This document shows positions 1-38,574 of a stretch of DNA of 38,574 nucleotides, one piece after another. The position numbers were made by a program, and so were the translations under genes. The stretch spans positions 1-38,574 of the forward strand of contig CAYPXS010000001.1 in assembly GCA_964414725.1 (NCBI GenBank), in the 5' to 3' direction. The notes beneath the pieces were generated by a model. The model was not told the origin of the DNA. It saw only the letters and a list, made by a program, of their open reading frames with translations, and made no database searches. Position 1 is the stretch's first letter; every line of letters starts with the position of its first letter. This DNA comes from an uncultured Dehalococcoidia bacterium. Its GTDB lineage: Bacteria; Chloroflexota; Dehalococcoidia; Lucifugimonadales; UBA826.

Positions 1-62
1 TACGAATTCTCGGACATTTTTTCTCCTCTTTTCCACCGCCCTTCGGTGTTTGAATGGAGAAA

Positions 63-92
63 ATTATAACAGGATTGTGACAAATTTAACAA
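63..92 (-). promoter_or_regulatory. Candidate sigma70-type promoter (-35 TTGTTA, 18-nt spacer, -10 TATAAT) for a leftward gene whose ATG lies at 15-17 and runs off the window
   Basis: The minus strand reads TTGTTA (92-87) and TATAAT (68-63). Further downstream on the same strand, GAGGAG (28-23) plus a 5-nt spacer plus ATG (17-15) opens a reading frame that leaves the window. Confidence 0.25.
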
Positions 93-125
93 CCGGGAAA
101 TGCTTACTGAATATTAATTTTATAA

Positions 126-998
126 CTAAAATATTGGTAAGCTGGAGCCTATTAAATTTTTAAAATTAGTTTCCATAATAGACTTCATTTGGCTTTGGGT
201 TAACGAGTTTTTCTCCAAGTCTTTAAGAACTCTATTTTGAGTGATTACAGGGTAATCACTTCCGAATAATATTTTTTCAACACCAACAAGGTTTACTACA
301 TCCGAAAAAACATTTGAGCCGTATAAAAATGGAGAGGCTGCGGAGTCATAATATACTTTTTTGAAAGCCGCTTTAACTTCAGGCATTAATTCGAAAAAAG
401 GTAATCCGGCACCCCAGTGTGCCAACACTATTTTGTTATTCGGAAAATTGGTAACGAAGGTCTCAATCATCTTGAATCCTGAAACACCTTTTCCTGGGTA
501 TTGATGTCCCACAGGCTCAGAACAATGTATCAATATAGGTAGGTCTTTGCATTCAAGTAGGTTCATGTATTCTGACATTAGTTCATTGTCTCCCAAATCG
601 AAATTTTGGAATGACGGATGCACCTCGCCAAACCCATAGGCTCCTAGCTCCACGCACCTTCGAGCTTCTTGTAATCCTAGGGTTTTTGAAGACGGATTTA
701 TACCGGTGAATGGATAGATCCGTTTGGGATATTTGAGTGAGCTTTCTATGATGTAATCATTCACATAGGAATTAAGGCCATCGTCTTTCCATCCCATTCC
801 TAAAACTGCTGAGCTTGATATTCCACATTGATCCATTGTACTGATCAATGCTTCTATAGTAGCTATTGTTGAATTTTTTGAAACGAACAGGGTTTTGAAC
901 GTTAGATCCTTACGGATATAGTGTTCTTTTCTTTTGAGGATATCGGGAGGAAGAATATGAGTGTGGCTGTCAATTATCATGAAATACCCCATTAGCAC
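126..998 (-). CDS. Metal-dependent amidohydrolase-family (TIM-barrel) hydrolase
   Basis: 290-aa ORF. It has the N-terminal IIDSHTHI motif typical of the amidohydrolase_2/PHP-like metal site, later HCSEP and HWGAG, and a C-terminal FGSDYP motif. Confidence 0.8.
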   Translation of the reverse strand: MLMGYFMIIDSHTHILPPDILKRKEHYIRKDLTFKTLFVSKNSTIATIEALISTMDQCGISSSAVLGMGWKDDGLNSYVNDYIIESSLKYPKRIYPFTGINPSSKTLGLQEARRCVELGAYGFGEVHPSFQNFDLGDNELMSEYMNLLECKDLPILIHCSEPVGHQYPGKGVSGFKMIETFVTNFPNNKIVLAHWGAGLPFFELMPEVKAAFKKVYYDSAASPFLYGSNVFSDVVNLVGVEKILFGSDYPVITQNRVLKDLEKNSLTQSQMKSIMETNFKNLIGSSLPIF

Positions 999-1135
999 TT
1001 AAAATAAAAGTCTTCTGTTATCTCGTAGCAACTGGTTATTGCTAAGGATACAATGTGCCGCAGAATAGCGAATTTTCCGGTATCGGAAACGATGTTCTTT
1101 TTTAAATATGAGAAATTTTTTATAAGGGGATATAG

Positions 1136-2176
1136 ATGAAGGCCGTTTATTTTACTGAACATGGTGGTCCTGAGGTATTGCAGTATGGGGATCTACCAGA
1201 ACCGGTTCCTAACGAAAATGAGGTGAAGATCAAGGTCCGAGCTTGTGCACTTAATCGATTGGATGTTTATACCAGGGCTGGAGTTCGTGGAACTAAGATG
1301 GATCTTCAAGAACCTCATGTACTGGGTGCGGATGTTTCTGGTGAAATCGTAGATGTCGGATCTAATGTTACGAAAGTCTCGGTAGGGGACCGAGTTGTTG
1401 TGAACCCAAGAATTACTTGCATGCAGTGTAGTCATTGCCAATCTAATCAAAGCGAATATTGCGATAAAGCAGGGATGGTTGGCTCGGCGACTAGAGGAGG
1501 ATATGCAGAATTTGCTGTAGTGCCTGCCTCCAGTGCCTTTCCGATTCCAACTTCCTTAAGCTATGTGCAAGCTGCTTCCCTGCCAACCGTATTCATGCCA
1601 AGTTGGAATATTCTTGTCCGAAGGTCAAACTTGAAGCCATGGGAAACAGCATTGGTTCCGTCGGCCTCTAGTGGGGTTGGCACCGCTGCTATACAAGTTG
1701 CGAAGAATGTTGCCAAATCAACGGTTATTACAACTACTAGCACCCCTGAAAAGGCAAATAAGGCAGCTGCATTGGGAGCAGATCATGTGATTAATTACAA
1801 ATCAGAAGATGTTTCTCAGCGATTGAAGGATATAACCGGGGGAAGGGGGGTTGATGTTGTAATAGATCACGTTGGAACGGATATATGGAACGCCGCTAAC
1901 AGGCGGCTTGCTAAAGGAGCAAGATATGGGATATGCGGAGTAACTTCTGGTTATAAAGCAGAGTTGCAGATGGGACTAATGTTTATTAACCACCTAACGA
2001 TGTTTGGGGTATTTATGGGGCGGAGTGAAGATTTGGAACAGATTATTTACCACGCGGGCCAAGGGACCATAAAAGGGGTAGTGGACTCAGAGTATTCTTT
2101 GCAGGATGCAAGAAGGGCCCACGAAGATATGGAAGGTTTAGATTTCTTCGGTAAACTTGTTTTAACCGTCGATTAG
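1136..2176 (+). CDS. Zinc-type medium-chain alcohol dehydrogenase / quinone oxidoreductase family protein
   Basis: 346-aa ORF with SD AAGGGGA upstream. It has a GroES-like N-terminus (KIKVRACALNRLD), a structural-zinc Cys cluster CMQCSHCQSNQSEYC, and a Rossmann segment SASSGVGTAAIQ. Confidence 0.85.
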   Translation: MKAVYFTEHGGPEVLQYGDLPEPVPNENEVKIKVRACALNRLDVYTRAGVRGTKMDLQEPHVLGADVSGEIVDVGSNVTKVSVGDRVVVNPRITCMQCSHCQSNQSEYCDKAGMVGSATRGGYAEFAVVPASSAFPIPTSLSYVQAASLPTVFMPSWNILVRRSNLKPWETALVPSASSGVGTAAIQVAKNVAKSTVITTTSTPEKANKAAALGADHVINYKSEDVSQRLKDITGGRGVDVVIDHVGTDIWNAANRRLAKGARYGICGVTSGYKAELQMGLMFINHLTMFGVFMGRSEDLEQIIYHAGQGTIKGVVDSEYSLQDARRAHEDMEGLDFFGKLVLTVD

Positions 2177-2184
2177 ATTTGTGG

Positions 2185-2245
2185 TTTGGCTGCCACTATT
2201 GACGGAAGTGGAGTTCGCCATTTTCTAAAAACAATGGCAGCCAAA
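2185..2245. terminator. Long-range inverted repeat between convergent genes, a possible bidirectional terminator
   Basis: TTTGGCTGCCA (2185-2195) is perfectly complementary to TGGCAGCCAAA (2235-2245). That gives an 11-bp stem with a 39-nt loop. It lies wholly in the 80-nt gap between the two convergent stop codons. There is no clear U-tract. Confidence 0.3.
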
Positions 2246-2256
2246 ATATGTGACTT

Positions 2257-3270
2257 TTAGTCTCTCGTGGCTAGGGAGCGAATTTCAATACCAGATCGGA
2301 CTTCAGGATTAACTAGCGACATAGGCCAAGATCCCTTCAACAGTCGGGCAGCCTCCTGGCCAACCTGTACTTGGGCGGCCACTATCGCTCTGTTTGATGT
2401 CCCCGCTGAGTGGGGTGTTACCATGACATTGTCCATATGGAATAGTGGGTTATCTGTGGTAGGTTCAATGTCAAAAACATCTAGACCAGCTCCAGCAAAT
2501 TCGTTATTTTTTAGTGCCTTTATTAAGGCTTCTTCGTCAACAGTGCTTCCTCTACAAGTATTAATGAAATAAGCAGTTGGTTTCATCGCAGAGAAGAAAT
2601 CAGCACCTACTAAATTCCTAGTTTGATTGTTCAGTGGGGTGTGCATGGAAACAAAATCAGATCTTGATGCAAGTTCCTTAAGAGAGCCGACTAATTCGAC
2701 ACGGTATTCTCTCGCTATCCAAGGTTGGACGTAGGGGTCGTACGCAATAACGTCCATGCCTAAGGCCTGTGCTTTTCTAGCGACGGCTCTTCCTATGTTG
2801 CCTAGTGATACAAGGCCAAGAGTTTGGTCTGTGACGGGCACCATATTAGAAATAACGGGAGCAGTTTCAACACCCCATTTACCTTCTTTTGTTAGATCAT
2901 TGAGTATGGTTAGTTTTTTTGCACAAGATAGTATGAACATTATCGCGTGGTTTGAAACCTCTTCTGTGCAAAAACCTGCCGTATTTACTACCATAACGGA
3001 ATTTTCAGTAGCTGACTCATGATCTATGTGATTGAACCCATGTCCAAAACTGACTATCGCCTGTGCTGAATCTATTTCATCTATCACCGTGTTAGGCATT
3101 GGCACGCCTTGGTTAATGATTACATCGGCCCCTTTTACAGCTTCTATTGTTTCACCTTCACTTTGACACACGTACGTGTCAAAATCACAATCGATTCCTT
3201 CTAGCTGTTGTTCTACCAGACCAGTCTCAGGTGTGCTCCTGGATATCATAGCGACCTTTAGTTTACTCAT
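2257..3270 (-). CDS. D-isomer-specific 2-hydroxyacid dehydrogenase family protein (glyoxylate/hydroxypyruvate reductase or PGDH-like)
   Basis: 337-aa ORF with SD AGGAGGA upstream. It has the NAD-binding motif GLVSLGNIGRAVARKA..D and the catalytic-region motifs INTCRG...DE and TPHSAG. Confidence 0.85.
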   Translation of the reverse strand: MSKLKVAMISRSTPETGLVEQQLEGIDCDFDTYVCQSEGETIEAVKGADVIINQGVPMPNTVIDEIDSAQAIVSFGHGFNHIDHESATENSVMVVNTAGFCTEEVSNHAIMFILSCAKKLTILNDLTKEGKWGVETAPVISNMVPVTDQTLGLVSLGNIGRAVARKAQALGMDVIAYDPYVQPWIAREYRVELVGSLKELASRSDFVSMHTPLNNQTRNLVGADFFSAMKPTAYFINTCRGSTVDEEALIKALKNNEFAGAGLDVFDIEPTTDNPLFHMDNVMVTPHSAGTSNRAIVAAQVQVGQEAARLLKGSWPMSLVNPEVRSGIEIRSLATRD

Positions 3271-3331
3271 AGGATCCTCCTAGTTTTTAGTAATTCGTCT
3301 CATCCGATTTTGTTTGACTGTTATAAAGGAC

Positions 3332-4789
3332 CTAATAGGTACTTGCGGATCTAGGCAAAGTGGATGATCCCATCAAATATTGGTCTACTCCACGTGCAGC
3401 CTCTCTTCCCTCTGCCAGAGCCCAGACCACTAGTGATTGGCCTCTGGACATATCTCCTGCGGCAAAAACACCGGGAACGCTCGTCATTTTGTTTTCGTCG
3501 GTTTCTACATTCCCGCGGCCGTCTAATTCGATTCCAGCGTCAGTTAGCATTCCTTCATGTTCCGGATGTAGAAATCCCATAGCTAAAAGCACGAGATCAG
3601 CTTCCAGCTCAAATTCACTTCCTTCAATTTCGATCATTTTTGGGCGACCGCTTTCATCTGGTTCTCCCCATTCCAATCTGACTCCGTGTAATTTTTCCAA
3701 TTTCCCATTTTTACCGGAAAATTTCTTCGTGAGAATGTTGTAGTCTCTGACCCCTCCTTCTTCGTGAGATGAAGAAGTTCTTAAAGTCATAGGCCAATCG
3801 GGCCACATGTCACCGTCTTGTCTGTCCGTGGGAGGTTGTGGTAACAATTCGAGTTGGTGGATTATTTCGGCTCCTTGGCGATGGGCGGTTCCAAGGCAAT
3901 CTGAACCTGTATCTCCTCCACCAAGAACCACCACTCTTTTCCCTTCGGCGGATATCCTTTCTGACGGGTCGACAGTGTCACCACTGTTGATTTTATTTTG
4001 CTGAGTTAGAAAATCCATCGCGAAATGAACACCACTTAGCTCTCTTCCATCCACCGGTAGATTCCTCGGAATAGTGGACCCTCCAGTGAGTAGGACCGCA
4101 TCATTCTCGTCAATCAAACTTTTTATTGAGATATCTTTTCCAATGTAGGAATTAGTGATGAATGTGATTCCTTCACGTACCATTTGGTCTACCCGTCTTT
4201 GTACAATTTTCTTTTCTAATTTGAAGTCTGGGATTCCTAATCGTAAAAGACCGCCGATCCTATCATTTTTTTCATATACCGTAACTTTGTGGCCGGCTCT
4301 GTTTAGTTGTTGCGCCGAAGCTAATCCAGCTGGGCCGGATCCGACCACCACTACTTTCTTGCCTGTACGGGTTTCAGGTGGAGAGGAACTTATCCAGCCT
4401 TCTCGCCATCCTCTATCTACGATTTCTTTTTCTATATATTCGATGGTCACGGGGTCTTCGTTTATGTTAAGTACACATGATGCTTCGCAAGGGGCAGGGC
4501 ATATTCTTCCAGTAAACTCGGGGAAGTTGTTGGTAGAATGCAGTTCTTTTAAGGCTTCTTCCCATTTGCCTTTATAAACGAGGTCGTTAAAATCCGGGAT
4601 GATGTTTCCAAGAGGGCACCCGCCCATGCAAAACGGTACCGCACAGTTCATACATCTGCTTCCCTGATCTTGAGCATCTTTTTCGTCCCATTCTTTATAA
4701 AATTCCTCATAGTTGCCTAATCTAAGAGATATAGGGAACCTATCTGGAGTTGATCTTTTGAATTCTTTGAAACCTGTTGGTTTGCCCAT
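3332..4789 (-). CDS. gltD: Glutamate synthase (NADPH) small subunit
   Basis: 485 aa. It has the Fe-S Cys cluster CMNCAVPFCMGGCPLGN, a second cluster CPAPCEASC, and two dinucleotide folds (VVVVGSGPAGLASA and VVVLGGGDTGSDC). It lies 26 nt downstream of gltB. Confidence 0.93.
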   Translation of the reverse strand: MGKPTGFKEFKRSTPDRFPISLRLGNYEEFYKEWDEKDAQDQGSRCMNCAVPFCMGGCPLGNIIPDFNDLVYKGKWEEALKELHSTNNFPEFTGRICPAPCEASCVLNINEDPVTIEYIEKEIVDRGWREGWISSSPPETRTGKKVVVVGSGPAGLASAQQLNRAGHKVTVYEKNDRIGGLLRLGIPDFKLEKKIVQRRVDQMVREGITFITNSYIGKDISIKSLIDENDAVLLTGGSTIPRNLPVDGRELSGVHFAMDFLTQQNKINSGDTVDPSERISAEGKRVVVLGGGDTGSDCLGTAHRQGAEIIHQLELLPQPPTDRQDGDMWPDWPMTLRTSSSHEEGGVRDYNILTKKFSGKNGKLEKLHGVRLEWGEPDESGRPKMIEIEGSEFELEADLVLLAMGFLHPEHEGMLTDAGIELDGRGNVETDENKMTSVPGVFAAGDMSRGQSLVVWALAEGREAARGVDQYLMGSSTLPRSASTY

Positions 4790-4815
4790 TAACTAATATT
4801 GCCCTGTTTTCTGAT

Positions 4816-7800
4816 TTATTTTTTTTCTGCGAGAACGCGTTTGTAGTCTCGTGGCATCACTTTCACGAATTTGTTCAAACTGTCATTCCAGTTTTCTAAT
4901 ATACGAGCAGCATTTTGGCTGCCGGTTTGGTTTTTATGTGTTTCTATAAGCCTTTTTAAATTGGCTATGTCGTCAACCGTTGTTACCGGGTCTAAATCTA
5001 CTAATCCTTTATTGCAAAGAGATTCAAAATTTCCTGACTCATCGAGAACGTACGCTTCTCCTCCGCTCATACCAGCTGCAAAATTTCTTCCGGTTGGGCC
5101 CAATATCACTACCTTACCTCTTGTCATATACTCGCAGCCGTGGTCTCCGACTCCTTCTACAACCGTTTCCGCACCACTATTTCGGACAGCAAATCTTTCA
5201 CCAGCTATACCTCTTATAAAAACCTGCCCTCCAGTTGCGCCATACAACGCTACATTGCCAATAATTATATTTTCTTCTGGAATGAATCTTGATTCACTTG
5301 GAGGTTCTATAGTTACGTGACCTCCAGAAAGCCCTTTGCAAAAATAGTCGTTTGCGTCTCCTTTTAAATGTATGGATATACCTTTGCTCAGAAAAGCAGC
5401 AAAACTCTGTCCTCCTGAGCCCTCAAAATCTAACTTTATCGTTTCATTTGGTAGGCCATCCTCACCATATGCTTTCGCGATTTTGTGACTCAAAGTGGTT
5501 CCTACAGTCCTATGGGAATTGTTTATGGTCTTGGTTATCGACACTTTGGACGCATTTTTTAAAGCTTCATCGGCTTCTTTAATTAGAGTGTTGTCCAATG
5601 CCTTTTCAAGTCCATGGTCTTGAGTCGTGACACAGTGCCTAGCTACGCCTTCTGGAACTACAGGCATGTGAAGGAGGTGAGACAACTCTAACCCTTCAGT
5701 TTTCCAATGATCAATCGCGGCTCTGGAATCCAATAGATCGACCCGTCCAATCATTTCGTTGACAGTTTTTAGGCCTAAATCCGCCATTATTTTTCTTAAG
5801 TGTTCAGCAATGAAGAAAAAATAGTTGATGACATGTTCAGGTTGACCTGCAAATTTCTTGCGAAGATCTGGATCCTGAGTGGCAATCCCAACTGAACAGG
5901 TATTCAGATGGCATTTTCTTAGCATTATGCATCCCATAGATATCAAAGGTCCTGTGGCAAGACCAAATTCTTCGGCACCTAATAGACAAGCTATCGCCAC
6001 ATCTCGTCCTGTCTTTATTTGACCGTCTGTTTGGACAACTATTCTGCCTCTCAGATCGTTCATTACCAAGACCTGTTGAGTTTCTGCTACTCCCAACTCC
6101 CACGGTAATCCAGCATGTTTAATTGAGGATTCTGGAGATGCCCCTGTACCCCCACTGTGTCCACTTATCAGAACCACATCACCATGGCCTTTTGAGACTC
6201 CTGCCGCAATCGTTCCAACTCCGGATTCAGCAACAAGTTTGACGTGGATACGAGCTTCAGGGTTGGAACTTTTAAGATCATGAATTAGTTGGGCAAGGTC
6301 TTCTATTGAGTAGATATCATGGTGTGGGGGAGGTGATATGAGCTCCACGCCTGGAGTGGAATTTCTTACTCCGCCGATATAATCGTCAACTTTGTGTCCA
6401 GGTAACTGGCCACCTTCGCCTGGCTTTGCGCCTTGGGCCATCTTAATTTGTAGATCTTTTGCGTTTGACAGATAATTTATCGTTACGCCGAATCGGCCTG
6501 ATGCCACTTGTTTTACGGCACTATTTCGAGAGTCTCCATTAGCGTCAGGTATGTAACGGGTGGAGTCTTCTCCACCTTCACCTGTATTGCTTCTTGCTTG
6601 AATTCGGTTCATTGCGATAGCCATAGTTTCATGGGCCTCTCGACTTATAGAACCTAATGAAATTGCGCCGGTAGCAAACCGCTTCACTATTTCTGAAGCG
6701 GGTTCTACTTCATCAATAGAAATAGAGTTTTGTGTGAATTTGAAATCTAACAGACCTCTGATGGTACTTAACTTTTTGCTCTCATCATCTACATTTTTAG
6801 CAAATTCTTCATACGAATTCCAGCTATTGGTTTTGACGGCGTGTTGTAGGGAGGATATTGTGGTTGGATTCCACATGTGAAATTCACCATCTCGTCTCCA
6901 TTGGTACTGTCCGCCTGGATCTATCTCCAAAGCGGCTTCAAGGTTCCTTTCTGATTTGGCGTTTCCAAAACCAGCAGTGTGTCGGGTTACAGCTTCGGTT
7001 TGAAGTTCTTTGAGTCCTATTCCGCCAACTCGTGACGGAGTCCCTGTGAAGTATTCTTCAACCGTCTTTTGGTTTAAACCAACTGCCTCAAATATTTGTG
7101 CTCCTCTATAACTTTGAATGGTGGAAATACCCATTTTGGACATTATTTTCAAAACACCTTTTTGGGATGCCACAAGGAAATTCTCGATTGCTTCTTTAGG
7201 GTTTATATCAATCAGATATTCTTCGTTATTTATCTGGTCAGCTATAGTTTCGAATGCAAGATACGGGTTAATTGCTCCTGCCCCAAACCCAATAAGTAAT
7301 CCGAAATGTGTTACTTCCCGTGCTTCTCCCGTTTCCACCACAATACCAACCTTGCTGCGTACCCCTTCTTTTATTAAATGATGGTGAACACCTGATGTTG
7401 CCAATAGACTTGGTATTGGGGCTTTTTCTTCGTTAATTCCTCTGTCAGATAAAATGATGATATTTGCACCGTTTTGAATTGCTTCTGAGGATTTCGTTTG
7501 GATTTCATTCAGCGCTGTTTTAAGGCCATTTGCATCACGTGGGTCAAAAACGATGTCTATGGTCACAGAACGTAGTCCGTCCAAGGTGCAAGCTCGTATT
7601 TTTGAAAGTTCTTCGTTGTCAATGACGGGTCTTTTTAGGGTTATTTGATGGCAATGTTCGGGAGTTTCCGCAAATAGATTCCTTTCTTCACCTATGGTTG
7701 CTCTAAGGGAAGTTACCAATTCTTCTCTGATCGCATCTAATGGAGGGTTACTAACTTGGGCAAAAAGTTGTTTGAAATAATTAAATAAAATGGGGCTTTT

Positions 7801-9354
7801 GTCCGAAAGAAATGCCAGTGGCACATCATTGCCCATGGAGCCCGTAGGCTCATAGGCATTAGTAGCCATTGGTTCCATAATGATGCGAAAATCTTCCAAG
7901 GTGTATCCGAAAGTGTTTTGTCTTTTTTTAAGATCTTCCTGGCCATATGACGTCAAATCAGGACCAGTCGGCAAATCTTCCAAAAACACTCGATTTTTTT
8001 CTAACCATTCTCCATAAGGCTTTTGTCCGGATAGGTTCTTTTTTAGCTCTGAATCATTAATTATTTCCCCTTTTTCTGTGTCCAGCAGGAACATGCGTCC
8101 AGGGTATATTCTTTCTTTGAACAGCACTTTTTCCGCAGGTATGTCGATTATGCCTGTCTCGGATCCCATCACTAACAGATCATCACTTGTGACCAGATAT
8201 CTGCAAGGTCTTAACCCATTTCTGTCTAGAACGGCGCATACCTTTTTCCCGTCCGTACCAATTACAAGTGCAGGGCCGTCCCAGGGTTCCATCATACTGG
8301 CGTGATATTCATAGAAATCCTTTTTGGTTTGATCCATGGGAATGTGATCGCCCCACGCTTCCGGTATTAGCATCATCATCGCGTGCTCTATTGATCTGCC
8401 AGTTGACAGCAATAGTTCCAGAGCGTTATCGAGGGATGCTGTATCACTCTGATCTGGCCGTATGACAGGTGTGATTTTTTCTATGCTATCCCCTATGGCA
8501 TCGGATTCGAAAACCTTTTCCCTGGAGGACATCCAGTTGACGTTTCCTCTGTGGGTATTAATTTCACCATTGTGTATGACAAACCTGTATGGGTGTGCGA
8601 GTTTCCAAGTTCCCAGGGTATTAGTACTAAATCTTGAGTGCACCAATGAAAAGGAAGTCTTGAAGTTGGGATCAACTAAATCTGGATAAAAACCTTCCAG
8701 CTGATGGGTCATCACGAGACCTTTGTAAACTATTTTATTACAGGACAATGAGCAGATATAAAAATCTTCCTCATGGTCCGGAGAGATCGCTTCAGCTACT
8801 GCTTTTTCAATAGAACGTCTTAGGACAAATAATTTTGTTTCGAAGGCCTGTTCGTCGATTTCATTTTCCGACTTCACAAAGAACTGTTCAATTGTAGGTC
8901 TGGATTGATTAGCTAAAACTCCGATTTTGGTGGGGTCTACCGGAACTGTTCGCCAATGCAACAAATCCATATTTTCCTGGGAGATGCACTTTTCTATTAT
9001 TTGCTTACATTTATTTGAAACTTCGATATCCATGGGTAGGAAGGTCATTCCTACTCCATATTTTCCTAACTTTGGTAAATTGGCATTCCATGTGTTTGGT
9101 AGTGATCTAAAGAAGTCATCTGGCATTTGGATCAGTATTCCAGCCCCGTCTCCTGTTTCAGGGTCGGCTCCTGCAGCTCCCCTGTGCTCTAAATTGGTTA
9201 ATGCTTCGAGACCTTGCTTTACGATTTGGTGTGATTTCATGCCTTTTATATTGGCCACCATCGCCACACCACAGGCATCATGTTCGAAAGCAGGATCATA
9301 AAGACCTTGTTTAGTAGGTCGCGGCAAATCAGGGTGTTGGTACGGTCTTTTCAT
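4816..9354 (-). CDS. gltB: Glutamate synthase large subunit (Ntn amidotransferase, FMN and GXGXG domains)
   Basis: 1512 aa. It has a propeptide followed by CGVAMVA (the Ntn Cys), the FMN-domain motif ISGHSGGTGASP, 3Fe-4S Cys residues (CIMLRKCHLNTC), and a C-terminal beta-helix motif GVGDHGCEYMTRG. Confidence 0.97.
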   Translation of the reverse strand: MKRPYQHPDLPRPTKQGLYDPAFEHDACGVAMVANIKGMKSHQIVKQGLEALTNLEHRGAAGADPETGDGAGILIQMPDDFFRSLPNTWNANLPKLGKYGVGMTFLPMDIEVSNKCKQIIEKCISQENMDLLHWRTVPVDPTKIGVLANQSRPTIEQFFVKSENEIDEQAFETKLFVLRRSIEKAVAEAISPDHEEDFYICSLSCNKIVYKGLVMTHQLEGFYPDLVDPNFKTSFSLVHSRFSTNTLGTWKLAHPYRFVIHNGEINTHRGNVNWMSSREKVFESDAIGDSIEKITPVIRPDQSDTASLDNALELLLSTGRSIEHAMMMLIPEAWGDHIPMDQTKKDFYEYHASMMEPWDGPALVIGTDGKKVCAVLDRNGLRPCRYLVTSDDLLVMGSETGIIDIPAEKVLFKERIYPGRMFLLDTEKGEIINDSELKKNLSGQKPYGEWLEKNRVFLEDLPTGPDLTSYGQEDLKKRQNTFGYTLEDFRIIMEPMATNAYEPTGSMGNDVPLAFLSDKSPILFNYFKQLFAQVSNPPLDAIREELVTSLRATIGEERNLFAETPEHCHQITLKRPVIDNEELSKIRACTLDGLRSVTIDIVFDPRDANGLKTALNEIQTKSSEAIQNGANIIILSDRGINEEKAPIPSLLATSGVHHHLIKEGVRSKVGIVVETGEAREVTHFGLLIGFGAGAINPYLAFETIADQINNEEYLIDINPKEAIENFLVASQKGVLKIMSKMGISTIQSYRGAQIFEAVGLNQKTVEEYFTGTPSRVGGIGLKELQTEAVTRHTAGFGNAKSERNLEAALEIDPGGQYQWRRDGEFHMWNPTTISSLQHAVKTNSWNSYEEFAKNVDDESKKLSTIRGLLDFKFTQNSISIDEVEPASEIVKRFATGAISLGSISREAHETMAIAMNRIQARSNTGEGGEDSTRYIPDANGDSRNSAVKQVASGRFGVTINYLSNAKDLQIKMAQGAKPGEGGQLPGHKVDDYIGGVRNSTPGVELISPPPHHDIYSIEDLAQLIHDLKSSNPEARIHVKLVAESGVGTIAAGVSKGHGDVVLISGHSGGTGASPESSIKHAGLPWELGVAETQQVLVMNDLRGRIVVQTDGQIKTGRDVAIACLLGAEEFGLATGPLISMGCIMLRKCHLNTCSVGIATQDPDLRKKFAGQPEHVINYFFFIAEHLRKIMADLGLKTVNEMIGRVDLLDSRAAIDHWKTEGLELSHLLHMPVVPEGVARHCVTTQDHGLEKALDNTLIKEADEALKNASKVSITKTINNSHRTVGTTLSHKIAKAYGEDGLPNETIKLDFEGSGGQSFAAFLSKGISIHLKGDANDYFCKGLSGGHVTIEPPSESRFIPEENIIIGNVALYGATGGQVFIRGIAGERFAVRNSGAETVVEGVGDHGCEYMTRGKVVILGPTGRNFAAGMSGGEAYVLDESGNFESLCNKGLVDLDPVTTVDDIANLKRLIETHKNQTGSQNAARILENWNDSLNKFVKVMPRDYKRVLAEKK

Positions 9355-9376
9355 TTGGATTATATTTCAAACTCCG

Positions 9377-10714
9377 TTATAGGGTGGGTAAATACCTGTC
9401 TAATTCATACTGGGAGATTTGGCCACTGTATCTATCCCATTCAATTTTTTTATTTTCTATGAAACTGTTAAAAACGTCCTGGCCAAGAGCTTTTTTAACC
9501 AAGTCACTTTGTTCTGTGACCTGAATTGCTTCCCAAAGGTTTCCTGGTAATGATTCTATTCCTAACTTTTCAAGCTCAAAACTTGTCATATCGTGAGCGC
9601 TTTTTTCTAAAGATTGAGGTAATTCGTATTGCTTTTCTATTCCTTCCAGTCCTGCAGACAACATCACGCTGAATGCGAGATATGGATTGCAAGCAGGATC
9701 CGGTGCCCGGTATTCTATCCTCCGAGAGGACTCTCTCCCTGGTTTATATGATGGGATTCTGATTAAGTCTGATCTGTTGACTTCGGCCCAGGTCACATAA
9801 GTGGGGGCTTCATAACTGGGAACAAGACGTTTATACGAATTCACCCATTGGTTGGTTACTAATGTTATTTCTCTTGCATGCCTTAAGAGACCAGCGCAGA
9901 ATTGACGGCCGGTATCGGAGAGGCGATGTAGGTCATGTTCTCCATAAAAAATGTTTTCGTCCCCTTTGGACAAAGACATTTGCGTGTGCATCCCATTTCC
10001 GTTAATGCCTGAGGCAGGTTTCGGCATGAAAGAGGCGAAGTATCCATGACTTGAGGCGATCTCTTTAACAACTAATTTGTAAGTCATGACAGTATCGGCC
10101 ATCGTTAAGGCATCGGTATGCCTTAAGTCTATTTCGTGTTGACTTGGTGCTGCTTCATGGTGGCTTGATTCAACAGGTATACCTAATTCTTCAAGAGTGA
10201 GAACGGTTTCTCTTCTAAGGTCGGTTCCTGGATTGGGAGTTATTTGGTCAAAATATTCACTTGAGTCTAGGAAATCCGTACTTTTTTCGTCTTTGAAATA
10301 AAAATATTCAATTTCAGGGGCTACGTAGTAGGTGTAACCTTTGTCTGAAGCCCTTTTCAGATTTCTTCTTAGAACATTTCGTGGGTCCCCTTCGAATGGT
10401 TTTTCATCAGGTGTCACAATGTCACAGAACATTCTCGCAACGGCGTTAGTTTTTGGCCGCCAGGGCAATATGTTGAAAGTTGTAGGGTCGGGGAGAGCAT
10501 ACAGATCTCTTTCATCTTCTCTTGCATAGCCCTCAATCGCGGATCCGTCAAACCCCATGCCCCTTGTCAGGGCATTTTCTAGTTCTTCAACGGTAATAGC
10601 GAAGCCTTTGATTTTGCCTAAAATATCGGTGAACCATAGACGGATAAATTTTACGTCATTTTCCCGTGCTTCTCTGAGAGCGTATTCAACTGCTTCACTG
10701 TTTCTTTCCAGCAT
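9377..10714 (-). CDS. glnA: Glutamine synthetase type I
   Basis: 445 aa. It has the motifs FDGSAIEGY, INGNGMHTQMSL and RRIEYRAPDPACNPY. It lies 22 nt upstream of gltB on the same strand. Confidence 0.96.
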   Translation of the reverse strand: MLERNSEAVEYALREARENDVKFIRLWFTDILGKIKGFAITVEELENALTRGMGFDGSAIEGYAREDERDLYALPDPTTFNILPWRPKTNAVARMFCDIVTPDEKPFEGDPRNVLRRNLKRASDKGYTYYVAPEIEYFYFKDEKSTDFLDSSEYFDQITPNPGTDLRRETVLTLEELGIPVESSHHEAAPSQHEIDLRHTDALTMADTVMTYKLVVKEIASSHGYFASFMPKPASGINGNGMHTQMSLSKGDENIFYGEHDLHRLSDTGRQFCAGLLRHAREITLVTNQWVNSYKRLVPSYEAPTYVTWAEVNRSDLIRIPSYKPGRESSRRIEYRAPDPACNPYLAFSVMLSAGLEGIEKQYELPQSLEKSAHDMTSFELEKLGIESLPGNLWEAIQVTEQSDLVKKALGQDVFNSFIENKKIEWDRYSGQISQYELDRYLPTL

Positions 10715-10784
10715 ACAGAAATCCTTTTGAGAGGGTTCTGGTGTGTTGTTTTTGCTTCGGTTATAGACAAAATATAGGCATTAA

Positions 10785-10813
10785 AGAGTAATCATTTGTG
10801 AAAAAAGTGTCAA
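10785..10813 (-). promoter_or_regulatory. Candidate glnA promoter (-35 TTGACA, 17-nt spacer, weak -10 TACTCT)
   Basis: The minus strand has TTGACA at 10813-10808 and TACTCT at 10790-10785, leaving a leader of about 70-80 nt before the glnA ATG (SD AAAGGA). A partial CRP/FNR-like dyad TGACA-N6-TCACA overlaps the -35. Confidence 0.25.
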
Positions 10814-10953
10814 ACAAATTGCACCGTTAAAATCTCTATAAATCAAAATTGCTGCCCTTCAGGGGAAACACCGCATATTAAGACTTGATCATATCCATAT
10901 TTATATTTTACGGTAAACTAGCTCCACTGTACTTACAAAGACGGGAGATTCAC

Positions 10954-11583
10954 ATGGATAAAATGGAATTCGACGTATTTTTCGATTTTGCTTGACCTTT
11001 TGTTTACAATGCGGCCGTGTGGCTGGATAAAGTCAAAGAACATTACGGTGAAGGCCTTCAACTTAATTGGAGAAACTTTTCGCTTCAGCAAATAAACGCA
11101 AAAGATCCAGGAGATTGGCGTGTTTGGGAGGAAGAGGATTTTACCTCTACCAGATCTTTAATGGCTTCGATTGCAGGAGAGGCAGCGAAAAGACAAGGCC
11201 CAGAATTATTCAATAAATTTTTCCTTGCGCTTCTTACAGCCAGACACGGCGGGGATAGGGCTCCATTGAATGACGAATCTTTGTTTATTCAAATAGCAGA
11301 AGAATGTGGGTTGGATGTAGAGAAATTTCAATCTGATATGAAAGATTCTGAGCTCGTAGACATAATCGCAAAGGATCATACCGAGGCCACTGAGGTTCAC
11401 GGAGCCTTTGGAACTCCAACTTTTATTTTCGACAATGGACAATCTGCCTATCTGAAAACATTTATTCCTCCTGAAGAAGAATCAGTAGATGCCTTCAAGT
11501 ACTTTTTGGGGTTGTTTGAAAGTAGGCCCTATATAGGGGAAGTAAAGCGACCTCAGCCACCTTGGCCTAAAGGCGCAGTATAA
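10954..11583 (+). CDS. DsbA-like thioredoxin-fold protein, modelled as a candidate selenoprotein with in-frame TGA (Sec) at 10993-10995. The ORF-track model 11017..11583 is its 3' portion.
   Basis: GGGAG (10943-10947) plus a 6-nt spacer precedes ATG 10954. The translation is MDKMEFDVFFDFA-[TGA]-PFVYNAAVWLDKVKEH... in the same frame as the 188-aa ORF. The TGA falls where DsbA/HCCA-isomerase-like proteins carry the first Cys of FDFxCPxC. The C-terminal part has GAFGTPTFIF, the family's cis-Pro loop. Confidence 0.55.
10993..11035 (+). promoter_or_regulatory. SECIS-like stem-loop starting at the in-frame UGA
   Basis: Lower stem: UGAC(C)UUU (10993-11000) pairs with AAAGUCA (11029-11035). Upper stem: CGGCC (11012-11016) pairs with GGCUG (11021-11025; four Watson-Crick pairs plus one G-U). 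Apical loop: GUGU (11017-11020), about 21 nt after the UGA. Confidence 0.4.
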
Positions 11584-11603
11584 ACATTAGGTTGTTTCAC
11601 TGA

Positions 11604-12269
11604 ATGTTTCCCAATATCGAAAATAGGTTTGATGATCAAAGTCTATTTAGACTTAGCATGACACATTCCTCGTGGGTTAACGAATCTAAAGGTCTGGATA
11701 TTCAATCTAATGAACGCCTTGAGTTTTTAGGAGATGCGGTTCTGGATGCTGTAGTAGGGCAATATTTATACGCCAAATACCCCAACCACCCTGAGGGAGC
11801 CTTAACACAATTTAGGTCAAACATTGTAAGTGGAGCCGCTCTAGCTGAACTAAGCAGACTGTTAGGAATAGGACCATATCTAGTGTTGGGAAAAGGGGAA
11901 GATGCTTCTGGTGGACGAGATAAAGATTCTAACTTGGCGAATGCATTCGAGGCCTTGGTAGGGGCTTTATTTATAGATGGTGGGTTTGAGGTTGCAAAGA
12001 ATTTTATCTTGGAAAGTATAGATATAAAAGCTAGAAATGCCGAATTAATCGACAGTCAACATGATTCAAAAACAAAGTTGCAAATGGCTGTCCAGGCCAA
12101 ATGTTCCGTGCCCCCTCATTATCGGGTTATTTCTAAAGAAGGGCCCGATCATGAACCTACGTTCGTAGTAGAGGTTTTGATAGGCGAAAAGGTTATTACT
12201 ACCGGAAAGGGAACTAGTAGAAATCGAGCCGAAATGCAAGCAGCATCAAGAGCTTTGAAGATGGTGTGA
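11604..12269 (+). CDS. rnc: Ribonuclease III
   Basis: 221 aa. It has the RNase III signature ERLEFLGDAVLD, the motif NAFEALVGALFIDGG, and a C-terminal dsRBD (PHYRVISKEGPDHEPTFVVEV...AEMQAASRAL). Confidence 0.93.
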   Translation: MFPNIENRFDDQSLFRLSMTHSSWVNESKGLDIQSNERLEFLGDAVLDAVVGQYLYAKYPNHPEGALTQFRSNIVSGAALAELSRLLGIGPYLVLGKGEDASGGRDKDSNLANAFEALVGALFIDGGFEVAKNFILESIDIKARNAELIDSQHDSKTKLQMAVQAKCSVPPHYRVISKEGPDHEPTFVVEVLIGEKVITTGKGTSRNRAEMQAASRALKMV

Positions 12270-12279
12270 ATTCTTACTG

Positions 12280-12304
12280 AGCTATTGGCTTTGTAGCTTT
12301 TTTT
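12280..12304 (+). terminator. Weak rho-independent terminator candidate after rnc
   Basis: AGCTA (12280-12284) pairs with TAGCT (12294-12298) around a 9-nt loop. A run of seven T follows directly (12298-12304). Confidence 0.3.
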
Positions 12305-12364
12305 GGGTCTATGGTAACCTTGCCCCTGTTAATTCATTTAATTATGACTTTCAGGAGATTTTGA

Positions 12365-14008
12365 ATGGCAAAAGTAAGCGGTAATTATCTCATTGCTAGG
12401 ACCTTAAAGGAAGAAGGAGTTGATACCCTTTTCTATCTGATGGGAGGACCCAATTTTGACACCATAATGGAATGTCAAGATGTAGGTATCAGGACTATAG
12501 ACTTTAGACATGAACAGGCGGCTGCTATGGCGGCACACGCCTACTCTCGAGTTACTGGAAAACCCAGTGTGGTCATGGCTGCCTCTGGACCGGGTACTTT
12601 AAATCTATTGACCGGCGTTTATACCGCCTCTATTGATTGTGCTCCCATGGTGGTTCTAGGGGGAGCAAGCGCTGTTCATGAAATAGGTAGGGATACATTT
12701 CAAGAGGTGGACCAGGTAGGTATAATGCAGCCTTTATGCAAGTATTGGCATAGGCCAACAATGGCTTCGCGTTTTCCGGAAATCGTCAGCACCGCTTATC
12801 GTCAATCTCAGAGCGGTAGACCAGGACCTGTGTATATTGATTGTGGTGGCGATGTGCTATACGAAGAGGTAGAGGAAGAATCGGTGCCCGCGCCTTCTCG
12901 AGCTGTAGAGCGAACTAGGCCTGTGGCTACCTCTGGAGATATTGAAAGGGCTATTTCTCTCATCGCTGATGCGGAAAAGCCGATGATATTTGCTGGTGGG
13001 GGAGCATTTTTCTCGGGAGCTGCTCCTGAGTTGGAGAGTTTTGTGGACATCACAAGCATCCCATTTTATACAGCTCCGATGTCTAGGGGACTGATTCCAG
13101 AAGACCATGCCGTTTCCTTCCAAGGAGCCAGGTCTACCGCTATGAGAGAGTCAGACGTAATTTTGGTCGTTGGTACTAGAATGAACTGGATGATGAATTA
13201 CGGGCAACGCTTTTCTCCCAATGCAAAGATTATTCAGATCGATATTAATGAAAGTGAACTTGGGCATAACCGAGACATAGAAATGGGTATTTTTGGCGAT
13301 GCAAAGGCTGTTATGGGCCAGTTGCTGGAGGCAGCTCAGCAAAGAAGTCCGGACTTTGCAGGGGCTTTAGAATCTCCTTGGATTGTGGGGTTGCGTGAAG
13401 CAGACGAAAAAAGGATGGCTCAGAGCGCTCCACTGTTGAATTCTGACCAAACACCCATTCACCCTTTGAGACTTTGTAAAGAAATAGACGAATTTTTGGA
13501 TAGAGACGCGATTATATCGGTTGACGGAAATGAGATTTTGCATTTTGGTAGACAATCAATATCTACATATGTGCCGGGTCATCGCTTGAACTCCGGAGTG
13601 ACTGGTACGATGGGGGTTGGATTACCGTATGGGATAGGTGCCCAAGTCGCCAAACCAGATAAGCAAGTTCTTGTCTTACACGGTGATGGATCGATGGGAA
13701 TGAATGCGATGGAAATTGACACTGCGGTGCGCCACAACCTGCCAGTGGTGACTGTTATAAGTAATAACGAGGGATGGACTGCTCGAACGCCGGGGAAGAG
13801 GAAACCAGGTAGAGAATTAGGTTTTACAGAGTTTGATCGCATGGCTGAGGCCCTACACGGTTATGGAGAAAAAGTTGAGGACCCTGCTGAAATAAAACCT
13901 GCTCTTGACAGGGCTTTTTCTAGTGGGAAGGCAGCAGTTGTGAATGTGAAGGTAGAACCAACGTCAGCCGGTGTATCTAGGTCATGGGGTGGTTCAAGGA
14001 TGGAATAA
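12365..14008 (+). CDS. Thiamine-diphosphate-dependent enzyme, oxalyl-CoA decarboxylase / 2-hydroxyacyl-CoA lyase / acetolactate-synthase-like
   Basis: 547 aa with SD AGGAG upstream. The N-terminal Pyr domain has ASGPGTLNLLTG and the FQEVDQ motif that I associate with the Oxc/HACL branch. The ThDP-binding motif is GDGSMGMNAMEIDTAVRHNLPVVTVISNN. Confidence 0.88.
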   Translation: MAKVSGNYLIARTLKEEGVDTLFYLMGGPNFDTIMECQDVGIRTIDFRHEQAAAMAAHAYSRVTGKPSVVMAASGPGTLNLLTGVYTASIDCAPMVVLGGASAVHEIGRDTFQEVDQVGIMQPLCKYWHRPTMASRFPEIVSTAYRQSQSGRPGPVYIDCGGDVLYEEVEEESVPAPSRAVERTRPVATSGDIERAISLIADAEKPMIFAGGGAFFSGAAPELESFVDITSIPFYTAPMSRGLIPEDHAVSFQGARSTAMRESDVILVVGTRMNWMMNYGQRFSPNAKIIQIDINESELGHNRDIEMGIFGDAKAVMGQLLEAAQQRSPDFAGALESPWIVGLREADEKRMAQSAPLLNSDQTPIHPLRLCKEIDEFLDRDAIISVDGNEILHFGRQSISTYVPGHRLNSGVTGTMGVGLPYGIGAQVAKPDKQVLVLHGDGSMGMNAMEIDTAVRHNLPVVTVISNNEGWTARTPGKRKPGRELGFTEFDRMAEALHGYGEKVEDPAEIKPALDRAFSSGKAAVVNVKVEPTSAGVSRSWGGSRME

Positions 14009-14164
14009 TGGCAAAGGTCCTAGGTTGTCCAAGCAGTGTTAGGCTACCTATCCATTTGTGTTTAGACCATTAAGAAAAAATAGGCCTGTGGGTAATCTGA
14101 GAAAACTATTTCTTCATTGAGCGTGCCACAGACCGAGAAACTTTACTAAAAAAGAGGTGTTTAG

Positions 14165-15532
14165 ATGATTGATTTACTGTCTGTTGCTCGAACAGAGGCA
14201 AGTGGGGGTGATTTGCTTGGCTTGCTTTCGGGTCTGTTCGAATCTTCGGATGTAAGACCGGAAGGCTATTCCGACGCAGTAGTTTGGCAAGGTGGAAACC
14301 ATAACAGCAATCTAAATCCAGTGGCACATTCTTTGACTGACGCCTACGCGTTGTTGGGAACTATAGCCGCGGCGGATATATTGGGACTTCCATTTTATGC
14401 AGTTCCAATGTGGTCACAATATAGACACGATACCAAACTAGAGTCTCTTGCTTGGTTTGGTAACATGCCATGCACGTCTATCAAATGGTCTACCGCGGGA
14501 GATGCCTATGTAAATGATGGTAGTGGGGGTAGGGTTGTTGTAATGGGAAAATCTGGTAATGCACCTTTAAGAACTCAGGCTGGGGTTTACTGCAACGTAA
14601 GACCATACGGGCCTATTACAGTAGTGAGATGTATGCCCTGTCTTCCTTACTCTCAAGACAAAGAGAAATTTGGAGTTAATGAATCGGGCATTGTACATTC
14701 AGAAATGAATACGCCTGGGGTTCAAATGGCCTATGCTAATAGGCTATTCCTTAAAATGGTAAATGATAGCGGACACTTGGGTCGTGTTGCTATGAAGCCT
14801 ACGCAGGCTATGGAAGATGGAATCAATGCCGGATTACATTCATGGTTGTTGAAAGGCACTAAATTTGAGGTTGGTAGGCGGTATGCTGTGGACCCATATG
14901 AAGAACATAAAGATCGTATAGATAAGATCGTTTCACTTCTACCTTCTGATTTTAAGGATGGAATGGAAAATTGGGGAGGCAGGATTGAGCAACATATTTC
15001 AGATACCAACTATGGTCTACTGATATGGGATCTTATAGAGCAGAGAGATACCATAGTCCTCGCGACGGATCTGGACGGTGATAGGTTAACAGACCTATTA
15101 GCTGATATTTCCGACCCATTGCGTGCCTTTGGTGACAAAGTGGTTCAGCATGTAGGTAACGATGTAAGCATGCGGGATGCGTGGTCTGAAATGGGGTATA
15201 CCACCGGTAATGGAAGGGATATGACCTCAGTTATGCATAGGATGGATGGGCCACCAATACATGAGCAGACCCTTGGTTCCGCAGATGCCATGTTGCTACG
15301 CTTACTTGACGGGGATGAATCTATGGGGGGAACCAAGAGACCTTACGATCCTAGAATACATTTTGTGTTGATACGTGATGCATATCTAGATGCCAATCCC
15401 GGTAATTCTGAACTAAAGGATTGGTTAGACAATGCCCTCGATGTTTTTGACGGGATTTATGGAGAGAACAGACCGGGATTCCTTGAAGGTTATAAAGCTT
15501 TAAAGGAAGGCATTACTGCCTGGGGGGCCTAG
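14165..15532 (+). CDS. Hypothetical cytoplasmic protein with no family recognised
   Basis: 455-aa ORF with a good SD (AGAGGTG, 6-nt spacer) and an ATG start. Its composition looks like normal coding sequence. I see no signal peptide or TM segment. I see no motif I can assign. Confidence 0.75.
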   Translation: MIDLLSVARTEASGGDLLGLLSGLFESSDVRPEGYSDAVVWQGGNHNSNLNPVAHSLTDAYALLGTIAAADILGLPFYAVPMWSQYRHDTKLESLAWFGNMPCTSIKWSTAGDAYVNDGSGGRVVVMGKSGNAPLRTQAGVYCNVRPYGPITVVRCMPCLPYSQDKEKFGVNESGIVHSEMNTPGVQMAYANRLFLKMVNDSGHLGRVAMKPTQAMEDGINAGLHSWLLKGTKFEVGRRYAVDPYEEHKDRIDKIVSLLPSDFKDGMENWGGRIEQHISDTNYGLLIWDLIEQRDTIVLATDLDGDRLTDLLADISDPLRAFGDKVVQHVGNDVSMRDAWSEMGYTTGNGRDMTSVMHRMDGPPIHEQTLGSADAMLLRLLDGDESMGGTKRPYDPRIHFVLIRDAYLDANPGNSELKDWLDNALDVFDGIYGENRPGFLEGYKALKEGITAWGA

Positions 15533-15547
15533 GTCGAAAGTTTTCAG

Positions 15548-15582
15548 ATTGCCAGTTAGCCCATGCAAGGCTAACTGGCAAT
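15548..15582. terminator. Perfect 14-bp hairpin between and overlapping convergent 3' ends. It is a possible bidirectional terminator or RNA 3'-end stabiliser.
   Basis: ATTGCCAGTTAGCC (15548-15561) pairs with GGCTAACTGGCAAT (15569-15582) around a 7-nt loop. The right arm contains the last four codons and the stop of glyA. There is no U-tract on either strand. Confidence 0.45.
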
Positions 15583-16812
15583 TCCAGGAACGGGAAAACG
15601 ACTCGTTAAATCTAGAACTTCTTCTTTCACTTCTTTTTCGATTTTAGAGTCTCCGATATTTTGGAGGACTTTCAATATTAGGGTACCTATGCTGTTTGCT
15701 TCTTCGATTTTCATTCCCCTAGTTGTGATAGCAGGGGTACCAAGCCGAATACCACTCGCTTGCCTAGGTGGTTTTGTATCGAATGGTATGGCGTTTCTGT
15801 TTATCACAATGTTTGCTCTTCCTAGAGATTCTTCTGCCTCTTTGCCTGATAATCCCATGGGTGTAACGTCTACAAGGGTCATATGATTATCTGTGCCCCC
15901 TGAAACCAAACGCAGCCCACCTTTGCGCAATGTTTCTGCTAAGGCTTTGGCGTTATCAACAACTTGAATTTGATATTGGATAAAACTATCGGATTCGGCC
16001 TCTTTAAATGCAACGGCTTTAGCCGCGATAGTGTGTTCCAGCGGTCCACCTTGCATATTAGGAAATACTGCGCTGTTTAATTTCTTGCCGAGTTCAAATT
16101 TGCCTAATATGATTCCACCCCTTGGGCCTCTTAACGTTTTGTGAGTCGTGGATGTGACGATGTCAGCATTTTCTACAGGTGACGGATGAACTCCAGCTGC
16201 CACCAGCCCTGAAATATGCGCCATATCAACCATAAGTTTTGCGTTTACTAAATCGCATATTTCTTCGAACGCTTGGAAATCTATTGTTCTTGTGTACGCC
16301 GATGCTCCAGCAACTATCAATTTAGGTTTGTTCTCTTCAGCTATTTTTTTTACTTCAGCGAAGTCGATGGTTTCGAGCTCACGATCCACTCCATATGTCA
16401 CAAAATTGTAAAGTTTGGCTGAAAAATTCACTTGGCTTCCGTGGGTTAAATGGCCTCCGTGGTCCAATCCCATACCCATTACCGTGTCTCCTGGTTGTAG
16501 CGATGCAAAATATGCAGCCATATTGGCTTGTGCTCCACTGTGTGGCTGTACGTTCGCGAATTCTGCATTAAAAAGGCATTTTGCCCTATCTATCGCGAGC
16601 TGCTCTACTATGTCAACGAATTCGCACCCTCCATAATATCTTCGACCCGGGTAACCTTCAGCATATTTGTTAGTGAACACTGATCCTTGAGCTTCTAGTA
16701 CTGCTGAACTAGCGTAATTTTCAGAAGCTATTAGGTTGATATTATTTTTTTGGCGACTTTTCTCATTTTTTATTGCATCAGATATTTCAGAATCGATATG
16801 CTGCAAATTCAT
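15571..16812 (-). CDS. glyA: Serine hydroxymethyltransferase
   Basis: 413 aa. It has LIASENY, the PLP-lysine motif [12 protein letters not shown], and GGTDNHM. Confidence 0.97.
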
Positions 16813-17039
16813 TTGATATTCCTTTATCAGTCTCTAAAAAAGCTATCTATTTAATATTAATCCATCGGGACGTAGCGGTGGGTGAAAATAAAAATCTAGA
16901 ATTCGGTACTTGATTAAAAACTCTTGGAACAAGTTGTCTTGCCTAGCTACTATAGCTACTGTAGAGTAATTGTAGGTATTTATCATGTATTTGACATGTA
17001 AAAACAAGTCGAAATAAAAGGAAATGGCGGCCTTTCACA

Positions 17040-18095
17040 ATGGGCAAAGGTATTCTCCAAACTTATAAACAATTCCTTCCCATTACCTCTGAAACTCCAA
17101 TTTTTACCCTGGGTGAAGGCAACACCCCTTTAGTTGAATCACGGAATATTGCGAAGGAAGTAGGATGTAATTCCTTATTCTTTAAGTTGGAGGGATGTAA
17201 TCCAACAGGTTCATTTAAAGATCGAGGAATGGTTGTGGCTGTCGCCAAGGCTGTTGAAAAAGGGATTCGTTCTATAGCCTGCGCCTCCACAGGTAACACA
17301 AGTGCCTCTGCAGCGGCATACGGAGCTCATCTTGGTTTGCGAACGACCTTGATCGTCCCTAAGGGAAATGTAGCAAGAGGTAAGCTAGCTCAGGCCGTAG
17401 CATATGGAGCCCATATAGCTCTAATTGACAGTAATTTCGACAGAGCTTTAGAAATTACTCGTGAATTGTGTGAGAGGCATCCTATTGAATTGGTAAATTC
17501 ACTAAACCCTAATCGTATCGAGGGTCAAAAGACGGCTTCTTTTGAAATCATTGAGGAACTGAAAAAAGCCCCTGATCATCTTTTCATTCCGGTCGGCAAT
17601 GCCGGTAACATTACGGCATATTGGAAAGGTTTCGTTGAAGCTCGACAAGAGGGCCTTTCCGATAATTTGCCTGTGATGAATGGATATCAAGCATCCGGAG
17701 CATCGCCAATAGTTGACGGACACATTGTGGAACAGCCTCGCACGGTAGCTTCTGCCATACGCATTGGGAATCCTGCTAGTTGGGAATTGGCTTTAAAGGC
17801 TCGAAATGAATCGAACGGTGTGATTGATAAAGTTGACGACGATGAGATCTTAACGGCCTATCGTAGATTGGCGGCTGAAGAAGGTGTTTTCTGTGAACCT
17901 GCCTCTGCAGCGTCGTTGGCAGGTTTGCTTAAAAGAGTTAGAAGCGGCGAATCTTTTAAAAATAAGAACATTGTATGTGTAATTACAGGCAATGGACTTA
18001 AAGATCCTGATATTGCTAATGAAATAGAACCTGTGTCCTTAGAGGAATATGAGGCTAACATCGAATCAGTGGAAGATGCGCTTTCATTGTCATGA
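17040..18095 (+). CDS. thrC: Threonine synthase (short form)
   Basis: 351 aa. It has TLGEGNTPL, the PLP-lysine motif NPTGSFKDRG, and ASTGNTSASAAAY. Confidence 0.93.
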   Translation: MGKGILQTYKQFLPITSETPIFTLGEGNTPLVESRNIAKEVGCNSLFFKLEGCNPTGSFKDRGMVVAVAKAVEKGIRSIACASTGNTSASAAAYGAHLGLRTTLIVPKGNVARGKLAQAVAYGAHIALIDSNFDRALEITRELCERHPIELVNSLNPNRIEGQKTASFEIIEELKKAPDHLFIPVGNAGNITAYWKGFVEARQEGLSDNLPVMNGYQASGASPIVDGHIVEQPRTVASAIRIGNPASWELALKARNESNGVIDKVDDDEILTAYRRLAAEEGVFCEPASAASLAGLLKRVRSGESFKNKNIVCVITGNGLKDPDIANEIEPVSLEEYEANIESVEDALSLS

Positions 18096-18685
18096 ATAAA
18101 GATCAGGCAAATGAAAGTTCAAACGATGAGTGTTTTGACTCCGCTAAAATTGCTATTGCTGTTCGTGATATTTTGGAGTCGATAGGAGATGATCCTGATA
18201 GGGAAGGACTACGTAACACCCCTGACCGAGTAGCGGAGTTGTATAAAGATTTGTTCTCCGGCATGAGGTGTGATCCTGCCGAGATATTAAGTGTATTTTT
18301 TGAAGAAAACCATACAGATCCAGTGGCTTTCACCGATATTTCATTCAATTCAACATGTGAACATCACCTTCTTCCTTTCTACGGTCATGCACATGTTGGT
18401 TATATTCCAAAAGGTAGAGTAGTGGGGGCGAGTAAAGTAGCTCGACTGGTAGATGTTCTATCTAAAAGACCGCAGATTCAGGAAAGGTTGACGACTCAAA
18501 TTACCGATGCCATCTATCGTTGCCTCGATGCGAGTTCTGTTTACGTGTTTGTGTCTGCTGAACATATGTGTATGACCTTGCGGGGAGTAAAGAAAGCCGA
18601 AAGTAAAATAATCACTTCTGCTCAGAGGGGAGAAGTGCATGAAGTACAACAACTTATTAAAATAATAGATTTATCGAAATCATAA
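18092..18685 (+). CDS. folE: GTP cyclohydrolase I (FolE type 1)
   Basis: 197 aa. It has REGLRNTPDRVA, the zinc-site motif STCEHHLLPF, SKRPQIQERLT, and AEHMCM. Its ATG overlaps the thrC stop (ATGA at 18092-18095). Confidence 0.93.
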   Translation: MNKDQANESSNDECFDSAKIAIAVRDILESIGDDPDREGLRNTPDRVAELYKDLFSGMRCDPAEILSVFFEENHTDPVAFTDISFNSTCEHHLLPFYGHAHVGYIPKGRVVGASKVARLVDVLSKRPQIQERLTTQITDAIYRCLDASSVYVFVSAEHMCMTLRGVKKAESKIITSAQRGEVHEVQQLIKIIDLSKS

Positions 18686-18693
18686 GAGGCGAA

Positions 18694-19665
18694 ATGGGCT
18701 ATTTTGAAAATATTGACCAAGTTGAAGCGACCTGGTCAAAAATAATGACTGAATGCTACGTGAATACAATATTTATTACTCCTCAGTGGCAAGGTACTTG
18801 GTGGCAGAGGTTCAAGAATGACACGACACCTGTAATAGAGGTCTTAGCTTCGGAAGGTAACACTTTAGGCATACTGCCATTGTTGCTGGAGGGGAAAGAA
18901 GCAACGTTTATTGGAGATTCTGATGTCTACGATTACATGGACTTCCCAATTGTGCAAGGTTGCGGCGAGGAATTTTTTTCAATAGCGTGGGAGCGCCTGT
19001 GTGAGATGAACTGGGATACGCTTCGCCTAGAATCCATACCTGAAAATTCTCCTACCCTCGAACACCTACCTGAGTTAGCAAGAAAGAATGGATGTACCGT
19101 TGACCTACATAATTCTGATACAACCCCTCGTATGGGCTTGCCTGATTCTTGGGAAGATTATTTAGGTGGGTTGAGGAAGAAAGATAGGCATGAGTTGAGA
19201 CGGAAACTACGACGATTGGAAGCCAATACTGATTTTAGACAATACGTTGTTGAAATTACGCACGAGTCAGTGAAAGAAGACATGGATGAGTTTTTTCGTC
19301 TCATGGCTTTAAGTAGTGATGATAAAAGTGATTTTCTCACGCAGGAAAACAAGGAATTTTTTGTTGATCTGGCGTTAATTTTTTCAAAATCAGGAAATTA
19401 TAAATTGTTTTTTATGGAGGTAGACGGACTTAGAGTCGCTAGCTGTATTTGTTTTGACTATGATGGAACATACCTTCTGTATAACAGTGGCTATGATCCG
19501 GAAAAATCTTCCTTGAGCGTAGGATTGCTTAATAAGGCTTTAACTATTCAAGAAGCCATATCGCGAGACATTAAGGAATATAATTTCCTCAGAGGTACTG
19601 AACGATATAAATATCATTTGGGAGCAAATGACCGCGCGGTTTTTGACCTGATAATAACGCGTTAA
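18694..19665 (+). CDS. GNAT-superfamily acyltransferase of the CelD/BcsL (Acetyltransf_6, FemAB-like) type
   Basis: 323 aa. It has the C-terminal motif YNFLRGTERYKYHLGA and an upstream RKKDRHELRRKLRRLE segment, both typical of this family as I recall it. Confidence 0.7.
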   Translation: MGYFENIDQVEATWSKIMTECYVNTIFITPQWQGTWWQRFKNDTTPVIEVLASEGNTLGILPLLLEGKEATFIGDSDVYDYMDFPIVQGCGEEFFSIAWERLCEMNWDTLRLESIPENSPTLEHLPELARKNGCTVDLHNSDTTPRMGLPDSWEDYLGGLRKKDRHELRRKLRRLEANTDFRQYVVEITHESVKEDMDEFFRLMALSSDDKSDFLTQENKEFFVDLALIFSKSGNYKLFFMEVDGLRVASCICFDYDGTYLLYNSGYDPEKSSLSVGLLNKALTIQEAISRDIKEYNFLRGTERYKYHLGANDRAVFDLIITR

Positions 19666-19677
19666 CGTGATGGAATA

Positions 19678-20898
19678 ATGATAATAGGATTAGTGAGTTT
19701 TCATACCTGCCCAAAGGCTAATCTTGGTGAAAAAGATGCCGGCGGAATGAATGTATATCTTGATAATCTTGCAAGAAGTTTGGATTCGATTGGTCATACG
19801 GTTTACGTTTTTACTCGTAAACATGACTTTCAAGAAGATGTCGTGCTTAGCATTGGAGCTAGATCAAAACTTGTACATATAAATGCCGGCAATCAGGAAG
19901 TTTCAAAAGAAGATCTGATCAAGCTAGTTTTTGAGTTTTCTAGAAACGTTCAAGCATATATGCTCGATGAAGGTGTCAGGTTGGAAATATTGCATAGCCA
20001 TTATTGGCTATCGGGCTTGATCGGTGAGTCGCTATCGGAAACATGGAAGATTCCTCATGTGATTACATTCCACACCTTGGCAAAAACTAAGTTGAGAGCT
20101 CTCACGGTTGGGGAAGAACATTTCTCCAGAAGTGACTCTGAATACAAATTGATGGGTAGTGCCGATGGAATTCTGGTTTTAACGCAAAAAGAAATTCAAG
20201 ACATAGAACAATTGTATGGGGAATTCACAAATAAGATTGCCGTTGTACCTCCTGGAATAGATCTAAAAATGTTTTATCCATATTGTATTGCTGCCGCGAG
20301 AGATGAATTAAATATACCTAGAGAAAGCAAGATGATTCTTTTTGTAGGCCGAATAGATCCTATAAAAGGTCTCGAGGTTTTGGTGCGGGCAGTATCATTG
20401 ATAGCTTCTGAGAAAGATATATTTCTCTATATTGTCGGAGGGGCCGATGAAGGGGACAAATATTTAAGTTCCATAAAAACCTTAGTGAAGGAAACTGGAT
20501 TAGCTGAAAAGGTGATTTTCACAGGATCGATTGCCCATGACGAACTAAGGGCTTATTACAATGCTGCAGATGTTTTTGTACTACCTTCACATTACGAAAG
20601 TTTGGGTTTTGTAGCCATAGAAGCAATGGCATGTGGCACCCCAGTAGTCGCATCAAGGGTAGGCGGAATCCCATCAATTGTTGATCATGGATCCACCGGG
20701 TATCTCATCCCTTGGCGCTGCCCGGAAGCTTTCGCTGGTCGGATAGAAGTCTTATTAAAAAACGAAGATTTAAATCGTTTTATGTCTGAACAAGCTCTAA
20801 AAAGGTCATATTCCGTAAGTTGGGATTCTACGGCTAAAATAGTATCTCATTATTATACTGAAATTATCTCAGATTCTGTAGACATTCAGGCCGTTTAA
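19678..20898 (+). CDS. Family-4 glycosyltransferase, MshA-like (D-inositol-3-phosphate glycosyltransferase-like)
   Basis: 406 aa. It has DAGGMNVY and HSHYWLSG in the N-domain. The C-domain has the GT4 EX7E region (PSHYESLGFVAIEAMACGTPVVASRVGG). Confidence 0.8.
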   Translation: MIIGLVSFHTCPKANLGEKDAGGMNVYLDNLARSLDSIGHTVYVFTRKHDFQEDVVLSIGARSKLVHINAGNQEVSKEDLIKLVFEFSRNVQAYMLDEGVRLEILHSHYWLSGLIGESLSETWKIPHVITFHTLAKTKLRALTVGEEHFSRSDSEYKLMGSADGILVLTQKEIQDIEQLYGEFTNKIAVVPPGIDLKMFYPYCIAAARDELNIPRESKMILFVGRIDPIKGLEVLVRAVSLIASEKDIFLYIVGGADEGDKYLSSIKTLVKETGLAEKVIFTGSIAHDELRAYYNAADVFVLPSHYESLGFVAIEAMACGTPVVASRVGGIPSIVDHGSTGYLIPWRCPEAFAGRIEVLLKNEDLNRFMSEQALKRSYSVSWDSTAKIVSHYYTEIISDSVDIQAV

Positions 20899-20900
20899 CC

Positions 20901-21806
20901 TTACAGGTCCTTCTGGTACCAATAGGTTTGGTCTACTTTTTTAAATCCGATACTTTCATACAAATTGGTTGCTGGGATATTTTCAGAATCTACTTCTAGC
21001 TCTATATGGGGGACATTTTGAGATATCAAATAGTGCATTCCCGCAAGGACAACAGCTCTTCCTAATCGTAACCCGCGGTATTTGGGGTGAACCCCAGTCA
21101 TGGCAACCCAGCCTACAGCCGAGTCAGCGTTGCGGGATTCCATTGTCCAATTATACCCGGCTATTTCACTGTCTTTTTCTATAAATATAATTCCCTGATT
21201 GGTAGTCCGTTCCATTCGGGTTCGATACACGATTTGCTCCATATCATTTGGTGAAAAGCCCCAATGGGTTTCAAAAGATAGATTTTGGAGCTCCATTAAT
21301 GCTTTTGCATCCTTCGCACTATCGAAGTGTCTCAAAGAATAACCTTCAGGTAATAGCAAATCTTCAAGTTCTGGGTTTTCAAATTTTAGATTCCAGTATG
21401 TTTTTATTTTTTTCCAGGCGTTGGTTTTAAAAATTTGTGGTGATTCTTTATCGTACTGTGAGATTTGGAAATTGATTACTTGCGCGTTTATTTCGGAGCC
21501 TCTTTTTACGGCAAGATCAATAAATTTTTGTAGTACATTTTCAAAGTATGGGCCAGGTTTAATGGTTTGAAGGCCAACCAGCCTTCCTATAGGAGCTTCA
21601 TCAATGAGTTGAAGGAATCCAATAATGTCATTTTCCGACAGTACTATATAACAGTCATTTTCTGGTTTTGAAGGAGGGACATTAATGCTCTGGTCAAAGA
21701 AAATTTGAGATAATTCTTTGGGTGAATCAAAAGACTCGTTAACTGAATTGATGAATTCTACGAGTTTTGTTTGATAAGCGGTTGAAAAATTGGTGATTTT
21801 AATCAT
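20901..21806 (-). CDS. Two-domain GNAT N-acetyltransferase (MshD-like architecture)
   Basis: 301 aa. The C-terminal domain has the classic acetyl-CoA motif HPKYRGLRLGRAV and LYESIGF. The N-terminal half is a second, degenerate GNAT-like fold. Confidence 0.7.
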   Translation of the reverse strand: MIKITNFSTAYQTKLVEFINSVNESFDSPKELSQIFFDQSINVPPSKPENDCYIVLSENDIIGFLQLIDEAPIGRLVGLQTIKPGPYFENVLQKFIDLAVKRGSEINAQVINFQISQYDKESPQIFKTNAWKKIKTYWNLKFENPELEDLLLPEGYSLRHFDSAKDAKALMELQNLSFETHWGFSPNDMEQIVYRTRMERTTNQGIIFIEKDSEIAGYNWTMESRNADSAVGWVAMTGVHPKYRGLRLGRAVVLAGMHYLISQNVPHIELEVDSENIPATNLYESIGFKKVDQTYWYQKDL

Positions 21807-21881
21807 TTGATATTAAAAAATTATTTAAGCTGTGATTCTATCAGAGTAGCCGGAATTATTTCAGAGGTGTAATTTAGAATT

Positions 21882-22610
21882 ATGATCGATATATACGACA
21901 CCCACAACCACCTTTTGCCGGGCGTGGATGACGGCCCTCAGGAATTCTCAGAAGCGATCAAGATATGCAAAATTGCAGAGAGTCAAAATACGAAGTCCGT
22001 CATTGTAACCCCTCATCGTAAAGATGTTAATGAGAATCTTTCGGTGCAGATAATAAAAAACCTTGTTTTGGAAATAAATCAGACCCTTAAGGAATATCAG
22101 GTAGATATTGAGATCAAATTAGGAATGGAAAATCATATCGATTTAGGGCTATTAAAAGACATAAGGGAAGGTAAGGCTCTGACATTAAATGATAGTAAAT
22201 ACATACTAGTCGAAATGCCATGGGAAGGACGGCCTTCATATATTGAAGAAGTTATCACCGATTTGTTGAGTTATGGTCTGATCCCAGTGTTAGCACATCC
22301 CGAAAGAATGAAACTGTTCGAAGTAGAACCTAATTTGTTATTTGATTTCGTTCAAATGGGCTGTTTATCTCAACTGACTGCAAGTAGTTTATACGGCAAA
22401 TTTGGTAATACTGCTTTGAATAATTCAATTGAGATTATGAAACAAGGATTAGTACACATAATTGCCTCTGACACCCACATGGCTGTGGGGCAGAGATGCT
22501 ATGACATGGAACTGGGGTTTACTCACGCAAAACGTATGATCGGCATAGAGGATGCTACTATGCTGTTTTCCACGAACCCCTTAAATATTTTGGAAAATCA
22601 GAAAATTTAA
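21882..22610 (+). CDS. PHP-domain protein-tyrosine phosphatase, CpsB/YwqE family
   Basis: 242 aa. It has the N-terminal motif DTHNHLLPGVDDGP, then TPH, AHPER and SDTH metal-ligand motifs. Confidence 0.75.
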   Translation: MIDIYDTHNHLLPGVDDGPQEFSEAIKICKIAESQNTKSVIVTPHRKDVNENLSVQIIKNLVLEINQTLKEYQVDIEIKLGMENHIDLGLLKDIREGKALTLNDSKYILVEMPWEGRPSYIEEVITDLLSYGLIPVLAHPERMKLFEVEPNLLFDFVQMGCLSQLTASSLYGKFGNTALNNSIEIMKQGLVHIIASDTHMAVGQRCYDMELGFTHAKRMIGIEDATMLFSTNPLNILENQKI

Positions 22611-22611
22611 T

Positions 22612-23229
22612 TTATTCAAGAATTCCCAAAACTTTTTGCCAAATTATTTCTCTGATCGCTTCGGTTGATTTTTGACCGTCTATGATATTCCATACTTTTT
22701 GATTCGACTTGGCAAGGCTTAGATAGCCCTTTCTAACTTCACTGTGGAATTCCATCGATTCTTTTTCAAATCTATCCTTGGGGTCTGATTGTTTTCTTTT
22801 AAAGGATAATTCTGGATCTATGTCTAGCAAAAATACTAAGTCTGGAACTAATTGTGACGTCGCGATGGAATTAATCTCGGCGATAACATTGAGGTCCAGT
22901 CCTTTAGCATACCCTTGGTAGGCGATTGAGGAATATATATACCTGTCGCATACGACCACTGAGTTTGAATCGAGAGCAGGTAAAATTTCATTTTGGATTA
23001 ACTCAGATCTTGCTGCGGAAAATAGAAATAGCTCAGATAATGGGCTTAGTTCTGTACCTTGTAAAATGAGGTTTCGTATCTTTTCACCCGTATTTGTACT
23101 TCCAGGTTCTCTAACTAACAAATTTGCGAATCCTGTTGAGGTGAGTCTCTCGGAAAGAAGGAGAGACTGGGTACTTTTTCCACTCCCCTCCACCCCTTCC
23201 AGTACTATGAAGACCTTTTTACTAGTCAT
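22612..23229 (-). CDS. tmk: Thymidylate kinase
   Basis: 205 aa. It has the P-loop LEGVEGSGKSTQ, the DRY motif (CDRYIYSSIAYQG), and a lid region. Confidence 0.92.
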   Translation of the reverse strand: MTSKKVFIVLEGVEGSGKSTQSLLLSERLTSTGFANLLVREPGSTNTGEKIRNLILQGTELSPLSELFLFSAARSELIQNEILPALDSNSVVVCDRYIYSSIAYQGYAKGLDLNVIAEINSIATSQLVPDLVFLLDIDPELSFKRKQSDPKDRFEKESMEFHSEVRKGYLSLAKSNQKVWNIIDGQKSTEAIREIIWQKVLGILE

Positions 23230-24790
23230 TGGCTTTATTTATCAAGACTGATCTATGAGGCTCTTTACCTTCGCTGCTGGATTCAAGCCCGTATTCACCA
23301 GCTATTTGGTGTTGAAGCCTTCTCACATAGGAATTTTGAGCCCTAAGGGTAATTGAAGGTTCTCCGTTAACTATTTTTTGGGCAGCCTGTTCGGCTTCTA
23401 ATAAAGCCAGTGACCTTTCTGATTCTGAAACCATTGGGGATTGCTCATTCTTCGTTACTGCTCTTACAAATTGCTCAATTTGGTGAACCGTATTTTTCCG
23501 CAGTACAAACACTGGTTTGCCCATTTTCTCGGCACTTTTTAATGCTTGGGTTCCTCTGCGGTGGTAATTTTTTGTCGTCACTAGCATTTCTGCTTTATTA
23601 ATGTCTCCGACTAGAGTTATGGGCGCATTTAGGGATCTGATTACTTGGTCAAATCTACCCTTATTAACACCGTAGGGCATAATGGGAGTCAGTTTTATTG
23701 CCTCATTTGGCGAATGCTCACTACCATTTAGGTTCTCAAAATTTGCCTCTTGAGAGTCAGGGTTTCGATTTATTTCATTGGATTTAGAGGAACTTACGTG
23801 CTTTCTAATCGTACCGTCGTCTTCTACCGATCTCACCTCGGAATTAACCGTCTGCTTCCTTAGCATTCTATCCACAGTTGAGGCAACATCCGAATGAACT
23901 GTTACTAGATTCCATTCCTGTATTTCGACTAATTTTTCAAAAGTTGGAGGGGCATTTCGCTCTAGGACGGTCTTTTGGGTCCTCCTTCTCCTGGCTTCAA
24001 TATCTCCCAGAGTCACTGTTTGTATGCCTCCGACCAAATCGGATAAGGTAGGATTCATAATCAGGTTTTCAAGTGTGTTGCCATGAGCTGTGGCTACCAA
24101 TTGGACACCTCTTTCGGCGATCGTTCTAGCCGCATTTGCTTCAAGTTCGGTGCCAATTTCATCTATAATAATTACTTCCGGCATATGGTTTTCCACTGCC
24201 TCTATCATTACGTCGTGTTGTTTTGTAGGAGATGGAACCTGCATTCTTCGAGATCTACCTATGGCTTTATGAGGTATGTCTCCATCGCCAGCTATTTCAT
24301 TTGATGTATCTACTACTATCACTCGCTTCCCTGCATCGTCTGCAAGTACCCTCGCTACCTCTCTCAGCATCGTTGTCTTTCCGACCCCTGGTTTTCCTAG
24401 CAGTAGCACACTTTCCCCTGACAGAATTAAGTCTTCAATGATTTTTATAGTGCCATAGACTGCTCTACCTACTCTAAAGGTAATGCCGACTATTTTCCCA
24501 GAGCGGTTTCTTATTGCAGAGATGCGATGAAGAGTACGTTCAATACCAGCCCTATTGTCGGCACCAAAAAGACCAATTCTACTTATGGCATACTCAAGGT
24601 CATCTTTGGTAACCTCATCAGTTTCCAGAAGCTTGTTTTGTCCTAGGAATCGGGCTTCAGGTTGCCTTCCTAAATCCAGGACTACCTCAAGTAATTGTTC
24701 TACATTTTTCTCAGACAGCAGAAGTGCCCGTAATCTTTCAGGGATCACATCCAATAGGACATTAAGATCTATATCTGTTTCTTGGATCAC
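23222..24790 (-). CDS. AAA-type ATPase with C-terminal R3H nucleic-acid-binding domain (ycf45 / SpoIIIAA-like)
   Basis: 522 aa. It has Walker A LLGKPGVGKTT, Walker B VIIIDEIG, and a C-terminal R3H motif (YVRRLQHQIAGEYGL). It overlaps the tmk start by 8 nt. Confidence 0.8.
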   Translation of the reverse strand: MIQETDIDLNVLLDVIPERLRALLLSEKNVEQLLEVVLDLGRQPEARFLGQNKLLETDEVTKDDLEYAISRIGLFGADNRAGIERTLHRISAIRNRSGKIVGITFRVGRAVYGTIKIIEDLILSGESVLLLGKPGVGKTTMLREVARVLADDAGKRVIVVDTSNEIAGDGDIPHKAIGRSRRMQVPSPTKQHDVMIEAVENHMPEVIIIDEIGTELEANAARTIAERGVQLVATAHGNTLENLIMNPTLSDLVGGIQTVTLGDIEARRRRTQKTVLERNAPPTFEKLVEIQEWNLVTVHSDVASTVDRMLRKQTVNSEVRSVEDDGTIRKHVSSSKSNEINRNPDSQEANFENLNGSEHSPNEAIKLTPIMPYGVNKGRFDQVIRSLNAPITLVGDINKAEMLVTTKNYHRRGTQALKSAEKMGKPVFVLRKNTVHQIEQFVRAVTKNEQSPMVSESERSLALLEAEQAAQKIVNGEPSITLRAQNSYVRRLQHQIAGEYGLESSSEGKEPHRSVLINKAND

Positions 24791-24813
24791 TTCTGTGGTG
24801 GTCCTCCCAAGCT

Positions 24814-25395
24814 TTATGGTCTTGAATGGGCTATATCTACGAACATTGAATGCATTCGTGAATCTTCTGTTAGTTCAGGATGAAACGAAGTGGCGATAAC
24901 TCGGTTTTGTTTAACGGCCACCGGTTTCCCATCATCTACTTCAGCTAATATTTCTACATCGGTTCCGATTTGAGTTACAAGAGGGGCTCTTATAAAAATG
25001 GCGTGCATAGGAGGGCCATCCATTCCTTGGATATCCAAATCAGTTTCGAAACTGTCTATTTGTCTTCCGAAAGCGTTGCGGCTGACCTCAATATCCATCA
25101 ATCCAAGCGGGTCTGGTCTTTTGTCCTTAAGATTCTTCGCTATGACTATCATTCCTGCACAGGTGCCCCATATAGCAAGACCTTGATTTACTTTGTCTAC
25201 CAAAGGTGCCCTTAGTCCATATATGTCTATCAATTGGACTATAGTTGTGCTTTCTCCGCCCGGTATTATCAAACCTTCCAAATTTTCTAATTCGTCCGGC
25301 AACCGCACTTCTTTCGATTCAATTCCAATCGAATCTAGCATCTTCCTGTGTTCTAAAAAGTCGCCTTGTATAGCCAAGACGCCTATGGATGCCAA
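24814..25395 (-). CDS. pdxT: Pyridoxal 5'-phosphate synthase, glutaminase subunit
   Basis: 193 aa. It has IGVLAIQGDF, the catalytic Cys in WGTCAGMI, and TSFHPELT. Confidence 0.93.
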   Translation of the reverse strand: MASIGVLAIQGDFLEHRKMLDSIGIESKEVRLPDELENLEGLIIPGGESTTIVQLIDIYGLRAPLVDKVNQGLAIWGTCAGMIVIAKNLKDKRPDPLGLMDIEVSRNAFGRQIDSFETDLDIQGMDGPPMHAIFIRAPLVTQIGTDVEILAEVDDGKPVAVKQNRVIATSFHPELTEDSRMHSMFVDIAHSRP

Positions 25396-25397
25396 CC

Positions 25398-26297
25398 TTA
25401 CCAGCCCCTGGTGGCGAATTGCTCTGATTCAGGCATACTTCTGACATCAAGTCCTGGCATGGAGGCTCCTAGCCCTTTGGAAACGGAAGCCAACATTTCT
25501 GGATCCTTGTAGTGGGTGGTGGCCTTAACAATGGCATCAGCCATAATTTGAGGGTTTTCGGACTTGAATATTCCAGAACCTACGAATACTCCGTCGACAC
25601 CAATTTGCATCATAAGTGCGGCGTCGGATGGAGTCGAAATTCCTCCAGCAGCGAAGTTCACGACGGGTAAAGAACCGGTCTCATGTATTACTTTGACCAG
25701 TTCATAGGGTGCTTTTAAATCGCGGGCAGTCGCCATTAATTCGTCTATTTCCATCCCTTTGATATGGTTGATTTGACCAAGAACCTTTCTAGCATGTCGA
25801 ACAGCTTCTACGATGTTTCCTGAACCTGCTTCTCCTTTGGTTCGGATCATTGCGGCCCCTTCTCCAATTCTTCGGAGCGCTTCCCCTAAATCTCTAGCAC
25901 CACACACAAAAGGTACTGAAAAGTCGTGTTTGTTAATGTGGTTGTTTTCATCTGCTGGGGTAAGTACCTCAGATTCGTCTATATAATCGGTTCCAAGGGC
26001 TTCCAAAACTTGGGCTTCCACAAAATGACCAATTCTTGCTTTAGCCATTACGGGAATAGTAACGGCCTCAATTATCTCTGAAATCATCTGCGGGTCCGAC
26101 ATCCTTGCCACGCCACCCGCTGCCCTGATATCAGAAGGAACTCTCTCAAGTGCCATTACGGCAACCGCACCAGCGTTTTCTGCGATTTTCGCTTGGTCTG
26201 GTGTGACCACATCCATAATCACGCCACCTTTCAACATTTGGGCCAATCCTGATTTTACTGCCCAAGTTCCTGTACTAGGTTTTATTTCTGTTGCCAT
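25398..26297 (-). CDS. pdxS: Pyridoxal 5'-phosphate synthase, synthase subunit
   Basis: 299 aa. It has [36 protein letters not shown] and NFAAGGI. It lies 2 nt upstream of pdxT. Confidence 0.96.
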
Positions 26298-26343
26298 TTA
26301 TAGCCTCCGTAGTCAATTTTGCAAAATGAAAGCAATCACGCAA

Positions 26344-26373
26344 ATTATAACGCCACATGCTGTCAGGCTTCAA
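26344..26373 (-). promoter_or_regulatory. Candidate sigma70-type promoter for pdxS-pdxT (-35 TTGAAG, 18-nt spacer, -10 TATAAT)
   Basis: The minus strand has TTGAAG at 26373-26368 and TATAAT at 26349-26344. SD GGAGG lies 7 nt before the pdxS ATG. Confidence 0.35.
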
Positions 26374-26394
26374 TTAAGAGCTTTAAAGTTAATT

Positions 26395-27408
26395 TTATAT
26401 GCCAGCTTCTGCGACAAGTTTTGCAAGGTCCACCGTTCTACAGCTGTATCCCCATTCATTGTCGTACCATCCGACCACTTTTGCCATATTATCTTCCAAA
26501 GTTATTGTGGACAAACCATCAATAGTGCAGCTAAATCGACTTTCACGATAATCGGAACTAACGAGTGGTTCGTCAGAATAATCTAGTATGCCGCTGAGTT
26601 TATTTTGGGAAACTTCCATATATGCTTGATTAATATCTTCTGCGGTCGCTTTGTTCTTAAGTGTAGCAACAAAGTCAGTTACGGATACAGTGGCAGTTGG
26701 CACCCTGAATGCCATACCGTGCACTTTACCGTATAGATTTGGCAGGACTTGTCCTACTGCTTTGGCGGCACCTGTAGTAGTTGGAATGATATTCATAGCT
26801 GCTGCACGTGCCCGTCGCATGTCTTTGTGTCTTTTATCCAGAACTTGCTGATCATTGGTGTAAGCATGGATCGTTGTCATCATTCCCTGCTGTACACCGA
26901 AGTAATCGTCTAATACTTTCACTAAGGGTGCAACGCAATTAGTGGTACAGGAAGCGTTGGATAATATGTGATGTTTGTTTTTATCGTATTGATGTTCGTT
27001 CACTCCGATCACTACCGTAAGGTCTTCATTTTTTGCAGGGGCCGAAATAATTACTTTTTTGGCACCTCCTTTCAAATGGCCAGATGCCTTAGCCGAGTCA
27101 GTAAATTTTCCTGTGCATTCGATTACGATATCTACACCGTGGTCCCCCCATGGTAATTGGGATGGGTTCTCAGAGTTTAAACAAGCTACAGGATTGCCAT
27201 CTATTACGATTGAATCTTCGGTCCACGAAACATCACCTTTATAGGTTCCGTAGGTTGTATCGTATTTGAACATATGAGCATTATTTTCAGGGTCTGCGAA
27301 ACTGTTTATCGCTCCCACTTCCACATCTTCGTATCCTTCTTGCACAACAGCTCTTAGTACTAACCTACCTATTCTGCCAAATCCGTTAATGCCGATCCGT
27401 GTCTTCAT
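26395..27408 (-). CDS. gap: Glyceraldehyde-3-phosphate dehydrogenase (type I)
   Basis: 337 aa. It has INGFGRIGR, the catalytic motif SNASCTTNC, and WYDNEWGYS. Confidence 0.96.
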   Translation of the reverse strand: MKTRIGINGFGRIGRLVLRAVVQEGYEDVEVGAINSFADPENNAHMFKYDTTYGTYKGDVSWTEDSIVIDGNPVACLNSENPSQLPWGDHGVDIVIECTGKFTDSAKASGHLKGGAKKVIISAPAKNEDLTVVIGVNEHQYDKNKHHILSNASCTTNCVAPLVKVLDDYFGVQQGMMTTIHAYTNDQQVLDKRHKDMRRARAAAMNIIPTTTGAAKAVGQVLPNLYGKVHGMAFRVPTATVSVTDFVATLKNKATAEDINQAYMEVSQNKLSGILDYSDEPLVSSDYRESRFSCTIDGLSTITLEDNMAKVVGWYDNEWGYSCRTVDLAKLVAEAGI

Positions 27409-27455
27409 TTAATTTAAACCCTTCTAATCTACTAACTATCCCTATGTATATTTAA

Positions 27456-28748
27456 CTAGTTTATGTAGCGAGAGTAAACATCTTTGCCAGCAAAGGTACA
27501 GCTTTCTCCCAACCTCTCTTCAATACGTATGAGACGGTTATATTTTGCAGTCCTTTCACCTCTCGCTGGTGCACCAGATTTTATTTGCCCAGTGTTCGTG
27601 GCCACAGCTAAGTCAGAGATCAAAGTGTCCTCCGTTTCTCCTGACCGATGACTCATGACAGTTCCCCATCCTACGGACTGGGCTAATTTGATAGCCTCCA
27701 TGGTTTCGGTTAGGGTACCAATTTGATTTGGTTTGATCAGAACCGCATTCGCTGATTGAGATTTGATCCCTTTTGCTATTCTAGAAGGATTTGTGGTGAG
27801 TAAGTCATCACCCACGAGCTGTATTTCACCGCCCAGTCTTTGGGTCATTTCTTCCCACTCATCCCATTCGTCATCTGCCAGGCCGTCTTCAATGCTAACG
27901 ATTGGATACTTAGCAGACCATCTTTGATAGGTTCTGGTTAGGTCGGTTCCTGAAACGGATATACCGTCACATTCTAGGTTATATAATTTGGTTTTTGAGT
28001 CAAAAAGCTCCGCTGCAGCAGTGTCGAGAGCGATGAAAAAGTGAACGCCACATTCGTACCCTGAATCAGATATTGCATCTACCAGAAGCTCCAGGGCTGC
28101 CTCGTTTGATGGGAGACTAGGGGCAAATCCTCCTTCATCTCCTACCGTTGTACTGAGATTCTTTGCACTCAGATTCTTTTGGAGAGATTGATAAACTTCT
28201 GAGCCAGCCCTTATGGCTTGTGCGAAAGTTTCAAATCCTGCAGGCACGATCATGAATTCTTGAATATCGCTGGAATGTTCAGCATGTTTACCGCCATTAA
28301 TCACATTTAACATTGGAACGGGAATAATGTGATTTTCTGATTTTGAAATTTGGGAAAATAGTTCCTTATTAGAAAACTTTGCAGCTGCTTTTGCTGCCGC
28401 CAGCGATACAGCTAAAATGGAGTTAGCCCCTAAATTACTTTTATTTTCCGTCCCATCTAATTCAATTAATTTTGAATCTAATTCTTCTTGATCGCAGACA
28501 TTCATACCTTTTATGTGTGGAAATATGATTTCGGTAATGTTATTGAGCGCTGTAAGTACGCCTTTTCCGTGGTATCGACTGCTATCTCCATCTCTTAATT
28601 CAACTGCTTCATATTGACCTGTACTTGCACCTGAAGGGACTGCAGATGTTCCTATCGATCCGTCTTTCAGTACAATATCAACCTCCACTGTTGGATTTCC
28701 CCTGGAGTCGAGAATTTCTCGTGCTTTTATATTGTCAATTGTTGTCAT
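27456..28748 (-). CDS. eno: Enolase (phosphopyruvate hydratase)
   Basis: It has AREILDSRGNPTVEV, IKPNQIGTLTE and SHRSGETED. I place the start at Met15 of the 444-aa ORF (MTTIDNIKAREILDS, position 28748) to match the usual enolase N-terminus. The ORF-track start 28790 and the ATG at 28766 remain possible. Confidence 0.93.
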   Translation of the reverse strand: MTTIDNIKAREILDSRGNPTVEVDIVLKDGSIGTSAVPSGASTGQYEAVELRDGDSSRYHGKGVLTALNNITEIIFPHIKGMNVCDQEELDSKLIELDGTENKSNLGANSILAVSLAAAKAAAKFSNKELFSQISKSENHIIPVPMLNVINGGKHAEHSSDIQEFMIVPAGFETFAQAIRAGSEVYQSLQKNLSAKNLSTTVGDEGGFAPSLPSNEAALELLVDAISDSGYECGVHFFIALDTAAAELFDSKTKLYNLECDGISVSGTDLTRTYQRWSAKYPIVSIEDGLADDEWDEWEEMTQRLGGEIQLVGDDLLTTNPSRIAKGIKSQSANAVLIKPNQIGTLTETMEAIKLAQSVGWGTVMSHRSGETEDTLISDLAVATNTGQIKSGAPARGERTAKYNRLIRIEERLGESCTFAGKDVYSRYIN

Positions 28749-29232
28749 TGTAGGGTCGACCTTCATTTTCACTGGCTTGAGAAATGGCAATTTCGATGGC
28801 TTTTTCAGGGCTATCTGCCACTATTATTCCACAATCTATTTTTTCTTCTCTTAGCAAGCTCCATGTGTTTAAGCCGATTACTGGCTTAGATTCTGAAAGG
28901 GCTAGCCCAATTTCAGACAACGTCCCGTATGCCCCACCAATAGCAATAATGGCCGCTCCTGCTCTAACTACTAACAAATTCCGCCCATTGCCAAGTCCCG
29001 TGCATATGGGAATGTCTATATATTCGTTGGAATCAAGAGGATCCAAGCCTGGTAGTATACCAATGGTGGTTCCGCCGCTTTCTTTTGCGCCTTTACATAC
29101 GGATCTCATGACGCCGCCTTGTCCGCCGCAAACTATAGTTACGTTAGCTTTTGCCAGCAACCGGCCTACCTCTTCAGCAAGTATGGCATTTTCGGAAGAT
29201 GCTGTGCTTTCACCTATAACAGCTATGATCAA
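28735..29232 (-). CDS. TIGR00725-family protein (SLOG/LOG-like Rossmann fold; function unknown)
   Basis: 165 aa. It has IAVIG, VCGGQGGVM, GILPG and IAIGGAYGTLSEI, the SLOG-type pattern. Its stop overlaps the proposed eno start by 14 nt. Confidence 0.72.
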   Translation of the reverse strand: MIIAVIGESTASSENAILAEEVGRLLAKANVTIVCGGQGGVMRSVCKGAKESGGTTIGILPGLDPLDSNEYIDIPICTGLGNGRNLLVVRAGAAIIAIGGAYGTLSEIGLALSESKPVIGLNTWSLLREEKIDCGIIVADSPEKAIEIAISQASENEGRPYNDNN

Positions 29233-29265
29233 ATGTCACCTTATTAGAAATGCCACAACTGAAAC

Positions 29266-30198
29266 TTATTGTGCTCCCGCCATAACATCTATTAATTCTT
29301 GAACAGCTTCGGCTGATTTTCTAAGAGCAATCAGTTCGTCATCATTCAAGTTTAATTCCACAACTTCTTCTACGCCATTGGCGCCAAGTTTTACAGGGAC
29401 CCCCACATAAAGATCATTAATACCATATTGACCTTGCAAATATGCTGTACAGGGAAGTATTTCCTTTTTGTCGAAGATAATAGCTTCAACCATTTGAACT
29501 ATTGATGCGGAAGGGGCATAAAATGCACTCCCTGTTTTAAGGTAGTTAACTATTTCTGCTCCCCCATCCCGTGCTCTTTGTACAATTTCTTCTAACCTTT
29601 TGGGGTCAATTAATTTCGACACAGGTGTTCCTGCTACGTTGGTACTTTCAACCACAGGTACCATTGTGTCTCCATGCCCACCAAGAACGTATGCAGACAC
29701 TGAATTCACTGATACGCCTAGTTCTTCCGCAAGGAAAGTCCTGTATCTTGCTGTATCTAATATTCCAGCCATACCTACAACTCTATTGGAAGGGAATCCA
29801 GTGACAGTTAGGGTCTGTTGAGCCATGGCATCTAGAGGGTTTGTGACTATCAAGTGAACACTGTCTGGGGAAAATTTTGCTGTTTGTTCAACTACACTAG
29901 ATACTATTTTCATGTTGGTGAGTAATAAATCATCTCTGCTCATACCCGGTTTTCGGGCTATCCCAGATGTAACAACAACAACATCAGAATCCGCTGTTTC
30001 TTCGTATCCGTTGGTTCCAACTATCTTTGCATCTGTTCCTAAAATTGGTCCAGATTCCAGCATGTCTAATGCTTTTCCTTGTGGTAATCCGTCGACTATA
30101 TCGACTAACACCACATCGGAATAGCCCCTGTCAAAAATTCGTTGTGCCGTGGTGGCGCCGACGTTACCTGCTCCAACAACAGTTACTTTGTTTCTCAT
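29266..30198 (-). CDS. mdh: Malate dehydrogenase (LDH-like type)
   Basis: 310 aa. It has [23 protein letters not shown] (Arg at the substrate-specificity position), LDTARYRTF and GGHGDTMVP. Confidence 0.93.
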
Positions 30199-30261
30199 TT
30201 AATCCCTCTATGTTTTTATTTCAAATAATCTGATTCCGTTCGTATCCACAATCATGTATTA

Positions 30262-32109
30262 CTACATGATTATAGCCAATAGGTCTCCCTTCGAAACAGT
30301 TTGCCCTGGTTCCACGTGCAAGGATTGGATGCTGCCATTTTTAGGTGCAGGCAGAGTGTTTTCCATTTTCATGGCCTCTAAAACTGCCACAGGATCACCT
30401 TGTTTGACTTCTTGTCCCACTTCCACTAGGTATCTCAAAATTACACCAGGCATAGGGGATTGTAGCTGCCCATCAGAATTTTTTGCAGGACCATTAACTG
30501 ACGGTTTTGTGTCGTTATTTTTTTGAGTTTTTATGCCATCAGATATTGCTATTGAGTTTTGGTCAGTAGGGTCAACTTCTACTTTGAATAAAGTGTCATC
30601 TATATATACGTTGAATGAACGGATATTTGAGCTTTTTGTGGGGGGATGCCCCTCTACTTTGGAGTTAGCGTTTGCACTCTCTGGTCGTGTTATTTCAGTG
30701 TCTCTATCCGGATCTTCTTCTGGTGAGTCTATTCCATACTTTATACGGAGGAATTTCATTCCTGTGGTGGGATATAAGGCATAAATTAATACGTCATCAA
30801 TATCTGTAGTGATGTCCTTCAATCCATCTTCTGCTTTTTCGAGTTCAGGCTCTAAAAGATTTCCGGGTCGTTCCGTGATGGTGGTCATTTCCGTTGCATT
30901 TTCTGATTCGAAAACGTTTGCTTTGACTGACATATCGACCTTTCCTGGTGGCCTTCCGTACATACCATTCAAATATTCTTTAACCTCATTGGAAACCATT
31001 TGATATCGGCCAAAAATGACATTACTAACCGCTTGTGATCCTACCATTTGGCTCATGGGAGTCACGAGAGGAGGGTAGCCGAGTTCTTTTCTCGTGATAG
31101 GTATATCTTCCAGGACGTCCTCTAGTTTATCCAGTGAACCTACTTCTCTAAGTTGTGAAATTAAGTTGCTTGCCATTCCGCCTGGGATCTGGTGACTCAA
31201 AACTTTAGCGTCTATCACAGCAGCCCTCGGCGTTTCCATATATTTCTTGTATTTGGGCAAAATTGATTCCATATAATCACCTAGACCTATAAGAGTATCC
31301 AAGTTCAATTTAGGATCATATTCTGTTCCTCGCAAAGTGACTATGAGGGGTTCTACAGCTGGCTGTGAGGTTCTTAATGCTAGAGGTGCCAGGCATGTAT
31401 CTACTACGTCAACTCCTGCCTCAATGGCCTTGAGAACTGTCATCGAAGCCATGCCGCTCGTATAGTGAGTATGCAATTGAAGCGGGACATCTATCACATT
31501 TTTCAACTCAGAAACTAATTCAAATGCATCATATGGCGACAGTAGTCCGGCCATGTCTTTGATACAGATGCTGTCTGCCCCCATATTCTGGAATGATTTG
31601 GCTCTCTTTAGGTAGTAATCCAAATCGTAAATTGGACCTTCCATTTTCCCGCTTTCTGTGACGGAATAGCAGATTGTCATTTGCAGATGTTTTTGGTTGT
31701 TTTTAACTGCAGCAGCAGCTTTTTCGAGGTTCCATTCGTCATTTAACGCATCAAACACTCTAAAAATATCTATCCCATTGACGGCAGATCTTTCTACAAA
31801 GGCTTCCACGACATCATCGGAATACGCCTTGTAACCTACGAGTGACTGTCCTCTCAACAGCATTGACAGGGGCGTCTTAGTGATGAGTTTTTTAAAGCTT
31901 CTTAAACGTTCCCATGGGTCTTCAGATAAAAATCTGGTAGCAGCGTCGAATGTAGCCCCTCCCCAGACTTCCATTGAAGCGAAACCAACTTGATCCATTT
32001 CAGACGCGATCGGTTCCATATCTTCCATTTTTAATCTGGTGGCAAGAAGGCTTTGATGAGCGTCGCGGAACGTAGTGTCAGTTATTCCAAAAGATTTAAG
32101 TGTAATCAT
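30262..32109 (-). CDS. Oxaloacetate decarboxylase alpha / pyruvate carboxylase subunit B / transcarboxylase 5S-type carboxyltransferase fused to a C-terminal biotinyl carrier domain
   Basis: 615 aa. The N-terminal HMGL-like barrel has [12 protein letters not shown] and [11 protein letters not shown] Pro/Asp/Ser-rich linker follows. The C-terminal biotinylation motif is LEAMKMEN. Confidence 0.88.
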
Positions 32110-32134
32110 ATAATCAGGCGAATCCTTGCATTAT

Positions 32135-32326
32135 TTATAAGTACCGGTTCTTGCCAGTCCAACCTCCTATCTGGCTGTTATGAGAATATGGCATATCATC
32201 TAAGAGGGCATATCTCCAGGGGGATATTAGTTTTTTGTTATTTTCCTCAGAACGTCTTGTGGCATGATTCAGATACATGTGAATTGCTGCTGAAATTGCT
32301 GCTATATGCTTCTGGCTTGGTTTCAT
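32135..32326 (-). CDS. Small 63-aa protein wedged between the two carboxyltransferase genes. It is possibly an OadG-like or epsilon-like accessory subunit.
   Basis: It fills the 222-nt gap almost exactly (5 nt after the 12S stop, 25 nt before the 5S start). It has an IAAISAAIHMYL segment that resembles the AAIAAAI motif of small decarboxylase/carboxylase subunits. Its SD is weak (AGGGA, short spacer). Confidence 0.4.
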   Translation of the reverse strand: MKPSQKHIAAISAAIHMYLNHATRRSEENNKKLISPWRYALLDDMPYSHNSQIGGWTGKNRYL

Positions 32327-32331
32327 AATCC

Positions 32332-33894
32332 CTATAAAGGTATGCTTCCATGTTTTTTCGGGGGCATATTATCTCTTTTGTTTGCAAGCATCCTAAGTGC
32401 CTTAATAACTTTTGCCCGTGTTTCCCCAGGTTCTATAACATCATCTATCATACCCCTGCTGGCAGCTATATATGGGTTCATCAAGTTATCCTCATATTCC
32501 GACACAAGTTCGGCGGTCAACTTTTTCGGGTCATTCGAATCTCTTATTTTTGACCGGTGAATTATGTTTACGGCTCCTTCAGCCCCCATAACGGCAACTT
32601 GTCCGGTCGGCCAAGAGTAGTTGATGTCACCTTTAAGGTTTTTACTACTCATCACAATATATGCTCCGCCATAAGCCTTTCTTGTCAGAATGCTTATTTT
32701 GGGAACTGTGGCTTCGGCGTATGCGAATATCAGTTTTGCTCCGTGTCTAATGATCCCGCCGTATTCTTGAGAGCTACCGGGCAAAAATCCGGGGACATCT
32801 ACAAAAGTGACTAACGGAATGTTGAAAGCGTCACAGAATCTTACGAATCGTGCAGCTTTGACAGATGCATCTATATCTAAAACTCCCGCGTGATGGTTAG
32901 GTTGCTGTGCAACGATTCCTACCGGTTTGCCCCCAAATCTAGATAGTCCAACTAAAATGTTAGGAGCAAAATTTTCGTGAATTTGAAGGAAGTCTTCGTT
33001 GTCTACGACGGCATGAATTACGTCCAGCATATCGTAAGGCTGATTAGGGTTATCCGGGATTATTTTATTCAAGGCGTCCGTATATCTATCTACAGGGTCG
33101 GTAGATTCAGAAACAGAGGAATTTTCCATGTTGTTTTGCGGTAGAAAACTGAGTAGATCTTGAACTTTAGAAATACAAGATTGCTCAGTCTCTTCTGCGA
33201 AATGAGCTACACCACTCTTTACAGTGTGAGCTTCACTACCCCCTAGATCTTCATGGGAGATTTCTTCTCCGGTCACGGCTTTTATTACATCAGGGCCGGT
33301 TATATACATCTGTCCAAGGCCCTCCACCATAAAAATGAAGTCCGTCAGGGCAGGGGAATAAGTTGCTCCTCCTGCCGCGGGTCCCATCATCACTGATATT
33401 TGTGGAATAACACCGGAGGCCATCACGTTTTTTTGGAAAATAGCTCCATATCCGGATAGACTGTCCACACCTTCTTGGATTCTAGCTCCACCGGAATCTA
33501 TTAGGCCGACAATTGGAGCACCGTTATCCATGGCTCTGTCCATGACTTTACATATTTTGTTCGCCACTGCCTCTGATAACGAACCTCCCAGAACGGTAAA
33601 GTCCTGAGCATACACAAAAGTGAGCCTTCCGTTTACTTCTCCATATCCGGTTACAACCGCGTCACCGAGATACTGCTGGTTTTCTAAACCGAAGTCAGTA
33701 GATCTATGCAATACGAAAGGATCCAATTCTTCAAATGTTCCGTCATCTAAAAGCAGAGCAATCCTTTCTCGAGCGGTTAATTTGCCTCTCTTGTGTTGAG
33801 CTTCTACCCGCTTGTCCCCTCCACCCTTTAAGCTTAGGGCTTTCTTAGCAAGTAACTCTTCGTGCTTTTTAGATGTTGAGTTTTCTAGTGACAT
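32332..33894 (-). CDS. Acyl-CoA carboxyltransferase (methylmalonyl-CoA carboxyltransferase 12S / propionyl-CoA carboxylase beta-type)
   Basis: 520 aa. It has the two crotonase-like CT domains (RERIALLLD, GGARIQEG, MGPAAGGATYSPALTDF, GGAYIVMSSK). Confidence 0.92.
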   Translation of the reverse strand: MSLENSTSKKHEELLAKKALSLKGGGDKRVEAQHKRGKLTARERIALLLDDGTFEELDPFVLHRSTDFGLENQQYLGDAVVTGYGEVNGRLTFVYAQDFTVLGGSLSEAVANKICKVMDRAMDNGAPIVGLIDSGGARIQEGVDSLSGYGAIFQKNVMASGVIPQISVMMGPAAGGATYSPALTDFIFMVEGLGQMYITGPDVIKAVTGEEISHEDLGGSEAHTVKSGVAHFAEETEQSCISKVQDLLSFLPQNNMENSSVSESTDPVDRYTDALNKIIPDNPNQPYDMLDVIHAVVDNEDFLQIHENFAPNILVGLSRFGGKPVGIVAQQPNHHAGVLDIDASVKAARFVRFCDAFNIPLVTFVDVPGFLPGSSQEYGGIIRHGAKLIFAYAEATVPKISILTRKAYGGAYIVMSSKNLKGDINYSWPTGQVAVMGAEGAVNIIHRSKIRDSNDPKKLTAELVSEYEDNLMNPYIAASRGMIDDVIEPGETRAKVIKALRMLANKRDNMPPKKHGSIPL

Positions 33895-34019
33895 GTGGCT
33901 AGATTAAAATGTTAGATGGTTAAAGGTAATATTTAGGATACTAGTATGTTTCCCTGCTGGACAATTATAGCTCACCCAAAACAAGTATGTCAGGCATAGC
34001 ATGGAGTTGGGCATTTTGA

Positions 34020-34898
34020 TTGAGTCATCAAAACTTAGTTCGATTATATATTGGTAGTGTACATAAGGATTATTCTGGGTTGAACTTGTTTGATTGGGGA
34101 TCAAAAACTTACTTGATGGGAATATTGAATACCACTCCGGATTCTTTTTCTAATGATGGTGTTTATTTGGACGTGGATTTGGCGGTTGAGAAAGGAATCC
34201 AAATGTTGGCCCATGGAGCAGATATATTAGATGTCGGCGGAGAGTCCAATAGGCCGAGTTCTATATATGGGGAAGTGGATAAAATATCGGTGGACGAAGA
34301 GTTAGATAGAGTTATTCCGACTATATATGCGTTGGCGAAGCAGGCAAATTGTCTACTCAGTATTGACACATATAAGTCAAAGGTTGCTGAAGCCGCCATT
34401 GCAGCTGGAGCCCATATGGTAAACGATATATGGGGGCTGTCTAAGGACCCAGAAATGGCTACTCTAATCGCCGATACGGGAGTTTATGTTGTGTTAATGC
34501 ACAACGCTGAGGAATCAGAATACGGAGATGTGGTTTCAGACACTTTGGACTTCCTAAAAGCTCAGGTGGGATTTGCAGTAGATAATGGAATACACCAAGA
34601 TAAAATCATCATAGATCCAGGGATTGGTTTTTCTAAAGGAACTACCGAGAATCTCGAAATTTTAAATCGATTGGGTGAATATAAAAAAATAGGACTGCCT
34701 TTACTTGTGGGCACGTCTAGAAAAGCCACAATTGGCCAGGTTTTAGATTTGTCAGTTGATGATCGGATTGAAGGTACTGCTGCCACCGTAGCAGTAGCTA
34801 TCACACGGGGAGCAGATATGGTTCGGGTTCATGATGTAAAAGAGATGAACCGAGTATCTAAGATGACCGATGCAATCGTGAGGGGGGATAGACATTAA
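34020..34898 (+). CDS. folP: Dihydropteroate synthase
   Basis: It has MGILNTTPDSFSNDG, LDVGGESNRP, VNDIWG, DPGIGF.K and GTSRK. The start is uncertain. The ORF track uses TTG 34020. TTG 34080 (AAGGA 12 nt upstream) would give the more typical 12-aa lead before MGILN. Confidence 0.9.
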   Translation: MSHQNLVRLYIGSVHKDYSGLNLFDWGSKTYLMGILNTTPDSFSNDGVYLDVDLAVEKGIQMLAHGADILDVGGESNRPSSIYGEVDKISVDEELDRVIPTIYALAKQANCLLSIDTYKSKVAEAAIAAGAHMVNDIWGLSKDPEMATLIADTGVYVVLMHNAEESEYGDVVSDTLDFLKAQVGFAVDNGIHQDKIIIDPGIGFSKGTTENLEILNRLGEYKKIGLPLLVGTSRKATIGQVLDLSVDDRIEGTAATVAVAITRGADMVRVHDVKEMNRVSKMTDAIVRGDRH

Positions 34899-34917
34899 AA
34901 ATTTAAGTGATGTATAT

Positions 34918-35403
34918 GTGGGTTTAGGAAGTAATCTGGGGGATAAAGAAGCCAGTATTTTCCAGGCTACCAGCATGCTAACCTCCATTTGTACGGAATT
35001 GGAGTCATCAAAGGTATATGAGACCACCCCAAAAGGATTTTCTAATCAGCCAAACTTTTTGAATTCTGTATGCAAATTATCAACTACCTTGAGTCCTTGG
35101 CTTTTCCTCCACCACCTGAAGGAGATAGAGGTACATTTGCATAGACATAGAGTATTTCCTAACTCACCGAGGACTATCGATTTGGACATTTTGATATGGG
35201 GGAATTTTATTGTTCGGAGTAAAATTTTGACTCTTCCGCACCCGAGAATTCAAGAGAGGTTATTTGTTCTGGAACCCTTGTCTGAAATAGCACCTGACTT
35301 AATTCATCCGGTGCTGAATATGACAGTTGGCCAGTTGATTTGTGAATTAAAAAAGGCTCAACCATCGGACATATGTATACCCGTAGGGAATCCAGGTGGG
35401 TAG
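34918..35403 (+). CDS. folK: 2-amino-4-hydroxy-6-hydroxymethyldihydropteridine diphosphokinase (HPPK)
   Basis: It has GLGSNLGDKE, YETTP, NQPNFLN, PRTIDLDIL and HPR. The 5' end is probably upstream of the listed GTG (see findings). The 3' end is firm. Confidence 0.88.
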   Translation: MGLGSNLGDKEASIFQATSMLTSICTELESSKVYETTPKGFSNQPNFLNSVCKLSTTLSPWLFLHHLKEIEVHLHRHRVFPNSPRTIDLDILIWGNFIVRSKILTLPHPRIQERLFVLEPLSEIAPDLIHPVLNMTVGQLICELKKAQPSDICIPVGNPGG

Positions 35404-35410
35404 TTTGGGT

Positions 35411-35596
35411 TTACTTGCTGCGTAATTCTGGAGGGAGCAGGTTTGGGATCGAATTCTCGATTGGGAATATTTCTCCGCATCCGGTACAGACCAACTTTCC
35501 CCGAATTATGTCATCTTGCTTTTCTATATCGGTATGGACATCAAAGTTAGATTTGCATAAAGGGCATCTAATGACATCCAGAAACGATTTTTTCAC
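35411..35596 (-). CDS. Trm112/UPF0434-family small zinc-ribbon-like protein
   Basis: 61 aa. It has LDVIRCPLCK ... LVCTGCGEIFPIENSIPNLL, the characteristic Trm112p-like pattern. Confidence 0.7.
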   Translation of the reverse strand: MKKSFLDVIRCPLCKSNFDVHTDIEKQDDIIRGKLVCTGCGEIFPIENSIPNLLPPELRSK

Positions 35597-35623
35597 GAAC
35601 TAACCTTTATGAATATTTTTATA

Positions 35624-36124
35624 TTAATTTGATACAGCTGCCATGTAAATCATGTTCAACAAATCTGATAAGAGGTATACCACTAACCCTAGTAGCAACA
35701 CCAAGTTATAACCGGTTGCAATTTTTGTAAATTGTCTTAGGCGGCTTTTCCGAGTATTGTCGCAATTTGTTTTAACATAAGCTGCTTTCGGGTGGCGCTT
35801 GGCTCTTATCAGATAGAACATCATTGCCACAAAAATGATTTTGAGACCTAGTATTAATGCATATTGGTAACCGATATTTCCAGGGGTAAGTCGGTTAAAT
35901 GCCATAATCGCACCGGTCGTTAAAAGGACGAATATACAGGTGTCAACCAATCCTCTGAATTCAGAGGAAATTTGGCTTTGTAAGCGTCCGGTAAAATCCG
36001 AGTCAAATTGTCTTGTAGAAGGGTTTAAGACAAGAATCCAGAAAATACTGCCTCCAACCCATGCTCCAGCAGATACAAGATGGGTCCACCTGACGAAAAG
36101 ATGGAACAAGTCAGTTATATCCAA
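35624..36124 (-). CDS. Integral membrane protein, CopD-like (about 4 TM helices)
   Basis: 166 aa. It has the motif WTHLVSAGAWVGGSIF typical of the CopD-type domain, then three further hydrophobic helices. Confidence 0.6.
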   Translation of the reverse strand: MDITDLFHLFVRWTHLVSAGAWVGGSIFWILVLNPSTRQFDSDFTGRLQSQISSEFRGLVDTCIFVLLTTGAIMAFNRLTPGNIGYQYALILGLKIIFVAMMFYLIRAKRHPKAAYVKTNCDNTRKSRLRQFTKIATGYNLVLLLGLVVYLLSDLLNMIYMAAVSN

Positions 36125-36127
36125 ATT

Positions 36128-36679
36128 TTAATCCTCAGATTTTTGTATATCCGTAAGTTTTTGTTTAAGTTCTTCGGCATTTATCTCTCCCTGCCAATAA
36201 TCCGCTATGTTTCCCTTCGAATCTACAAAAATAGTGGTTGGATAAACGCTGATTTGGTAATCTACCGATACTTTTCCGGTTGTGTCAGGGCCTACCGCAA
36301 AATCTATACTTTTCTCATTTACAAAATTTTGCCCATCTTCCATCGAGTCGAGTCCAATAAGTTGAACAGCTACAACATCTACCTCATTTTTATGTTCCAA
36401 ATAGAACTTGTTAAGTTGCGGCATTTCCGCAACACATGGAGGGCAAGAAGGGAACCAAAAGTTTATAAATGTAGGTGATCCTTTCCGTTGGTCTAAGTTG
36501 AAGGCGTCGCGTTCAGTATGGTCGGTTGTACTGTATAGATCTATTGTGAATGGTGGTGCTACCTGGGGAGGGTCGATAAGCGAACAGCCCGTGATTATCA
36601 GGAATGTAATTGCCAACGATAATAGAGGGTTCATAGGATGAATTTTAGAATTATGTTTTTGTTTAAGAAGCACCATCAT
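36128..36679 (-). CDS. TlpA/ResA-like thiol-disulfide oxidoreductase lipoprotein (thioredoxin fold)
   Basis: 183 aa. It has a basic n-region, a hydrophobic core, and the lipobox IITGC. Its active site is WFPSCPPCVAEMP. Its ATG overlaps the sbcD stop (ATGA). An alternative start is Met16. Confidence 0.8.
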   Translation of the reverse strand: MMVLLKQKHNSKIHPMNPLLSLAITFLIITGCSLIDPPQVAPPFTIDLYSTTDHTERDAFNLDQRKGSPTFINFWFPSCPPCVAEMPQLNKFYLEHKNEVDVVAVQLIGLDSMEDGQNFVNEKSIDFAVGPDTTGKVSVDYQISVYPTTIFVDSKGNIADYWQGEINAEELKQKLTDIQKSED

Positions 36680-37911
36680 TGGGGCGGGTTTTCCGAGATA
36701 AGATTTTGACCTTTCTCTAGTAATATACGTATTTTTTGGTCGCTTATGTTCCGTTCTTTCAAATAGGTTTCCAGAGCTTCAATCGCAGGGATGGATTCGT
36801 GTAACTCCTTTCCCAATCTATTTTTACTTTCGGTAATGACATTTTTCCTTACTGCCGCCACAAAATTTGCTTCGGACAAACTCTCTCTGATTTTCCTGTC
36901 AGATATTTCACTGTATCTAGATGCACTAACTTCAATTATTACTTGCACAATCGTCTCGTTTATATCGTGCTTTTCTATTTCGGCTACAATTTTCTCGTTA
37001 GGGGATTCGTCATTTTCGTTTACCTTTATATGGATAGTTTTGAATCTTCTTGCATTTACTTCGACAAATTCATATGAATTCAACTTATTTTTTTTGTCCA
37101 AGCTTGTCGAAATGTCTATCACACAAAAACCCTTAGAATCTTTCTCTTCTCCAAAATCTATTCTTTCCAAACTACCTGAGTAAACTACTGGTGGATCATC
37201 GTTTAGTGTTTGGTGTTTGTGGATATGCCCAAGTGCTATGTAATCTAATTTTGGATTAGCCAAAAACTTAGTTGGCAAAAGGTAATCTTTCCCAAGTGTC
37301 ATAGATTTTTCCGAGCTAGTTTTAGCTAGGTCTACTGATACATGAGAGGCCAATATGCTGGGCATTGAGGAATCTAGGTTTGCTATCTCTTTATCTAGGT
37401 CTTCAATTAATTTTTCTTCAATGGCACTGTTTAATTTCTCATTTGACAATTGGTTATATTTCTCAAGGGACATAAAGTCGCCTTTCCTTATCCACGGCAA
37501 AGATATTATTTGAATAGATCCGTTACGGGTTTGAACTATTTGGGTGTTTAATTCGTTTGCGATCTGCACATTTTCTATGTCTAGTGTAGGGAATATATCC
37601 AGTGTAGTTGCTGGACCTGGGACGTTTGGGGAATCATGGTTGCCCGCCAGTAGAAAAACCTTGATTCCTTGATTGGCAAGCTTGGAAACTCTTTTTACAA
37701 ATTCTCGTTGATGGGTTTGTGTCGGGTTTCTACTTTTATAGATATCTCCGCAAATCAGTACTAAATCTGCTTCATTATCAATTGAATAGTCAACAAGTTC
37801 GTCTAAGGATCTTAAAAAATCTTGAAGTCGTGATGATGTTCTAGTTTTTGGATCAGGCCTGCTGTAATTTTCGACCCCTATATGTATGTCAGCGGTATGA
37901 ATTATTAGCAT
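36676..37911 (-). CDS. sbcD: Exonuclease SbcD / Mre11-family metallophosphoesterase nuclease
   Basis: 411 aa. It has the calcineurin-like motifs HTADIHIG, ICGDIYKS, LAGNHD, and GHIH. Confidence 0.85.
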   Translation of the reverse strand: MLIIHTADIHIGVENYSRPDPKTRTSSRLQDFLRSLDELVDYSIDNEADLVLICGDIYKSRNPTQTHQREFVKRVSKLANQGIKVFLLAGNHDSPNVPGPATTLDIFPTLDIENVQIANELNTQIVQTRNGSIQIISLPWIRKGDFMSLEKYNQLSNEKLNSAIEEKLIEDLDKEIANLDSSMPSILASHVSVDLAKTSSEKSMTLGKDYLLPTKFLANPKLDYIALGHIHKHQTLNDDPPVVYSGSLERIDFGEEKDSKGFCVIDISTSLDKKNKLNSYEFVEVNARRFKTIHIKVNENDESPNEKIVAEIEKHDINETIVQVIIEVSASRYSEISDRKIRESLSEANFVAAVRKNVITESKNRLGKELHESIPAIEALETYLKERNISDQKIRILLEKGQNLISENPPQ

Positions 37912-37972
37912 TTAAACCACTTCTTCGTCATTTACAATTATCGGCTAATCCGAGGAAACTATAGGATCAAAC

Positions 37973-38574
37973 CTAACCTTTTAATTTCAGGACTAGCTCT
38001 GATTCTAAAGCATCCAAACTAACTCTAGTCTGCTCCATAGAATCTCTTTCTCGGATGGTAACAGCATTATCATCAAGAGAATCAAAATCTACAGTTACGC
38101 ATAGAGGAGTTCCTATTTCATCTTGCCTGCGATATCTCCTTCCTATACTTTGAGCATCATCGTATTGCACATGCCCTCCAATCAAATTGGATTTACGAAG
38201 AGTGTCGAAGACTGATTTGGCTAGAGGGGTCAACTTTTCATTTCGGCTCAAAGGTAGTACGGCAACTTTGACCGGTGAGATAGAAGGATCTAATTTGAGT
38301 AGTACTCGTGTCTCAGTCTTTCCCGATGCAGAAGTGATTTCTTCCTCATTGTAAGCATCAACTAATAGGGCCATTACGGCTCTGTCTACACCGGATGAGG
38401 GTTCTATCACATATGGAATGATATGTTGACCTGAAGAATCATCAAAGTAAGTGAGCTTTTCCCCACTCATTCCCATGTGTGATTTCAAATCGTAGTCTGT
38501 GCGGTTGGCTATCCCTTGGATTTCACCCCAGCCCCACGGAAATCTATATTCAATATCATAGGTGGCTTTTGCAT
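37973..38574 (-). CDS. glyQS: Glycine--tRNA ligase (alpha2/GlyQS type), C-terminal part. The 5' end lies beyond the window.
   Basis: The frame stays open to the window edge, upstream of the listed Met. The translation is [32 protein letters not shown]...[12 protein letters not shown] (class II motif 3), followed by the anticodon-binding domain. Confidence 0.93.

Follow-up and report, generated by a model that had tools for sequence, protein, structure and literature searches.

The window, that is, the whole stretch of 38,574 nucleotides analysed, contains on its forward strand a gene for a DsbA-like protein whose reading frame is crossed by a single TGA codon. The mechanical list of open reading frames starts this gene at GTG 11017, with a product of 188 amino acids, and the GTG at 11017–11019 is also the start taken by gene callers. 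The initial annotation had moved the start upstream, to an ATG at 10954 with GGGAG 6 nt before it, and these coordinates are borne out by direct reading. The Shine-Dalgarno-like GGGAG occupies 10943–10947, the ATG 10954–10956, and the frame is open from there to the TAA at 11581–11583, save for one in-frame TGA at 10993–10995. The translation read directly from this frame is MDKMEFDVFFDFA-UGA-PFVYNAAVWLDK..., and the full coding sequence (10954–11583, + strand) consists of 209 codons, in which the UGA provides residue 14 (U14) of a D-F-A-U-P-F-V motif. When U is replaced by C, the product matches the Pfam family DSBA (PF01323) with E = 9e-17 over residues 7–162; as the match begins at residue 7, the domain starts upstream of the annotated GTG start. 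Further along the same strand lie the Thr154-Pro155 codons (11413–11418), which belong to the thioredoxin-fold loop FGTPTF just 5' of strand beta-3 and to the invariant columns G153, T154, P155 and T156, and the codons of the C-terminal tail K-R-P-Q-P-P-W-P-K-G (residues 198–207, 11545–11574), a family signature that is invariant in alignment A1. The next gene, rnc, encodes RNase III (11604–12269, + strand, stop TGA; Pfam Ribonucleas_3_3, Ribonuclease_3 and dsrm) and starts 20 nt 3' of the selenoprotein gene.

The codon at the U14 column was followed through a species scan with one genome per GTDB species, which gave 80 loci, all of them from SAR202 or other Dehalococcoidia. The tblastn matches in these 80 genomes reach across residues 1–209. 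Of the 81 gene copies, 78 have TGA as this codon and the other 3 have TGT. Around the TGA, the orthologue DNA keeps the peptide on both flanks, D-[FY]-x-U-P-[WYF]-V-[YHF]-N-[AT]-A-V-W-L-D, so amino-acid conservation does extend upstream of 11017. Frameshifts or further stops around the U14 site, which would have pointed to decay of the gene, were looked for in the orthologue DNA of the 80 species genomes, and there were none. Genuine Cys codons do occur at this column, as TGT in the loci L035, L038 and L039 and as TGC in L081, L082 and L088. The L082 gene (TGC) is 96% identical in nucleotides to that of L052 (TGA), with a one-base Sec/Cys difference, and this pair reads as a very recent one-base switch between the two residues.

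The protein databases give a complementary picture. Of 358 relatives obtained in a protein search, nearly all are called at 188–195 amino acids and cover 90% of the query, which is the truncation seen in the window too, and a handful are full-length. The full-length sequences carry Cys at the U column, within the motif (F/Y)-D-(F/Y)-A-C-P-(F/W/Y)-V-Y-N-A-A-V-W-L-D. The C in one record, P0082, was considered as a possible translation artefact, an explanation that was rejected as the DNA has a genuine TGC. The initial annotation had placed the single in-frame TGA exactly at the active-site Cys, and had suggested aligning the extended N-terminus against Cys-containing homologues as a check. This alignment agrees with it: the U column is Cys in the true Cys homologues, namely the TGT and TGC forms listed above, more distant homologues and Cys24 of the Deinococcus radiodurans protein DR2335, and in these the position is that of the active-site Cys.

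A putative SECIS element follows the UGA within the coding sequence. Its core is a hairpin at 11009–11028 (+ strand), formed by the pairs 11009–11010/11027–11028 and 11012–11016/11021–11025, with a purine-G mismatch (11011/11026) between them and a GUGU apical loop at 11017–11020. RNAfold also draws the 5-bp stem with its GUGU loop. The loop begins 21 nt after the UGA, and the alternative GTG start (Val22 of the full-length protein) does lie inside it, as had been pointed out. The fold of the 66-nt region shows no excess of stability over shuffled sequence (z = −0.34), so that the hairpin, taken from the window sequence alone, is not above chance. Its significance comes from comparative data. 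The helix of 11009–11016 with 11021–11028 is paired in 97.9% of cells across 68 orthologues. The changes at its pairs in these 68 sequences are A-U to G-U in 8 and C-G to U-G in 1, and double compensatory changes in the hairpin are absent from the set; the support for the hairpin is thus conservation, not covariation.

The codons that make up this hairpin are conserved beyond what they encode. Codons +5 to +11 after the UGA (AAT GCA GCC GTG TGG CTG GAT, 11008–11028) are near-invariant at their synonymous sites among 73 distinct UGA forms, with a synonymous-site entropy of 0.1–0.35 bits, compared with 0.8–2.4 bits in the flanks. The four-fold sites of Pro +1, Val +3, Val +13 and Gly +18 vary freely in the same UGA-form sequences (1.7–1.9 bits), and therefore common ancestry is no explanation for the frozen codons. 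Codon use at the hairpin was counted among the sequences with the majority amino acid at each position. GCC is used in 69/73 sequences at the hairpin, compared with 35% elsewhere in the same genes and 19% in low-GC relatives including the window; the corresponding values are 69/73, 31% and 22% for GTG, 72/73, 39% and 8% for CTG, 70/73, 32% and 70% for AAT, and 67/69, 34% and 73% for GAT. GCC, GTG and CTG are thus present at 95–99% in the hairpin versus 31–39% elsewhere in the same genes and 8–22% in the low-GC relatives. The old Cys forms L035, L038 and L039 have AAC, GCT/GCA, GTT/ATT and TTA/CTA at the hairpin sites, another old Cys form, L088, has ACC GCG GTC TGG CTC, and in these four sequences the hairpin no longer forms. 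The hairpin is still present in the recent Cys forms L081 and L082. The synonymous freeze is specific to the UGA forms and absent from the old Cys forms. The fold and covariation check across orthologues (68–73 sequences) therefore came out on the positive side for pairing and synonymous freeze, and on the negative side for compensatory covariation and for folding stability.

The initial annotation had described a composite stem-loop, in which a lower stem (10993–11000 with 11029–11035) opens at the UGA itself. Its upper 5-bp stem stands, with the pairing given above, and the lower stem does not. The latter is drawable in the window, and its overall pairing amounts to 72%. Three of the seven pairs fail to form in most of the 68 orthologues, and the two that are invariant are held in place by the coding sequence. 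An alternative register of the lower stem was tried and discarded, its conservation being no better, and RNAalifold retains a 4-bp core only. Since the lower stem lacks conservation, the functional element would be the minimal hairpin, with the mis-annotated GTG in its loop.

This element can be compared with what is described for bacterial SECIS. In the bSECIS model (PMC13188914), 16–37 nt separate the UGA from the apical loop, and a G is found among the first two nucleotides of the loop. The hairpin falls within this model, with G-U at loop positions 1–2 and a spacing of 21 nt, and thus the attribution of a bacterial SECIS spacing to the GUGU loop holds. Its resemblance to the fdhF-type SECIS of E. 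coli and to the bSECIS consensus lies in a hairpin located in the coding sequence, just 3' of the UGA, with a small loop that begins with G-U. Unlike the fdhF-type element, the conserved part here is 5 bp, a mismatch and 2 bp, without a conserved lower stem, and the E. coli SECIS elements have no sequence similarity to the putative SECIS of the window. No Rfam family matches the element, either at gathering or at permissive thresholds, and the window has no Rfam hit.

DsbA-like selenoproteins have been predicted from marine metagenomes, and it was on these grounds that the family had been judged plausible from the start. The Sargasso Sea study (Zhang et al. 2005) reported DsbA-like selenoproteins with a UxxC motif (PMC1088965), whereas the GOS study (Zhang and Gladyshev 2008, PMC2398784) listed a separate 'DsbA 3' family, pfam01323, with the motif UxxV, for which it counted 5 selenoprotein sequences, from 3 samples, besides 72 Cys homologues. 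Two GOS reads, JCVI_READ_1091141065421 (E = 2e-63) and JCVI_READ_1592875 (E = 3e-56), share 43% identity with the window protein along its whole length, and on account of these matches it is a member of the family predicted in 2008. Both have the PF01323 domain, a U-P-x-V motif and a marine origin, the sequence around the Sec being IYFDFRUPFVYNVAVWL in the GOS protein and VFFDFAUPFVYNAAVWL in the window. They also have in common the C-terminal signature GE(L/V)KRPQPP, which reads ...YFGELKRPQPP... in the GOS read. In 2008 'DsbA 3' was a table row only, without an organism, whereas here it belongs to SAR202/Dehalococcoidia, with Sec in 78/81 copies and a defined SECIS core. To judge from these likenesses, the window protein is a new, unannotated member of the GOS 'DsbA 3 (UxxV)' family. 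A 2026 review names a 'DsbA-like form 2 (DxxUP)' (PMC13188914), which D-F-A-U-P fits, a likeness by motif only.

The UxxC proteins ('DsbA-like form 1', or DsbA 1-2) are selenoproteins that also have the DsbA fold and come from marine metagenomes, and their redox motif begins with the Sec (PMC1088965). They keep a resolving Cys three residues after the Sec and can have an intramolecular selenenyl-sulfide cycle, whereas the window protein has Val at that place, as do 73/73 Sec forms at position 17. The GOS DsbA 1 sequences (e.g. WVDPIUPWCWVTARW) clearly form a different subfamily. The family of the window protein is not represented by a model in NCBIfam, where the sole match of the protein, of 23 bits, is to a different selenolipoprotein family. 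We found no paper that explicitly ties SAR202 to the UxxV DsbA-like protein.

The best match among proteins of solved structure, in both sequence and fold, is DR2335 (PDB 7DK9; C24S mutant 7DKA), with E = 5.6e-16 and TM 0.77. Its single nucleophile, Cys24, aligns with U14 and is the only Cys of the motif F-D-F-x-C-P-[YF]-x. A related C-terminal tail, R-R-P-V-P, is also present, and DR2335 is predicted to be cytoplasmic. It differs from the window protein in carrying Cys instead of Sec, in an identity of 27–30% and in coming from another phylum. According to a review, DR2335-type proteins lack functional and expression data (PMC8945050), and we found no paper describing the function of 7DK9/DR2335. 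The matches to Rv2466c, FrnE, DsbM, kappa-class GST and HCCA isomerase are weaker (TM 0.56–0.66), and the E. coli and Vibrio DsbA structures give TM 0.49–0.54. The HCCA isomerase/kappa-class GST branch has a catalytic Ser in D-F-x-S-P, whereas the window protein has Sec in D-F-A-U-P and the aligned position is Sec or Cys, not Ser; the sequence match to 2IMD has E = 0.2, and the fold match a TM of about 0.6.

An AlphaFold2 model built from alignment A1 has the DsbA fold (pLDDT 83, pTM 0.82). Strand beta-1 spans residues 4–10, U14-P15 is located just before helix alpha-1 (16–34), a helical insertion spans 44–149, and the invariant T154-P155 directly precedes strand beta-3 (156–158). We take Thr154-Pro155 to be the cis-Pro loop, the cis conformation being assumed from general knowledge of the thioredoxin fold. 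The K-R-P-Q-P-P-W-P-K-G tail has pLDDT < 50. The protein has no signal peptide and opens directly with strand beta-1, and its motif is U-P-F-V, so that it has neither the signal peptide nor the CPHC-type dithiol of classical periplasmic DsbA. The description of U-P-F-V as a single-redox-residue motif, made at the outset, agrees with Val17 in all of the Sec forms and with the published 'DsbA 3 (UxxV)', and the protein alignment contains no other conserved Cys. Val in place of the resolving Cys, the lack of another conserved Cys and the lack of a signal peptide together suggest a cytoplasmic single-selenol oxidoreductase or thiol transferase. As the closest solved relative has no assigned function, this chemistry is what we infer from the residues present.

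We think that 10954–11583 is very probably the gene of a cytoplasmic DsbA-fold selenoprotein, in which the UGA is read as Sec by means of the SECIS hairpin and which works as a single-selenol enzyme. A TGA that alternates with Cys codons only, at a redox site, and is then followed by a SECIS-type hairpin corresponds to the standard selenoprotein signature. The gene model, the correspondence of Sec and Cys and the conservation of the RNA element are shown by the present data. Translation starts at ATG 10954, UGA 10993–10995 is predicted to be decoded as selenocysteine, and the putative minimal hairpin in the coding sequence would recruit SelB and Sec-tRNA(Sec) to the ribosome. Sec14 is placed at the N-terminus of helix alpha-1, the site of the nucleophilic Cys in DsbA and thioredoxins. 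Its single selenol may react with a substrate, or with a low-molecular-weight thiol, to give a selenenyl-sulfide that an external thiol would then resolve. The mechanism would thus be of the monothiol reductase or thiol-transferase type, and not the dithiol cycle of DsbA. The initial annotation is confirmed as an observation and supported as an interpretation, three of its four suggested checks having come out in its favour, with three corrections, among them those that concern the lower stem and the basis for accepting the hairpin.

Among the alternatives, the one that survives best, which we still regard as improbable, is that the UGA is read through as something other than Sec: as Cys by SelB and a tRNA(Cys)-UCA, as Trp by near-cognate decoding, or through a lineage-wide reassignment of the codon. 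SelB-dependent insertion of Cys at UGA is known in other bacteria according to a reference cited in PMC13582414, and some pipelines render the codon as W, as in the records P0011 and P0012. The use of this W as evidence for Trp was rejected: the DNA of both is TGA, which means that the W arose from translation under another code, and the query sequence is not obtained under table 11. These W calls are thus software artefacts. Reassignment is excluded by the fact that TGA is still in use as a stop while an in-frame TGA is found in none of the other window genes. It ends 3 of the 31 window genes, in agreement with the earlier remark that it is a normal stop elsewhere in the window, and among 79 of the DsbA-like selenoprotein genes themselves, 5 terminate at TGA. 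Against a non-Sec reading there is also the swapping of the codon with Cys codons only, at a redox position with a SECIS-type hairpin after it.

The location of the Sec machinery bears on the same alternative. Neither the window, for which its absence had been noted initially, nor the related loci contain it: ARAGORN found no tRNA-Sec in the window and the 80 genome loci (the window has no tRNA gene of any kind), and selA, selB and selD were found neither in the window nor in about 1.7 Mb of related loci. The tblastn search used E. coli SelA and SelD sequences purely as probes. A SelA-like gene 2–5 kb downstream in the loci L010, L015, L016 and L058 was considered as a candidate and assigned to the DgaE family (NCBIfam, 207 bits), its SelA score being 48 bits against a cut-off of 268 bits. 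A scan of the window and the collected loci for other conserved TGA-interrupted reading frames with redox motifs returned this DsbA-like family only, the remaining TGA-interrupted clusters being off-frame shadows or natural TGA stops. The support for Sec machinery comes from the literature, at class level (Dehalococcoidia) only, and it argues against a non-Sec reading. The BSepDB survey, whose inclusion threshold is at least two of SelA, SelB and SelD, places marine Dehalococcoidia MAGs among the most selenoprotein-rich bacteria, with 49 selenoprotein genes in UBA1141 and 46 in another (PMC13326102).

A pseudogene or a genuinely shorter protein, in which the TGA would end a 13-codon remnant or leader and the product would be the 188 amino acids from GTG 11017, is less probable still, and we consider it very unlikely. 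It is the model of the public annotation, to which all pipelines adhere, and the GTG is kept in nearly all orthologues; the reason for the latter is that it is an invariant Val codon and part of the SECIS loop. In the structural model, the 188-amino-acid product lacks strand beta-1 and the entire active-site turn, which is the loss that had been foreseen for a start at 11017. Protein-level conservation in 80 species extends over the 13 codons that precede the TGA and over the 7 that separate it from the GTG, and both stretches align residue for residue with the full-length Cys homologues and with DR2335. Moreover, a pseudogene would not keep one stop and no other lesion in 78 species. Finally, a sequencing or assembly error in the window has a negligible probability and is excluded in practice: a one-base change from TGC or TGT to TGA would be sufficient, as L082 and L052 differ exactly so, but the gene is identical at 630/630 positions, TGA included, in four independent marine assemblies from different samples, which represent the same population as the window (99.7–99.9% identity over about 20 kb), and TGA is found in 78 species-level genomes, long-read complete chromosomes among them. 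Complete chromosomes with the gene include OZ253472.1 and OY762634.1, and the MAG RQOP01 has 85.6% nucleotide identity to the window.

The reading as a selenoprotein has consequences for existing records. The gene is called at 188 amino acids in four public assemblies, and P0003 is the NCBI entry of this length, named 'DsbA family protein'. In NCBI, ENA, JGI and Logan, hundreds of clusters are shortened to about 188 amino acids, with the active site missing, and a few database records have the UGA rendered as Trp. Functional or structural conclusions drawn from the shortened or Trp records are wrong. The way in which Sec is known to be encoded is left unchanged by the finding. The analysis adds that the family belongs to SAR202 and that its Sec form predominates, and it contributes a minimal SECIS, recent switches from Sec to Cys or from Cys to Sec, and the scale of the truncation. 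A metagenomic selenoprotein subfamily left orphan since 2008 is thus placed in SAR202/Dehalococcoidia with the Sec form dominant. Besides, the very short and near-invariant SECIS core could be used as a model when searching for further selenoproteins of SAR202.

A broader proposal would see in the UxxV DsbA-like protein a core selenoenzyme kept throughout SAR202, given the Sec form in 78 of 81 copies from 80 species, in which a single selenol and an external thiol operate by a mechanism that would be new for the DsbA fold. We hold this view as tentative and on the doubtful side. If it were true, this near-universal retention, in conjunction with the large selenoproteomes reported for marine Dehalococcoidia, would make selenium a micronutrient required by a bacterial lineage that is among the most abundant in the deep ocean.

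The neighbouring rnc gene is on the same strand as the selenoprotein gene, and the two are probably co-transcribed. In 55 of 82 loci an RNase III signature lies no more than 1.5 kb downstream, as it also does in the Cys-form loci L081 and L082, and this frequent adjacency could point to a functional link and not just to synteny by chance.

The selenoprotein gene, a DsbA-like gene on the forward strand (window 10954-11583), is followed on the same strand, after a gap of 20 nt, by rnc, which encodes RNase III (window 11604-12269). This neighbourhood extends to related loci, with an RNase III signature at most 1.5 kb downstream of the DsbA-like gene in 55 of 82 loci, among them loci in which the Sec codon is replaced by a Cys codon. 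RNase III also lies 3' of the DsbA-like gene, in the same orientation, in the related contigs L058, L081 and L082. On L088, the contig of the Cys-form homologue P0111, which one source assigns to Krumholzibacteria, a gene of the AhpC/TSA-Redoxin family is located about 340 nt downstream of the P0111 gene on the same strand (L088:2491-2943), a neighbour that hints at a redox context. In four genomes, a SelA-related PLP enzyme is encoded 3' of the selenoprotein gene, at a distance of 2-5 kb (L010:14471-15295, L015:5865-6494, L016:14053-15198 and L058:3405-4634). Its identification as SelA was rejected, as by NCBIfam it belongs to the DgaE family, of the D-glucosaminate-6-phosphate ammonia-lyase type, and the enzyme is absent from the window.

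The Sec codon itself differs between two close relatives. The contigs bearing the homologues L052:527 and L082:916 are 96% identical in nucleotides, with TGA at the Sec codon in L052 versus TGC in L082. The SECIS hairpin is still intact in the Cys copy, so the switch between Sec and Cys is very recent or polymorphic. One contig of a Chloroflexota MAG carries two tandem paralogues of the gene (L040:7633 and L040:8592), spaced by about 960 nt from one to the next, both having TGA at the Sec codon and sharing the hairpin codons GCA GCC GTG TGG CTG. A divergent Sec form, found at L069:10039, reads DYT-UGA-PFVYNAAVLLE with the codons GCC GCC GTG CTA TTG. Judging from its sequence, which has neither the invariant Trp nor the standard hairpin, a different SECIS may be in use there.

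In public protein collections, the entries P0011 and P0012 (L087:132-758) show Trp at the Sec codon, as gene calling used a code in which TGA means Trp; the DNA has TGA. As a stop, TGA is the rarest codon among the window genes (TAA 17, TAG 11, TGA 3), and the orthologous selenoprotein genes themselves end in TAG (50), TAA (24) or TGA (5).

Elsewhere in the window, Pfam yields nothing at E <= 1e-5 for a 455-aa ORF on the forward strand (14165-15532). Gene calling recovers this ORF in all four of the independent marine assemblies of the same population, which carry the selenoprotein gene unchanged, with a Pfam hit in none of the four. In one of these assemblies, L084, the segment 15366-15465 is shorter than its counterpart at about 16969-17237 of the window, being either a variant with a deletion or the product of a different assembly; the PALP/threonine-synthase-like gene there comes out at 252 aa rather than 351 aa.
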